From Tetramitus jugosus (taxonomy: Eukaryota; Protista; Heterolobosea): a DNA stretch of 64,000 nucleotides. The DNA is taken from contig OW569347.1 in NCBI GenBank assembly GCA_937625935.1, positions 62,001-126,000 on the forward strand, read 5' to 3'. Below, piece by piece: positions 1 through 64,000 of the stretch (the first letter of the stretch is position 1; each line of letters starts with the position of its first letter). The notes beneath the pieces were generated by a model. That model saw nothing but the letters and a program-made list of their open reading frames with translations. It was not told the origin of the DNA and did not search any database. The position numbers and the translations under genes were made by a program.

Positions 1-567
1 CTTAATTCTCTGGTGTTGTTCTCTTGTTGAATCCACACCATTCCTATCCTGTATCATTCCTCCCCCAGTGTGGGATCCCCACTACCCAACCCTTATTTAT
101 TCTTATTATGATTTTACCATTTATGTATGAGAACTCACACAGCAGGAGTCTTAGAGATTACGTTTGTCACGATGTGATGAGTAGAGAGCATTTGTCAAGC
201 GTAGAGTATCCAATTTTGAGAGAGTAAAGGGTACTCAGACTGAACTACCAGTCCTCTATGGTTTCTATATCGGCCAACGTTTTTATCATTAAACATTAGA
301 GGTTCATTCAAGTGAGTCCAACTCTTTTGCAACGGTGTTTGCTTGTGTGTTGTCACTTTCATTTGTATCTGTCACCCTCCATTGAATAACATCATTGTGA
401 CACGTTTGGTAGTAGTTTGTGGCAAGTTGGTTCTCTCCCACTGGTGCAAATTCACTCAGCAAGATATCTTTCCTTTCTACTTCTTCGAGAATGATAGGGA
501 CTGTTTCTTTGAGCAGAGGAATGTCAGGTAAGTTTCGAACAGCTTCAACGTCCCGTTGTAAAGTTGG

Positions 568-1885
568 CTATCTGGATTTTTTCTTGTTCGCTTTGGAGTT
601 AGGACCTGGTTTTGGGAACCTTAGGTTACTCTGTTTGGGTTTGTGAGGAGATTCTGACAATCGAGAGGATGTTCGTACAGGGAACTGCTTTGGTTCTCCT
701 AATTCCTGCTTTCTATTGATTGCTGATAATCTTGGTGAGCAAGGAACAGATAGGTTCAAGTGGTTGTACACACCACATTCTTTACTCTGGAAAGTATCGG
801 AGTTAACTCGTGTCATAACCCAATCATTAAAAGTCAGTCGAGAAATACCTTATCGATAACGATTTTCATTGAGAGAAGTTTCTCTGTGCATGGTCTCTTC
901 TCTGGCTGTAATGTCAAGCAGCACTGAACAAGTTTTGTTAAGTCGCTCGAGTAGAACGAACCAATGGGAGTGTATTTTCCCTTCAAAATCTTCAGTATGA
1001 GGGCTGCTTGATTAGTTGCTTCAAAAGGATGTTTGAATGTGCACATCTCATACAGTATACAACCGACAGCCCATATATCAGACTTTTCTGTAAGCAAGGT
1101 TAGAAGTCATATCTTTTGTATGTGATAACACTCATATACTCATATGAGACTAGAAAGTTCCATACCTGCATAAGGCTTGTTCTCACACAATTCAGGCGAT
1201 AGATAATAAGGTGTTCCAACCAATGTTCTTGCCAAGCTTCTCGTATGGCTCAACACTCTAGACACGCCAAAATCACCAATCTTTACATGGTCATTCTCAT
1301 CCAAGAAAATATTCATCGTTTTCATATCTCTGTGAAGAATCTTTTGATTGTGTACATCTTCTCAATCATTAGACATTATCCATATAGACCCAAAAACTAA
1401 AAAGTAAGAATACGTCATACAGTTCAATCCATGGAGAATTTCTAATAAGTATCTCCATATCTTCTTCTCTGGCAACTTCTTACCGTTCCTCCTTGTTAAT
1501 ACATCGTCCAGAGTACCTTGAGAGGCATACTCCATAACGATGTTCAGCTTCTTATCTTCAGAGATGAATGAATCATAATATCTAATAATACATGAATGAT
1601 CGAGAGCTGCCAAGATATGGACCTCCTGTAGGATATCTAACTGTTCCTGCTTTGCCATTCCACTGATATTAATCTGTTTGATTACATAAAATCGGTCATC
1701 AACTTTTTCAAAGCAAAAGGTTACCTTCGGATGACTGTAGTGAACACTGAAAGATTCATAAACATACTCTTGCGCCTCACTCGAAACACAAGGCCATAAC
1801 TACCCTCACCAATGGACTCAATGAACTCAAAATCAGCAATGGTTGACTTTGGAATGGTGGTTTTGCTAGTCAAATCGGTTGTCAT
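568..1885 (-). CDS. NIMA-related (NEK) Ser/Thr protein kinase, 5 exons (1885-1768, 1702-1421, 1357-1166, 1087-849, 786-568); C-terminal end uncertain (may extend to 304)
   Basis: Splicing GT-AG introns 1703-1767, 1358-1420, 1088-1165 and 787-848 restores one frame: IGEGSYG...YVIKQI...NIVMEYA...[13 protein letters not shown]...[11 protein letters not shown]...[27 protein letters not shown]. These are NEK-type motifs. Confidence 0.88.
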
Positions 1886-1979
1886 TTCATTTCGTTTTTT
1901 CCGAAATGCTGGATTTCCAACTACAGCTGCAAAAGAGTCAAGAAAGAATGACAAACAATTAATTTTATGTAAAATTGTT

Positions 1980-4900
1980 TCAGCTTGACTTGAAATGGTG
2001 ATAAGAATGAGAGTGAGTGTTAGGCCAATCGAATATGACCATGAATACAAGAGTAGCTATCACAGCACTCAAAATGAGAGTTAACATCCGAAGAATGGTT
2101 GAGACACAGCTTCTTCTTGATGATGAAATCGTAGCAGGCGTCAGAGAGGGTGATTGTACAATGTTGGTTCCAGAAGACGATTCGATACTTGGTGCATTGG
2201 ACAACGAATCGACAGTTAGTTCCGACGGTTCGATGACTTCCTCGACCTCTGCATCTATTGAACAAACATTGGCCAAATCATTATCGTGGCATTTGTCCTT
2301 ATCAGTGACACGGGATGGACTAATAACTTCTGATGAGTCACCAAACTCTGGTGATGTCACAGAGGAAGCCACGGTAGCATCTGGCAGCACAGCTCTGGAG
2401 TAATCCAGTGAATGAAGTGAGAGCAGATCGAGAGTGGAAACCAACATGCGATTTGTTTTGGTGGAGGATATTGAGATGGAGTTGCTTTCGTAAGACGTAT
2501 CGGTCTTGTTCTCATGCCCAGCAGATGTGGTTGACTGAGAAAGAGATGAGTTGTCAATGGTGGAACGCAATAGTGCTTGAATAGTTTCAATGTCAGTGAT
2601 TGCATCTTCATCCATTCGATTGTGCACTTGAAGGAATATGCTCTGAAGAGCTTCGATCGATTTAGTCGTGTAAACACAAGAGTGGGCTCGAATAGAACTC
2701 TGGAGAGCAAGTTGATCATTGATCTTTGATTGCTCAGCTGACCATGTCAACATATCATGAATAGAGTTCCCTGAAGCAGATCGAATCATTGATTGAATCA
2801 CAGTGATGTTTGGATCGTGATAACCGCTCAATTGAACATCAACGATGCTCATTCTAATAGCTGATTGTATCGAGCAAGTATGATTATGAGGTGGATGCAA
2901 GGATGATCGAATTCTTGATTGCAAAGTGAGTATTTGTGTGCCAATATGCTCGACCTTATTGCTCGCACATGAAGAGCGTAGCAACGCCTGTATTTCGCAA
3001 CAATCATGATACTCAACCGGATGGCTCGATTGTAAACCTGCCCTGAATAATGCGGAGGTTCTGACAACAAGCGATGTGTCATGCGAGCTCATTCGACATA
3101 ATCCTTCCAAACCCTCTATCGCATATTGAATCTGAGTCATTTCATTGAGAGCAAGGGTGCACTTCGTCTGATCGTGAATGCTTCGAATTGAGCGATATGC
3201 GTTTCTGACTGTTTCGCAGTTAGGCCAATGGATAACTTGTTGCAGATTGTACAGATGATCTGTGACAGTATCCATACTTGGATATTTTGAATCCGAACGT
3301 ATTAATGATTGAATAATTCTAATTCCATTGATTGCATCTTCTATTATATATAATGCATTCGAACGCATTATTGCTTGGATAGTTTCAATTCCAGTGATGG
3401 CATCTTCATCCGTTCTATTGTGCACTTGAGAGAATTTGCTCTGCAGAGTATCGATTGATTTGGTTGTGTAAAGACAGAAGCGGGTTCGAATAGAACTCTG
3501 AAGAACAAGTTGATCGTAGAGCCTTGGTGATTCAATCTGTTCCCTAGCCTGATATCTCAAGTGCGCTTGAATTCGACAGATATCCAGCACTCCTGACGGT
3601 TCAGATGGCAGAAACAGAGTGGAGAGCTTGTCGAGATCTGTCAACATATCATGAATAGAGTTCTCTGAAGCAGATCGAATCACTGATTGAATCATAGTAA
3701 TGTTTGGATCGTGATGACGGTTTGAGTGGACCATTCGGATAGCCGATTGTATCTCGCCGACAGCGCGATCAAACGGTACTTGCAAAGAGGGATGAGTTGT
3801 TGACTGCAAAGTGAGTATTTGTGTGCCAATATGTTTGACCTTATTGTTCACATTTGAAGAATGCGTCAATGCCTGAACTGTGCAACAACCTTGATACTCA
3901 GCCGAGTGGTCAGAGAGCAATCTCATGCTTATGAGTGCATAGATTCCATCAACGGGTGGTGTATCATGCAATTTCATTTGACACAGTCCCTCCAAACACT
4001 CTATCGCATATCGAGTCTGATTCATTTCGCTGGAAGAAAGAATGCACTTCGTTTGGTCATGAATATTTCTAATTGCACGATATGGGCTTGCTGGTTCATA
4101 GGTGGACGAACGAATAGCTTGTTGCAGTTTGGACAGCTGGCATGATAGATAATTCGTGTGTTGATAAATAGGGAGCCAAGCCATTAATGATTGAATAAGT
4201 CCAATTCCAAGGATTGTATCTTCTATTCGATTGTGCATTTGAGAGAATTTGTTCTGGAGAGTTTCAATCGATTTAGTTGTGCAAACATAAGAATGGGATC
4301 GGATAGAGCTCTGGACAGCAAGTTGATCATTGATCTTTGATTGCTCAGCTTGTGGATTTCTGAGTTGCGATTGAATCTGACAGATATCCAGCACTCTTGA
4401 TGGTTCAGATGGCATGAACAAAACGGACAACCTATCGAAACATGTCAACTTATCACGAATCGAGTTTTCTGAAGCAGATCGAATCATTGATTGAATCATA
4501 GTGATCGTTGGGCTCGAAGCAACATCTGTGATGCTCATACTGAGGGCTGATTGTATCACACAAATATGATTGCAAGGTACATGCAAGGATGATCGAATTT
4601 CTGCCTGTAAAGTGAGGAGTTGTTGGCAAAGGAGCAAAGCGCTCTCAGGATGTTCGATTGTATTTATCACACAAGAAGAACGCACTAATGCTTGAATTGT
4701 GCAACAAGATTGATGCTCGACTAAGTGGCTAGATAGTAGCCCTGCCCTGATTAATGCGGAGGTCCTGACAACAAGCGATGTGTCAAGCGAGCTCATTCGA
4801 CATAATCCTTCCAGACACTCTATCGCATATTGAATCTGATTCATTTCGCTGAAAGCAAGAGTACACTCGGTCTGATCGTGAATAGTTTGAATTGCACGAT

Positions 4901-7900
4901 ATGTGCTACTCGTTGTTTGGTTTGATGAGGGAATGACTTGTTGCAGCTTGGACATATGATCTGCGACAGTATCCATTAGTAGATATGTTGCATTAGAACG
5001 CATTATTGCTTGGATAGTTTCAATTCCAGTGACCTCATCTTCATCCATTCGATTGTGCACTTGAAAGAATTTGCTCTGCAGAGTATCGATTGATTTGGTT
5101 GCATAAACACAGAAACGGGTTCGACTAGAACTCTGAAGTCGATCGAAGAGGCTTGGTGATTCAATCAGTTTTCTGTCCTGGTTTCTGAGGTGAGCTTGAA
5201 TCTGACACACATTCAGCACTCTTGATGGTTCAGATGGCAAAAACAACATGGAGAGCATTTCGAGATATGTCAACATATCATGAATAGAGTTCCCTGAAGC
5301 AGATCGAATCATTGATTGAATCACAGTGATGTTTGGATCGTGATAACCGCTCAATTGAACATCAACGATGCTCATTCTAATAGCTGATTGTATCGAGCAA
5401 GTATGATTATGAGGTGGATGCAAGGATGATCGAATTCTTGATTGCAAAGTGAGTATTTGTGTGCCAATATGCTCGACCTTATTGCTCGCACATGAAGAGC
5501 GTAGCAACGCCTGTATTTCGCAACAATCGTGATACTCAACCGGATGGCTCGATTGTAAACCTGTCCTGATTAATGCGGAGGTTCTGACAACAAGCGATGT
5601 GTCATGCGAGCTCATTCGACATAATCCTGCCAAACATTCTATCGCACACTGAATCTGACTCATTTCGCTGGAAGCAAGAGTGCAGTTAGCCTGATCATGA
5701 ATATTTCGAAGTGAGCGATATGAGGCATCCATCATTTCATAGTTGGACGAACGAATAATTTCGCGTAGCTGGGACAGATGATACACTACTGTATCAAGCG
5801 TTGGGTATGTTGTGTCCGAACGCATTATTGCTTGAATAGTTTCAATGTCAGTGATTGCATCTTCATCCATTCGATTGTGCACTTGAAGGAATATGCTCTG
5901 AAGAGCTTCGATCGATTTAGTCGTGTAAACACAAGAGTGGGCTCGAATAGAACTCTGGAGAGCAAGTTGATCATTGATCTTTGATTGCTCAGCTTGTGGA
6001 TTTCTGAGGTGAGCTTGAATCTGACACACATTCAGCACTCTTGGTGATTCAGATGACATTAACAAAGCGGACAGCTCAGCTGACCATGTCAACATATCAT
6101 GAATAGAGTGCTCTGCAGCAGACCGAATCATTGATTGGATCATAGTAATACTTGGATCGTGATAACAGCTTGAGCGAATGTCAGTGGTGCTTATTCTGAG
6201 AACTTGTTGGATCACACTAATATGATTGCAAGGTACGTGCAAGGATGATCGAATTGATGACTGCAAAGGAAGTAAATAGTCGTCAGATCGAAACTGAATA
6301 AAGTATTTTGCAAGTACATTCTCCTTCCTAGTCATCGCCTGAACACAACAAGTATCACGTACTGGGTCGGTAACATGAACGCTCATTGTTCGAATTGCGC
6401 TCTCAACTACTCCCAAAGAGTCCTTTGAGTAATGGAGTTTACGCTCCTCCAGATTGGTGATAGTCAAGTTCTGAATTGTGGATAGTTGTTTCGTATTGTT
6501 CAACGTCAACGGATCCGTCGAGCGTGAAGCTTGTATTGCCATCAGATGCTTGGATACATTTCCTAGCATCAAACACTTAGCAAGTCTCACACTATTGGCT
6601 TGAATAATGCTGGTTTGACGTTGGAGAGGCTGCTTCAGGGCATGTTCTCTAATCGCAGCTTGGAGTTGTGTAATACTTCCCATATCAAGCAAATGGCATT
6701 GAAGTTGACTCTGTATAGGCAGAAATCGATTCATATAGTTGTCTCGCTGTAGAGTTGATTGAATCGTACGGAGTGTCTCCTCTTGATATTGTGAAGCATT
6801 TACAGCACCACGCATAATAGATTGCAATCTCGAAACGGAGGTGGTTTGATCATCTTTCAAAGTGCACAATTGGCATATGAGTTTGACTCTTGAATTAATG
6901 AGATATCTTTCAAGTATTGGAGGAATATGAGCGAAAGAACAAACGGTGTCTGTTGCAGTTCTCATCCGAACTGTAGCTTGAATTGCAGTGCATCGGGAAA
7001 TGATATTAAGATTTCTGTTAGAACAGATGAACTTGTTCTGTCTCAAGATCGCCTGAAGAGTATCTATTCTTTGATGCTGGGATACTAGATCAGATTGAGT
7101 TTGACATGTTCTAATCACTCCAAAAAGAGGTTGTAGACCATGCACAGAATGCAAATGGTTTGTAAGGGCTCGACCTAAATGTTCAAGCTTGAAAGCATTC
7201 CACATTTCATAATCGGATTGAACTAATGAGAGGCGAGCCAGGGATTGCAAACTTTGTGTATCGGATAAATACTGTGTGTTCGTAGGCGTTATCAACTTCA
7301 TTGAGATTAGAGAGCTGAGTTGCCTTTGTTCAGTTAGCACAATCAAGTGTTCGCTTTTACGCTCACACATTCGAATGACTGATCTGAGAACATCATAAAG
7401 ACTAAATTGTCTCATCCTCATCCCTATCACACTTTGGATCAGTTTTATATGAGATAGGGCGCAGGATTGAGTTCTTATTACGCTTGCAATCGCACTAACT
7501 TTGGTATTCATCGTTAAATTTTGATGGGTAGAAGGATTATCATTGCCTAGAATATCTATCAAAGCGAGAACAGACTCGCGTCTTGAAGAGTAATCCACAA
7601 CGCAAATTCGAGAATGAACAGCACTCTGAACGATGGCCACACACCGCAACATATGCTGTGCCGCAGCGGTTCGATGAATTACATTTAAGACAAGTGCCTG
7701 TGATCTGATAATCTCAGTTGTTCTACACTCCCTCTTCATCAAAGCCTGGATATGCTTCATCTTGGAAGATGATAAGTCGAGGGCTAATGTGTCAGAATGA
7801 AGGATACTCTCGATTCTCATTAGGTCAATTCGTGCTAACCGAAAGGCATTATTCACCTCGTTCTTGTGCATCATGCTTTCTATCGCTACAGTATTCGCGT

Positions 7901-10900
7901 ATTCAGAGCAGCATTGTGTGATACAAATGTTTGAGCGAATAATACTCTGAAGAGAACCAACCCATGCATCGGTGTGAGTACTGAGAAGTGAGCGAAAGAC
8001 TGAGCAGAGCTTTTCGCAGGATACATCTCGAGCAGGTTGAGACCTAGCGGCACTTTGAATTGAGAGCATATGTGGTGAAAGTGTAGAATGTCCCAATTCC
8101 ACCGCTCGTGATCTGACAATACTGTCAATAGTGAGCACTCCTGTGATCTTATCGTGGATAGATGGAGTTAAGATATTGGTCCGAGTGATGAGCCCGGTCA
8201 ACAGGTTAGTGATTAGGTATGAGTGAGAGTGATCTGAGACGAAGCTCCTGGCACGAAAAGCGCCTTGGATAATCCTTACTTCACGAGAGTGTTCTAATCC
8301 CTGTGTTGGAGAGAGGTTCAAGTCACCAGTCGAGAGAGCTACGAGTTTTTCCACAAACACTGCTTGAATCGCCCGTACCATTCGAATATTATTGGATGGA
8401 CAAGCAATGATTAGACTTTGAATTCGCTCCACACTGCTATTCACTATTTCAAGCCTAAACAACCTTAGTTGGATTGTGGCTATTAGAGTACTTAAAGAAA
8501 CATGCGGATGCAGTTTCAATCGAATCATACTTTGAAGAGAGAGCACACTATTAAAGGGCAGAAGTGGAAGGGATCGAATCGAACTTTCAATTACGAGTGC
8601 CTCTTGCGTTCTAATTTCTTGTCTTAATGAACGAATATGGCACTGGATTAACTTTGTATCATGTAATCTTTGCATGTGAGAACATAAGTTGTAATCCGAG
8701 AGATGATGCGCCGACAAGATTTGAATAGCAGAAAGTGATTCGACTTCTTTGTTGTGAGTACTCTTCATACGAATACTTGCGTTTAGAACATCCGAATTGT
8801 GATCGTGGTTGTTCTTTCTCATTATGCTTAAAATCGGCAGTATGCCGTCAGCAAGTTGTGATATGACGGGCGTAATTGTGTTGGATCTCATAATACTCTC
8901 AATAGGGAGCATTTGTTCAAGAGCTGTACATGATTCATCAATTGGGTGATTATCCTGACGAAATATATTTTGCAACATCAGCATACCGGAGTGCCTGCCA
9001 GAGTTGTGTAACAAAATATTGAATAACCGTATACTACTTTGTAAAATTTCGACCTGAGTCACCATTGAGCGAAGCTGGATACAATGCTGAATCATACCCA
9101 ATGAATTCTTGCTCGTTTCAACAAAGTAACGAAGAATATTCGCTTGAATTACATCGATTTCCTGGAAAGATAGAAGCGATGGACTCAACACGATGCTGTG
9201 GAGTCGATCAATTTCAATTGATCGAGCATAATAATTATTTTCATCTATGTACATTCGCAACATTGAGGACAACGTATCATCAAAACCTTGTTGTTTGGAT
9301 TTCAATCTTATCAAACTTTGGACTGACACAAGGTCCTGTAAATGTTGAGTATAGATGGGATTTGATCGTAGCAAGCTTTCAAGTACTATTACCTTGCTTG
9401 TTAGGTGTTCGGAGCGACACCCTTGTGTTCTAATCTGACTTTCCAGAGTGACATAGGGCATAATACACGGTCCTATTGGTACACTCTTCGATCGGAAAAT
9501 ATCTTGGATATCTCTGATTTTCGAAAGTATGACCTGGGATTGAGCAGATTTCTGTATTGTTGGAAGGATCAGTGCCAAGGTGTTGGGTGGACACCGACGA
9601 AATATAGCTTGTATCAGGCCAACCTGAGTTGATAGATCTGAAGAATTAATTTGAGACTTGTACCTAACTACACTTTGTAGGGATGAGAGTTGACATCCAA
9701 ATTGGGCAGACGTCAGTTGCTCTGTACACAGTGTCATAAAACTTTGTAGTACAGATACCTCCATTAATCCACCCTGCGAATTGATTGTGTTCATTCTCGC
9801 AATTGCGTGAATTGTTCCATAATTTTGTTGGTAAGAGAGTATCACTGAGCGAATCAGAGATTGTAGTACTATGGTGAATGAGTCCAGAGTATGTCTGTTA
9901 TATCTCTGACTTCTCGAAATTATGAGTTGACGAAGTGTATCGACCTGGATGGTATCAAATGGAGGAGTAATTGATTGTTTCACTGACGCGTACAACCAAC
10001 TGAGAGTGGAGGGATCAAACTGTGGCTTGACAAGGGCTTGTAGAACACTCACACTGGAAACAGATCGGAAACAGCGTGTTTTCCGTATGACTGCTTGGAT
10101 AGTACTGATTGGTGCCGGGTCCTCCGAGCGGCGTCTTACTAAGGCTTGCACAATCATTACACTGTTAAGATATGTAAGTTCATCAAGCAACTTATGACTA
10201 TCACCGCAGAGAGCTAATAATGATTTCATCCGAATTACAGATTGGATATGCCTGATGTTAAAAAAATCGGTGGATCTGACACGAAACACTGATTGCACTG
10301 CCTTAGCATGCCAGAAACGACAGAGAGTGTTGTCGTTCCGAATAACTGCTTGTAGCCTCAAAACTTCAGTATTAGATGTTCTTGACAACCCAACTCTAAT
10401 AGCTGCTCCGATTAACTTATTGCAATTCGTACGTGCTTCATCTATGGATTTTGAAGCACCACGAATTAAGTGCTGCAACATTCCGAACTGATCAATGTGA
10501 CGGACAGTATTCCGCCTAATATTCGATTGCAACCATGTACATTCCATATCTGACCGGAGGTACAGACAGGTTCTCAAGAAGGACTGTGCAATTAACAATT
10601 CACGAGCTAGAGACACCTTACGTGCGCCATAACTCGTTAAAGTCGCTTGCAAGCGTGACATACTATCCATTATGTCCCTTTCCTCAGAACGCATCATGGA
10701 TTGTAACATAATCACATATTGTGTCAACTCAGAATGTTGATCATTTAAGAGAGGTACCTTTGTGAAGGGACACATAAAACGCTCAAACTTTTGCTTCAAT
10801 GTTGCTTGAAGAAGATGGGTTTGCTCAACAATCGACTGTTGAGCAGCCACTTGTTTCAATCCTATAGGCCTGAAACTTGCGGAGAAGGACAAATGAAAGT

Positions 10901-13900
10901 CATCTTCGATCTCATCTTGTGCGCGCTCAATCCATAAGAACACCAAGTTCTTTTTACTGATCGTACTTCGTATAGTCGCTTGTAACGACTGAATAGATCG
11001 AAAATTGAGATTCTCACATCGTCCTCGTAATACAGATTGAACTGTTGTACAAAAGCTTATGGTTTCGCATACTGCTACTGATGCCGAGGCAGCGGTGGTT
11101 TGTATTGGTGATATCATATCACCTATCTTGTATTCATTTGCTTTGGTTAGAGTTTGAATGATCGATATCATGCGACGTATCCATGCGATATCCCTCATAT
11201 CTATCAAACAAGTCCTTATCGTTGATTCCACACAGATAACTCTTCTAAAGTTATCCGCATGTTCCAGTACTCCTTTACCTCCTCGCATTACTCTCTGGAT
11301 GAGCAGAATTTGATCTCCACGCTGTTCATGCACACGAACTTGTGCTTGCAACAACCGTATATCATCAGGGAAGACATGGTCAGCAATGACACGTCGTGTT
11401 CTCACACTCGATGCTATGGTTCGGAGCTGACTCGAATGATGAATATGGCTCTGCTGAACAAGACACCGCATTGAACATGCATTCAATTTTAGTGTATCCA
11501 CTAACTCATTCGTACGTACTGCAGATGAATTCACCCTGAGTAAAATTGAGCACGTCCGAAATGAGGTCTTTTTCGACTGAGCTACAAAATATTGTTTCGC
11601 TTTGCTTAGAATTGGAGATATCTGGATAAAGTTATTAGTTGACATTTGTCTCTGGGTTTTCGCAATGATATGAGACGATAACCGTTTAAAATTAGAAACC
11701 CCATTTTCACATAGTGCTCTCCGTATGACAGCTTGAACAGTAGTGACATTCGAGAACAGGTCTGCAACATAAACAACTACAGTAGTGGTAGCAGTAGCTG
11801 ATTGAGTACACTGTAACTTCTCGATATCCTCTTTTCTCTGAGTTTGCAGTTGTTTAAGTATCTTGTAAGACATGGATATAACTAGACTTGTATGTATATA
11901 ACAGTTTGCTTGAGTTTGATCTGCCAGTTTTGCTTGATTCTGTTCGAGCTCTGCTTGACTGAGAGGAAAGGGAAATCGATAGTGATTATCTATAATCATG
12001 TACATGTAGTTCAATTCTTTCAAAGTCAAAATATTGGATATCTTCAAGCTTGAGTTCGGGTCATGTTTGTGCAAAATAACTTGAATCCATTTGATGATCA
12101 GCTCTACTACAGCAACATTATCGAAATCATCGTTTTCATAATCAGCAAGTGCACGCTTATTGTTCGATATGGCAAGCTCCATTTGTTGTCGTTTCTTCTG
12201 CTTGGCGAGAAAGTTTCTAAAGCTTAAGATGGAAGGGATGAAGTTTGGTGACAAATTTCCCAGTGCATCTTCGAACTCTGACTCCTCGCATGGTACAGGA
12301 ACACGCAAATAATTGTGATGGTGAATGATATCCATCGCATTATCGATTCTCCCGTTTCTGATTTCATGTTGTATCATCTTTCGTGCATGATCACAGTTTG
12401 GATCAATTGCACAGATCTCATTTCGAATAAGTTTACGTGCTTTCTGTAACTCTCTACCAGTCAAGAGAGAATTCATATACTGTATTAGAGTCTCTCTTTT
12501 CTCCAACGAGAAATACTTGTCAAATAGAATCTGGCCACTTGATTTCCCTTTGCTCTCGCTTTTCGATTTCTTTTCTTTCTTCACTTTAGCGAGTCCAGGC
12601 AGGCCCCGAACAGATTGTACAAATCTTCTGCTAAGTCTGTTTAATTTGCTATCTCGTTTGTTGGTTGAGCTGTCATTGTCGTTTGTGAAAGAAGAGCGAT
12701 CAGAGAGCTCTGGTGAATTCCCCACCTGGCTGAACCGATTTCTCTTTGGTGTTGAGAAAACTTCATGCGAATTTGGGGTTAAAACAGGCGTCCCTATTTC
12801 AGATTCCAGCTCAGATTCTAATTCATCATCTGACGTATCACTGTCAGACTCACCCTCTGATGATACACTCTCTGCGTCTGTAAATTGCAATGATGACTCG
12901 AGGTTCGTTTTGAGGAAGGGACTTGCGGTAAAGGTTTGAGAGGATGACATTGACGAGAACAAGCTACTAAGCTCTCTTCCGCCTCTCATGATCTGAGGTG
13001 CCTCATCTCCACAAGAACTCATCTCATCTCTCTCTGATCGATCCGTAAAATCCATTGTCTGAATATCCTCCGTTTTCTCTAGTACGATATTTGGGTAGTA
13101 ATCAGAAATGTGTGAAGCAGTGGAATGACTCCTGGAGCGACTGTTGTTAGACAGTGCAACATTTGCTTTCATGCTCTTCCTGGGTGTAATCAGAGAAGCA
13201 ATGTTACGAGCCGAACCGAGAAATCGACTCGTTTTACGTGGAGTTCCACTACCGTTCATTTCGAGATCTGCTTCGTTCAATCGATCTGCCATATCCGAAA
13301 TGTTCAACTTTGGCAAAAATGGTTGCTTTGTCTGTGGTTGCTGCTGCTGCTGTGACATGGAAACACCGTTTACAGAGCTCGTATGTGTCGAATAGGTCGG
13401 TGTCATTGAAAAAGACGAAGAATTTTCGCTGCTGCTATCACTGAGTGAATCTCGATCCGATATTGGATTTCCTGTAAAATCATTCGGTTGTTGTTGTTGT
13501 CCAAAACTGTTGCTCCTACTCCTGCTACCACCACCACCACCACCACTATTATTATTGTTATTGTTACTTCGTGAATTGCCACTATTGAACGAAAAGTGTC
13601 GAAACGTGCCACTTCCACTACTGTTACTGTCTCCTCCGCCACCTCCTCGGGAAAATAATCGTGGTGAAGAGAGTCCACGGCCACTCGTCAATAATTTGGA
13701 ACTGCTTCCCAGATGAAGATTACTATTATTATTATTGTTATTATTGAGCATGAGAGATAAATTGTTGAGGGCAAGTGCCTTTTTGAGGAAAAGTTTTTGT
13801 TGTTCTTCAACCTTTTCCTGGTTCTCGGCTGCCTTACGTGCCTGTTCCTTTTGTTCGTCATCTCGCTTATCATCCGCAAATTTCATCACTAGTGGAATTT

Positions 13901-13976
13901 CATCTTCTGGTACTTTGACGGCATATTCACCGATATCAATTTCCAAATCTCTGGCATAGCTTGTTTCATTACCCAT
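1980..13976 (-). CDS. Giant 3998-aa single-exon protein: MGNETS N-terminus (myristoylation-like), Ser/Asn-rich region, very many degenerate IQ-like motifs (IQSxIR/LQAxIR), long internal repeats, C-terminal transmembrane helix
   Basis: Uninterrupted 12-kb ORF; recurrent [IVL]Q[SA]x[IVML]R motif; hydrophobic LTLILSAVIATLVFMVIFDW near the C-terminus. Function unknown. Confidence 0.75.
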   Translation of the reverse strand: MGNETSYARDLEIDIGEYAVKVPEDEIPLVMKFADDKRDDEQKEQARKAAENQEKVEEQQKLFLKKALALNNLSLMLNNNNNNNSNLHLGSSSKLLTSGRGLSSPRLFSRGGGGGDSNSSGSGTFRHFSFNSGNSRSNNNNNNSGGGGGGSRSRSNSFGQQQQPNDFTGNPISDRDSLSDSSSENSSSFSMTPTYSTHTSSVNGVSMSQQQQQPQTKQPFLPKLNISDMADRLNEADLEMNGSGTPRKTSRFLGSARNIASLITPRKSMKANVALSNNSRSRSHSTASHISDYYPNIVLEKTEDIQTMDFTDRSERDEMSSCGDEAPQIMRGGRELSSLFSSMSSSQTFTASPFLKTNLESSLQFTDAESVSSEGESDSDTSDDELESELESEIGTPVLTPNSHEVFSTPKRNRFSQVGNSPELSDRSSFTNDNDSSTNKRDSKLNRLSRRFVQSVRGLPGLAKVKKEKKSKSESKGKSSGQILFDKYFSLEKRETLIQYMNSLLTGRELQKARKLIRNEICAIDPNCDHARKMIQHEIRNGRIDNAMDIIHHHNYLRVPVPCEESEFEDALGNLSPNFIPSILSFRNFLAKQKKRQQMELAISNNKRALADYENDDFDNVAVVELIIKWIQVILHKHDPNSSLKISNILTLKELNYMYMIIDNHYRFPFPLSQAELEQNQAKLADQTQANCYIHTSLVISMSYKILKQLQTQRKEDIEKLQCTQSATATTTVVVYVADLFSNVTTVQAVIRRALCENGVSNFKRLSSHIIAKTQRQMSTNNFIQISPILSKAKQYFVAQSKKTSFRTCSILLRVNSSAVRTNELVDTLKLNACSMRCLVQQSHIHHSSQLRTIASSVRTRRVIADHVFPDDIRLLQAQVRVHEQRGDQILLIQRVMRGGKGVLEHADNFRRVICVESTIRTCLIDMRDIAWIRRMISIIQTLTKANEYKIGDMISPIQTTAASASVAVCETISFCTTVQSVLRGRCENLNFRSIQSLQATIRSTISKKNLVFLWIERAQDEIEDDFHLSFSASFRPIGLKQVAAQQSIVEQTHLLQATLKQKFERFMCPFTKVPLLNDQHSELTQYVIMLQSMMRSEERDIMDSMSRLQATLTSYGARKVSLARELLIAQSFLRTCLYLRSDMECTWLQSNIRRNTVRHIDQFGMLQHLIRGASKSIDEARTNCNKLIGAAIRVGLSRTSNTEVLRLQAVIRNDNTLCRFWHAKAVQSVFRVRSTDFFNIRHIQSVIRMKSLLALCGDSHKLLDELTYLNSVMIVQALVRRRSEDPAPISTIQAVIRKTRCFRSVSSVSVLQALVKPQFDPSTLSWLYASVKQSITPPFDTIQVDTLRQLIISRSQRYNRHTLDSFTIVLQSLIRSVILSYQQNYGTIHAIARMNTINSQGGLMEVSVLQSFMTLCTEQLTSAQFGCQLSSLQSVVRYKSQINSSDLSTQVGLIQAIFRRCPPNTLALILPTIQKSAQSQVILSKIRDIQDIFRSKSVPIGPCIMPYVTLESQIRTQGCRSEHLTSKVIVLESLLRSNPIYTQHLQDLVSVQSLIRLKSKQQGFDDTLSSMLRMYIDENNYYARSIEIDRLHSIVLSPSLLSFQEIDVIQANILRYFVETSKNSLGMIQHCIQLRSMVTQVEILQSSIRLFNILLHNSGRHSGMLMLQNIFRQDNHPIDESCTALEQMLPIESIMRSNTITPVISQLADGILPILSIMRKNNHDHNSDVLNASIRMKSTHNKEVESLSAIQILSAHHLSDYNLCSHMQRLHDTKLIQCHIRSLRQEIRTQEALVIESSIRSLPLLPFNSVLSLQSMIRLKLHPHVSLSTLIATIQLRLFRLEIVNSSVERIQSLIIACPSNNIRMVRAIQAVFVEKLVALSTGDLNLSPTQGLEHSREVRIIQGAFRARSFVSDHSHSYLITNLLTGLITRTNILTPSIHDKITGVLTIDSIVRSRAVELGHSTLSPHMLSIQSAARSQPARDVSCEKLCSVFRSLLSTHTDAWVGSLQSIIRSNICITQCCSEYANTVAIESMMHKNEVNNAFRLARIDLMRIESILHSDTLALDLSSSKMKHIQALMKRECRTTEIIRSQALVLNVIHRTAAAQHMLRCVAIVQSAVHSRICVVDYSSRRESVLALIDILGNDNPSTHQNLTMNTKVSAIASVIRTQSCALSHIKLIQSVIGMRMRQFSLYDVLRSVIRMCERKSEHLIVLTEQRQLSSLISMKLITPTNTQYLSDTQSLQSLARLSLVQSDYEMWNAFKLEHLGRALTNHLHSVHGLQPLFGVIRTCQTQSDLVSQHQRIDTLQAILRQNKFICSNRNLNIISRCTAIQATVRMRTATDTVCSFAHIPPILERYLINSRVKLICQLCTLKDDQTTSVSRLQSIMRGAVNASQYQEETLRTIQSTLQRDNYMNRFLPIQSQLQCHLLDMGSITQLQAAIREHALKQPLQRQTSIIQANSVRLAKCLMLGNVSKHLMAIQASRSTDPLTLNNTKQLSTIQNLTITNLEERKLHYSKDSLGVVESAIRTMSVHVTDPVRDTCCVQAMTRKENVLAKYFIQFRSDDYLLPLQSSIRSSLHVPCNHISVIQQVLRISTTDIRSSCYHDPSITMIQSMIRSAAEHSIHDMLTWSAELSALLMSSESPRVLNVCQIQAHLRNPQAEQSKINDQLALQSSIRAHSCVYTTKSIEALQSIFLQVHNRMDEDAITDIETIQAIMRSDTTYPTLDTVVYHLSQLREIIRSSNYEMMDASYRSLRNIHDQANCTLASSEMSQIQCAIECLAGLCRMSSHDTSLVVRTSALIRTGLQSSHPVEYHDCCEIQALLRSSCASNKVEHIGTQILTLQSRIRSSLHPPHNHTCSIQSAIRMSIVDVQLSGYHDPNITVIQSMIRSASGNSIHDMLTYLEMLSMLFLPSEPSRVLNVCQIQAHLRNQDRKLIESPSLFDRLQSSSRTRFCVYATKSIDTLQSKFFQVHNRMDEDEVTGIETIQAIMRSNATYLLMDTVADHMSKLQQVIPSSNQTTSSTYRAIQTIHDQTECTLAFSEMNQIQYAIECLEGLCRMSSLDTSLVVRTSALIRAGLLSSHLVEHQSCCTIQALVRSSCVINTIEHPESALLLCQQLLTLQAEIRSSLHVPCNHICVIQSALSMSITDVASSPTITMIQSMIRSASENSIRDKLTCFDRLSVLFMPSEPSRVLDICQIQSQLRNPQAEQSKINDQLAVQSSIRSHSYVCTTKSIETLQNKFSQMHNRIEDTILGIGLIQSLMAWLPIYQHTNYLSCQLSKLQQAIRSSTYEPASPYRAIRNIHDQTKCILSSSEMNQTRYAIECLEGLCQMKLHDTPPVDGIYALISMRLLSDHSAEYQGCCTVQALTHSSNVNNKVKHIGTQILTLQSTTHPSLQVPFDRAVGEIQSAIRMVHSNRHHDPNITMIQSVIRSASENSIHDMLTDLDKLSTLFLPSEPSGVLDICRIQAHLRYQAREQIESPRLYDQLVLQSSIRTRFCLYTTKSIDTLQSKFSQVHNRTDEDAITGIETIQAIMRSNALYIIEDAINGIRIIQSLIRSDSKYPSMDTVTDHLYNLQQVIHWPNCETVRNAYRSIRSIHDQTKCTLALNEMTQIQYAIEGLEGLCRMSSHDTSLVVRTSALFRAGLQSSHPVEYHDCCEIQALLRSSCASNKVEHIGTQILTLQSRIRSSLHPPHNHTCSIQSAIRMSIVDVQLSGYHDPNITVIQSMIRSASGNSIHDMLTWSAEQSKINDQLALQSSIRAHSCVYTTKSIEALQSIFLQVHNRMDEDAITDIETIQALLRSTIDNSSLSQSTTSAGHENKTDTSYESNSISISSTKTNRMLVSTLDLLSLHSLDYSRAVLPDATVASSVTSPEFGDSSEVISPSRVTDKDKCHDNDLANVCSIDAEVEEVIEPSELTVDSLSNAPSIESSSGTNIVQSPSLTPATISSSRRSCVSTILRMLTLILSAVIATLVFMVIFDWPNTHSHSYHHFKSS
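2575..6280 (-). repeat. About five diverged 0.8-0.9 kb tandem units inside the giant ORF (anchor HDPxITxIQSxIRSAxxxSIHDML)
   Basis: By eye, 2744-3105 matches 5267-5628 (362 bp, about 3 mismatches) and 2575-2739 matches 5830-5994 (165 bp, identical). Confidence 0.85.
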
Positions 13977-14229
13977 TATGGGAGAGATTGAACACTACTC
14001 GAGTGATGATGTGTGGTTGTTTGATTGGTTTGTTATGGAGGGTTGGTCGTTGGGGGTGGTTGGACTGTTGAATGGAATTGTGATTCTCTCTCCCTGTGGT
14101 AAGATCGTTTGTTTTTGGCACCCTATCAAACGTCTTTTGGGGTATTGTCCCGACTTCGGGATAATGGTGCGAAATCGTGTGTTCCAAGGAAAACCGCCAC
14201 TTGGTTATACAACAAGGGAATTTATTAGC

Positions 14230-17138
14230 TCACAACAGTTGAGCAAGAGCCTTTTTGAAAAATGATTTTGTAAAGATGTCGACTTCGGATGCACTGTTCT
14301 TGTCGTGCTTGATGGTGGCTTCAACTGCTCCCTTTGAATGAACCTTGGCCTGCACCAAGAAATAGCTTCCATCTGCGTGTTGGGCGAAAAAGAAAAATAC
14401 ATAGGGATCAGCCTTGGTGTTGGTGGCCAGACACTCAATTCCGTGATCCTTCATCACTTCCTCAACGGTTTCTGCGTCACAGTGTGAGCGAATTTGACTT
14501 GAGATTTGCTTGGAAGCTGTGGTTGTAGTCCATTTTGATTGGTAGCCAGATGGGTCCAATGGTTGAGGATTGGGAGAGAGAGACAATGCTGGTCGTGAAG
14601 CATCCATAGCAAACTCCAATAATTGCCCACTCTCTCGATCATAGCTTGCCAATAGGTTCTCCTCTTTTTCATCAGACTCCTCTTCATTCTCTTCCTCATA
14701 GTACTCATCGCCATTGTCATAGTGTCCTTGTTCGGGCAGATCTTCTTCTTCCTCTTCATCATCCTCTTCTTCGTCTTCTTCGCCTAAAACTCCATCCGAC
14801 TTGACAATGAAACGCTCAGATGGTTTACCAAATACAACAGAGAGTGTGTTGAATTCCGAAAAGAGCTTCTCCTTGAATTCTACGGAATCTTCCTCTGTAA
14901 AGTTCGATACAATTTGTTTCTTGGTCATAATCACTTCCCTTGCCAAATACACATTCGCATCCAACAATCTATAGTAAAACAGTGCTCGATCATGTACGTC
15001 AGCATGAGATGAGTCATCAACTGCCACGGCAAGCAATCGTCCAAGCATATCCTGCATCTCTGGTGGCCTCTTGAAGAACAATTTGACAGAAGATGACAAA
15101 ATTTCGAGACGTACACTCGAATGATAATTTTTGAAATCGTCAATAAACGTCTCTAAAATATAAGGTGCCAACTCAATGATATCTCCATATTCACCCAAAA
15201 TCCACAAGAAGGAACTGATTGACTTTGAATCATCAATCAACTTCCAATGCTTCGTGATGGCTGGCAGATAGGATCTACAGAAATCTTCATTATTATACTT
15301 TCTAAGAATGTCCTTGAGAACGATAAATGTTTCGGATAGTACATGCGCGAGACCAAGATCCAAGAAATCCAACAAATAAGTCAATGACATCTCAGCGGCA
15401 GAAGATATCGAAACAGCAATTTCGCCAAAAGCACTCACAGCCTTTCTGGAAGTAGAAAGTTCAGTATCACCCATAGAGACATAATAACTCAATTCTTCCA
15501 TAATTTCTCGCACATTGTGTTCATTGGCAACGACAGCCAACGTTTCTAACTTCAAATGCTTGAGATAGCCAGGCTCCAAGTGTCTATTGTCAATCACAGC
15601 AAAAGGAACCAATTGTGTTAAACAATATTCACGAACAAAATTAGTGGTTGAAAGTGAGGCAAATAATACTATACTTACTTGATAAAGAAGTCTCTGAAAT
15701 GAGGAGTGAATACCTTGGGTGCTCTCGAAGCCATTAGCTTAATATGGTGCAAAATAGTGTAGGAGAGCTCATGAGTCGAAGAACTCAACAACAATAGCAA
15801 TGGATCACGCAATCGAATAAAGACCTTGTTGTGCACCTTTGGCATATTTTTGGTGTAGTGCAAGAAGAGATTCGCAATTCCCATGATGACAGCACTGTTC
15901 GACATTTGCAATCGATCGTCCAACAAGTTCTATTGTAAAGCAGCAAATGTTAGAGAAATAAGGAACTCAAAGATATGCACATCACCTTAGAAACCATACA
16001 AAAACAACGTACCATCAAATCAAATACTTCATTGTTGCTCTGCGGTTGATACTTTAACAAGAGTTCCAACACTTCACATAATTGCCATTCTGTGTATTCG
16101 GACACACGATTCAACAAATAATAGGTCATCTTCTTCGTTACCTTAATTCCTTCTTCATCCTTCAGAATTTCATTCAACGCCTTGATGCAATTCACAATCA
16201 CTTGAACATCCTTGTCACGTATCATTGCATACAATCGCTCCACATACTTCTCATCTACACGCACAACAGCAACAACATTCAAACAAAAAACAATTATTTT
16301 CAATGTTCAAAACAACACGAATCAATGCGACAAGGGCAGTGCACACTGTCGACACAAAAACATACCTTCCACACTCTTTGGATCCATTCTATACAATTTC
16401 ACAATGGACAACACAGCAGTCTTTCTAACATAGGGACTACTATCGTTCAATCTCTCACGTATCAATGGCAACAAGTGCTCCACTAATTTTGGAATACGGA
16501 GAGAAGAAAGACTTCGGAGTGCCAATCCTCTGACCAATGGATTCTCATCACAACTGTCTCTCGATAGTGTGTTAATAGTGAGAATGGCAATATCTTGATT
16601 CTGATGAGCATAGTGAGTAATGTACTGGTAGACCATCTTTTTTTGAACAATGTCCTTTGTGTGAACGCACTGTCATTATCATCGTTATCATTGCGTCATG
16701 ACATGACAATTATCACGTCATGTTTGTTGTTGTTTCAATGAAAAAAAACAGTGTAAAAAACAACATGAAAGCAAAATTCTTCAGTGTTAACAACCACACC
16801 ACATGTGCATATTCACAACACTGCACACAATCTTGACAAGACAGCACAAAACAACACAACACACATACCATAATCATATTGTGAAAGAGCTTTGATGTAT
16901 CTAGTCCCATTGTCATGTAACCAATGACTCTCTGAAGAACTTCTCTTTTTTTGTTGTCATCACGGTCAATACTTGGATCAGACAACGCTGCTCTCAATTC
17001 ATTAATTTCACCCTTTTTTTCATTTGAAATTGGATAGGTTGTTTTTTGTTTGGTCGCACTGGAGACAACTGCCGCAGCAGATGTCACTCCCTCACCCACA
17101 GTGTTTGTGATGGATTTGATTCTACGCACTAAACTCAT
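14230..17138 (-). CDS. AP4B1: AP-4 adaptor complex beta subunit, 5 exons (17138-16869, 16669-16366, 16254-16013, 15929-15679, 15583-14230)
   Basis: Four GT-AG introns join in frame. Adaptin-N motifs VIGYMTMGLD, DENPLVRGLALRSL and YVRKTAV; beta4-type FFKRPPEMQDMLGRLL, DVHDRALFYYRLL and LFSEFNTLSVVFGKPS; short appendage. Confidence 0.88.
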
Positions 17139-17532
17139 TTGCTGTGTTTGTTTGTTTGTGCAAAGAACTGGAAACTTGTTTATCGGAGAAAAAAATTGCC
17201 TTTGTGAAAATGCTCCATCCACGTATGCCCTGCCCTGCACAGTGAAGTCCTAACGGAGGAATCTATCATCCAAGAATTCAGAGTTAACACCTCAAGACCC
17301 TGGATTTAAGCGACCCTGGTTATTCGACAAAGAAGAGCAACAATGATCTGGCCCCACAGGAATCAAGGATTGGAAGAGAAAGCAGAAGCTTCCCCCATAA
17401 ACTTTGGTGAACCACATTAAACTTGGTGTTGTCGGTGCTGGCTCTTGACATAGCAGTAGTGAGCTTCGGCTCGCTTCAAAGCCTCAAGGGAAATTACATT
17501 GGGAAGTCCGACAAAAACTGAAAAAATCAAAA

Positions 17533-18347
17533 ATGATCAAACAACCAGCAACACGACTCGCTCACTTACTATTACTCTTATTCATTGTGACGATTCTATC
17601 GAGTCTGGTCACATGTAACAACAGTAGTGGTGGTGTTACTATCAAAGCAAGAGTCATCGTTCCAAAATCAGAAATTGCACATGGTGTGAGAGTCATGTTG
17701 AATCATGCAGACACATTTTATGTGAACAAGGATGGATCATTTGAATTGTAAGTCAGTCTAAAATGAATTTGTCAACTTTGTTTTGACAGTCACAATTATT
17801 AATCCTATCATGATCACTTTTGTTGTTGTTGTTTTGCTTGCACACCTTTTTTTTCTCTCTCTTCACATGATCCCAATGACTGTCATTATCCTCCTCGACG
17901 CAACAACACAACAGAGCCAATCTATCACCTGGCATTCACATGATTGATGTCATTTCAACGCACTACATTTATCCACAGATCCGTATCGATGTTTCATCAA
18001 AGTCCAACAAGGCACGCGCATTCCGACTCGTACCAAGAGCTTCCAATCCAATGACGAGCGAAGATTTGACATACATGAGAGAACCTTTGAGTGTCAATCC
18101 ATTGATTCAAATTGTGCCACTGACCGAAGCCCAATACTTTGAAAAGAGAGAGCCGTTTAGTGTGTTGCCACTGTTGAAGAATCCAATGGTGCTCATGTTG
18201 ATTGTAGGTGTAGGAATGGCCTACATTTTCCCAAAGGTTGTCGATCCAGAAGCAATGAAGGAAGCACAGGCTACCTTGAGCAGTTCTGAGAGTGAATTCA
18301 AGAATTTGTTGGGTGGACTCAAGGGAGAACAACCACCAAGAAAATAA
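17533..18347 (+). CDS. EMC7: ER membrane protein complex subunit 7-like, 2 exons (17533-17747, 17915-18347)
   Basis: Signal peptide; intron GTAAGT...CAG at 17748-17914 gives DGSFELANLSPGIHMIDV...YPQIRIDVS; YFEKREPFS...LLKNPM followed by a TM helix. Confidence 0.85.
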
Positions 18348-18562
18348 ATCATTGTATCGCATCATCATCATATCTGTCATTCGCTAATGAATACACCTAT
18401 ATGGTTGTGCGGTTGTGTGCGACACTCCGCACAAGTTGAAATGGAAGGTATTCGTCGCGAGCTCTTACCTTTTCTGCTGCACCAGAAACCAGAAAAACAC
18501 CTGCACCTCCCTGTGAGTTAAAACAACTGAACCACAACAAAATCATCATCATCATCGTCATA

Positions 18563-19705
18563 ATGAACATTCCCCTATTCAAAAAAGGTTTACCATATGC
18601 ACCCAACAAGAATCAACTACAGACAGGCGAGTACCTCATTGTGTCCAAATCATTGGGCAAATGTCTCGATTCCAACACCTATGTGCCCAAGCAATATCAC
18701 AAGGATTATCTGAGGTGTTACTTGGCTGACATATCCTTTGCTGCCAGTCAAAAATGGGTCGTAGTCAACGCAAATGACACTACAGACAATGGAGAGCACA
18801 TTTATCTCATTTTCGCATGCAACAACATGTCGTTGGACGGATGTGATGATTCCAGTGTTCCTCAATATGATAAAACATCGCCCAGTCCCTTCTTGTCCGC
18901 TCATCAACTCGATACTCTGACGCAACAGTGGTTACTGGTGCAGCCGAGTCCCGATATGCTCGACAATGTGTTTTACATGTTTTGTCGAGCAACGAATCGA
19001 TTGGTGGATGCCAATGTAGATCGGGCCAAGCACATTGATACCAAGAACATGTCCCCGTACATGGGAGGCTACGGATATGTGCAGCATGTGCCTCAAGCAA
19101 ACAAGTGTTGGCAGTTTGTTCCTTGGCCCGCACAGTTCCTGGACCCTGTGATACCGAGTGGAAAGTTTATGATACGGAACGTTGCGAGTGGTCATTACAT
19201 TTGCTTGTCATCGAACGGCACACTGGAGATGAAGTTGCCAGATTTTGCAGGAGCGGCCGATACTGTATGGTTGTTCAGTTATGTGAGATCTCCCAATGAA
19301 TACTCGATTCAGATATGTGACAAGGTGTTTTTAGAAATGGAGCAGAGTGAGCACTTGAGTGTGCCCAAAGGTGGTAGTAGTAGTAGCGATAGAGTTCTGA
19401 AGCCCTGCTTGAGTCGCACATCGAGAAACAATAGTTTGAAGGATTTGTATCGATGGAAGATTCTCACAACCCACAACCACTCCAAGGACGCTTCGCTGTT
19501 TATTGTAAATGTCGAAACAAGCTTGTATCTGGATGGTTCTGCTCAGTTGGTTGACATTAAACTGGGAGAAGTCTTCCCTCCGTTCCTCGACACATTTGAA
19601 GCAACACACTCGGCAAGCAAAATGTGGCAAATGATGCCCGTAGAAAACACTGTGCAATCCCCCACTGAAGAATGGACCATTATTGACGATGAACCCAAGT
19701 TGTAA
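18563..19705 (+). CDS. Ricin-B/beta-trefoil (QxW repeat) lectin-like protein
   Basis: Six repeats of the form Y/FxIxx..LD....(Q)xW (QKWVV, QQWLL, KCWQF, TVWLF, YRWKI, KMWQM), consistent with two trefoils; no signal peptide. Confidence 0.6.
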   Translation: MNIPLFKKGLPYAPNKNQLQTGEYLIVSKSLGKCLDSNTYVPKQYHKDYLRCYLADISFAASQKWVVVNANDTTDNGEHIYLIFACNNMSLDGCDDSSVPQYDKTSPSPFLSAHQLDTLTQQWLLVQPSPDMLDNVFYMFCRATNRLVDANVDRAKHIDTKNMSPYMGGYGYVQHVPQANKCWQFVPWPAQFLDPVIPSGKFMIRNVASGHYICLSSNGTLEMKLPDFAGAADTVWLFSYVRSPNEYSIQICDKVFLEMEQSEHLSVPKGGSSSSDRVLKPCLSRTSRNNSLKDLYRWKILTTHNHSKDASLFIVNVETSLYLDGSAQLVDIKLGEVFPPFLDTFEATHSASKMWQMMPVENTVQSPTEEWTIIDDEPKL

Positions 19706-19893
19706 GTCATGTAAAGCGCCCCGAAATGATTGTTCATGAATTGTTGTAATACATTGATACATGATGCATGTGAATCCGCTCAATTCCCAAGGTTGTTCAA
19801 CAACACTTTCAGGTTGTAGATCTCTCATCAAGATGAACCATTGTCACCAAAACAATACAAAAATAAAATATTTTGGTTTGTTATGAGGTTTGA

Positions 19894-20985
19894 TTAACAT
19901 TTTACAATGTATTGTTTGTTGTCTGTGGGACTCGTTTCTTCTTTTGCAATGCCATTCTTGATGAGGTAACCTATCTGTGGTTTCGCTGGTTCATTGCCAG
20001 TTGTGGAGTTGGTTTTGATGAGTGAGCAGATGTCGGCCATCTTGTTCTGCAACTCTAGAGCAAAGTCATCTCTCAACCATCTTGTCTTTTGCTGCAGTAG
20101 GTTCTTTCCGTAGTGCACTGTAATTTTTTTGATATCCAAACCAATGTTGCCATTCGCATGAACAATAGACTTATCTCTGAATGCTAGGATGCAATGATGT
20201 GCGAGCAGCGAGTCATGTCCCTCTTCCTTTAACAATCGAAGGCAGTGCTCTGCAGGTATGTTGTCCAACTTCCATCCCTCGGCTTGCACCGTCAAGAAGA
20301 ACAATGAGCAATATTCGTCATATTTTGTCGGATCGATCAATCTCCAGTATTGATTCACTTGAATCACTGGCATCTGTTGCAACACATTGTGTATCTCTGC
20401 CTTGCTCGCCAGTAAATACTTCTCCAAGTCCTCTGAGCTAAAATATTGTGTCTTCTTGACATTCTTCCGTATAGTAGCTGCCTCTCCTCCATCCATATCT
20501 TCATCTTCTTCATAGTCTGCTTCATCGTCATCCGAGTGCTCAATCTCTTCATAGTCCAATCCACCAAAGAATGGAGACCTCGACAACAATCTCCGTATTT
20601 GAGATTCAAGTGTGGAATACATGGAACTACTTGGTTTCTCTGTAATTTCATAGATGCACGATACAGATGCTTGAATTTTGTTGCTTCGACTTGGATGACT
20701 CTTGTTTCTGAGGAGTACAGTGTTGGATGTGTCTACACTCACAACATTAAATGTGCGGTGATTGGTACAGAGTATCACGGGTTGATTCGGGTCATTGGCT
20801 GCCTTGATATAGAGATCAGTAATGTTTCCTGATTCAATCTCTGACAGCAAGTCATCTGGCAATTGAAATAATTTAAAATCGGCGTGGGAAAATTGGGAAG
20901 AGAATTGTAGTTGCTCCATCATTGGAGAGTTGGCTAACTCATGGTTATTGTTGTTGTTGTTGAATTGTTCTTCCGAACCTGTCAT
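19894..20985 (-). CDS. DCC1: Sister chromatid cohesion protein DCC1 (Ctf18-RFC accessory subunit); first in-frame ATG at 20985, C-terminus possibly incomplete or spliced
   Basis: FKLFQLPDDLL...LYIKA...VILCTNHRTFNVVSVDTSNTVLL and LASKAEI...QVNQYWRL match the Dcc1 family pattern. Confidence 0.8.
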   Translation of the reverse strand: MTGSEEQFNNNNNNHELANSPMMEQLQFSSQFSHADFKLFQLPDDLLSEIESGNITDLYIKAANDPNQPVILCTNHRTFNVVSVDTSNTVLLRNKSHPSRSNKIQASVSCIYEITEKPSSSMYSTLESQIRRLLSRSPFFGGLDYEEIEHSDDDEADYEEDEDMDGGEAATIRKNVKKTQYFSSEDLEKYLLASKAEIHNVLQQMPVIQVNQYWRLIDPTKYDEYCSLFFLTVQAEGWKLDNIPAEHCLRLLKEEGHDSLLAHHCILAFRDKSIVHANGNIGLDIKKITVHYGKNLLQQKTRWLRDDFALELQNKMADICSLIKTNSTTGNEPAKPQIGYLIKNGIAKEETSPTDNKQYIVKC

Positions 20986-21040
20986 CTCTTCTTCTAAATG
21001 TTGTTCGAATGATTTCTGGTTCGAGTTGGAGCTACCGGTA

Positions 21041-21063
21041 TTTTGGCGCCCACTTTTTGGCGG
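21041..21063. promoter_or_regulatory. Two E2F-like motifs (TTTTGGCGCC, TTTTTGGCGG) upstream of DCC1
   Basis: They match or nearly match TTTSSCGC and lie 56-78 bp upstream of the DCC1 ATG, in the DCC1/DDX54 divergent spacer. Confidence 0.45.
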
Positions 21064-21202
21064 TAGAACGTGCAATGGGTTTCCTGCTGATTTTTTCCGA
21101 TTTCACACAAATCATTGAACTTTCACATGTGAGAATTGTTGAACACGAACAGTTTGAAATCAACAACCAACAACCAACAACAACGAGACAAACAAACGAA
21201 AA

Positions 21203-23968
21203 ATGAATTCAGAGGACATTTTTGGTTTTGGAGACATTTCATCCAACAATAATGACCACAATGGCAAAAACAAGTCAGACTCCAAAAAGAAGAAGAATAA
21301 GCAAAAGACAGGATTCGAAGTGTTGGGACTGTCGGAACCTGTTCTCAAGGGTGTAAAATCCAAGGGCTACAAATTCCCTACTCCCATTCAACAAAAAGCC
21401 ATTCCAGTCATTCTCTCTGGCAGAGATGTCGTTGGTATGGCCAGAACGGGCTCTGGTAAGACTGCGGCATTCTTGTTGCCTCTGTTTGAGAGGTTAAAGT
21501 GCGAACATTCGAGCAAAGTGGGTGTCAGAGCACTCATTATTTCACCTACGAGAGAGTTGGTGCTGCAGACACATCGATTCATTAGGGACATTGTGGGCAA
21601 TACGACCGATTTGAGAAGTTGTACACTTGTGGGAGGTGACTCTATGGACAATCAGTTTAGTGCACTGGCAAACAATCCTGATGTGATTGTTGCATCGCCT
21701 GGTCGTCTCTTGCACATGATTGCTGAGACTGGATTGTCTCTCAAGGCAGTTGAGTACATTGTGTTTGATGAGGCAGATCGTATGTTCGAAATGGGTTTCA
21801 GAGATCAAGTATACGAAATTATTAGTAAGATTCCGAGCAACAGACAAACTATTCTGTTCTCTGCAACGCTCCCCAGTGTGTTGGCAGAGTTTGCCAAGGC
21901 TGGCTTGAACAATCCAGAGTTGATCCGTTTGGACACAGATATGAAGTTGAGTGACAAGTTGAAACTGTCTTATTTTACAGTGAGATCACAGGAGAAGGAA
22001 GCTGCTTTGGTGTATGTGCTGCGTGAAGTGGTAGATCAAAGAAAGTTAACAATTGTTTTTGCTTCGACAAAGCATCATGTCGATTATCTGTACAACTTGC
22101 TCACAAAATTGGAGTTCCGTGTGACAACAATCTATGGTTCGATGGATCAACAAGCGAGACAGGCCAATTTGCAACGGTTTAAGTCAGGAAAGGTCAATGT
22201 TTTGGTTGTGACTGATGTTGCTGCCAGAGGTATCGATATCCCTGCTCTCGACAATGTGATCAATTACGATTTCCCAGGAAAGCCAAAGCTTTTTGTTCAT
22301 CGTGTGGGTCGTGCCGCTCGTGCTGGACGTAGTGGTCACGCCATTTCATTGATCTCACCAGAAGAAGTTCCGTACATGATTGATTTGCACTTGTTCTTGG
22401 GTAGACCATTGATGAATTGCAAGGAAGATGCTTCCAAGGACAAGAACGAGGAAGAAATCAAGGAGGAGTCCTCCAAGGACAATCGATCAAAGTCTCAAAA
22501 GAGAAAGGATCGTCCATTTGACAATGGCTTCTATGGCAGTCTGCCACAAACAGTGATCGATACCGAGTGTGAAGATGTGAACAAATTGTTGAGAAATGAT
22601 AAGGCATTGGATTCTGAGAAGAATGTGAGTGAGCGTGCGTTCAAGCTCTACACGAAAACAAGAGAATTGGCCAGTACCGAGTCTGTTCGTAGAGCCAAGA
22701 ATATCAAGATTAGTGTCCATCCATTCATTGCTTGGAAGTTGGGAATGACTGATGTCGAAGTTGTTGAGAAGCAAACTGATCTTTTGTCTCAGATTCGTAA
22801 CTATAGACCTTCTACAACTGTGTTTGAATTAGGTGATCAAGGTTCCGATCAAGCAGAGATTATGAGACAGAGAAGAGTTTTCAGAGGTAACATTAAGGCT
22901 TTCAAATCTTCCAACGACACAGATGATATGATTGATGACGAAGAAGAAACTAATTCTTCAAAGGAAAAGAGCAGCGACCGAGTTGAAGATCGTGTGAATA
23001 GGAGTGTGGAACGGAATGACTTTGAATCGCGTACTGTGCGAGCGATTACACAAATGAAGGAAGCTCTGACAAAGAAAACAATTAAGAATTCATTGGCAGA
23101 GGCTCTGTTAGACCCAAAGAAGCAAAGTGCAAGATTCTTTAATGTTACAAAGAAGGCTGCCAAGAAGGGTGTGGAGGTCTTGGAAGATGAAACAAAGAAA
23201 CAAGACTTTAAGGATCCAAACTTTTACTTGTCGTACACAAAGGTAAATCCAGTGAATGAAGCTGAAGAACGTGGTTACTCTGTTCTTGCAGAGAACAAGT
23301 CAACAATGACTAGTGTGCTTGAAAATGAGAAGGCAGATAGAATTGAGGATATGGTTCTTGATATTGTCGGAGAGGATCGTGATGCTCTGAACAACCAAAA
23401 GAGATCACAACTCAAATGGGACAGAAAGAAGAAAAAGTATGTTCGTATTCATTTGGATGCTGGTCAAAAGATTGGTCTCAATGGAAAAATCAAGAATGAA
23501 TCGGGTGCCATCATCAACAAGAAGGACTTGAAGAAGTCTGACTACTATGGAAAGTGGAAGGCCAAGACTCACGCCAGAATTCAGAGAATTGGTGAGGAGG
23601 AAGAAGATCAACACGTTGCACCACAAAAGAATCAACACGTTGGAAAATTGGCACCAAAGGAGGAGAAGGAAGTTGACGAACAGAGAGGTCACAAGAGAAC
23701 CAGAGCGCCAAAGGACGAACTGAAGACGGAGGCTCAAATCAAGAAGCAACGAAGAGAAAAGGACAAGAAGGCAAAGGTAACAGAGATCCGAGAGAAGATC
23801 AAGAAGGTTGGTTACAAGAAGGTCAAATCTCAACTGCAGCGCGAGGGCATGGAGAAAGCAAGAGCCAAGATTGCAGCTCAACAGAGTGTAGCTTCCAACT
23901 CCCGTGTCAGAATCCGTATGATCAACATTGCCAAGAAGGGTGGCAGAAAAGGAACAGGAAGAAAGTAA
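21203..23968 (+). CDS. DDX54: DEAD-box RNA helicase DDX54/Dbp10 (60S biogenesis)
   Basis: PTPIQ, ARTGSGKT, SPTREL, DEAD, SAT, ARGID, HRVGRAARAG, plus the DBP10CT-type KWDRKKKKYV...KIKNESG. Confidence 0.95.
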   Translation: MNSEDIFGFGDISSNNNDHNGKNKSDSKKKKNKQKTGFEVLGLSEPVLKGVKSKGYKFPTPIQQKAIPVILSGRDVVGMARTGSGKTAAFLLPLFERLKCEHSSKVGVRALIISPTRELVLQTHRFIRDIVGNTTDLRSCTLVGGDSMDNQFSALANNPDVIVASPGRLLHMIAETGLSLKAVEYIVFDEADRMFEMGFRDQVYEIISKIPSNRQTILFSATLPSVLAEFAKAGLNNPELIRLDTDMKLSDKLKLSYFTVRSQEKEAALVYVLREVVDQRKLTIVFASTKHHVDYLYNLLTKLEFRVTTIYGSMDQQARQANLQRFKSGKVNVLVVTDVAARGIDIPALDNVINYDFPGKPKLFVHRVGRAARAGRSGHAISLISPEEVPYMIDLHLFLGRPLMNCKEDASKDKNEEEIKEESSKDNRSKSQKRKDRPFDNGFYGSLPQTVIDTECEDVNKLLRNDKALDSEKNVSERAFKLYTKTRELASTESVRRAKNIKISVHPFIAWKLGMTDVEVVEKQTDLLSQIRNYRPSTTVFELGDQGSDQAEIMRQRRVFRGNIKAFKSSNDTDDMIDDEEETNSSKEKSSDRVEDRVNRSVERNDFESRTVRAITQMKEALTKKTIKNSLAEALLDPKKQSARFFNVTKKAAKKGVEVLEDETKKQDFKDPNFYLSYTKVNPVNEAEERGYSVLAENKSTMTSVLENEKADRIEDMVLDIVGEDRDALNNQKRSQLKWDRKKKKYVRIHLDAGQKIGLNGKIKNESGAIINKKDLKKSDYYGKWKAKTHARIQRIGEEEEDQHVAPQKNQHVGKLAPKEEKEVDEQRGHKRTRAPKDELKTEAQIKKQRREKDKKAKVTEIREKIKKVGYKKVKSQLQREGMEKARAKIAAQQSVASNSRVRIRMINIAKKGGRKGTGRK

Positions 23969-24153
23969 ATACAAACATTGAATTCCACATAAATCATCTT
24001 CAAATATTTATTCACATGGACTAGGTGAGTCATCCTCCCTATCGTTGTATTTTAAATACTCCGTACCGAATGTCACCTGTCAATGTGGAACAACCGAAAA
24101 CAAACAGAAAAAGAAACATCCATTCAGAAAAAAAAACAAGCAACAACAAAAAA

Positions 24154-25281
24154 ATGGTACACGGTCGAACGCAATCAGCAACCATTGACTTTTCATCAAT
24201 ATCAGCAACATCCAACAACAATCTCTCCACCACCACCACCACGTCTACCACTAATAGTCCGCTCCGACATCACAGCAGTTGTGACACGATTCAACAACAA
24301 CAAAACATTAGTAGTAGTAGTGCAGCGGCAGTTGTATCATCAGTGAGTACAGTCAATAACAATAACAATAATAATAGTGGTACAAATGGTGGTGGAGGAA
24401 CCAATGGACTTCAAATCTCTCAACAATTGTTTCATGTCATGAGTCATTTGTCCGATCAACAATTGTCCGAATTGAGAGATGTGTTTTGTTTGTTTGATTC
24501 GTCGGGTGATGGAGAGTTGGACCCCGAAGAGTTTTCTCAACTATTGTTGGCATTGATGAGTAAACAAGAGCCTTTCAATGAAGAAAATAACAATAATAAC
24601 AATAGTAGTAGTAGTAACAACAATAACAACAATAGTAGTAGTAACAACAATAACAATAACAATAATAGTAGTAGTAGTGAGCATAATGATGATGAAAATA
24701 ATAGTAATAATAGTAATAATAATAACAGTGATGAAGAGAGAAAGAGACATGCAAGATTGTTGTCTAGAGAGTTGGTCATTGAAGCTGATTCCTCTGGTAA
24801 TGGACTCGTTGATTTCTGTGAATTCTTAACACTTGTGACACGAATGGTCACTGAAGTGTCATCTGTCAAGGAAGCATTCGAAGTGTTGAACATGAACAAT
24901 AATTCTACTACTACTACGACTACTAATTCTACTACCAATCGAAACAACAACAACAACAACAATAATACGACTACAGCAACAACAACTAGTAGTTTTACGA
25001 GTTCTTCAATGGGAAGTGAAGACACGAGTCAAATATTGTCGCGCACTCTGCAATCCGAAGAACAATCATTGTTGAACAGTGATGTCGGTCGACAATCAAT
25101 CAGTGGTGATGATGGCAGTAGTGGTGCTACTGTGCCGTTGTCTGTGTTTAAGCATGCCATGACAACAATGGGTGAAAGGTTTTCAGAGGAAGAAGTCGAT
25201 GCCATGTGGCAAGAGTTGGGATTGGATCCGGAGGCTGATTTGCCCATTGATCTCTTTATAAAGTATTGCATGTCGAATTGA
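24154..25281 (+). CDS. Calmodulin/centrin-like EF-hand protein with long Asn/Ser/Thr insertions
   Basis: LSDQQLSELRDVFCLFDSSGDGELDPEEF, EADSSGNGLVDFCEFLTLV, VKEAFEVL and FKHAMTTMGERFSEEEVDAM follow calmodulin order. The start ATG (MVHG) was chosen because it follows a CA-rich leader. Confidence 0.75.
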   Translation: MVHGRTQSATIDFSSISATSNNNLSTTTTTSTTNSPLRHHSSCDTIQQQQNISSSSAAAVVSSVSTVNNNNNNNSGTNGGGGTNGLQISQQLFHVMSHLSDQQLSELRDVFCLFDSSGDGELDPEEFSQLLLALMSKQEPFNEENNNNNNSSSSNNNNNNSSSNNNNNNNNSSSSEHNDDENNSNNSNNNNSDEERKRHARLLSRELVIEADSSGNGLVDFCEFLTLVTRMVTEVSSVKEAFEVLNMNNNSTTTTTTNSTTNRNNNNNNNNTTTATTTSSFTSSSMGSEDTSQILSRTLQSEEQSLLNSDVGRQSISGDDGSSGATVPLSVFKHAMTTMGERFSEEEVDAMWQELGLDPEADLPIDLFIKYCMSN

Positions 25282-25381
25282 TCAATCTTTCCATTGATAC
25301 AATTGAATAAAGAAGAAACATAATCAATGAATGATACACATGTTTACAGCGTTTTGCGTTTTTGTTTATTTACACATGACA

Positions 25382-28300
25382 CTATTGTACATCTTGAACT
25401 CTTGGGAACATTTGCAGATATTCTTCCAAGTCCCCAAAGTTCAATCTCTGTTCTGGACTCGGTTCTAATAATCCTAGAAGAACGCTACCTAGTTGTTCAT
25501 TGGCCACTTCGGCTTGAATCAGTTGTCGCAGTAGCTGAGAATCCATAAAGAAGTCCACAGCAAACAGTTTTCCTGTGAGGAGCAACAGCAAGTGATATCC
25601 AATCAGCCACACGTCTGCCTTGGTCGATATCATTTCCATGTTGATCACCTCTGGTGATGCATAGTTGTGCAGCTGCACATTCGAAGTGAAAAAGAGCTGG
25701 CTGAACAGAATTTTGTCAATGCCAACATTCTTAATCTTGAAGTATCCATCTCGAGCCGAGAACATGACATCTCTCATGTTAAAGAACAGCATCAGATAGT
25801 TGGCTTCGTGATGCAGTTGCTGGAATGTCTGGAGCAGATATGGCACGACCCAGTGCCACAGAGGCTTCTCACTTAACAGTGGAACTTGGGCGTGATGTTG
25901 TTGGAACTCGCTCCAGTTCATATCGACGGCCTCTTGCACAATCCATACTTCGGTGTCAGTCTGAATAATGCACATGACCTTTGCCAGTGAATTGATGTGC
26001 GATACACTCTGCACAAAATGAATATACTTGGCAAGGTTCGTAGCAATAATCGTTTGAATCGGGAAGCGATGTATGGTGACTATGGAGCTAGAGGGCTTGT
26101 GCAACACTCGATCGCATTTGTTAGACCATCGGTCCAGTCTTTCAAAGTCTTGGACTGTGCATGTATGATAGTCATCAACTGCAAAGATAATGTGTTGTTG
26201 TGAAGGCTCAGGATAAAAGGGTGAGTTTTCATCCCCTGCGTTACCTACGTCGAATAGTTCAGGAGAGGCTATGTGAGGAATGTCTTCACTGGATTCAACG
26301 TCAACAGTTGTTGTGAATTCTGAATCTGACATGTAGGTATCGTACATTTCGGCTTCCGTATCCTCACCATACCGGTACATGCTCTCGTCGATGGAGACCT
26401 TCCTGTCCATCAAAGTCGACTGTCCTCTGTGAAGAGAGTAACAATCAGCCGAAATGAACGGATGTTTGATCAGCTGGGAAACAGGAGCTCTCTTGTCAGG
26501 ATCAATCTGCAAGCAACAGTTTAGGAAATCAAAGAAAGCAGGGGATATCGATTCAGGGAATGGTGGTCGGTTACCTTGGCCGATATAAATCATGAGTTGC
26601 TCTGCAGAAGAAAAGTTTTTGTCCCTGGACAGTGCACTCCATGGTACTTTGCCTGTGTAGAGCATAATAGCCATGCATCCAACGGCCCAGACATCACAAG
26701 CAACCGAGTATTCGTTCCGACTCACAACTTCAGGGCTCATAAATGCCGGAGTACCAAATATTACATCATCGTATTGCTTTGGAGAGGGAGGTTCGATATC
26801 AAAGGCAGATGGAGAAGGTGGAGTAGAGGGAATGATGACTCCAGTAGAAATCTTCTTTTGCATCTCCACGATCGTGGAGCAACCAAAATCAGCCAACTTA
26901 ATTTCACCTAGGGAGGTCAGCAGAAGATTATCGGGTTTGATGTCTCTGTGAACAACATTTTTGCTGTGCAAGTACTGCAAACCAATGAGCGTTTGACGCA
27001 GGTAACTGCTAATCAATTCTTCATCAAACTTTTGCATCTTCTTCAGTAGCTCACCAATGGATCCACATGGGACATATTCCAGCAAAATGTACAAAAAATT
27101 TTCATCACGCCTAGTTCCATAATATTGTACAATGTGTGGATGATCCAGACTCTCGAGTAAATTGATTTCATTCTCAATCTTTTGCAACTTGTTCTGTTTC
27201 AACTGAGTACCGTGAAACACTCGAATCTTCTTCTCTGCCATTGGTATTCCACGCTGGTCAATTATCAAGTTCACCACACCGAAAGCTCCCCTGCCTAGCT
27301 CACGAATCTTCCGGTACTTGTTACTATTGTTCTCATTGTTGAATCCAAGTAGATTACCGAATGAATTGTTTCGACTTCGGTGTGGCTCCACTTCGACAAA
27401 CATTTGAACAGCCTTGTACTTGCGACACAATTGTCTAATGCACACCAAATCCAAATCATGCTTCACCAACAATCTCTCATCTCTCTCCACGTTTAAATAA
27501 TAAATGTTCAACATTTCTACTTCTCTCTTGGTCAAGAACAGCTCATCTTCCAAATCCACGATAAAATTTCGCAGTCTATTTGGCACTTGTCTCCACTTGA
27601 GCGTCGTAACGACTCCCGACTTTAAATTCCGCTTAAACGAAATGTGCAACACTTCGCCTTCTTCGCCATTCGACAATGACGACGAAGAGGATGCTTGAAA
27701 ACCACTAATGATTGCATTGCTGTCACCAGCAATCGAATCCACTCTCTTCTTCACTCCCCGTTCACTTCCAACATTGTTATTGTTGTTGTTGTGACGCGAA
27801 AGGATGGAAGAAAGCTTTTGTGGTTGTGAGGCTTGTTGAGAGGCAGGTGTGACCTGTGATCTGTGAACACCAAAGTCGACAGAGAAGCGAAACGAGTGAA
27901 TTTTGGACTCTCTCTTGCTGGATGGTTGCTGTGGTTGAAGTCGCTTTGCCGTTTGAGATCGAATCAATGACGATGATTTCTTGTTCGTACTAGTCTGATT
28001 GATATTGTTGTTATGATTCACATTCAACAATGATGTGGCTGCACCCATATTGTTGAGCATTGTCGTATTGCTACTTGCTGCATTGATCGTCTCGATATTT
28101 ACACTATTTTCATCATTATTCACATTCATAGTATTCACATTAGTAGTAGTAGTAGTATTGTTGTTGTTTTGGGAATCACTTGTGATTTGATGACTATGAT
28201 CACTACTACCCAATCGATACGCCTTCAATCGATGATTATTCAACAACAAATGTTGTTGTTGATTGAGATTTAATCGTTCAACTGATAGTTCAGTGTTGGC

Positions 28301-28855
28301 TCTTCGTGTAGCAAGTAGCGAAGAAGATGATAGTGATCTCGTGTGATGTGATGGTTGTTGTTGTTGTTGATTTGAATAATGTTCGTTCGGATGATCTAAT
28401 TTTGCTTGTTCCTCAATTTCACTATTGTTGTTACTATCGTTGTTGTTGTTGTTACATGATGATGGTTGATTGTTTGATTCACTGCCACCACCACCATCAA
28501 TATCATCCATATCAATGGAATCATGACCTGCTTCATTACTTCCACTATCTTCATCCTCTTCTTCCTCTTCATTATTATTGTTGTCGTTTTTGTTGTGATG
28601 GTGATGATCATCGTCTACTTCTTCATCAATAATCGCATTAAAATCATCTTGTGATGAAAAAGAGGGTGGCAACAAATGTACAATTGTTCTTGTATCGTCT
28701 TCTGTTGCTGATGTCAGTGTGACTTGTTGTGATTTACTGCTGTTGTTTGTGAGTGGTGAATGAGAGTGTTTGAAGCTTCTTCGAAATTCTCTGTATTCTT
28801 CAAATGTTTTCAAGTTTTTGGGGGAAGTGGACATGCCCGATATTTCACTTCCCAT
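25382..28855 (-). CDS. STE11/MAP3K-like protein kinase with a C-terminal degenerate second kinase-like domain
   Basis: LGRGAFGVV, MAEKKI, LEYVPCGSI, VHRDIKPDN, KLADFGCS, GTPAFMSPE, DVWAVGC. The second domain keeps YASPE and KADVWLIG but lacks HRD and DFG. MGSEIS N-terminus. Confidence 0.88.
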   Translation of the reverse strand: MGSEISGMSTSPKNLKTFEEYREFRRSFKHSHSPLTNNSSKSQQVTLTSATEDDTRTIVHLLPPSFSSQDDFNAIIDEEVDDDHHHHNKNDNNNNEEEEEDEDSGSNEAGHDSIDMDDIDGGGGSESNNQPSSCNNNNNDSNNNSEIEEQAKLDHPNEHYSNQQQQQPSHHTRSLSSSSLLATRRANTELSVERLNLNQQQHLLLNNHRLKAYRLGSSDHSHQITSDSQNNNNTTTTTNVNTMNVNNDENSVNIETINAASSNTTMLNNMGAATSLLNVNHNNNINQTSTNKKSSSLIRSQTAKRLQPQQPSSKRESKIHSFRFSVDFGVHRSQVTPASQQASQPQKLSSILSRHNNNNNNVGSERGVKKRVDSIAGDSNAIISGFQASSSSSLSNGEEGEVLHISFKRNLKSGVVTTLKWRQVPNRLRNFIVDLEDELFLTKREVEMLNIYYLNVERDERLLVKHDLDLVCIRQLCRKYKAVQMFVEVEPHRSRNNSFGNLLGFNNENNSNKYRKIRELGRGAFGVVNLIIDQRGIPMAEKKIRVFHGTQLKQNKLQKIENEINLLESLDHPHIVQYYGTRRDENFLYILLEYVPCGSIGELLKKMQKFDEELISSYLRQTLIGLQYLHSKNVVHRDIKPDNLLLTSLGEIKLADFGCSTIVEMQKKISTGVIIPSTPPSPSAFDIEPPSPKQYDDVIFGTPAFMSPEVVSRNEYSVACDVWAVGCMAIMLYTGKVPWSALSRDKNFSSAEQLMIYIGQGNRPPFPESISPAFFDFLNCCLQIDPDKRAPVSQLIKHPFISADCYSLHRGQSTLMDRKVSIDESMYRYGEDTEAEMYDTYMSDSEFTTTVDVESSEDIPHIASPELFDVGNAGDENSPFYPEPSQQHIIFAVDDYHTCTVQDFERLDRWSNKCDRVLHKPSSSIVTIHRFPIQTIIATNLAKYIHFVQSVSHINSLAKVMCIIQTDTEVWIVQEAVDMNWSEFQQHHAQVPLLSEKPLWHWVVPYLLQTFQQLHHEANYLMLFFNMRDVMFSARDGYFKIKNVGIDKILFSQLFFTSNVQLHNYASPEVINMEMISTKADVWLIGYHLLLLLTGKLFAVDFFMDSQLLRQLIQAEVANEQLGSVLLGLLEPSPEQRLNFGDLEEYLQMFPRVQDVQ

Positions 28856-29248
28856 GGTTCTGTTGTTGTTTGTTGTTTGTTGTTTGTTGGTTGTTTGGAT
28901 TGATTGGATGTTCGTTGTTCGTTACTCGTGCTGTTTATTGTTGTTTGTTGGTTGTTTTTGTGATGTTGCAGAGGATGACACTTGTTTGAACGTTGATGCA
29001 AAAAGTTTTTGTTGCTATCTCTATCCTACACACGCTTGTGGGTAACGATTTTGTTGTTTGTTGTTTGTAGGTTGCTGCTGTTTATGGTTTGTGTGAAGTG
29101 TGATGAACCACTCAACAGTGCGCACCTTCGAAAAGGGATAGTGTGTGAGGATGTCCCTTCAGTTTTTGGGTGGGCCTTACTTTTTGATTCGTCCGTGTGA
29201 AATTGATGGATGAACCGAGTTCCAAAAGTGCTCATTACTGTAACATTT

Positions 29249-30613
29249 TCATCTATTGCTCCGAGTCAATTCTGATAGCAGAAGTTTGTTGGCCAGAGAA
29301 TCCATCGATATTCTATCGTTGGCTACGAGTGTAACTTCTTTATCAATCGTAGATGGTATGTGATGGGTGTTGCTGGGCTGTTTCTCTGTTGTATCTTCTT
29401 CCATCGTGTAATCCAGAGGTGAATTGGATGGAAGAAGAGCTTTCAAACGCCTAACTTCTCCACTAAGGTCAATATTCTCATGCTGCAACTGCGAATTGAG
29501 GTCCATCAGTTCGTTCACCATCTTCATTAGATTGAATTTCTCTTGAGGTATGCGAACTAGTGGGTCAGGTGTTGGAACAGCCTGATTGCTGTGCTTGCGG
29601 GCACTTGGTTCACCATCGAATGTTGACACTCTGAGAAACTTTTGAGACAACTTTAGTAATTCAATCTCCTGTTTTTGAATCTCGTTCTGTTGGTGCAGTT
29701 GCGTGATTTGGGATGCGAATTGTATTCGAACGACACTCTGTTCATTCATCTTGTTAGTTAATGTGGCGATTTCGTTTTTCAGGTTTTCACACGCCTTTCC
29801 CCCTTCTAGAATTCTCTCCTCAAGCAGGGATATTTGTTCCATCAACCCATCCTTCTCGAGGGACATGACATGCACTTCACGTCTGTACTTCTCCATATGT
29901 GAATTGTACAGTAGCTGAAGTTGAGCTATCTGATCCTTCACTCGCAGTTTATCCTTCTCATGACTACTTTCTTTTATCTCGTTCTCTGTGAATTTCCTCT
30001 GAAACTCACTCACCATCATACTATTCTTCAATTGTACATCTTGGATTTGCTCCTTCAATTTTTGGTGAACGAGTTGCATAGACTCCATCTTGGCTTTCAA
30101 TACAATCTCAAGAACAGACAGAGATTGGTCCAACTTTTCTGTCATTAACCGTGCATCCATTAAGTGTACTTCTCTGACCGACAACTCCTCTCCGTGAACG
30201 TGAGAGGAGCAGCTAAACTCGGCATCGAGAGGAGCGCACTTCCCATGTCGAGAAGGTGCCCTTATCAATCCCGAGTTTAAAACGTATTGTTGGTGAGAGA
30301 GTATTCTCTGGCGTAACTCTCCATAGATAGTTGGTAGAACATATTTTTGCAATTGACACAACCTTTCATCCAATCTGTTCAGGTCTGATTTCAAATAGTC
30401 ATCTCTTGCGCTTCTCTTCGGTTGGTTGTTACAGTTAGAGAAATTATTTCGCTCGTTCATCATGGAATCAGTCTTTCGGTTATGCTTGGCTACTAACATC
30501 TCTATCTCTCTCATTGATCTGCTCTTCTCTGACTTCAGATCTTGTTCTAGGGATAAGATATGAGCCTTTAGAGCTTCATTCTCTTTTCGTAATGAAGACA
30601 CCACTGCATTCAT
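29249..30613 (-). CDS. Coiled-coil protein of unknown function
   Basis: 454-aa ORF rich in heptad-patterned E/K/Q/L segments. Confidence 0.7.
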   Translation of the reverse strand: MNAVVSSLRKENEALKAHILSLEQDLKSEKSRSMREIEMLVAKHNRKTDSMMNERNNFSNCNNQPKRSARDDYLKSDLNRLDERLCQLQKYVLPTIYGELRQRILSHQQYVLNSGLIRAPSRHGKCAPLDAEFSCSSHVHGEELSVREVHLMDARLMTEKLDQSLSVLEIVLKAKMESMQLVHQKLKEQIQDVQLKNSMMVSEFQRKFTENEIKESSHEKDKLRVKDQIAQLQLLYNSHMEKYRREVHVMSLEKDGLMEQISLLEERILEGGKACENLKNEIATLTNKMNEQSVVRIQFASQITQLHQQNEIQKQEIELLKLSQKFLRVSTFDGEPSARKHSNQAVPTPDPLVRIPQEKFNLMKMVNELMDLNSQLQHENIDLSGEVRRLKALLPSNSPLDYTMEEDTTEKQPSNTHHIPSTIDKEVTLVANDRISMDSLANKLLLSELTRSNR

Positions 30614-30654
30614 GTATTTCTGATTTTTGAGACGTTACTTTCTTGATCAAATTT

Positions 30655-33600
30655 TTATTCAAAGACAACATCCTCATTCTGGTCACTCCAAAGCACCCCA
30701 TGTTCAAACAATGAGAGCTCAATGAGGGTCTTTTGTTCTAGATAGTCTTCCATTTGTGCTACACTCCACCTTGGATCATTGACGTGTTTATCCATTTGCA
30801 TCTCTTGATTCTGGGTACTGTTCTTCTGTTTGGATAATTCTTCCCAGAACACTGAATCATCAAAGTGTTGACTCCGTTTCTGTTTCTTGTATGGTTGGAT
30901 GGGAGAAGGAAGCATTTCATCGAACAGATTTGAATTGTCAAGTAGTGAATATTTCCGTTTGACAGGAGGCGAGGAGATGTCTGGCGTAGGCAGTTTCTGC
31001 AGTATACTTCTCGTATCCATCTCCATCTCTTCGTTTTCTTCGTGGAGTTCGGACGATAATTGGTTCTCTCTGTTTTCATTAAGCACTGACTCTACTTGAT
31101 GCATTAGTGGTGATATGTGGGACGCATCCATCTCCAAAGCTGTGGCCTGTCGTAAAGCAATTCGTAGCTTGTCGTATGATTGTTCACTCTTGAACTGGAG
31201 TTTTGTGCTGCCGAGAGCATTCATATTCAGGTAGAACAGATGGAACAGTGAGAATTGCTGCAGAATCTGCATGAATGTTACAATAGTTTTCGATTCAGTA
31301 TTCGACAGCGGATTTCTGAGCACCGACAATAACAAGTTGGAGATTGCAGACACATATGGCGTTATTCTCTCATTATGTTCTTCCTCCTCTTCCAAAAATG
31401 CACTATGATGTTCATTAATTTCTCGTAGGAAACCAGTGCAGATCGCAAGCTTCGTATAGAATAGTTGTTCGAGATTGGAAGTATTGGTTGGATCAACAGA
31501 CTCGCTTGTATCATCTTCAGTTGATTCAGGCAGATACAACATATCAAAGCAGTCATGATTGTCTATAACAATAGGTTCGATAGAATCTGCAAATTCTGGA
31601 GCAGGCCAGTTCAGACACATGGAATTCTGTTGATCAGCAGTGACAAAATTGCATAGAGCTTCGCAAATTGCATTGAACTGAGAGCAGTAAGTATGAATAG
31701 GAATGGCAGGTATGACTATCGATTGTATGTTTTCGTTGTGAGCCGTTGCACTAGAGGCCTTTCTCAAGTCAGAAAGATATTGGTCGTTGTAGTTCTCGAT
31801 GGACTTTTGGAAGTAGTTGTCACATGAATCTTCGAGAAGATCGCTCAGTGAATATGTATTAAAGGTGGGTTGGACTGGAGATCTTTCCGCCAGCCATTGA
31901 ATACAATTATCGAGCTGCTTGCTAACATTATACACGTATTGGTCATGTAAGTTATCAGTCGAAACTGGCGCTTCAAATTCAAAAGGAACACAAATGACGT
32001 CGCGAATTGGATTTGGAAAATCGTATTGAGAAGCGACATTCTTGACAATATCATACACCTTCTTTAGCACGTCATATTGAGTTTCGTGTAACTTGCTCTG
32101 GTCATAGACAACGACTAGTGGAATAGAAGTTCGATAATAGTTATTAAAGATGGTTTTCAAAAATTCCATCAGACACTCAGATTGTTCGTGCCAATAGTTG
32201 TCTTCATTAGCCGTGATTGATGGCAGAATATACATCACACATGATGTTCCTCTCAAAGAAGAAGCATCTTCAAAACCATCGTTCACATTAATTTGCTTGA
32301 CACAGAATTGCATACTCTGATGTCTGTAACGAGAGTCATGGGCCGCCATTTCATCGAAATCGCTGATGAAGCTGTTTCCTTGCACATAACCACTACACAA
32401 AGTGTCATCATCAATTTTTTCTTGGTGCATACTAAGTTTAGAATCTATCCAATCAACGATGTCGTATTGTTCTCTCGAGTGATCTGATCTACAGACTACC
32501 ATCTTCCAGTAAATAACAGAATGTTCATGATTAATCGCTGAAAGCGCTGGGAAGGAGAGAGAAGGAATATCAGAAGGTGCATATAGTTCGTTAAACAATC
32601 GTTCTTGTTCTTCTTTCTTCTGTTGTTCTTTTAAACCCACCACCATATCGAAATTGGGAGGTAGAGTGATCTGGTGAGACGAAAATTGTTCAGCAAGCTC
32701 CCTCCTGACACGTTTCAACTCTTCATGTTTTCTAGCACGTTGAGCTTGCTTCTCCTGCGCAAATTGTCTCCATGCGTCAAAGCATTTCTTAAGGATTGTC
32801 CTTCTCTTCTGCAAAATCATGTCTGCTGCTGCTTTCAGTTTCTGTTGCTTAGCCATATCTGGCACTTGTGGAGTGGGTATGGATTCAGAAGCAATTGATG
32901 GTATATACTCTGGAGTAAATCTTGTTTCTGGCTCCTGGTTGGTAGGGAAAACAGGAGTCTTTTGAGACTGCACGGGAGAAATGGATGGTATGGTGATGAA
33001 TGGGACTTGCTCTTGCATGGTTGAGGGAACTGAGGGGAAAGGCTGTATTGCCATTGGAGCTGATATGATGGGAGATGGCACGCGTCTGCTCGACAGAGGA
33101 GTTTTAATGGGCTCACTCGGTACTTGGCGTTTATCGGGCAGGGGTGTAGCAATCTTTGGTTGTGGGACTACTACTGGTCTCAGTGGAGATGGAGGAGCCA
33201 AGATTGGAGTAGAAATCACGAGAGAAGACTTCCTGCGTTCACTTCTAGAAGCAGGTGGGGAAGGCTGAACGACAACTGGTTCAGCAACATATCTGATTTC
33301 AGATCGAATGATCTCTGCATTTGTGGTATCTGATTCGATCTTGGATTCGATGAAGCGGGTATTGAAGTGAGCCTTTGGTTTTCTTTGTGGCTCCACAAAT
33401 GGTTTCTCATTAAATATGATATTGTTCCTGTCTACGCACACATTATACACTCTGCAAAAGTTGATTGCCTCGGACTGGTTTTCAAAAAGTAGTTGCTCCA
33501 TTAACAGCTTGAGGTCGTATTGTTCCTTATTCTTTATCTTTCTAACATTGAAGTTATCATTCATCATGCGCAGCGCAGTCTCTCGAACAGAGGTAAATAA

Positions 33601-36408
33601 ATTAAAGAGCAGACATGATTGCAAGTAGGTGGCCTGTTCCACCAACTTGAAAAATCGTATCCAGTTCGATTCGTTAAAGGCAGAATTGACTTGCAGCGCA
33701 AATTTCACATCGGGCGATCTGTAAACTTCTTGAGGCGTACTTCTCAAAAAACGAACAATTTCAGACGTTCCACTACTTGAACCAACTCTCGTTAAAATGT
33801 AATAAGCACTGAACTCAGATTGATTTAGGCATATAAGACCACGTTGATTGTGCTCGGCATACACTTCTCTTAAATTTTTCAAGTAATTGTTCATCAAATT
33901 CATATTCGGCTGAGGATCATAATCTTCTTGTTGTGCAAGACGATGTTGACAGAATATATGGAAACGAACAATCTGCTCATGTAATTCTACGCAGTCAGAA
34001 TCTCGGATATTTTGATATGTTAAATCCTGAGAAATACTACGACATCGATCACGAACGAACTCATACATATCATTGAATGAGTGAGCAGTTTGGTCAACAA
34101 TCATATCAATGAGATAATTCATCGTTAACATGAGAATGTAAGGAGGTCTGAGATGTTCTGGTGGCGGAGTTGCTTTGTCTGCTGCGGATCTCTCATATTT
34201 CTTCACACATAACTCTCGAACAGATTTGTCAATTTCTCCAATCTTTGACACTTGTTTAGGATCTCTCTCAAATATACTAATGTCACCTTGTACTTCTCTC
34301 AAGTCGATTTGATAAGCAGGACACATTTCGAGACATTTGCCCGTAGATGTGGTAACCTTACTTGACACACTAGAAAATTTCTCGTGAACATATCTTCGTG
34401 CCTCCAAAACGAACTCTGACGCATTCATCTTGCGAGCCTTTGTGGATGTGATATGTTGTTTCATAATGAGAGGCTCGCCTACATCTTCTTCAGATTCGTA
34501 GGCTTCTTGATCATATTCATTCTCACTCTCTTCCTCCTCCTCTGCTTCGTGCGACGGCTCCTCTTCTTCCTGTTCCTCCTCGTCTTCTTGTTGTTCTTCT
34601 TCCTCCTGTTCTTCATATTTTGGTTGCGCTTCTTCTTCCTCCTGTTCATATGTTGGAATTTGACTAAAGTCTCTGGATTTCACAATAATGCTTGAAAGAT
34701 CTACTGACGAGATACTTGTCTTCTGAGTGCTATCATCACTGTCACTTGCATACCGTTCCTCTCGAGCTTGAGGAGCTCTCTTCGCTTTAGGAAATACTGG
34801 TGATGTTACCTTTTTTCGTACGACCACATTGTCATACTCATCATCCTTTGTGGGTAGTACTAACTCCCGCACACCACGGCCTGCTGGCTTCCGACCCACA
34901 TCTGATGGCTTTGTTGAATCAAATGATGGTACACCTCGGTTGCGTCCACGGTCCTGTTTAGTACGGTTAAACGCGTTTGGTGCCTCCTGTTTCTTTATAT
35001 TTGCCACACTAAAGGCTGATGTAGTGCCACCCGTGGTAGACGCATTGGCTGCAGCAAATGCTGACTTTCCAAATGCACTCTTTGAACTTGCTGCCGGTGC
35101 AAAGAAACTGCTAGGTGCCGGACTTGCGCTAATCACTTCGGAGGGTAATGCGGCGGACGCATTACTGAAGACATTGCCTATCGGTTTTGAAGTAAAGGTA
35201 TCACTCACTCCCGGAGTAGAGAAACTTTGAAAACCAGCAAAGCTAGGCTTTGGAGTTTTCTTATCCTTGAGTCTCTTGGATTGTGCTTGTCCGGGAGTTG
35301 CCTGAAACACATTTTGAATCGGTTGTTCAGTGCCCTTTGCCAAATCAAATGCATTTGTTTCCTTCCTTTGTTGACCCTTTTGTTTTTGCTTGTTGAAGGG
35401 TGTAACCGTTGTAGGTGACTGAGCCTGCGTTTGGAATATATTTTTGGATTTCTTGGCTGCACCAGCACCACCAAAGATGTTGGTTCCTCCAGCACCATTG
35501 GCGCTCGCACCAAATACATTAGCGCCACTCGTAGCTGATACAGCAGAAGTAAAGGCATTCCCTGTACCCATATTAGCTGCAGAAAACACATTTCCTCCAC
35601 CACCACCACTGTCTCTTCCAAATCCACCGAACCCACTATTGGAGGCAGGAGCAGCTGACACACCACCACCCATCTGGAACACATTTGCCTTGGGTGTTGG
35701 TTTGGGTTGTTTTTGCGGTTTTGTGCCACGTGCCTCTCCAAAAACATTGCCACCTTGGTTTTGTCGTTTTCTGTTACCACCAGCACCACCAGCACCCATA
35801 CTTGCTTGATCAAATGGGTTGCTTGAAGTTGGAGCATGAGATGCGCCTGCACTACTACTAAACACATTTCCACCTCCACCTCCACCGCCACCACCACCAA
35901 ATATATTCATTGTTGCAGCACCTGCTCCACCATCACCAGATGCAGCAGAGAATATTGAACCTGGTTGATTGCTTGTTCGCTGTTGATGTTGCTGTTGATG
36001 ATGACCGCCTCTCGTTCCTCTGCCTCTACCTCTTCCTCTACCACCGGCAGTAGTACCTCCACCACCACCACCACCACCTGGAGCTGCTGCAGAGAACACA
36101 TTGGAACTACCCCCTCCTCCTCCTCCTCCTCCACCACCTCTTCCCATTGGTTGTTGATTTATATTACTAAAAATGTTGCCACCGCCGCCACCACCACCTC
36201 CAGCAGCTGTTGATGATGATGATGATGTTGGTGCAGCCGAGTGAAAACTTCCTCTGCCTCTGCCTCTGCCACTGAAACCACCGCCTCGACCACCAGCACC
36301 AGCACCACCACGACCTCTGCCTCTGCCACCAGATGATGATGAACCACCACCTCTACCTCCACTGCCGCCACTTTGACCAGTGAATGCAAATCCAGAGTTA
36401 AGATTCAT
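30655..36408 (-). CDS. SAC3: SAC3/GANP (TREX-2 scaffold) family protein
   Basis: GKCLEMCP, VKKYERSAA, LRPPYIL..TMNYL, YEFVRDRCRSISQDLTYQ, EFSAYYIL; RGG- and phenylalanine-repeat low-complexity N-terminus. Confidence 0.9.
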   Translation of the reverse strand: MNLNSGFAFTGQSGGSGGRGGGSSSSGGRGRGRGGAGAGGRGGGFSGRGRGRGSFHSAAPTSSSSSTAAGGGGGGGGNIFSNINQQPMGRGGGGGGGGGGSSNVFSAAAPGGGGGGGGTTAGGRGRGRGRGTRGGHHQQQHQQRTSNQPGSIFSAASGDGGAGAATMNIFGGGGGGGGGGNVFSSSAGASHAPTSSNPFDQASMGAGGAGGNRKRQNQGGNVFGEARGTKPQKQPKPTPKANVFQMGGGVSAAPASNSGFGGFGRDSGGGGGNVFSAANMGTGNAFTSAVSATSGANVFGASANGAGGTNIFGGAGAAKKSKNIFQTQAQSPTTVTPFNKQKQKGQQRKETNAFDLAKGTEQPIQNVFQATPGQAQSKRLKDKKTPKPSFAGFQSFSTPGVSDTFTSKPIGNVFSNASAALPSEVISASPAPSSFFAPAASSKSAFGKSAFAAANASTTGGTTSAFSVANIKKQEAPNAFNRTKQDRGRNRGVPSFDSTKPSDVGRKPAGRGVRELVLPTKDDEYDNVVVRKKVTSPVFPKAKRAPQAREERYASDSDDSTQKTSISSVDLSSIIVKSRDFSQIPTYEQEEEEAQPKYEEQEEEEQQEDEEEQEEEEPSHEAEEEEESENEYDQEAYESEEDVGEPLIMKQHITSTKARKMNASEFVLEARRYVHEKFSSVSSKVTTSTGKCLEMCPAYQIDLREVQGDISIFERDPKQVSKIGEIDKSVRELCVKKYERSAADKATPPPEHLRPPYILMLTMNYLIDMIVDQTAHSFNDMYEFVRDRCRSISQDLTYQNIRDSDCVELHEQIVRFHIFCQHRLAQQEDYDPQPNMNLMNNYLKNLREVYAEHNQRGLICLNQSEFSAYYILTRVGSSSGTSEIVRFLRSTPQEVYRSPDVKFALQVNSAFNESNWIRFFKLVEQATYLQSCLLFNLFTSVRETALRMMNDNFNVRKIKNKEQYDLKLLMEQLLFENQSEAINFCRVYNVCVDRNNIIFNEKPFVEPQRKPKAHFNTRFIESKIESDTTNAEIIRSEIRYVAEPVVVQPSPPASRSERRKSSLVISTPILAPPSPLRPVVVPQPKIATPLPDKRQVPSEPIKTPLSSRRVPSPIISAPMAIQPFPSVPSTMQEQVPFITIPSISPVQSQKTPVFPTNQEPETRFTPEYIPSIASESIPTPQVPDMAKQQKLKAAADMILQKRRTILKKCFDAWRQFAQEKQAQRARKHEELKRVRRELAEQFSSHQITLPPNFDMVVGLKEQQKKEEQERLFNELYAPSDIPSLSFPALSAINHEHSVIYWKMVVCRSDHSREQYDIVDWIDSKLSMHQEKIDDDTLCSGYVQGNSFISDFDEMAAHDSRYRHQSMQFCVKQINVNDGFEDASSLRGTSCVMYILPSITANEDNYWHEQSECLMEFLKTIFNNYYRTSIPLVVVYDQSKLHETQYDVLKKVYDIVKNVASQYDFPNPIRDVICVPFEFEAPVSTDNLHDQYVYNVSKQLDNCIQWLAERSPVQPTFNTYSLSDLLEDSCDNYFQKSIENYNDQYLSDLRKASSATAHNENIQSIVIPAIPIHTYCSQFNAICEALCNFVTADQQNSMCLNWPAPEFADSIEPIVIDNHDCFDMLYLPESTEDDTSESVDPTNTSNLEQLFYTKLAICTGFLREINEHHSAFLEEEEEHNERITPYVSAISNLLLSVLRNPLSNTESKTIVTFMQILQQFSLFHLFYLNMNALGSTKLQFKSEQSYDKLRIALRQATALEMDASHISPLMHQVESVLNENRENQLSSELHEENEEMEMDTRSILQKLPTPDISSPPVKRKYSLLDNSNLFDEMLPSPIQPYKKQKRSQHFDDSVFWEELSKQKNSTQNQEMQMDKHVNDPRWSVAQMEDYLEQKTLIELSLFEHGVLWSDQNEDVVFE

Positions 36409-36631
36409 TTTGTAGAAATTGAATTACACGTGTTGATTGTTGTTATTCGTGTATGTGTGCGGTTTTTCAAATGCAGTATTGTGTGTGCGTGATCACAAGG
36501 ATGAGAGGTTGATAGAGTTTTTTTTTTGTTTTTGAAAAATGTTTGATCTTTGAATTTGCCCGAAATGCAACAAGTCTTGTGTTTTTTTGAGGGAGTATTG
36601 TTGCTGCGTTGGTTGTTACAAATTGAAGAGT

Positions 36632-38401
36632 TTACTCATTTCTGATGTATTCTTCATTCTCGACACCAAAGAAGATGACTTGCTCTTCCTGTGACTCTGG
36701 CTGCACATGTTGAATCGTGGAGCTACCGCGCGTCAATTCAATCTTACGTCTCACAAACTCCACAATACCATCCACGTTGGGAACATATTGGAACGTCGCA
36801 GTCAACTTTGTTGGATTCTCTCCACTGTTTCTCACAGCAAAAGCCACAGCTCCTTCATAGTCATCACCTGTGCCCACCAGTATTCCCTCATTGTCACCAA
36901 AGGATTGATGGTCAATAGAGTCCTCAGCCGAATGTTCACTTGCTGAATAACCAGATTGAACATAAACATTGGTGTATAATTGATGCACAATCGCCTGTTC
37001 CAAATCAGCATATGACTTGTAATAGCACACATATCCTAGTCTCAGTGGTAACTCCATGAGAACGATCACTCTGTACTCGGTCAAAAAGTAGTGCACTCCA
37101 AACACTGCAGCGTATGCCTGAATGAGCAAACAAAGAACAATCATCAGCACAATCAACAGAATGAGTGTGATGAACACAACGAGACCAAAGCTCAACACGG
37201 CTATTCCAAACAAAACAAATCCAACAATGATCAATACGACCAAAAAGACCACAATCGACACATTAATCAACAGAGTTCCTGCATCATTTGATTTCAGGAC
37301 ATTGTAGGGCCTTGGATGATAATGCCAATGAACTCTCTCACGGAGAACTGTCGTACTAGGTGACATTACATGACTCATCAATTCCTTCTTGGCTGTAAAT
37401 GACAACAAACTTTGACACTTGCACTTGCGAGCTGAAGTATAATAACTTTCTGTGCTAATAAATGAAGGAGATGAATGACTCTCACCTTCATCAAACAAAA
37501 AGTAGTCATCATAGTCTGGACGCACCGGTTGCCTCACCAACGTACCAATCACCGACGACCAAATGAGACTCACAGCCGACTTTCCATAACGAACAATATA
37601 GAACATGGAACCAGCGACAGTCACAGCCAACAATGATCCAATACCAATCAAAAGTATGCGAAAAACAGTGTGCGAACCTTGAATGTACTCTGCACGTAAT
37701 TGAGCCCCTGTTCGCACAATCCACTCTTCACTGGATTCTGGTGTTGCAGTTGTAGAGAACATTCTCCGTGATCGCTCATTTGAATTGGCTGCATCTGCAC
37801 TCGTCGACATTGTACTCCACATTTCTTCATTGCCAATCTCATGACCATTGATCATTAATAGGAGAGCATATTGTTCATTTGCTTCATTTTCACTATCATT
37901 ATAATTGTTGTTCGCGTATTGTTGTTGTTGTTGTTCTTTGGTGGTGGCTCGTGTCATGGATGACAGCACAGACGATGAAAAGAATGAGAGAATGGAATCT
38001 GGTCTCCGTTGTTGTTTCTGCGCAGATTCTCGAGCATAGCACTTGAAAGCTCTATCCAAATGCATCGACTGCACGCATTGTTCCACTTGCTCTGGTGTTG
38101 ACCGAACACAAATGTCCTCTATTGTCGAATTGTACCACACTGGTGAAACAACAGATGTCTCTGCATTCAATGTCAAATATTGGAAAGAGACTCGAACTTT
38201 GATACCGTATTGTTGTTGCTTGTTGGGTGCGATCTCAGTGATACCTCGCACTCTGCACACTGTTTCCACATATCGACTGTAAGGGAGCGGTAAAATAAAA
38301 ACTCCGGCCAGTGCACACAACAAGAGATAGAAGAGGATGAGGAGGGTGATGACCCACCGCGGTATGTTCAAGTATGATGTCTTGTTGAGATTGGAAAACA
38401 T
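36632..38401 (-). CDS. Multi-pass membrane protein of unknown function
   Basis: 589-aa ORF with about four strongly hydrophobic segments. Confidence 0.7.
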   Translation of the reverse strand: MFSNLNKTSYLNIPRWVITLLILFYLLLCALAGVFILPLPYSRYVETVCRVRGITEIAPNKQQQYGIKVRVSFQYLTLNAETSVVSPVWYNSTIEDICVRSTPEQVEQCVQSMHLDRAFKCYARESAQKQQRRPDSILSFFSSSVLSSMTRATTKEQQQQQYANNNYNDSENEANEQYALLLMINGHEIGNEEMWSTMSTSADAANSNERSRRMFSTTATPESSEEWIVRTGAQLRAEYIQGSHTVFRILLIGIGSLLAVTVAGSMFYIVRYGKSAVSLIWSSVIGTLVRQPVRPDYDDYFLFDEGESHSSPSFISTESYYTSARKCKCQSLLSFTAKKELMSHVMSPSTTVLRERVHWHYHPRPYNVLKSNDAGTLLINVSIVVFLVVLIIVGFVLFGIAVLSFGLVVFITLILLIVLMIVLCLLIQAYAAVFGVHYFLTEYRVIVLMELPLRLGYVCYYKSYADLEQAIVHQLYTNVYVQSGYSASEHSAEDSIDHQSFGDNEGILVGTGDDYEGAVAFAVRNSGENPTKLTATFQYVPNVDGIVEFVRRKIELTRGSSTIQHVQPESQEEQVIFFGVENEEYIRNE

Positions 38402-38710
38402 TGGTGGCGATGGATGTATTGAATGTGTTTTTTTCTTTTGATGCTAGCGCGTTGTTGTTTCGACCGGGAATTGGCGGTGTTTATGCGGTTGATTTTTTTG
38501 GGTTTTCTTGGCCGCTGGGAAAATGGATGCTTCCACAGAGTAAAATCTGCTGTCATTTGGGACTTGTGGTTGTCGGCCATCGTCAGGGCACAAGTGCATC
38601 CTCGCAGGGGAAGAAAGTCCTTTTCCCGGAAAGAAGCAAATCGAGCAATGTTGAACTTTCGAGCAGGTGATGTTGCTGAGCTCAATACATTGAGACCCGA
38701 TCTAAACCAA

Positions 38711-38720
38711 TTTTCCCGCC
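38711..38720 (+). promoter_or_regulatory. E2F-like motif TTTTCCCGCC
   Basis: Canonical TTTCCCGC core ending 17 bp before the ATG at 38737. Confidence 0.35.
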
Positions 38721-38736
38721 TGAACGACGCAAGAAA

Positions 38737-39369
38737 ATGAACGACAACAGCTTTCTACAGCAACAAGCTCACTCTCTGAATCCATTTGCCCTCGTAACAA
38801 ATGACAGAGGAAGCAATTTCTCAAGGTCTATGGTTGATTTCTATGCCATGTATCCCTCACATACAGACCAGGACCTCAACGCATTATCAAACACGGTTCG
38901 ACCTAGCTTGAGAGAAGATATTGAATCATTGAAGTCAGAGAATGATGCTCTGAGGGATCAAATACGGCTTCAATGCGATGAATTTGAGCATTTATACAAG
39001 GAAACAATCACTAAACGGGCAGAGATGCTGGACCATATGGGAATACTCGAGAGAAGACAATTGGAGATTAAGCAGGAAAATGTTGTATTGTCGCAGCTCA
39101 TTCTGTCCAGTGAATCTGACCAGAATTGTACAATAGACAAAAATTGTGAGAGTGATCTAATTGATTCAGCTTCGTTCTTGATTCAGAATCAAGGATGGGA
39201 CTTTAGACCAACTCTAAACTCTGCTTTTCAAGCATACAAAAAGCTACCATCAATTCCAGAACCCAGGCATATGATCAAACTGTGTACAAGAAAGTATAAT
39301 CAACTGAACGAATTCATGGGTGAAAAGATTTACTCCTCATCTACTGATGAGAGTGAAGATGAGCTGTGA
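38737..39369 (+). CDS. Small coiled-coil protein of unknown function
   Basis: 210-aa ORF with a central heptad segment (LREDIESLKSENDALRDQI); AATAAA shortly after the stop. Confidence 0.65.
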   Translation: MNDNSFLQQQAHSLNPFALVTNDRGSNFSRSMVDFYAMYPSHTDQDLNALSNTVRPSLREDIESLKSENDALRDQIRLQCDEFEHLYKETITKRAEMLDHMGILERRQLEIKQENVVLSQLILSSESDQNCTIDKNCESDLIDSASFLIQNQGWDFRPTLNSAFQAYKKLPSIPEPRHMIKLCTRKYNQLNEFMGEKIYSSSTDESEDEL

Positions 39370-39466
39370 TTCGCAGCTATCTCTCGGCCGCTGTAATAAA
39401 TACCCGCAATTGTAGACTTCTGTTTTAGGTTTTCCGTTATCTCTCCACCAAACAACTCAACAAGGT

Positions 39467-40421
39467 ATGAATCCGTTTCATGATTACACAATGCCCAACC
39501 TTCATCATCTTCAGCAAGATCGATCCAAGAACAACAACCATACTAGGTACGATGAGAACGATAATAGAGATCATTTGATGAAAGAAAGACCAAAATCTGT
39601 CTCTCATGCGATGTCTCATCACACACAGAGTTCAACGACGAATAACCGACCTCAATCAGCTCAGAAAGCTGGGAACACAGGTCGTACGTCTCGACGGAAT
39701 GCACCTAAGAACTTTGTAGCTGAAAACAAAAGAACACTAGGTTTCCAGTCATCGCATCCCATGGGATATGACAAATCGACATCGAACGGACTATGGACGA
39801 AGATTAACCCCAAGGTATTTAGAACTACATCAGCTAGGGATAGAACTTTTGATCCATATGTTGATGAATTGAACTCTGCCGACCAATCATATCGGAGTCG
39901 ATCAAGACCTAGTTCAGCCTATTCGATTCAACGTGTAACTTGTATGTTGTTCGACACCTCATACTTTTATTCTTACTTGGTGGAAAGTTGTTAAACTTTT
40001 TGTTTTGTCATTCTTGTTGATAGATAAACCAACTGGGCGACACAGTGAGATCATTGAATACTGCCAAAAAGCACTACCCACACCAGCATGGATGTCTGCA
40101 CCTTCATCCCCTCATCATCCTCCTGGAAATGAACGAACTAGGAGAGCCACACCCGAACCTTCATTCGACAGGAGGAAAACGAAAGAGATTGCAAAAGCAA
40201 ATATTGCTGGATTCATCCCTAACAATGGAGCCAAAATATTTGAACAATCATCCATCCCCAGAGAAATGAAAGAGTCTTATCTACCAAAGAAAAGAGGTGT
40301 GCAGTTTCCTGCACCAGGTCCTCATGCTGTGGTAATGGCCGTTCACAGCTCTCGTCACAGAATCATGGAACCAAGCCTGGCCAGAGCTAAAATACCCATA
40401 CACCCCGATGATCACCACTGA
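39467..40421 (+). CDS. Hypothetical basic/Ser-rich protein, 2 exons (39467-39941, 40024-40421)
   Basis: An intron GTATGT...TAG at 39942-40023 joins the two listed ORFs in frame (RVT-Y-KPTGR). Confidence 0.6.
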
Positions 40422-40452
40422 CATTCGTACTCTCCCAGCCGTTAAAAAGTTC

Positions 40453-40464
40453 TTTCGCGCCAAA
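40453..40464. promoter_or_regulatory. Overlapping double E2F-like site TTTCGCGCCAAA upstream of CTF8
   Basis: Contains TTTCGCGC on + and TTTGGCGC on -; ends 27 bp before the CTF8 ATG. Confidence 0.5.
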
Positions 40465-40490
40465 ATATTTTGGCTCCAAAAACATAAAAA

Positions 40491-41183
40491 ATGCGAAACA
40501 ACCAAAGGTCAACAACGAAACGTGCACCATGTCTCACTGAGCCCTGTGTCCAAATTCCCATTCGCTTCGAATCAACCACAAGTATCAACGCTGAACAACC
40601 GTACACTGCATCCCTAAGAGATGAATGGCAAATGCTAGAGCTACAGGGCAATTTATCAGCTCGGCCAGACAAGAATAAGTCATTGGATGGGTTCAATCTG
40701 GGGCAACTAATGCCACCAAACGCATTGAACAACAACAAGTGTGAATTGGTCATTGGTCGTCAGAAATGTGATGGAAAACAACAGGAAATGAAGAAACCAC
40801 TGGTTGTATTGGAGAAGGTAGTCCCCTCTTCAACAACAACAGACATGTCAGACAATACTTCTTCTTCTTCTTCGTTTGTACACTATAGGATCGTTGGTGT
40901 CATTAGAGATAAACTACACTTTGCCAATCGACCAGTGCCACTGTCACCCTCAAAGTCAAAGAATCATCAGGTCAATACAACGACTATCAGCACTAGCGAT
41001 AGTCAGTCACAATCGACAACTTCCAGTGCCGTGACAAGTAACGACAACAACAGCAGTAGTAGTAGTAGTACTGTTGCTGAGGATCAACAATCCAAGAAGA
41101 CGAAACAACAACAGGCAACAAAGAACATTCATCCCATGTTTCTGCCCAAGAAACCACAACCACAGAAAAAGAAACAACCTTAA
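40491..41183 (+). CDS. CTF8: Chromosome transmission fidelity protein 8 (Ctf18-RFC accessory subunit)
   Basis: EWQMLELQG, LVIGRQKCDGKQQEMKKPLVVLEK and YRIVGVIRDKLHFANRPVP match the Ctf8 family pattern. Confidence 0.85.
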   Translation: MRNNQRSTTKRAPCLTEPCVQIPIRFESTTSINAEQPYTASLRDEWQMLELQGNLSARPDKNKSLDGFNLGQLMPPNALNNNKCELVIGRQKCDGKQQEMKKPLVVLEKVVPSSTTTDMSDNTSSSSSFVHYRIVGVIRDKLHFANRPVPLSPSKSKNHQVNTTTISTSDSQSQSTTSSAVTSNDNNSSSSSSTVAEDQQSKKTKQQQATKNIHPMFLPKKPQPQKKKQP

Positions 41184-41238
41184 TCCTCTACTCATTAAAT
41201 ATATTGGATCACTTTTTTTTACTCTCATTCTTACGTGC

Positions 41239-41970
41239 TTACTTGTTGTTCATGTTGATTGAAAATGTTCCATTGCTCTCGTCTTTCTGCATCTTGAAAT
41301 TGTCCAAACTGAGCCCAATCTTGCCCAACAATGAATTACCCAAATCTTTCAACTGGGACAGCATTTGATCCATCTCCTGTTTTCTCTTTTGTTCCAACAG
41401 TTCCTGCAATCGCTTGTATTCAGTCTGAGCCAATTGACTTTCCGCATTCGTCTCAACCAACAACTTTGCATCCGAGTGAGCTTCTTCAATGCGACCCAAC
41501 GACTCATACGCTTGCATCCTTCGAAACAGTGCCTTACTGTAGTGAGGAATGAGAGAGAGTGCAGTAGAGGCTTCATCGATGGCTCTATTGTAGGCACCGG
41601 TGAGAACAAAGCATGCTGCCAGGTTCGACCGTACCATGCACTCAATTTCTCTACACTGCTTATCATTTTCGTCCAATTCTTCTTCTTCCTCTCTTGTTTC
41701 TTTCACTTGTTCTTCTCCATTGTTGTCTTCACTCGATTGTTTCTCATTCAAAGTAGTATCATTATTCTTATGATCATCATCATCATCGGTATTATTGACA
41801 TTCGATAGTAGTGCATCTTCACTTTGTTCGGGATCAGATAATTGACAGAATGGAAGAGCTTCAAAATAGAATTGGATGGCACCTTCGTAATCCTTCCGTT
41901 TAAAACATTCATTTCCTTTTTCTTTGAGAGTGGTTGCTTGTTGTGGATCGATTGCTTGAATGATTGTCAT
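41239..41970 (-). CDS. TTC1: Tetratricopeptide repeat protein 1-like
   Basis: TPR motifs (LKEKGNECFK...YEGAIQFYFEAL; SNLAAC; KALFRR) and the TTC1-type C-terminus LKDLGNSLLGKIGLSLDNFKMQKD..GTFSINM. Confidence 0.88.
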   Translation of the reverse strand: MTIIQAIDPQQATTLKEKGNECFKRKDYEGAIQFYFEALPFCQLSDPEQSEDALLSNVNNTDDDDDHKNNDTTLNEKQSSEDNNGEEQVKETREEEEELDENDKQCREIECMVRSNLAACFVLTGAYNRAIDEASTALSLIPHYSKALFRRMQAYESLGRIEEAHSDAKLLVETNAESQLAQTEYKRLQELLEQKRKQEMDQMLSQLKDLGNSLLGKIGLSLDNFKMQKDESNGTFSINMNNK

Positions 41971-42063
41971 CGTTCTGTTTGGTGTGAGTTGTTTTCTCTT
42001 TTTTGTTCCTGAAAGAAATGGATAAAAATAGCACTGTGAAGCTTGAAATAATGAAATGTTTAA

Positions 42064-42076
42064 GGTGGCGGTCTAC
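42064..42076 (+). repeat. Left terminal inverted repeat
   Basis: GGTGGCGGTCTAC is the exact reverse complement of 44714-44726. Confidence 0.92.
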
Positions 42077-42079
42077 CAA

Positions 42080-42110
42080 CTCCTCGTATAAATAGGGCTC
42101 CTCGTATAAA
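42080..42110 (+). repeat. Subterminal 13-bp direct repeat CTCCTCGTATAAA x2 (42080-42092, 42098-42110)
   Basis: Read directly; lies 3 bp inside the left TIR and is absent from the right end. Confidence 0.8.
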
Positions 42111-42718
42111 ATGATTTTTGTTTGAGAAAAAAGAAGCAAGATGTGGGTCGATCAAAAAACATCAGAATCCATACACAAGAGTTAATCATCCACAATACTG
42201 TGAATTCTCGGTTACAAGCAACACTTTCGTGCTTTGTGATTTCTCTGCGGCGGAGGTTCGGGCTTCTTTATTTGGGCTAGTTGACAGGAACATTGAATCT
42301 CTGGAGAATACAAAAACACACTTGGATGATGAGTCATCCACACGTTGTCATTAAACAAGTTCTGAGTCAAAGATGCAATACTTGGTAGAGTTTCATATTG
42401 GAGTCTCCTCCAGTAGATGATTTCGGTTGTTGTGTGTATTGGTTCAGAGGATGGACGATGGACGTTTTCTTTCAAGACGCGAGATTGAACCACCACCCAA
42501 GAAGAAATAAAGCATTTGCCAAACGAGTAACGTCATCTTTCTGTTGTCTAAATCTCAGTTTCCTCTAAGCTGCGGAATTGGTGCAGTTGTAAAAATTTCC
42601 GTTGAGACTGTCTTTACAACGGCAACGGCCATCTTCCTCGGTTTAAAAAGCGCTGTCTTTTTCGCTGTTTGATTCAACTCACACAACAAATACACCACAC
42701 AACAAATACAAAAACATT

Positions 42719-44641
42719 ATGCCACGAGGCGTGCCTAAGGACGGCAAGAGAAAGAGAAAGAGAGAGACTGTCAAAAAGGATGAATACTCATCACATTACG
42801 TGGTCAAGGTCGGTCTGAAGTCTCTATTGTTGCATCATCCAACTCTTTTACCAATCATACAAACTCAAGCTCTGGAGATTACAAGGATAGCTCTTCGACT
42901 CACAAGATTTATAAACATATTTGTTTTGAGGCACTTGGAGAACAATTGTGATATCCCTCTCTTGAATCAAGGATTTATTCAACGAATCGGTTCAGTGTTG
43001 TTTGGACGCAAGTCGAAGACAAGAGACGATAATGTCAACCTCATCAACGGGTCTGTCAACATGGATGACGTAACAATCAAGCTAAGGAAGATTTATGAGA
43101 AGTTTTCCAAATCCATCAATTACGTTGCCAAGTCTCTCAATGTCAATATTTCTAACATGCTCAAGTTCACATTGGAACAAAGACTGAGAAAGTATTTGAG
43201 AGTGAGGATGAATCAATTGCACAATGACCAATCAATCCCAAGGTCTGAATACAGAAGAGTCATAGAATACATCATCAGAAAGTTGACATTCGCCACTCCA
43301 GTTTATGATTTTGTCAAACTGCCTCCAAAAGAGTTGATAGAGACTATTCCTGTGTTGATCCGAGAGGTTCGAACACTTGTTGGTGCTAAAACTGACGAAG
43401 TGATTGATGAATCGTTTGTGAACAACAACACCAACAACATGCTGAAGTTTTACTGGCATGCTCAACAGTTTCTGATTGGCAATGATACGAAATCATTTGC
43501 ATTGTTACCCTTGTCCCACTTCAAATGTAGATGCATGGAGATTGGTATAACGGAACTGACAGACATGCTCCAACAGAAGAAGAAACCAGGAGTACAAAAG
43601 AAGGGTAATGTACAAGTTATTGAACCCATTGAATTGAAATACAATCTCAAGTGTTTGAATATCGGAACAAAGAAGATTCAAATCGACTCTATCAGAACTG
43701 ACGGTATTCAAGCCTCAGTTGTTCTCAGACATCAACTCGTTGGCAATCACAAGAACAATAAGGCAAAGGAATCCAAGAAAGAAGCAAAGAAGAGAAAGAA
43801 AGAAACAAGTATGAACGAAGGTGCTGAATATTTGGTTGGGATTGACCCGGGTATTGTTACGTTGGTGAGTTGTGCAGATTCAGATGGCAAGAAGTGGGAG
43901 TTTTCTAACAAAACATATAGACATCTGTCCCACCATTCAAAAAACTCCAAGCGATTGTTGAAATACAAAGCAGAATGGAACGAAATGAATGAGAAGAACT
44001 TGGATGAACTCCATAACTCAATCAAACAGGCCGGTGTACCAACAAGTGGTCTGTTCCTTGAACACATCAATTCTGTAATGAAAGTCGAGGATGATTTGTT
44101 GAATTTTTATTGCACCCCAAAGGTGAAGAGACTGAATTGGGATAGCTATATAATGAGAGATAAGACGATTGCCAATGTTATGAATGACTTTCGAAAGAGA
44201 GCAAATGGAAGAACCATGTTAATTGGGATGGGCAATGCTGGTTTTGGTCATTGTTACAAAGGACATGCTCCAACACCAAAAGGAAAGCTATTGAAAAAGT
44301 TGAATGAGCACTTCAAAGTGAAAATGATCGACGAGTTCATGACAAGTCAGAAATGTCATCATTGCCATTCTCACATGAAGCCAGTCAAGCATAAGAGAAT
44401 AGACAAGAATGGAACGTTGAATGTCTCTGTCGTCCGAGGAGTTAAACAGTGTGCAACCACTAAATGTTTAGTGACTCACAACAGAGACATCAATGCGGCC
44501 AAGAACATGCTCCATCTACTGAGAACAGAAATGGATGGACAGTCACGTCCCGATGCCTTCAAGAGGAAGAAAAAGGTCGCAAAAGAATTAATCAAAATGG
44601 TGGAACACCTCCAAGGCTCACTCCATCAAGCTGCTATGTAA
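42719..44641 (+). CDS. Fanzor1-type (TnpB/Cas12-related) RNA-guided DNA endonuclease, 640 aa, intronless
   Basis: RuvC-I GIDPG (D376), RuvC-II IDEFMTSQ (E539) just before the zinc finger CHHC...CATTKC, RuvC-III NRDINAAKNM (D590). Fanzor1-type FALLP, IRTDG and G.GNA.F...KGHAPTP motifs. N-terminal NLS-like KRKRKR. Confidence 0.92.
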   Translation: MPRGVPKDGKRKRKRETVKKDEYSSHYVVKVGLKSLLLHHPTLLPIIQTQALEITRIALRLTRFINIFVLRHLENNCDIPLLNQGFIQRIGSVLFGRKSKTRDDNVNLINGSVNMDDVTIKLRKIYEKFSKSINYVAKSLNVNISNMLKFTLEQRLRKYLRVRMNQLHNDQSIPRSEYRRVIEYIIRKLTFATPVYDFVKLPPKELIETIPVLIREVRTLVGAKTDEVIDESFVNNNTNNMLKFYWHAQQFLIGNDTKSFALLPLSHFKCRCMEIGITELTDMLQQKKKPGVQKKGNVQVIEPIELKYNLKCLNIGTKKIQIDSIRTDGIQASVVLRHQLVGNHKNNKAKESKKEAKKRKKETSMNEGAEYLVGIDPGIVTLVSCADSDGKKWEFSNKTYRHLSHHSKNSKRLLKYKAEWNEMNEKNLDELHNSIKQAGVPTSGLFLEHINSVMKVEDDLLNFYCTPKVKRLNWDSYIMRDKTIANVMNDFRKRANGRTMLIGMGNAGFGHCYKGHAPTPKGKLLKKLNEHFKVKMIDEFMTSQKCHHCHSHMKPVKHKRIDKNGTLNVSVVRGVKQCATTKCLVTHNRDINAAKNMLHLLRTEMDGQSRPDAFKRKKKVAKELIKMVEHLQGSLHQAAM

Positions 44642-44642
44642 A

Positions 44643-44745
44643 TCCCGATTATGTAGGAGCGTTAAGGTGTCTTATCGGGAAACCATAATGTTTTTATTAT
44701 GGCTTGATCGACAGTAGACCGCCACCTTAAAGTTCATTGCTTAGA
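44643..44745 (+). ncRNA. Predicted Fanzor omegaRNA: scaffold 44643-44730 plus about 15 nt of flank-derived guide (AGTTCATTGCTTAGA...)
   Basis: Stem TCCCGAT/ATCGGGA (44643-49/44674-80), stem CCATAAT/ATTATGG (44683-89/44696-702), and an 8-bp pseudoknot TTAAGGTG (44662-69)/CACCTTAA (44723-30). The position between the nuclease stop and the right end is the usual TnpB/Fanzor layout. Both ends are inferred. Confidence 0.75.
44714..44726 (-). repeat. Right terminal inverted repeat
   Basis: GTAGACCGCCACC followed by TTAA. Confidence 0.92.
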
Positions 44746-46210
44746 TGAGACTGTCTAACCAGTCATCCAAGTTATCATCACTCTTTTTTGGTGTGACATT
44801 TGTTGCTGTGCTTGTTTTAGTTGGTACAGCCGATATTGTTGGTGGAGACTTGGTGGTGTTCACTTGTGCTGTTCTGGAGCCTTGATTCTGCACAGCAGCA
44901 ACAGAGGTACCTTTTGAATCTCCCAACAGATTATCAATGAAATCTAAGTCATCTTGTTCCTGTTTGTTATTATTCCTAATGTCAGATCTGTGATGTGGTG
45001 GTACAGTAGTCAAGTTTACAGATGAGTCAATCTGATTGAAAAAGTCGTCATCAGCATCATCGTTCCTATGAACGGTCACTCTGTCCTGTTGTTTTGTGAC
45101 GCCTGTCGATATTGTGTTTGGTGCTGTGGTTCTTTGTGCACTGACTGGTGTTTCTTTCTGTTGAGATTGAACGACAGTTGGTGGTTGATGAGCTTCTTTG
45201 GTCACTGTCGTCGACGTTGCTGCTTCAACTTGCTTATCATTGCTCTCATTTTCATCATCACTCTCTGCTAATTCTTCTTCTGAGATGTCGTCCAAATCGT
45301 ATTCGTCGTCATCTTCATCTTGTTCCTCTAGTTCCTGTTCCTTTTCACTCAATTGTTGCTGCTCAACTTGTTGTTGTTGATATTTACTATTGAGATCAAT
45401 GGATGAGATAGGAACAGATGCTGGCTGTTGATGCTCATTGCACAAGTGAGCCAACGATACACTACTCACAGTCACAAACCTTCCATTGTCACTCGATTGA
45501 TCATGCTTCTTCTTGTCCGTTTCTCCACCACCAACAATTGATGATGAATGTACCTTCATAATAGAACTCAACACACAATCATCTTGCTCTGCAAACAAAT
45601 TCAATCTCTGTTGAACAGGCAACAACTTTAACTCGTTTGCCAATTGATTCGTATTCAAATTAAACAAATCATCCGTATCAGCATTCACATTCGCAGCATC
45701 CGTATCCAATTCCCACTCTTTTTCCCATGGTTTCCTGTGATAGGAACTCGCACCACTCAAATCATCCAACAATACTTGCAAGTACCGTGCTCTCTCATCC
45801 TTGACACCAAATTTTGTCATGAGTAATTCATTATTTTCCTCTTCATCATTATCACTTTCATCTGCGTCCTGATAACGATATTCATTACTCTGAATCGGGC
45901 GATGACCAAATGCACTCTTCTCCACGTTATTGACATCAACAGTATCAACAGCATCAACAGCATTTGCATCACGATTCTGTTTGAGAATAAAAGATGGAGT
46001 GAAACGAAAGCCTCTGGAACCTCCACCTCCAACACCACCACCAACACCTCCACTACTGCTACTGCCACTCATAGCAAAGTGCTTATCACCAGCACCACGA
46101 TGTTTTTGATGCTTCTTGTTTTTAGTGTAGCTCTTGGGAGGTTTCGTATTCTTTTTTTTCGTTGATGATGCTGTTGCATTGGCACTACTCTTTGTCGTTG
46201 TGGAACTCAT
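44741..46210 (-). CDS. AVEN: AVEN-like protein
   Basis: RPIQSNEYRY, LANELKLLPVQQRLNL and terminal LDDWLDSLI resemble the three conserved AVEN blocks; likely ATG at 46210. Confidence 0.7.
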   Translation of the reverse strand: MSSTTTKSSANATASSTKKKNTKPPKSYTKNKKHQKHRGAGDKHFAMSGSSSSGGVGGGVGGGGSRGFRFTPSFILKQNRDANAVDAVDTVDVNNVEKSAFGHRPIQSNEYRYQDADESDNDEEENNELLMTKFGVKDERARYLQVLLDDLSGASSYHRKPWEKEWELDTDAANVNADTDDLFNLNTNQLANELKLLPVQQRLNLFAEQDDCVLSSIMKVHSSSIVGGGETDKKKHDQSSDNGRFVTVSSVSLAHLCNEHQQPASVPISSIDLNSKYQQQQVEQQQLSEKEQELEEQDEDDDEYDLDDISEEELAESDDENESNDKQVEAATSTTVTKEAHQPPTVVQSQQKETPVSAQRTTAPNTISTGVTKQQDRVTVHRNDDADDDFFNQIDSSVNLTTVPPHHRSDIRNNNKQEQDDLDFIDNLLGDSKGTSVAAVQNQGSRTAQVNTTKSPPTISAVPTKTSTATNVTPKKSDDNLDDWLDSLI

Positions 46211-46305
46211 CTCTCTCAATGTTTGTGTTCTTGTTGTTTTTTTGGTGATCGGGAGAAAAAATTTTGAGAAGTTCAAAAAGCGAAAAAAACAAAAACAACA
46301 CAAAA

Positions 46306-48057
46306 ATGATGATGTGGAATGCAAGAAAATACATCATGACAACAAGTAGTCACCAACTGTGCAACTCATTGTTGAGGAGACCACAGTTGATTCTCTTTCA
46401 TGATTCACCACTCTTGCGATCCTATGCCAAAAGAATTACTCTTCCCACAAGTGGATCAACAACTACAACTACAACCACGAGTAGTAGTAATAACAATAGC
46501 ACGCCAATGTCAACAATCATAGAAATGCCATCATTACCACATGAATTCACTACTCGAACAAAAATCAACGACAAGAAACCAAAATCAACAACCAATTCTC
46601 CTACTACGAGCAATCACAAAACAACAACGACAATTAAACCAAAAACCACCAACAACAACAACACTACCACTACCACTACCACCACCACCACCAAAAAGAA
46701 TGAAAAATCATCAACATTGCCATCACAACAACCCATACAAGTGTCTCTTGCAGAGAAAATGATTGCCAAAAGACATCGATTACACTCTTATTTCAATCAC
46801 GATGCTTCAACAATGTCATCGACTCATCATCGTGCCTCTTCTTCTGTTCCTGTTGCTCCTCCTACAGTCACCAAAATGGAAAAGAAATTATTGGACGTTG
46901 AAAAACGAAATGCTTGGAAACAACAACAGAATCAACAGCAGCAGCAGAATCAAAAAGTGGGAAACATTTCAAGTGATTTTTCATTTGTCAAATCAAGTAC
47001 TCATTGGAAACAATTGCCCATTATGCCACACATTCGCAACTATATTGAACGAATTCAAGGCGGAAAATATTATTCATCGTCGTCTCGTAATCGAGTGGAT
47101 CGACGAATGAAGAACAAGGTGTCTGCACCGAAATTCAAGAAAATTTCACTCAAGAGCAGTAGCCCTGTGAGTGATGATGCAAGTGGTGATGCAAAGTTGA
47201 ACAGTCAAAATGGTGCGACAGTCTTGTCGAAAACATCACGTGAAGTCATTGCACTGTACGATCACATTTTTGATAACAAGAAGGTCAAGTTTATGGCCAG
47301 TGCGTCCAAGCAGGAATCTATTCCTCATCCGCAGTATCTACTCACTGGAAAACCAATGACAACGACGACAACGACTTTAACTACGAATGGGAATACGAAT
47401 GTTAATGCGAATGCTGCTGCTGTTCACCATCATGCCAAGTATTTGCCTGAAGTGGCATTTGCAGGAAGATCAAACGTTGGAAAATCAAGTTTGTTAAACG
47501 CGTTGGTCAACAGTGGTGGTAAGGCACGTGTGGGAAACAAGCCCGGTCTCACACAGTCCATCAACTTTTTCAATGTCAGTGGATTCATGTGCTTCATTGA
47601 TTTGCCTGGTTATGGATTCGCGTTGGCCGAGAATGAAAAGTCAGAGTATTGGAACGAGTTTGTCAAATGGTTCCTGTACAATCGACACAATCACACCAAG
47701 ACACTCAAGAGAGTGTTCGTGTTGATTGATTCTAGGCATGGACTGAAGGCATCAGACTATGAATTCCTGCAGTTTCTCACTGTGAACAAGGTACAGAATC
47801 AAATCGTGTTCACAAAGAATGATTTGATACCGGGTGGTGAGTTGGCAAAGAAGTTGTATGCAATGGAGTTGGCCATGAAGGAAGACGAGGTCACATTTAG
47901 GTACACGATGCCTCAAATTCTTCTCGCGAGCTCAAAGAGCAACAGTGGCGTGCATGACCTTCAGAGGATATTGACATCGTTTATCGAGCCACAAAAAATT
48001 GCACAGACAAAAGCAAAATTACAATTGAAACGAGTCCAGGAACAAGTTCTCTTTTGA
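46306..48057 (+). CDS. EngB/YihA/YsxC-family GTPase (GTPBP8-like), probably mitochondrial
   Basis: PEVAFAGRSNVGKSSLLNAL, PGLTQSINFF, DLPGYGF, LIDSRHG, TKND; Arg/Ser/Leu-rich presequence-like N-terminus. Confidence 0.9.
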   Translation: MMMWNARKYIMTTSSHQLCNSLLRRPQLILFHDSPLLRSYAKRITLPTSGSTTTTTTTSSSNNNSTPMSTIIEMPSLPHEFTTRTKINDKKPKSTTNSPTTSNHKTTTTIKPKTTNNNNTTTTTTTTTTKKNEKSSTLPSQQPIQVSLAEKMIAKRHRLHSYFNHDASTMSSTHHRASSSVPVAPPTVTKMEKKLLDVEKRNAWKQQQNQQQQQNQKVGNISSDFSFVKSSTHWKQLPIMPHIRNYIERIQGGKYYSSSSRNRVDRRMKNKVSAPKFKKISLKSSSPVSDDASGDAKLNSQNGATVLSKTSREVIALYDHIFDNKKVKFMASASKQESIPHPQYLLTGKPMTTTTTTLTTNGNTNVNANAAAVHHHAKYLPEVAFAGRSNVGKSSLLNALVNSGGKARVGNKPGLTQSINFFNVSGFMCFIDLPGYGFALAENEKSEYWNEFVKWFLYNRHNHTKTLKRVFVLIDSRHGLKASDYEFLQFLTVNKVQNQIVFTKNDLIPGGELAKKLYAMELAMKEDEVTFRYTMPQILLASSKSNSGVHDLQRILTSFIEPQKIAQTKAKLQLKRVQEQVLF

Positions 48058-48069
48058 AAATCCAACAGT

Positions 48070-50244
48070 TTATTGATGTTGCATAAACAAAATATCAAAT
48101 AATTGTTCTTGTTCCATCTGTTGTTGATCTATATGTTGTTCGAGCAGCTGTTGCTGACTATTCGTCATTGTGTGCTGTTGATATGTGCTTGCGAGCAATG
48201 GCATAAGAGATGATGATGAATCAGACTCGTCCATCATTTGACTTAACCAGCTCGAACTCTGTCGAGAGTTGTGCAATTGATTCAATATGCTCGGTTTTTG
48301 GTTGACAGGAGCACTGATGGGCGCAGCAACTGATTTTACAATGTGCGATGTGCTCTCACATAATACACCAGAAGAGAGCAGAGCCACTCCATGTGCAAGC
48401 TCCAATTCTGGCTCTTCTTCCTCTTCCTCCCGCACATCATCTTGCGGTATGGTTGGTACCATTACATTGTGATTGAGATTTATAGCACATTGTGGATGCT
48501 TGGTGTTGGTGTCACCAGTCACATCAATCATGGTGGAATTAAGGTTGTAGAAACCAGAATTTAAATGTAGGACCACATTGCCACTTGGACTAGCCATTGT
48601 TGTAATCATATGAGGAGGATAACTGCCATGATTATTAACCTGATTAAACTGATAATGATGAGATGGCAATTGATCCAACACGGACATTGTCGTGTTACTC
48701 CTATTGTTATTGTTGTTGGTTTGGTCGTTCATTGACATGTAAGCAACCTTTGCAGCTTGATTTGACATCTTGCTCAATTCTTGATCAATTCTCTGCAGTG
48801 TATCCTCCATGAATGCATGACCAATCTCAATCAGAGTTCTCTCATCTTGAATGGCATTTGGTGGTGCAGTCGTATCATTCTTTGTTTCGCCACCACTGCT
48901 GCTCTGTCGAGACAATGATGACGACGATGACGATGCAATGAACGGTATCATAATGGGGCTACGATCCGACAGTACTGCACCATTCAACTCTATCCTATTG
49001 TTGATTTGATCCTGTGGATGAATAGTTAGCACAGTGTAGGATGACCAACCATTCAACTGGGAATCATCTCTGTAGTAACAATGAGTCATTTGTAAGGAAA
49101 CAGCAGAACACTGTGTTGCTGTTGTTGTCTCATCACCATTGACATTGTCATTGTTCATCACCACTTCACTGTTGGTGGTCTTGTGAGGCAGTGAGAGCAC
49201 ACAATTGAAATGACAAGAATTCACTCTTGCTTCAATCATTTTCTTCATGATAGACTTGACTCTGTTTCTGTGTCTCTCTTGAACCATGTGCCACACACTG
49301 TTGTTCCCAACAGTAACAGCACCAGTGATTTCATCATCTTCCATATTCTCTGGTGAGCCATGATTTTCACCACAGCAATCATTTTCTTCACTTTCGTGAC
49401 GTTGATGACGAATACAGTGCATCGGAGAAAATCCAGTCAACCGAGTAAATTGATGGTTGCACGAAAGAATCATGGAAGTATCTGATTGGAAGATGACCAT
49501 GGGCAGAGTGTCAGTATCGTCAGAGCTTTGATGATTGCTGTGATGAGGTCTCATGGTCACAGACAATTGGGGCATCGAAAACAATTGAGTCAATGTTTGA
49601 TTCACTTGAGAGAGGGACTTTAGTTCTTTCCGTAGCTTTTCATTCTCAGAGTGCAGTTCTGATAGAGCTATCGATGATTGATCGTTGTTGCCATAGAGTG
49701 GGGAGGGATGAGTTGAGCCTTGTTGTTGTCTTTGTGCATGTTGTATTTGTTGCTGTTGTTGTAGCTGATAGTATTGAGGGTGTTGCTGTTGTTGTTGTTG
49801 TTGTTGTTGGTAATGTTGTACAGGGTAGCACTGCTGATGATGCTGGTGCTGCTGATGGTGTTGGTGTTGGTGATGATGATGCTGGTGTAACTGTTGAAGG
49901 AGTGGAGAGGGAGAAGGAGCAAATGCAGTAGGAGAGGATGACGAAGAAGACAAAGAGGACGAAGATACATGCTGAGCACACAGTATTGGAGATTGTGGAG
50001 TCGATGTGGAGTTGCTGAACAAGTGAGCCGTAGTGGCCATCGGTGTAGAAGGAGGAGATGGGTGACGGATTGCTGCAAGGGTGACTGGCGTAGAGCCCCC
50101 GCAGGAGGTACTACTGCAACTACGTGGTGAGGCAGAGGTATTTGCGTCGATGTCACGAAGCGGTTGGTTTCCATTCTGAACCAGAGACCACGGTAGGACA
50201 TTGGCAACAACTCCTCCTTTGGACGAGGAGCCTGGAATTTCCAT
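48070..50244 (-). CDS. Gln/His/Ser-rich protein with a short coiled coil and a PAS-like segment; start uncertain
   Basis: Long ORF; LSELHSENEKLRKELKSL zipper-like segment; LPMVIFQSDTSMILSCNHQFTRLTGFS resembles the PAS N-x-x-F-x-x-x-x-G-Y/F motif. Confidence 0.6.
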   Translation of the reverse strand: MEIPGSSSKGGVVANVLPWSLVQNGNQPLRDIDANTSASPRSCSSTSCGGSTPVTLAAIRHPSPPSTPMATTAHLFSNSTSTPQSPILCAQHVSSSSLSSSSSSPTAFAPSPSPLLQQLHQHHHHQHQHHQQHQHHQQCYPVQHYQQQQQQQQQHPQYYQLQQQQQIQHAQRQQQGSTHPSPLYGNNDQSSIALSELHSENEKLRKELKSLSQVNQTLTQLFSMPQLSVTMRPHHSNHQSSDDTDTLPMVIFQSDTSMILSCNHQFTRLTGFSPMHCIRHQRHESEENDCCGENHGSPENMEDDEITGAVTVGNNSVWHMVQERHRNRVKSIMKKMIEARVNSCHFNCVLSLPHKTTNSEVVMNNDNVNGDETTTATQCSAVSLQMTHCYYRDDSQLNGWSSYTVLTIHPQDQINNRIELNGAVLSDRSPIMIPFIASSSSSSLSRQSSSGGETKNDTTAPPNAIQDERTLIEIGHAFMEDTLQRIDQELSKMSNQAAKVAYMSMNDQTNNNNNRSNTTMSVLDQLPSHHYQFNQVNNHGSYPPHMITTMASPSGNVVLHLNSGFYNLNSTMIDVTGDTNTKHPQCAINLNHNVMVPTIPQDDVREEEEEEPELELAHGVALLSSGVLCESTSHIVKSVAAPISAPVNQKPSILNQLHNSRQSSSWLSQMMDESDSSSSLMPLLASTYQQHTMTNSQQQLLEQHIDQQQMEQEQLFDILFMQHQ

Positions 50245-51565
50245 AGCGACGGATGAAGGTTTACCTCTCTTGGAAAAAGAAGCGCTCTTCGGTAGATCTA
50301 ATTTGGATGAATCAAATTCAAAACAGTCCAAATTTTTTTGGATGCAACTCGAACAGGGTCGTTGGCCGTTGCATCTCTTGTGACTCTTTCTGCAATGATG
50401 GCAGGCAACTAAAAGAAAATGTCTGTGTCAGTCAATCATGATTTTCTCACAAGTGTGTGAGCACAAGAGAGAGATACTTGTGAGGTTGGAACGAGGAGAA
50501 AATGTTCGGGCGAAGGAACGGTTGAATTCGAAAACTACTCAGCTCTCCCCCTTCAGTTTTCTTCCAATCAACAATTATGGCCAGTCTCTCACTGCCCACA
50601 CCGTTACATTACAACATGTTGCACATAGGATGAACTTATTTTATGACTTACCAATCTTTGTTAACTTGAGTGCCAATTGAGGCAAAAGTGAAGGATGAAT
50701 AGGATAGGGTGCAATTCTTGACAAATTGTTGTTGCCTTTGCTGTTGTTTGGTTTGTTGTGTGGTTGGCAGTTCATTAATGGTGTTGTTGTTGCTATCTGT
50801 CCAGGATTCTGCCTTGTTGTTGTTGTGGTTGGGATCTTCATTGTGACTACTTTGCAAAGTGGAGTGGGTTGGAGCAGAATATTCTGAAATCCTTTTTGTG
50901 TGGTTAATTTCGTTGGTGTTGTTTTGTGAATAAGGAATTCACGAAAGCAAGCGTGGTCGGGTTGATCTTCTGATTTTGGTTATACGTCAAATAGAGGGGA
51001 CCCTCGAGAAAATTTGGTGATGATTGATGATGGTGATAGCAGTGGCTGACGACTTGTTTCCTCTGTTTTCGAAAGTAAGGGGATCTGGGATAATACAGAG
51101 CTACACACTGAGTTGAACAAGCAATTGCCTTAGTTTTTGTCACTCTGAACAGAACAGCAATTTGCTCAAATCCTCAAGTCTGTGCATGCAGAAGGAACTC
51201 ACACATTATTCAATAACAATTGGAAATCGTCCGAATATTTGAGCATATGATAAGGGAGGAGAGTTGCACTCGGTTGGTTGAATTATCTTGCGACGCAGCA
51301 ATCACAAGTTATTAGCGAGTCGTCAAACGCCACCCAGCGGGAGAAACAGGGGCATCAATTTCAAGGAGAATAAAAAAATGCTCCGTTAGGCCAAGTTAAT
51401 ATAAAAATTGTTTGAAAACTTTTATTTACAATTGTACAGTGCTGTGCGTTCAATGGCGTGCTGAAATTCGGTATATCTCGGATGGAGAAAATTGGTTCGT
51501 TCCTTTGTCTCTTCTTCACTCTAATCAAATTCGATCTTTCCTTTCGCGATCTCTTCCGTGAAAAC

Positions 51566-54500
51566 TTATGCAACGAGGTAATCTTCATCCTTCTTTGATT
51601 TCTTCACCCGGTACCAGACAATAACTCCAACTACAATTGCTGCAATGATAGCTACGGTAATGGCAGCAACACTCAATACGACAACGAGAGCAGCAATTCC
51701 ACCCTTGGTCATTCCTCTCTTCTTGGATGAGTCCTTTGTTGGTGAGGTCACAGCACTGTCGCTTCTGAAGGAGACGAGCACAGGACCGAATCTCTCACAG
51801 GAGCAAGAGACACTTGAGCTTGACTTGGCAGCCACGGTACATGTAGAATTATCCCACTTGTTTTCAACAGTGGAGTAGAAGGAACATTGCGGGGTTTCCT
51901 TAGTGCTATCGTAAGATGAGACTGGGAAAGCAATGGTGACCAACTCATTCAAGACCCAGTTCTTATAACTATCATCACTCTCATTATCTTGATCGATGAC
52001 TCTCGGAGTCACAGTAACTGAACCGATTCTAAGTTGATTATTTTCAACGAATTCATAAGGTGGTAAGCCGAATGTTGTTGATTGAACAGTGGCAAAGTCT
52101 CCGGCGAGACTCTCAGACACGATCGAATTAACGGACACAGCAACTGGTGTTGCTGCTTGAATTGATCTTGCACCATTGCTTGAGGTAACAATGGTTTGAC
52201 CAAGAACAGCTGTCTTCAATCCTCCAACAGCAGCAAAGCCAGACACTAACTTGGACAGAATGAATTGATATGCCAATTCATCAGCTGTTTGAGTGGTTCT
52301 ATCGAGTGTTGTGTCAACCAATTGTTTCAAATCACTTCTGAATACCTTTCCACCAGAGTAGACTGCGACATTGTCAATGACTGACGCAATATTATCGAGT
52401 AGTCCAAAGCTAAATGTTCCAGCTTCCATCTTTTCAGATGTTAAACTCAACAATGTGGAAGGAATTTGGATTAACAGTTCTCTAATCTGAGATGTGATGA
52501 CCACTGGGTTAGAGCATGACACCACAATACCCATGATTTGTTCGAAAATACCAATGGCTAGCTTGGCAGTGTGACTTGAATCAATGGATGAAACCAACTT
52601 TGTTGTGAAGGTAGCCAATAGTTGCAACACTCTCAAGATAATAGCTCTGAGATTTTCCAATTGGGCTTGAGTCAAACTGGAGTAATCGATGCCACTCAAT
52701 GCACCAGCCACAATGGAGAGTTTGTTCAACAACTCTGGATCACTAGCATCCAATGCAAAGACATAGGCCTTCAATTTGTCAATTGTGTCATCGACACTAA
52801 TTGGAGTAACGATGGTGCTGAATTGTTTTTCTACGACAGTACCGGCAGAATTAGAAACAGCCAATTTCAATAACAAGATGTTACCATTGTTGGAGTCACC
52901 AGCTGATAGAACAGTGGTCAACTTTTGAGTGCTCTGGCTGTTCAATCTGATCCAACCTTGAGTCTTAGATTTAAAGTAGTATGTGTAAGTTAAACTTGAT
53001 CCGGCAGTATCAACCCAATTGCCCACAGCTAGAGTGTATGATGTGGTGAGTGCTGATCCCTTACTAGGAGAGACTGTTGGGTCTGGACCAACTGGAGTGG
53101 ATCCCACTTGGAATTGGACATATTTGATAGCATAACTATTTCCTGCATCAGCTCTGACTTTGATCAAATACTGTGTTCCTTCAAGAAGTACTCCCTGAGG
53201 AATGAGCAATTGTTGATTGTCGACATAAGGAGTCAAATCGACTGAAACTCCTTTTTGACCTCCAGCAATAGCTGTCCATGTGATGTCAGCTTTATCTTTG
53301 ATAGATCCTGAAGCTTCGACAATGGCGAAGAGTTGAACAGGTCTAGATCTGCTCACCAAGCCACTAACAGGAATATTACTTCTAATTCTCAGATACAAAC
53401 CTGGTCCAGTCGATGGTGGATCGGATCCAGAGGCAGAAGGTTGGCTAGGAGGATTGACAATGGACTTACTTGGAGATGTCACAATGGACTCACTAGGTGC
53501 AGTGACGATTGACTCACTTGGTTCGAAGACGATTGATTCACTTGGTTCAATGATAACAGACTCACTTGGTTCGGTGACAAATGACTCACTTGGAGCAGTG
53601 ACAATGGATTCACTTGGAGCAGTAACAATTGACTCACTTGGAGCAGTAACAATGGATTCACTTGGTGCAGTGACAATAGACTCGCTAGGTGCAGTGACGA
53701 TTGATTCACTTGGTGCAGTAACAATTGACTCACTTGGAGCAGTGACGATTGATTCACTAGGTGCAGTAACAATGGACTCGCTTGGAGCGTTCACAATTGA
53801 CTCGCTAGGTGCGGTAACAATTGACTCACTTGGAGCAGTGACAATGGACTCACTTGGAGCAGTAACGATTGACTCACTTGGAGCAGTAACAATGGATTCA
53901 CTTGGTGCAGTGACAATTGACTCACTTGGTGCAGTGACGATAGACTCGCTAGGTGCAGTGACGATTGATTCACTTGGTGCAGTAACAATTGACTCACTTG
54001 GAGCAGTGACAATGGACTCGCTAGGTGCGGTAACAATTGACTCACTTGGAGCAGTAACAATGGATTCACTTGGTGCAGTGACAATGGACTCGCTAGGTGC
54101 AGTGACGATTGATTCACTTGGTGCAGTAACAATGGACTCGCTAGGAGCTGTTACAATTGACTCACTTGGAGCAGTGACGATTGATTCACTTGGAACTGTT
54201 ACAATAGACTCACTTGGTTCAATGGTAACAGACTCACTTGGTGCTGTCACAATGGATTCACTTGGTGCAGTGACGATAGACTCACTTGGTTCGATGATGA
54301 CAGACTCACTTGGAACAGTCACAATAGACTCGCTTGGCTCAATGACGATAGACTCACTAGGTTCTGTCACGATTGATTCGCTTGGTGCAGTAACAATGGA
54401 TTCACTTGGCTCGATGATGATTGATTCACCTGGACTAGTGCCTGTAACAATTGACTCACTTGGCTCAATAATAATTGATTCCTCTGGGCTCTCCTGTGGA

Positions 54501-54982
54501 CTTGGAGCAGTAACAATTGACTCACTTGGTTCAATAATAATCGACTCCTCTGGACTTTCCTGAGGGCTAGGTGCAGTAACAATTGACTCACTTGGTTCAA
54601 TGACTGGTGATTCCTCTGGACTCTCCTCACGAGGTGACTCAACAGGAGACTCTTCTGGACTCTCCTCGCAAGGTGGTGCAATAATAACTGGTGATTCCTC
54701 TGGACTTTCTTCACAAGGAGGTTCAATAATAATAACTGGTGATTCCTCTGGGCTCTCTTCACAAGGAGGTTCAGGCTCTTGTACTTCAGTTTCCTCACAA
54801 GGTGGTTCAATTGATTCACTGGGTTCAACCTCTCCGTCCCCAATGATAATACTATTCGGGTTGAAAATTGGATTGAGGACTGGATTGAGTGGTCCTAAAA
54901 CTGGGGGATTTGCATTGACATTGTAAGTGACAAAAAGAATGCAACACAAGATCACGAGTACAAAAATTGAAGCTGCTCTCAT
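51566..54982 (-). CDS. Type I cell-surface protein: signal peptide, mucin-like PSESIVT repeats, REJ/PKD-like region, GPS-like motif, single TM
   Basis: MRAASIFVLVILCCILF signal; VSPSKGSALTTSYTL..GNWVD..LTYTY (REJ-like); CSFY...KWDNSTC...VSCSC (GPS-like); TM helix followed by KKSKK. Confidence 0.8.
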   Translation of the reverse strand: MRAASIFVLVILCCILFVTYNVNANPPVLGPLNPVLNPIFNPNSIIIGDGEVEPSESIEPPCEETEVQEPEPPCEESPEESPVIIIEPPCEESPEESPVIIAPPCEESPEESPVESPREESPEESPVIEPSESIVTAPSPQESPEESIIIEPSESIVTAPSPQESPEESIIIEPSESIVTGTSPGESIIIEPSESIVTAPSESIVTEPSESIVIEPSESIVTVPSESVIIEPSESIVTAPSESIVTAPSESVTIEPSESIVTVPSESIVTAPSESIVTAPSESIVTAPSESIVTAPSESIVTAPSESIVTAPSESIVTAPSESIVTAPSESIVTAPSESIVTAPSESIVTAPSESIVTAPSESIVTAPSESIVTAPSESIVTAPSESIVTAPSESIVNAPSESIVTAPSESIVTAPSESIVTAPSESIVTAPSESIVTAPSESIVTAPSESIVTAPSESIVTAPSESFVTEPSESVIIEPSESIVFEPSESIVTAPSESIVTSPSKSIVNPPSQPSASGSDPPSTGPGLYLRIRSNIPVSGLVSRSRPVQLFAIVEASGSIKDKADITWTAIAGGQKGVSVDLTPYVDNQQLLIPQGVLLEGTQYLIKVRADAGNSYAIKYVQFQVGSTPVGPDPTVSPSKGSALTTSYTLAVGNWVDTAGSSLTYTYYFKSKTQGWIRLNSQSTQKLTTVLSAGDSNNGNILLLKLAVSNSAGTVVEKQFSTIVTPISVDDTIDKLKAYVFALDASDPELLNKLSIVAGALSGIDYSSLTQAQLENLRAIILRVLQLLATFTTKLVSSIDSSHTAKLAIGIFEQIMGIVVSCSNPVVITSQIRELLIQIPSTLLSLTSEKMEAGTFSFGLLDNIASVIDNVAVYSGGKVFRSDLKQLVDTTLDRTTQTADELAYQFILSKLVSGFAAVGGLKTAVLGQTIVTSSNGARSIQAATPVAVSVNSIVSESLAGDFATVQSTTFGLPPYEFVENNQLRIGSVTVTPRVIDQDNESDDSYKNWVLNELVTIAFPVSSYDSTKETPQCSFYSTVENKWDNSTCTVAAKSSSSVSCSCERFGPVLVSFRSDSAVTSPTKDSSKKRGMTKGGIAALVVVLSVAAITVAIIAAIVVGVIVWYRVKKSKKDEDYLVA
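53460..54810 (-). repeat. Coding minisatellite: about 40 x 24-bp units (APSESIVT) preceded by PPCEESPEESP-type repeats
   Basis: Visible 24-nt periodicity (consensus on + about GACTCACTTGGTGCAGTGACAATT), with variation mostly at synonymous positions. Confidence 0.92.
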
Positions 54983-55147
54983 GGTGTTCGAGTTGGATAT
55001 ATACAAAAGGACTGTTTTCTTGTTTTGAAAGTTAGATGAATTGCATAACAAAACTCGCTTTTATACGAACGGGAGGACATGATCATGCAACCAAGGATTA
55101 CGCTAGGCTGATAAAACGGGATTTGTGAGCGAATTTTTTTGCTTATC

Positions 55148-55786
55148 TTATTTTTTGTTTGTGACGGGATTGAAGTTGACAAGCATACTTTTGGCCACTG
55201 TGTATGCTGGATCAGGATTACCCAGCAGCTGAGCGACCAAATTGAGTGCAAATTCAAGAGAAGTCCCTGGGCCTTGAGAAGTGATAAGCTTACCACAAAC
55301 AACTACTCGCTCGTCAGGGACATAATGGGGGCTATGAGCTAAAAACTGATCCTTCAAACCAGGAAAACAGGTAGCAACGAAGTCGTGATCTAGCAGACCG
55401 TGCGCTGCTAATACCAATGCTGGTGATGCACAAATAGCACCTATGAATGATTGCCTGTGTTTTTGAAGCTTCAGCATTTGAATAAGAGTATCACTTGCAG
55501 CGAATGCCTTTGCCCCGTTTAATCCACCTGGTAGAACAATCATGTCGAACAATTGATCGCACACTGATTCCAAGTGTGCATCTGCCACAATTTGTACACC
55601 TCTACTCGCTTTGATCAGCAATGAATTTCCACACTCATCACTGCTGTTTGTTGTGGAAGGAACCTTTGCAACAGTGACTGGAATCTCTGCTCTACGAAGA
55701 GTGTCAATGATGCAAACTGATTCAATCTCCTCGGAGCCATCAGCAATCACGACAAGGACAGACTTTGACTTTGGTTCAGAACTCAT
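55148..55786 (-). CDS. DJ-1/YajL/PfpI family protein
   Basis: ADGSEEIE, DTLRRA, DMIVLPGG, GAICASP (catalytic Cys), ITSQGPGTSLEFAL. Confidence 0.93.
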   Translation of the reverse strand: MSSEPKSKSVLVVIADGSEEIESVCIIDTLRRAEIPVTVAKVPSTTNSSDECGNSLLIKASRGVQIVADAHLESVCDQLFDMIVLPGGLNGAKAFAASDTLIQMLKLQKHRQSFIGAICASPALVLAAHGLLDHDFVATCFPGLKDQFLAHSPHYVPDERVVVCGKLITSQGPGTSLEFALNLVAQLLGNPDPAYTVAKSMLVNFNPVTNKK

Positions 55787-55858
55787 TTTTTTTCTGGTTG
55801 TTGGAAGATCGAGATCTCTGCCAAAAAAGAATTTATTGTAATAAACATGATTTGTACT

Positions 55859-58477
55859 TTACTTCTTCTTTAGCTGTAGTGGCTTCTTTGTTGTCTCGGC
55901 CTTTTTTCTGGTAGAGGTTCCACTGGAAGAAGCTTTAGTAGAGGAAGTTTTGGCCTTTTTAGCCGCAGCAGCCTGCTTCTTATCAAACTTTGCTCGTTTG
56001 GCGTTCAGTTTCTGCTTTGTGATGTATTCATCTACTAACTCATTTTCATCAGCCTCCTCTCCCAATTGATCATCTGTGCCACCTGTCATATCCTCCAAGG
56101 TCATGCAATTGTCAGACTTTTTAGCAGATGAAGCTTTTGAGAATCCCTTATGACTCTTGTTGTAAGCTCGGGTAAATGCAGTTTTTGTTGCTGTGGCAAC
56201 CTTCTTCAGGTACATGTCCTCGGAAAGCTTACCCTTAAATGATGACAGCTCAGATATATTCATTAAATCATCCTTGGTCAAACCATACTCATCTATCATA
56301 TCTATCGTGTCAGAAATTCCCTCGCTGCCATTCTTTATCAACGGAGCCAACATTCTATCTCTCCAGACAGGCATATAGTCGAGCATATCAACATTGTTTC
56401 CGGACGCAGCAACTCCAGTGGCCTTTTGCACACTTCTGAGAATACCCAAATTCTTGTTGGTGGTACTCATCTTACCCAAACAAGCTGGAAATTGGTAGTA
56501 TCGATCATAACCGCTTAGTGCTTCGAATTTACCTCGAACAAAGTGACTTGGCCTGATGCATGAAAAATCAGCATGCACAGTAGCCAGTTGAAACTGTTGA
56601 GTGGAGTATATTTTAGCGTTGACTAGATCAGCCATTGAAATAGAGTCCGCAGCAAGTGCAATACGACTCATTCTCGACTCAGGGTTCGCATCTGCAGGCC
56701 TCATTCGAATATAATTCTCTTGCACAAATAAGGGAACAAGAGTCGTATCATTGAAATATAATCCAAGCAAGTGTTCATAGCTCTTGCTTCCACCTCCAAG
56801 CATTGAACCAATATCATCAAAAATGGACTGCTGAGCGCTACTCTTTTCAATTTGCTCATTCTTGGTGCTGTTGTAGCTGATAGCAGTACCTCTGTTTCCA
56901 AGCAATTGCAAATTATTTAAAATACTTCGAATGTCGTTTCCAAGAGAAGTGACTAACAAATCCAATGTGGTAGCCTCTACTTTGACTTTCTCCAACGCAC
57001 ATATCTGTTGCATCTTCTTAATAATGGTTGTCTTGACAGGTCTTGTAAACTTGATGTCCAATGATGTGCTAATCAAAGTTTTGAGCGCAGGCTTCGATCT
57101 GTCGTTACAAATGCAAATAATGGGTACTCGTGTTCCCTTAATCAACTTGACAAGTTCGGCGACACCACCACGATCACCAGATGACATTCCATCAACTTCA
57201 TCCATAATGATACAAATCTTCTTTTTGTTTTGTTTTTTTGCTGCAGATGAGAAGAATTCACCAATTGCTCTGTTGCTCACTAGCTCTCCAATCTCTTCAA
57301 TCAAGCTCTTTTTGCTTCTCGTGTCACTAGCATTCAATTCTTTGACTTCATATCCACATGCTTGACAAACGAGTCTGACGGCGGAAGTTTTTCCAATACC
57401 GGGCACACCAGAGATGATGGCAGATCTGGTTTCTTCAGTCTTCTTTCTTCCCTTTGGTGCTTCGGCCTTGTTATTTCTATACTTTTCCTCCCATGTAGTC
57501 AACCAGTTTTTTAACTCAGTGATACCTGCCTTGTTTCCCATGAGATCGTCCAAAGTTTTTGGTTGGTACTTGTCGACCCAAAGTTGAGAGACTGGTGGAG
57601 GACGTTTAGGTACTTGGATAGGAACGTATGGAGTAACCGTCTTTGGTTCTGATTTTGCAACAGTTGTGGTGCCACTAGAAGACGAAACAGCAGCTGACGT
57701 AGAAGGTACGTCTTGCTTGATTGGAGTCAAAGACTTTTTGCGAGAGCTAGTAGTAGTACTGCTTGGACTCTTAGAGGCAGATTGAGCAGCAGATGTAGAA
57801 GCTTTTGTGGGTGTAGTTGACTTGGATTTCATTGGCGAAGATTGTTGCTTTGACTTATCGGGAGTTGAAAGGCGTCTCTTCTTTGTTTCTGCAATCTTAT
57901 TGATGACAGACTCTTCGTCGTCATCACTCTCCTCCTCGTCATCACTGTCAACAACCCTCCTTCTTCTCTTTGGTGCGGGCTCCTTTGCTAAAGGCTCCTT
58001 GTTCCTTGGGCTTGATCTCGTAATTACCAATCTCTTACTCCTTCTCTTTGTTTGCTCATCATCTGAACTAATTTCTTCTACATAGTCTTCATCGACAGGT
58101 GGTTGTTTTCTCTTTCTGGAAGAAGTAGGTGCAGCAGCTGGTGAAGCTTTCTTTGCTGGAGAGACAGATGCTGCCTTATTGTTCTGATTCTTGGGAGAAG
58201 GTGGAACACTCTTTGTTTCTTCAAGCGGAGTCATTGGAGAATCCGTTGAATCAGATGACTGAGATGACTGAGAGTTTTTGCTGAAAAATAAGCGAATGTC
58301 CGATGATTTTGTGGAAGCTTTCTACAATTGCAATGCATGTAAACAAGAACGATCGAAAATAAAGCAAAACCAATATGAACGAATGAGTCTTTGATGTGAA
58401 AGGGGTGGTGGTTACATATGATAGAGCAACTGTTAACAACGTACCTTTGCACTGCTTGATGACGATGACTTCTTCAT
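55859..58477 (-). CDS. RFC1: Replication factor C large subunit, 2 exons (58477-58445, 58321-55859), about 831 aa
   Basis: A phase-0 intron at 58322-58444 adds MKKSSSSSSAK-KASTKSSDIRLFF (RFC1-type DIRxFF). LWVDKYQP, GVPGIGKT, ELNASDTRSK, MDEVDGM..GDRGG, PLFVQENY, KTAFTRAYNK. Confidence 0.92.
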
Positions 58478-58578
58478 TTGTTGTTTTGGTGGTGTCAGTC
58501 TGATAAGCTGGTCAGCAGTCGTTCATAAATTATGAGTGTTTGTTTTTTTCGGTTCGAGTTTCTTTTGGACTAGAAAAA

Positions 58579-58587
58579 TGGCGCGAA
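58579..58587 (-). promoter_or_regulatory. E2F-like motif (TTCGCGCCA on -) upstream of RFC1
   Basis: About 100 bp upstream of the inferred RFC1 ATG; imperfect match. Confidence 0.35.
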
Positions 58588-58631
58588 GCCAAGGCGGATA
58601 AATTGAAACCCGAACAAACCAATTGAAAGCT

Positions 58632-59132
58632 TTACTCTGTTGATAGTCCTGAAATGAACTGTTTCATCTCATTGTTTGGATCCACAGATCTCAGCATTCT
58701 CTCCATCTCACCTGACTCCACGTGATCAACCTTGTACTTTGAGAGATAGGCAAGTGAGACAAGTTTGGCATGAGACAAGTCATTACTCACGAATAGAACC
58801 TTGGGTATCTTTGCATTATCCACTCCCAATCGTTCTGATTGGTCCTTGTACTGATGAGCAATTCTGGATATTGAAGCTATTGCTCTTTCCAGATATGCTT
58901 GTTTTGTTCTAATGTCATTTGTGGTCGAACTGTGATAGTCATCCGAGTCAACTGTTAACAATTGTTGGTATGGTCCCAGATGTGATATAATGTTGGTTCT
59001 ATTGTCTGGCAACGGCACCAAGTAGACAATGAATCCTATTTGACCAATTCTTTCATCAGACGAAAAATCTTCCTTGCTCTTCAATATGAGCTCAGTGATG
59101 AATGTGTTGGGTGCGACTTGTTCCAATGTCAT
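58632..59132 (-). CDS. Small protein resembling a catalytically dead dual-specificity phosphatase
   Basis: EQVAPNTFI N-terminus, KVLFVS......LVSLAYL and RSVDPN resemble the DSP framework without HCX5R. Confidence 0.5.
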   Translation of the reverse strand: MTLEQVAPNTFITELILKSKEDFSSDERIGQIGFIVYLVPLPDNRTNIISHLGPYQQLLTVDSDDYHSSTTNDIRTKQAYLERAIASISRIAHQYKDQSERLGVDNAKIPKVLFVSNDLSHAKLVSLAYLSKYKVDHVESGEMERMLRSVDPNNEMKQFISGLSTE

Positions 59133-59241
59133 GATTATGTTTGTTTGCTTGTTGTGATCAATGGCTGTTTTATACCGGAATATTATTTACGTTCAGGTTC
59201 TTGGGTATATTTTTACAAATCCAGTATATTTTACAAACAAT

Positions 59242-60222
59242 TTACAATGTAGCATTCCTTACCAAATAGACACAATCACCATCCATTTTCAAACTGACAC
59301 CAATTCTCCACTTTCTTCTCACAGTGTCCACCTTGACTTCCTTGACCATTGTACGATTGTGATAAAATGCAAGACTCTTCTTTTGCAAATCAAGATAGAC
59401 ACCGATTCTGTCTCCCTCTTGAATGTGGAACTGATCCTCGTGATGACACGTATCCCACAACAACAATGGTGAAGAATCATTCAACTGAGAACGACCCACA
59501 AACACATTGCCTTTGGCATCTATGCTAAACGATCCCGATTGATCCATCTCGTCAAACACTTCGCCATCATTCAACGCCTTTTCACTCAAATCCTTGCACT
59601 TTTCCTCATTGACAATACCAAACAAAACTTGTTGACTCTTTTCGAGATCAGAAATTTCAAATTCTGCGAATTGACATGGTCCTTCTCTCACAGCTTCATT
59701 CAACAATGCACTTGTCCATTGAGACATTGCTTGATGAAGCACTCGATGCTTTGAGTGTGTTACTAATCGTGTGTTGGCCAAGCTTTCAGAGAATGAATAA
59801 CCACTTCTCTCAACGACGACTGCAGCAGAATTGTGCGACTGTTCAATTGTTGTTGGACTCAAGTGTTGTTGTTCTTGGTGGTGGTGGTGATGATGATGAT
59901 GATGAGAGGGAGATCGCTCTACATGATGATCATGGTTGTTATGATGATGATGATGATGATGGTCTTGTTGTTCATTGCTGCCATTGTTGTTGTGATGTTG
60001 GTGATGTTGGTGATGATGATAAGAAGGAGGAGCACGACTCTTGATCGTTAAATCTTCGACTTGCACTTCGAGTGCTGCAATTCTGATTGCTTGTTGTTGT
60101 GTCAATTGTGTGAGATGCTGAATTTGAGAGGATTGTTGCTCAATGAGTCGTTCGAGTGAGTCCAATCTCGATTCAACAGTAGTTTCCAGCTGTGGTGTTG
60201 TTTCTGATAATAGTTCCTCCAT
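59242..60222 (-). CDS. Coiled-coil, His-rich linker and SPRY-domain protein
   Basis: EGDRIGVYLDLQKKSLAFYHN is a typical SPRY motif. Confidence 0.78.
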   Translation of the reverse strand: MEELLSETTPQLETTVESRLDSLERLIEQQSSQIQHLTQLTQQQAIRIAALEVQVEDLTIKSRAPPSYHHHQHHQHHNNNGSNEQQDHHHHHHHNNHDHHVERSPSHHHHHHHHHQEQQHLSPTTIEQSHNSAAVVVERSGYSFSESLANTRLVTHSKHRVLHQAMSQWTSALLNEAVREGPCQFAEFEISDLEKSQQVLFGIVNEEKCKDLSEKALNDGEVFDEMDQSGSFSIDAKGNVFVGRSQLNDSSPLLLWDTCHHEDQFHIQEGDRIGVYLDLQKKSLAFYHNRTMVKEVKVDTVRRKWRIGVSLKMDGDCVYLVRNATL

Positions 60223-60508
60223 GGTGTGATGATTATACTGTGTGTGTAAAATGGTTTTTGTGCGTGTGATTCGTTATTATTATTGTTTTTGGTGGTGTTT
60301 GAGATCGAATTTTTTTTTATCGTTGAGGATACAAACTTTCGCGTCATCCGATCTGACAAAATCGCTCATGCTGGAAAGGAAATTCCAGATGGTGAAGCGA
60401 AAGAAACACGTATTTCTTGAGAGTGCGCCGACTCAAGAGTCACTATCAAGTTTACGGAGAATGAATTCCAGAGCGACAGATGACACTGAGAATGTTTTTA
60501 ATGCATAT

Positions 60509-61767
60509 TTATTGCAAGTTGTCAGCTTGTTTATCGAGAACACTTTCCATGTTGCTCGGTGATCGTATTCCTCTTTGAGATCTTCTGCCACTGTTTGGTT
60601 GGTCTGACAACCGGAATGCATCAAAAGACACTGTCATTGGTCTTCCTCTCCTTCCATCGGAGCCTGTGGTTGTACTTGGATTGGCATTTGGACTGTTGGC
60701 TTGTGATTCCAACTCCCTTCTCAACCATTCCAAACTATCACCACCGTCATTATTGTTCGCATCACTGAGTGCAAATGCAGAGCTTGTTCTTTGACCAGTT
60801 TTGTACTGATCTTCTCCATCTCCTTTCTGCCTATTGTCTAGTTGTTGTGAAGATGATGTTTCATCTTCTTTTTTGTTGTTGTTATCGTTTGTTTGATTCT
60901 CGCCCGTATTATTCTCGCTGTTATTATTTTTGTTATTATTGTTATCATGATCATTATCCACATCTTCATCATCCAATTCTTCAAACACAAAATCAAACTC
61001 TTCAATCAGTGTGAAAAACACGGGAGTATAAGGACTCGTTCCCCATATGCACAACACTATATTCTTCACACTCATCTTGTTCACTTTTTCATTCTTGGAT
61101 ACACGAATCAAATGATCAACGAGCAATCGTATGGTTTCTCTGTTACACTTGGGTATCACACCCATTTGATTCTGCACAATTTGTTTCCTCAAATGTTTGG
61201 GCACTCTCTGAAGTATGAACAATTCTTGATGTTCATTGCCAAATAAGCTCTCTGGTAAGTCTCGAAGAAATAGCAAGATGAGACCAGCAACGTCAGCAGG
61301 GTCATGTAACTGTTTGCCTGATTCGTGTTCCTTTATAAAGTCAATGGGTTCACCTGTTGTTTGTTATATTGTTATTATTATTATTTGTGTGTGATGATGT
61401 TGTGTTAGCTCACAAAATATTCTTCGCGAAAAAGGTCAAAATGTTCTTCTTCTTCTTCACAACACATACCCTTATTGAATTGAATCATGTATTTGCGAAT
61501 GGTTTGTTTGCTGCCAGGAACTCTATAGAGACCCATTTCATTCAATCCCTTATGATTCAAAAAGTCAATACTGTTTCTCATGATTGCAGGAACGAGACAT
61601 TGTTTGGTTGGATCACTTCTCTCGGCTGCCAACCTCAATGGTACACCAAACACTGCTGTTTCACTATTCTTGTAATCATCTTCGTCTGGTGGATTGATAG
61701 GAGAGAGATTTCGGTTGGAACTTCGACGATCCGATTGTTGTTTACTCTTTGATGAGGTGAGGCCCAT
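60509..61767 (-). CDS. RhoGAP domain protein, 2 exons (61767-61470, 61353-60509), MGLTSS myristoylation-like start
   Basis: VFGVPL, VPAIM, GLYRVPGS (arginine finger), intron 61354-61469, DVAGLILLFLRDLPESL, NKMSVKNI. Confidence 0.9.
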
Positions 61768-62297
61768 TATTTTCCGTTGTTTGTTTGTTTGTTTGTTCGG
61801 TAGTTTCTGTTTTTTTTGTTGTGTGGTTTGTGTTGTTGTTTGTTGGGGTGATGTTGCTGTTTTTTCTTGTCTTTGTTGTTTGTTGTTTTCGTGTGACCGG
61901 TCGGCTCTCTCTTTGTTGAATGTCTTGTGTGGAAGCGAAGTACAGCACAGTTCTTCTATTCTAAGTATATGGTTTTTCTCAATTCGCTTGTTTTGAGGCG
62001 AAAGATGATTATTGTGTGTCGTTGGTGTCCTTGTTTTTTTGAGTGTGACAGTGACGCGTTGTGTGCTCTCCACCATTAACATTACAATTTCCAGTCCTTG
62101 AATATGTGGGGAGAGGATATGATCGCAAGTTCAATTCCCGGGAACAGCAAGCCATTTCGGTGAATTACCACCATCACGCCCAAAACAAACAAAATTGCCT
62201 TTCAAACAACTATATCTCTAAATATCAAGCATAAACTGATCACCTTCTCTCTCCGGCAGTTTCCCCACCACTGTGAAAACAACAACAACAACGAATA

Positions 62298-64000
62298 ATG
62301 ATGATCATACAACACATTCATCGAATCTTACAAATCATTCGCACATTTTTCAAGCTCAATTATTTCATTCGGCTCATCATCTATCTATTGCTCTATGCCA
62401 TTTATCTCATTATTATTACACCACTTCCTCCTCCCATCTACTCTTCCTATCCATCATCCTATCATCAACCACAACAACAACAACAACAACATGATGAAAA
62501 TTTGGGAGTGATACTCTCATTGGCCAAACAAACGAAAATCAAGTATAAAAAAGCGATACAGGAACCAATTTTTGATCGATTGATTTCTAATGTGAGGAAC
62601 ATGAATGAGATGCCTGATTTTTGGACGGATTACCCTGGTTTGAGAGGTTATGAGATGATTGTTGGTTATTTGATGTTTGGACGATTGTATCTCTTTGCAG
62701 AGAATTATCACTTTTTTTCAAAATTGAATGCTCAACATGCTCAGCAACAACAACAACAACAACAACAACAACGACAGAATTCATATTCTCCGAGTAAGAA
62801 CAATCACTACATGTTCAACAAATCGCAAATCAATAACAATACTAATAGCAATTCGAAGAAACAACCATCATCACCGTCACCGTCATCGCAACAGCAACCT
62901 GTTGAAGAGACACGCCATCCGACATTCTCTCAGTTGCTTCACTCTGTCTTCTGGTTCCTCATCAATGTTACATTTGTTCCCGATTATTACTTTATCTTTT
63001 TTAGTGCATGGTACAAGGGCTATCTGTTCACAAACGTGTTCCTGTGCTCCTATCACACAGCCATCTCTGTCTTCATGATCTGGTTCAATATTCTGTGCTT
63101 GTTGTCTGGTGATTGGTTCTGGGAACATAGTCGAAGTCAGACACATGAACGAAATCGCAGACAACAGCGCGTTCAAGAAGATAGACAATTGACCATTCTG
63201 GTGAGAGACATGTTGTTGCCAGAGTTGAACAATTTGCATGCATCGATCAATCAGTTGCGTTCCCCTGCAGATTACACTCGAATGAATGTCAATCAATTGG
63301 TGAGCAATGAATTGGAATTGCAAGATCAGTTGGATATGATACGGTATGAGTTGGTGAATCGATCCACGACGGGAGATGCCAATTCGGATACGAGTAACAA
63401 TCAGGGCAATAGTGCTGGTAGTGCTGATGGATCAAATGAGAGCAACAGTAGCATTTGGACAATGATGAACAATTATCGTCGCAATAACAATGGTCACAAC
63501 AGCTCCAGTGTTATTCATAGTAGTCCTTCTTCCATTGTGGGACGAGAGAGAAGAAATTCTCTTCGGTTTCATACGTGCGATCGTTGTGTCATATGCCTCG
63601 ATCGCAAACCTGACATTTATTTGAAAACGTGTTATCATGCATGCATGTGTCGATTCTGTGCTCTGAATCATAACCTCAATGGTCGCACAAGTCTCAGCAG
63701 TCAAGGTGAATTGAGTAGTCGATTCTCGTTCAACACCATTGGTCAAACACAAGTGAAAGAAGAAGAAGGTGGAGATCAAGGTGGAGGAGAAGCAGAGGAA
63801 ATGGATGCTTATTGGCGACAAATGATTGACTCTTACGAGGATGAATCAGATGAGAATAATAACAATATCGATACCAACAACGGTTTGCTTGCTGTTAATA
63901 GCGACAATGAAGACACTCATGAGGATGATAGTGATGATGCAATACGCTTCTATAATCCTCATGCAAAATTGAAGCCAGATCTCACGAAATGTCCCATGTG
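62298..64000 (+). CDS. Membrane-associated RING-HC E3 ligase-like protein, 3'-truncated by the window (absent from the ORF track)
   Basis: Manual translation from ATG 62298 stays open to 64000: hydrophobic N-terminal segments, then CVICLDRKPDIYLKTCYHACMCRFC and finally KCPM(C) at the window edge. Confidence 0.78.
   Translation, partial: MMIIQHIHRILQIIRTFFKLNYFIRLIIYLLLYAIYLIIITPLPPPIYSSYPSSYHQPQQQQQQHDENLGVILSLAKQTKIKYKKAIQEPIFDRLISNVRNMNEMPDFWTDYPGLRGYEMIVGYLMFGRLYLFAENYHFFSKLNAQHAQQQQQQQQQQRQNSYSPSKNNHYMFNKSQINNNTNSNSKKQPSSPSPSSQQQPVEETRHPTFSQLLHSVFWFLINVTFVPDYYFIFFSAWYKGYLFTNVFLCSYHTAISVFMIWFNILCLLSGDWFWEHSRSQTHERNRRQQRVQEDRQLTILVRDMLLPELNNLHASINQLRSPADYTRMNVNQLVSNELELQDQLDMIRYELVNRSTTGDANSDTSNNQGNSAGSADGSNESNSSIWTMMNNYRRNNNGHNSSSVIHSSPSSIVGRERRNSLRFHTCDRCVICLDRKPDIYLKTCYHACMCRFCALNHNLNGRTSLSSQGELSSRFSFNTIGQTQVKEEEGGDQGGGEAEEMDAYWRQMIDSYEDESDENNNNIDTNNGLLAVNSDNEDTHEDDSDDAIRFYNPHAKLKPDLTKCPM

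Follow-up and report, generated by a model that had tools for sequence, protein, structure and literature searches.

An intact Fanzor1 gene carried by a TTAA-flanked TIR element without its own transposase in the amoeba Tetramitus jugosus

The element and its insertion site

The window analyzed here is a 64,000-nt stretch of contig OW569347.1 from Tetramitus jugosus, a free-living heterolobosean amoeba (assembly paTetJugo1.1; a second haplotype has also been deposited, PMC11106597). A complete TIR element occupies positions 42064–44726 of the window. It carries a gene for a Fanzor1 protein and encodes no transposase of its own. The features are as follows.

42060–42063, unstranded: left TTAA target-site duplication (TSD); the T at 42059 plus this TTAA is the TAM (A/T-TTAA) predicted for the empty site
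42064–42076, plus strand: left 13-bp TIR of type A, beginning with GG
42080–42110, plus strand: two 13-bp subterminal direct repeats ending CGTATAAA, a motif common to all left-end types
42196–42449, minus strand: truncated pogo-family piece nested at TA, with one TIR and the 3' end of a DDE_1 transposase gene
42555–42718, plus strand: start of the core common to short and long copies
42719–44641, plus strand: Fanzor1 ORF of 640 aa (TDG 327–329, DPG 376–378, E539, C4 zinc finger, RD 589–590)
44630–44660, plus strand: predicted omegaRNA stem-loop 1 (SL1), in which 44634–44641 pairs with 44649–44656 around a 7-nt loop; it spans the stop codon
44643–44680, plus strand: predicted crossing pairing of the SL1 loop (44643–44648) with 44675–44680, as a pseudoknot or kissing contact
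44662–44730, plus strand: predicted omegaRNA terminal stem, in which 44662–44669 pairs with 44723–44730 and encloses the hairpin 44683–44702
44714–44726, plus strand: right 13-bp TIR, ending with CC
44727–44730, unstranded: right TTAA duplication, predicted to belong to the RNA scaffold and not to the guide, in agreement with PMC10711439
44731–44745, plus strand: host flank predicted to serve as the native guide, with a length of about 15 nt assumed after PMC13565253

The two TIRs are perfect and, together with TTAA and one flanking base, make up a perfect 18-nt inverted repeat (42059–42076 and 44714–44731). The subterminal repeats ending CGTATAAA are probable transposase-binding sites, and the segment 42555–42718 probably provides the Fanzor gene with its promoter and 5' leader. 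The pogo piece shows 95% identity to a short copy on contig 45 and 91% identity to a full copy on contig 28. Two host ORFs on the minus strand flank the element, and the intergenic space into which it is inserted is about 100 nt long. The stop codon of a 527-aa gene is 10 nt from the element on one side, and the start of a TPR gene is about 90 nt away on the other; a location within a TPR-gene intron was rejected for this reason.

The first-pass annotation of this DNA had described a complete transposon bounded by perfect 13-bp TIRs with TTAA on both sides, and had proposed a genome-wide search for copies having the same ends but different flanks. Several such copies were found, with unrelated flanks. 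In addition, a contig from run X1 joins position 42057 to 44733 with a single TTAA between them. This empty allele has a depth like that of other single-haplotype variants; run X1 is probably the sequenced culture itself, so that it is not an independent sample. The shared ends of several copies and the single-TTAA empty allele mean that the element ends are not due to chance, and the description as a complete element is borne out. The empty allele at single-haplotype depth also means that the insertion is heterozygous and indicates that TTAA is a duplication. A TA duplication or a blunt insertion would predict an identical empty site; a TTAA duplication is the simplest reading.

A soil contig (run X15) contains the same right junction as the window copy, and run X8 contains the element with other flanks. 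The element is therefore mobile across strains. It should be mentioned that runs X1, X8, X15 and X3 (see below) are available as contigs, from which RNA ends or levels are not readable.

The Fanzor1 protein, its family and the probable mobilizer

The ORF is uninterrupted over its 640 residues. The catalytic triad (Asp376 in GIDPG, Glu539 in IDEFMTS and Asp590 in NRDINAA), the four zinc-finger cysteines (Cys546, Cys549, Cys578 and Cys583) and basic tracts at the N-terminus, around residues 350–361 and near the C-terminus are all readable from the sequence, as the first-pass annotation had stated. According to the accessible portion of PMC3627910, the motif D-X(125-275)-[TS][TS]-X-X-C4 zinc finger-X(5-50)-RD defines Fanzor and TnpB proteins; here it is formed by Asp376, Thr542-Ser543, the C4 finger and Arg589-Asp590. 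The protein matches PF07282 with an E-value of 6e-10. Members of the Fanzor lineage have DPG at RuvC-I and a catalytic glutamate six residues before the zinc finger (PMC10711439, PMC13565253), and this protein has Asp376-Pro377-Gly378 and Glu539, followed by six residues up to Cys546. Its length lies within the 600–700 aa of the Fanzor1 class, whose fold comprises WED, REC, RuvC and TNB domains, and Thr327-Asp328-Gly329 corresponds to the TDG motif of the Fanzor1 WED domain; the DPG, alternative-glutamate and TDG signatures are described in PMC10711439.

The identification as Fanzor1 was examined by the profile and structure searches that had been suggested for distinguishing Fanzor1, Fanzor2 and TnpB. 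A search with the single sequence found SpuFz1 with an E-value of 5e-14. With a profile of 95 sequences, SpuFz1 (5e-100), PpFz1 (2e-79) and GtFz1 (6e-69) were found, whereas the mimivirus Fanzor2 reached only 3e-10. The structure was predicted with a pLDDT of 91, and the top Foldseek matches of this model were the three solved Fanzor1 structures with TM scores of 0.61–0.69, SpuFz1 being the best (0.69); the remaining top matches (Cas12, TnpB and Fanzor2) had TM scores of 0.33 or less. Close relatives (43–98% identity) are few and come from metagenomes or sequencing runs, and the next ones show about 25–35% identity. A metagenome scan with the single protein found one near-identical fragment. 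On the sequence comparisons and the predicted model, the protein is a Fanzor1 of a distinct clade. The carrier agrees with this assignment: it is a DNA transposon with TIRs and a TSD, it has no serine recombinase, and its left part contains only the pogo fragment. Fanzor2 of IS607EU elements is characterized by a TnpB-like size and fold and a serine recombinase partner, and the present system does not have these features.

The genome contains about 20 near-full, stop-free ORFs of this family (66–98% identity), in addition to fragments and broken copies, and the copies are located at unrelated TTAA sites. The D-E-D triad and all four cysteines are intact in 18 of the 19 loci examined. The dN/dS values against the window copy are 0.14–0.27 and are still 0.14–0.19 out to dS values of 0.3–1.6, which indicates that the ORFs of the family are under purifying selection. 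Some pairs of ORFs show only 2–7 nucleotide differences, so that transposition has been recent. About 29 sites (about 2%) separate the window copy from its nearest sibling; taken together with the soil contig that shares its right junction, this means that it is not the newest copy. The element had been called young and probably active, and this description suits the family, which has near-identical copies and is under purifying selection, better than the window copy.

Comparison among the copies indicates that they are strongly mosaic. For loci L008–L013, divergence from the window copy is about 18% over the 5' half of the ORF and about 1% over the 3' half, whereas L014, L016 and L018 show the reverse pattern. 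L030 is about 35% divergent except for the last 240 nt. The C-terminus and the RNA region are nearly identical across many otherwise divergent copies. The same gene is found between TIRs of at least three types. On contig 32, a distant Fanzor has a native end that the type B right ends match, and there the type B 3' arm has its own pairing partner. In the common type B copies, a type A 5' half precedes this 3' arm, with the junction at a shared hairpin, so that the RNA predicted for these copies is chimeric. The long copies contain 1.2–1.9 kb of other cargo upstream of the start of the shared core. In most of them (about 20 siblings), the cargo includes a fragment of the host VPS35 gene, 97–99% identical to the gene on contig 22, with internal deletions that differ between copies. 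The window copy has no VPS35 piece and carries the nested pogo element instead.

None of the copies examined encodes an intact transposase. Several candidates for the mobilizer were rejected. The pogo piece (42196–42449) belongs to a separate, TA-inserting element with its own TIRs. Two two-copy families of piggyBac-like elements have different ends and flanks, and a third piggyBac-like element on contig 34 has no TTAAGG or CCTTAA ends in the stretch examined. The P-like transposase genes on contigs 8 and 11 have no TTAAGG or CCTTAA within the 6.5 kb around them. The termini of piggyBac are CC..GG, and the present element, with GG..CC, does not belong to this group.

All end types begin with GG and end with CC inside TTAA. 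A TTAA duplication with 5'-RR..YY-3' termini is the signature of Kolobok, unlike piggyBac, and Kolobok has been reported from Naegleria, a related heterolobosean (PMC9587614). Judged by their sequence, the ends are thus of the Kolobok type, and Kolobok is probably the carrier. No Kolobok transposase, an enzyme of the DDD/E type with a C/DxxH signature, was found in or near the elements of the family, and all 19 matches of a relaxed left-end pattern were Fanzor-family ends, with no other element among them. The PF20700 profile gave no match, and its control was likewise silent. As far as the accessible portions of these sources go, Kolobok is absent from the Fanzor carriers named in the 2026 review PMC13565253 and in PMC10711439, PMC10530073 and PMC3627910.

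Predicted RNA and guide

The segment 44630–44730 folds at -30.6 kcal/mol (z of -3.1 against shuffles). A structured tail had been annotated from 44643; it does fold better than shuffled sequences, but the predicted start is about 12 nt earlier and overlaps the stop codon. Three relatives share the fold, and for two of these z lies below -3. The stems covary among relatives that have 60–77% protein identity, with double-sided changes in stem-loop 1. Rfam gave no match to the RNA region. The solved Fanzor1 RNAs have a 7-bp SL1 (PMC11423790), and the TSD lies inside the Fanzor scaffold (PMC10711439); both the predicted SL1 and the TSD-containing scaffold agree with these structures. The 3' arm of the terminal stem is made up of the end of the right TIR and the 3' TTAA, and conservation between copies stops exactly after TTAA. 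We infer that the omegaRNA starts at about 44630 and takes in the 3' TTAA, with both boundaries predicted. Location of the TSD in the scaffold would place the guide from 44731 onward. On this prediction, the scaffold given in the first-pass annotation would start earlier and include the 3' TTAA.

The SL1 loop is complementary over 5–6 nt to 44675–44680. This helix would cross the terminal stem, which would make it a pseudoknot. The complementarity is kept in four RNA types, with compensatory changes in three to four, and no loop fits the partner of another type better than its own (shuffle p of 0.004, 0.05, 0.03 and 0.26). It is absent from the fifth, more distant type on contig 32. The automatic RNA alignment misregisters two of the eight rows, which leads to an undercount of pairs, and the loop pairing was therefore registered by hand. 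Published Fanzor1 omegaRNAs have no pseudoknot (PMC10432273, PMC10711439). With only four independent sequence types, the chances for and against a pseudoknot in this RNA seem to be about evenly balanced.

Target site, proposed mechanism and known systems

TTAA is present at all 24 left ends and at 38 of the 39 right ends, and the flanks beyond it are unrelated. At the left ends, TTAA is preceded by A or T in 23 of 24 cases, compared with 22 of 39 for the right ends read inward (Fisher p 6e-4) and with a window background of 61% (p 1e-4); at one left end, C precedes TTAA. On the right flanks, G directly follows TTAA in 16 of 39. This flank bias over many copies suggests A/T-TTAA as the TAM, although the asymmetry could instead reflect an orientation preference of the transposase. 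The prediction follows the same logic as the TAM of Spu-1, which consists of upstream bases plus the TSD (CA plus TA; PMC10432273). With TTAA alone as the TAM, the guide of a copy would lead to cleavage of its own filled site. The end of the element puts C before TTAA (CC-TTAA), so that a TAM of A/T-TTAA would spare it. It had been claimed that protein, scaffold, guide and TAM can all be read from one copy. This does not hold for the TAM: TTAA alone recurs at the filled site, and the multi-copy bias is needed.

The following mechanism is considered to be the likely one. A non-autonomous element with Kolobok-type ends and an intact Fanzor1 would be mobilized by a transposase acting in trans, probably a Kolobok-like one. 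By analogy with characterized Fanzor1s, a transcript that starts at about 44630 and runs past the right end into the flank would give rise to the omegaRNA, whose last stem would take in the 3' TTAA and whose guide would begin at 44731. The RNP would recognize A/T-TTAA together with a guide match, in other words, the empty allele or a post-excision site, and the filled site, which reads CC-TTAA, would be spared. The cut would fall 14–21 nt past the TAM, as in other Fanzor1s, and thus in the last codons of the neighboring gene. Repair from the filled homologue would copy the element back (homing or drive), and template switches during gap repair might account for the mosaicism of the ORFs, the exchange of ends and the capture of host fragments. 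Empty alleles would persist where the TAM or the seed is mismatched. In the assembly, there is no second perfect TAM-plus-guide site for the window copy. According to PMC10432273, homing has been demonstrated for bacterial TnpB but for no Fanzor.

An active nuclease with a TTAA-only TAM, like that of GtFz1 (PMC11423790), seems rather unlikely. The flank biases would then come from the transposase, and self-cutting would be avoided by low expression or otherwise. The copy with C before its left TTAA fits this reading, as does the G bias of the right flanks, which is not directly explained by TAM selection alone. However, the guide of each copy would then find a perfect target at the filled site, and a symmetric transposase would give equal composition on both sides, which the flank statistics reject.

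It is also unlikely that the RNP helps by binding, so as to guide or protect the donor or assist the transposase, or that it restores only sister-chromatid excisions and leaves homologous empty alleles unconverted. Fanzors are known as programmable nucleases, to which PMC10432273 assigns no settled role in the host, the culture run still shows the insertion in the heterozygous state, and purifying selection shows that there is a function, not which one. On the other hand, nearly all copies retain the complete catalytic triad, and both empty alleles seen fail the TAM-plus-guide match. The allele from run X1 lacks the guide-matching positions 1–2, and in the groundwater run X3 the TAM is changed with the guide match intact. 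Owing to the altered TAM or seed, both would escape the predicted RNP. These two alleles lie in an already polymorphic, short intergenic gap (a 3-nt indel polymorphism is found 2 nt upstream of TTAA) and are suggestive only. A neutral passenger whose copies are intact only through youth is very improbable: several copies are nearly identical and broken ones exist, but the selection signal persisting to high dS largely refutes it, and the covarying RNA stems and the near-identical C-terminus and RNA region of otherwise divergent copies argue against it.

The homing mechanism given above might be extended further. A Kolobok-mobilized, gene-capturing Fanzor1 would drive through the diploid amoeba with its pseudoknot kept and its self-immunity provided by A/T-TTAA; repair events would exchange ORFs, ends and cargo among copies, and the empty alleles that survive would all be resistant to the guide. 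This extended form is possible but, on the whole, doubtful. If true, it would provide population-genomic evidence for homing by a Fanzor in a eukaryotic host for the first time.

T. jugosus can be cultured, and both of its haplotypes are publicly assembled. About 20 copies are intact, nearly 40 natural guides can be read, and at least one insertion is heterozygous. Any purging of empty alleles other than guide-resistant ones can be counted directly from existing data. The natural scaffold variants, including the end-swapped chimeras, can show which parts of the RNA matter, and the distant Heterolobosea clade (about 20–30% identity to other Fanzors) is a candidate editor with a predicted AT-rich TAM. 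A literature search pairing Fanzor with Tetramitus found no paper. The kind of system is already known; what is new is the host lineage, the probable carrier (Kolobok), the exchange of ends, the cargo, and the opportunity to test homing with existing data.

Among known systems, SpuFz1 of Spizellomyces punctatus (Spu-1; PDB 8GKH; PMC10432273) has the same fold and a similar size. Spu-1 is likewise a TIR element without a transposase and has about 19–20 intact copies; conserved bases upstream of the left TSD extend its TAM, and its deleted derivatives keep the RNA end. However, the identity to SpuFz1 on structural alignment is about 18%, the target site is TTAA here and CA-TA in Spu-1, and the T. 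jugosus family has 13-bp GG..CC TIRs of at least three types and host-gene cargo. The SpuFz1 RNA has no pseudoknot, whereas the scaffold predicted here, of about 100 nt, has a possible crossing helix. GtFz1 of Guillardia theta (PDB 9CER) shares the Fanzor1 fold (TM score of 0.61) and a TTAA-containing TAM, predicted in the present case. Its loci have no inverted repeats, its RNA is 150 nt long and its third catalytic residue is Asn, whereas the T. jugosus element has TIRs, a TSD and the canonical Asp590.

The element resembles Kolobok in its TTAA duplication and RR..YY termini, as described above. The siblings with VPS35 fragments and copy-specific deletions resemble Pack-TYPE elements (Pack-MULE and kin), as these are treated in the accessible portion of PMC8903248; in contrast to those elements as described there, the T. 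jugosus element encodes its own RNA-guided nuclease, and the window copy is without VPS35. Fanzor2 proteins are represented in the same host group by NlovFz2 of Naegleria lovaniensis. NlovFz2 and the mimivirus protein (9B0L) share with the present protein the DPG and alternative-glutamate RuvC signature. The Fanzor2 match is confined to the C-terminus (E-value of 3e-10; TM score of 0.22), whereas the T. jugosus protein has 640 residues and the TDG motif of Fanzor1, and is not accompanied by a serine recombinase.

Fanzor relatives and their carriers

The relatives compared here are as follows.

L045:4440-4560 and L047:3780-3900 (contigs from metagenomes): two relatives of the Fanzor, 67-69% identity, differing 3' end
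G000 (T. jugosus assembly) contig 32, 2812-4985 (L040/L041/L057): compact element, 2.2 kb long, encoding a distant Fanzor

The GG..CC/TTAA termini are absent from both metagenome relatives, and the tails of weak matches on T. jugosus contigs 48, 7, and 26 are different again. The clade has had several carriers, at least two. The contig-32 Fanzor shows 40-45% identity. Its element has type B ends, which are native there, and SL1, the first stem-loop of the predicted omegaRNA scaffold, differs and carries a GCGA tetraloop. This locus is also present in run SRR7962542.

Short and long copies

The right end is retained in the short or deleted copies L074, L060, L062, L043, L042, and L044, and some of these keep the complete predicted scaffold. 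The latter could be guide-only "ghost" loci. The left parts of the long copies (L014, L015, L018, L049, L050, and L053) contain, in addition to VPS35, F-box-like and chromodomain-like fragments as judged by eye; Pfam gives these no support. Tandem 135-nt duplications are likewise found in these left parts.

Host genes beside the window element

41239-41970, minus strand: TPR protein gene, start about 90 nt from the element, which lies on its upstream side
44741-46324, minus strand: 527-aa gene, stop codon 10 nt from the element and overlapping the predicted guide

The TPR protein presumably resembles TTC1, and its promoter could be open to influence from the element. The 527-aa gene has no Pfam match; we take its C-terminal motif to be reminiscent of the Aven family.

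Other transposon families and target sites

L067:942-2672 (contig 28): intact pogo-family element, 515-aa transposase, 27-bp TIRs inside TA
L063:342-721 (contig 45): its 380-bp non-autonomous derivative
L090 and L091 (contigs 8 and 11): P-like transposase ORFs, 951 aa and 1118 aa

A second copy of the pogo-family element is located on contig 14. The P-like ORFs are 65% alike in DNA, and their element ends were not found within the surrounding stretches examined. Two piggyBac-like families each comprise two near-identical copies (L085/L086, contigs 39 and 18; L087/L088, contigs 30 and 18), and their flanks are AAAT and ATAT, not TTAA. In the Fanzor family, two ends, in L020 (contig 24) and L046, have one side without TTAA (right, TTGG; left, TCAA). 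These are possibly insertions at non-canonical sites, which, if true, would inform the transposase mechanism.
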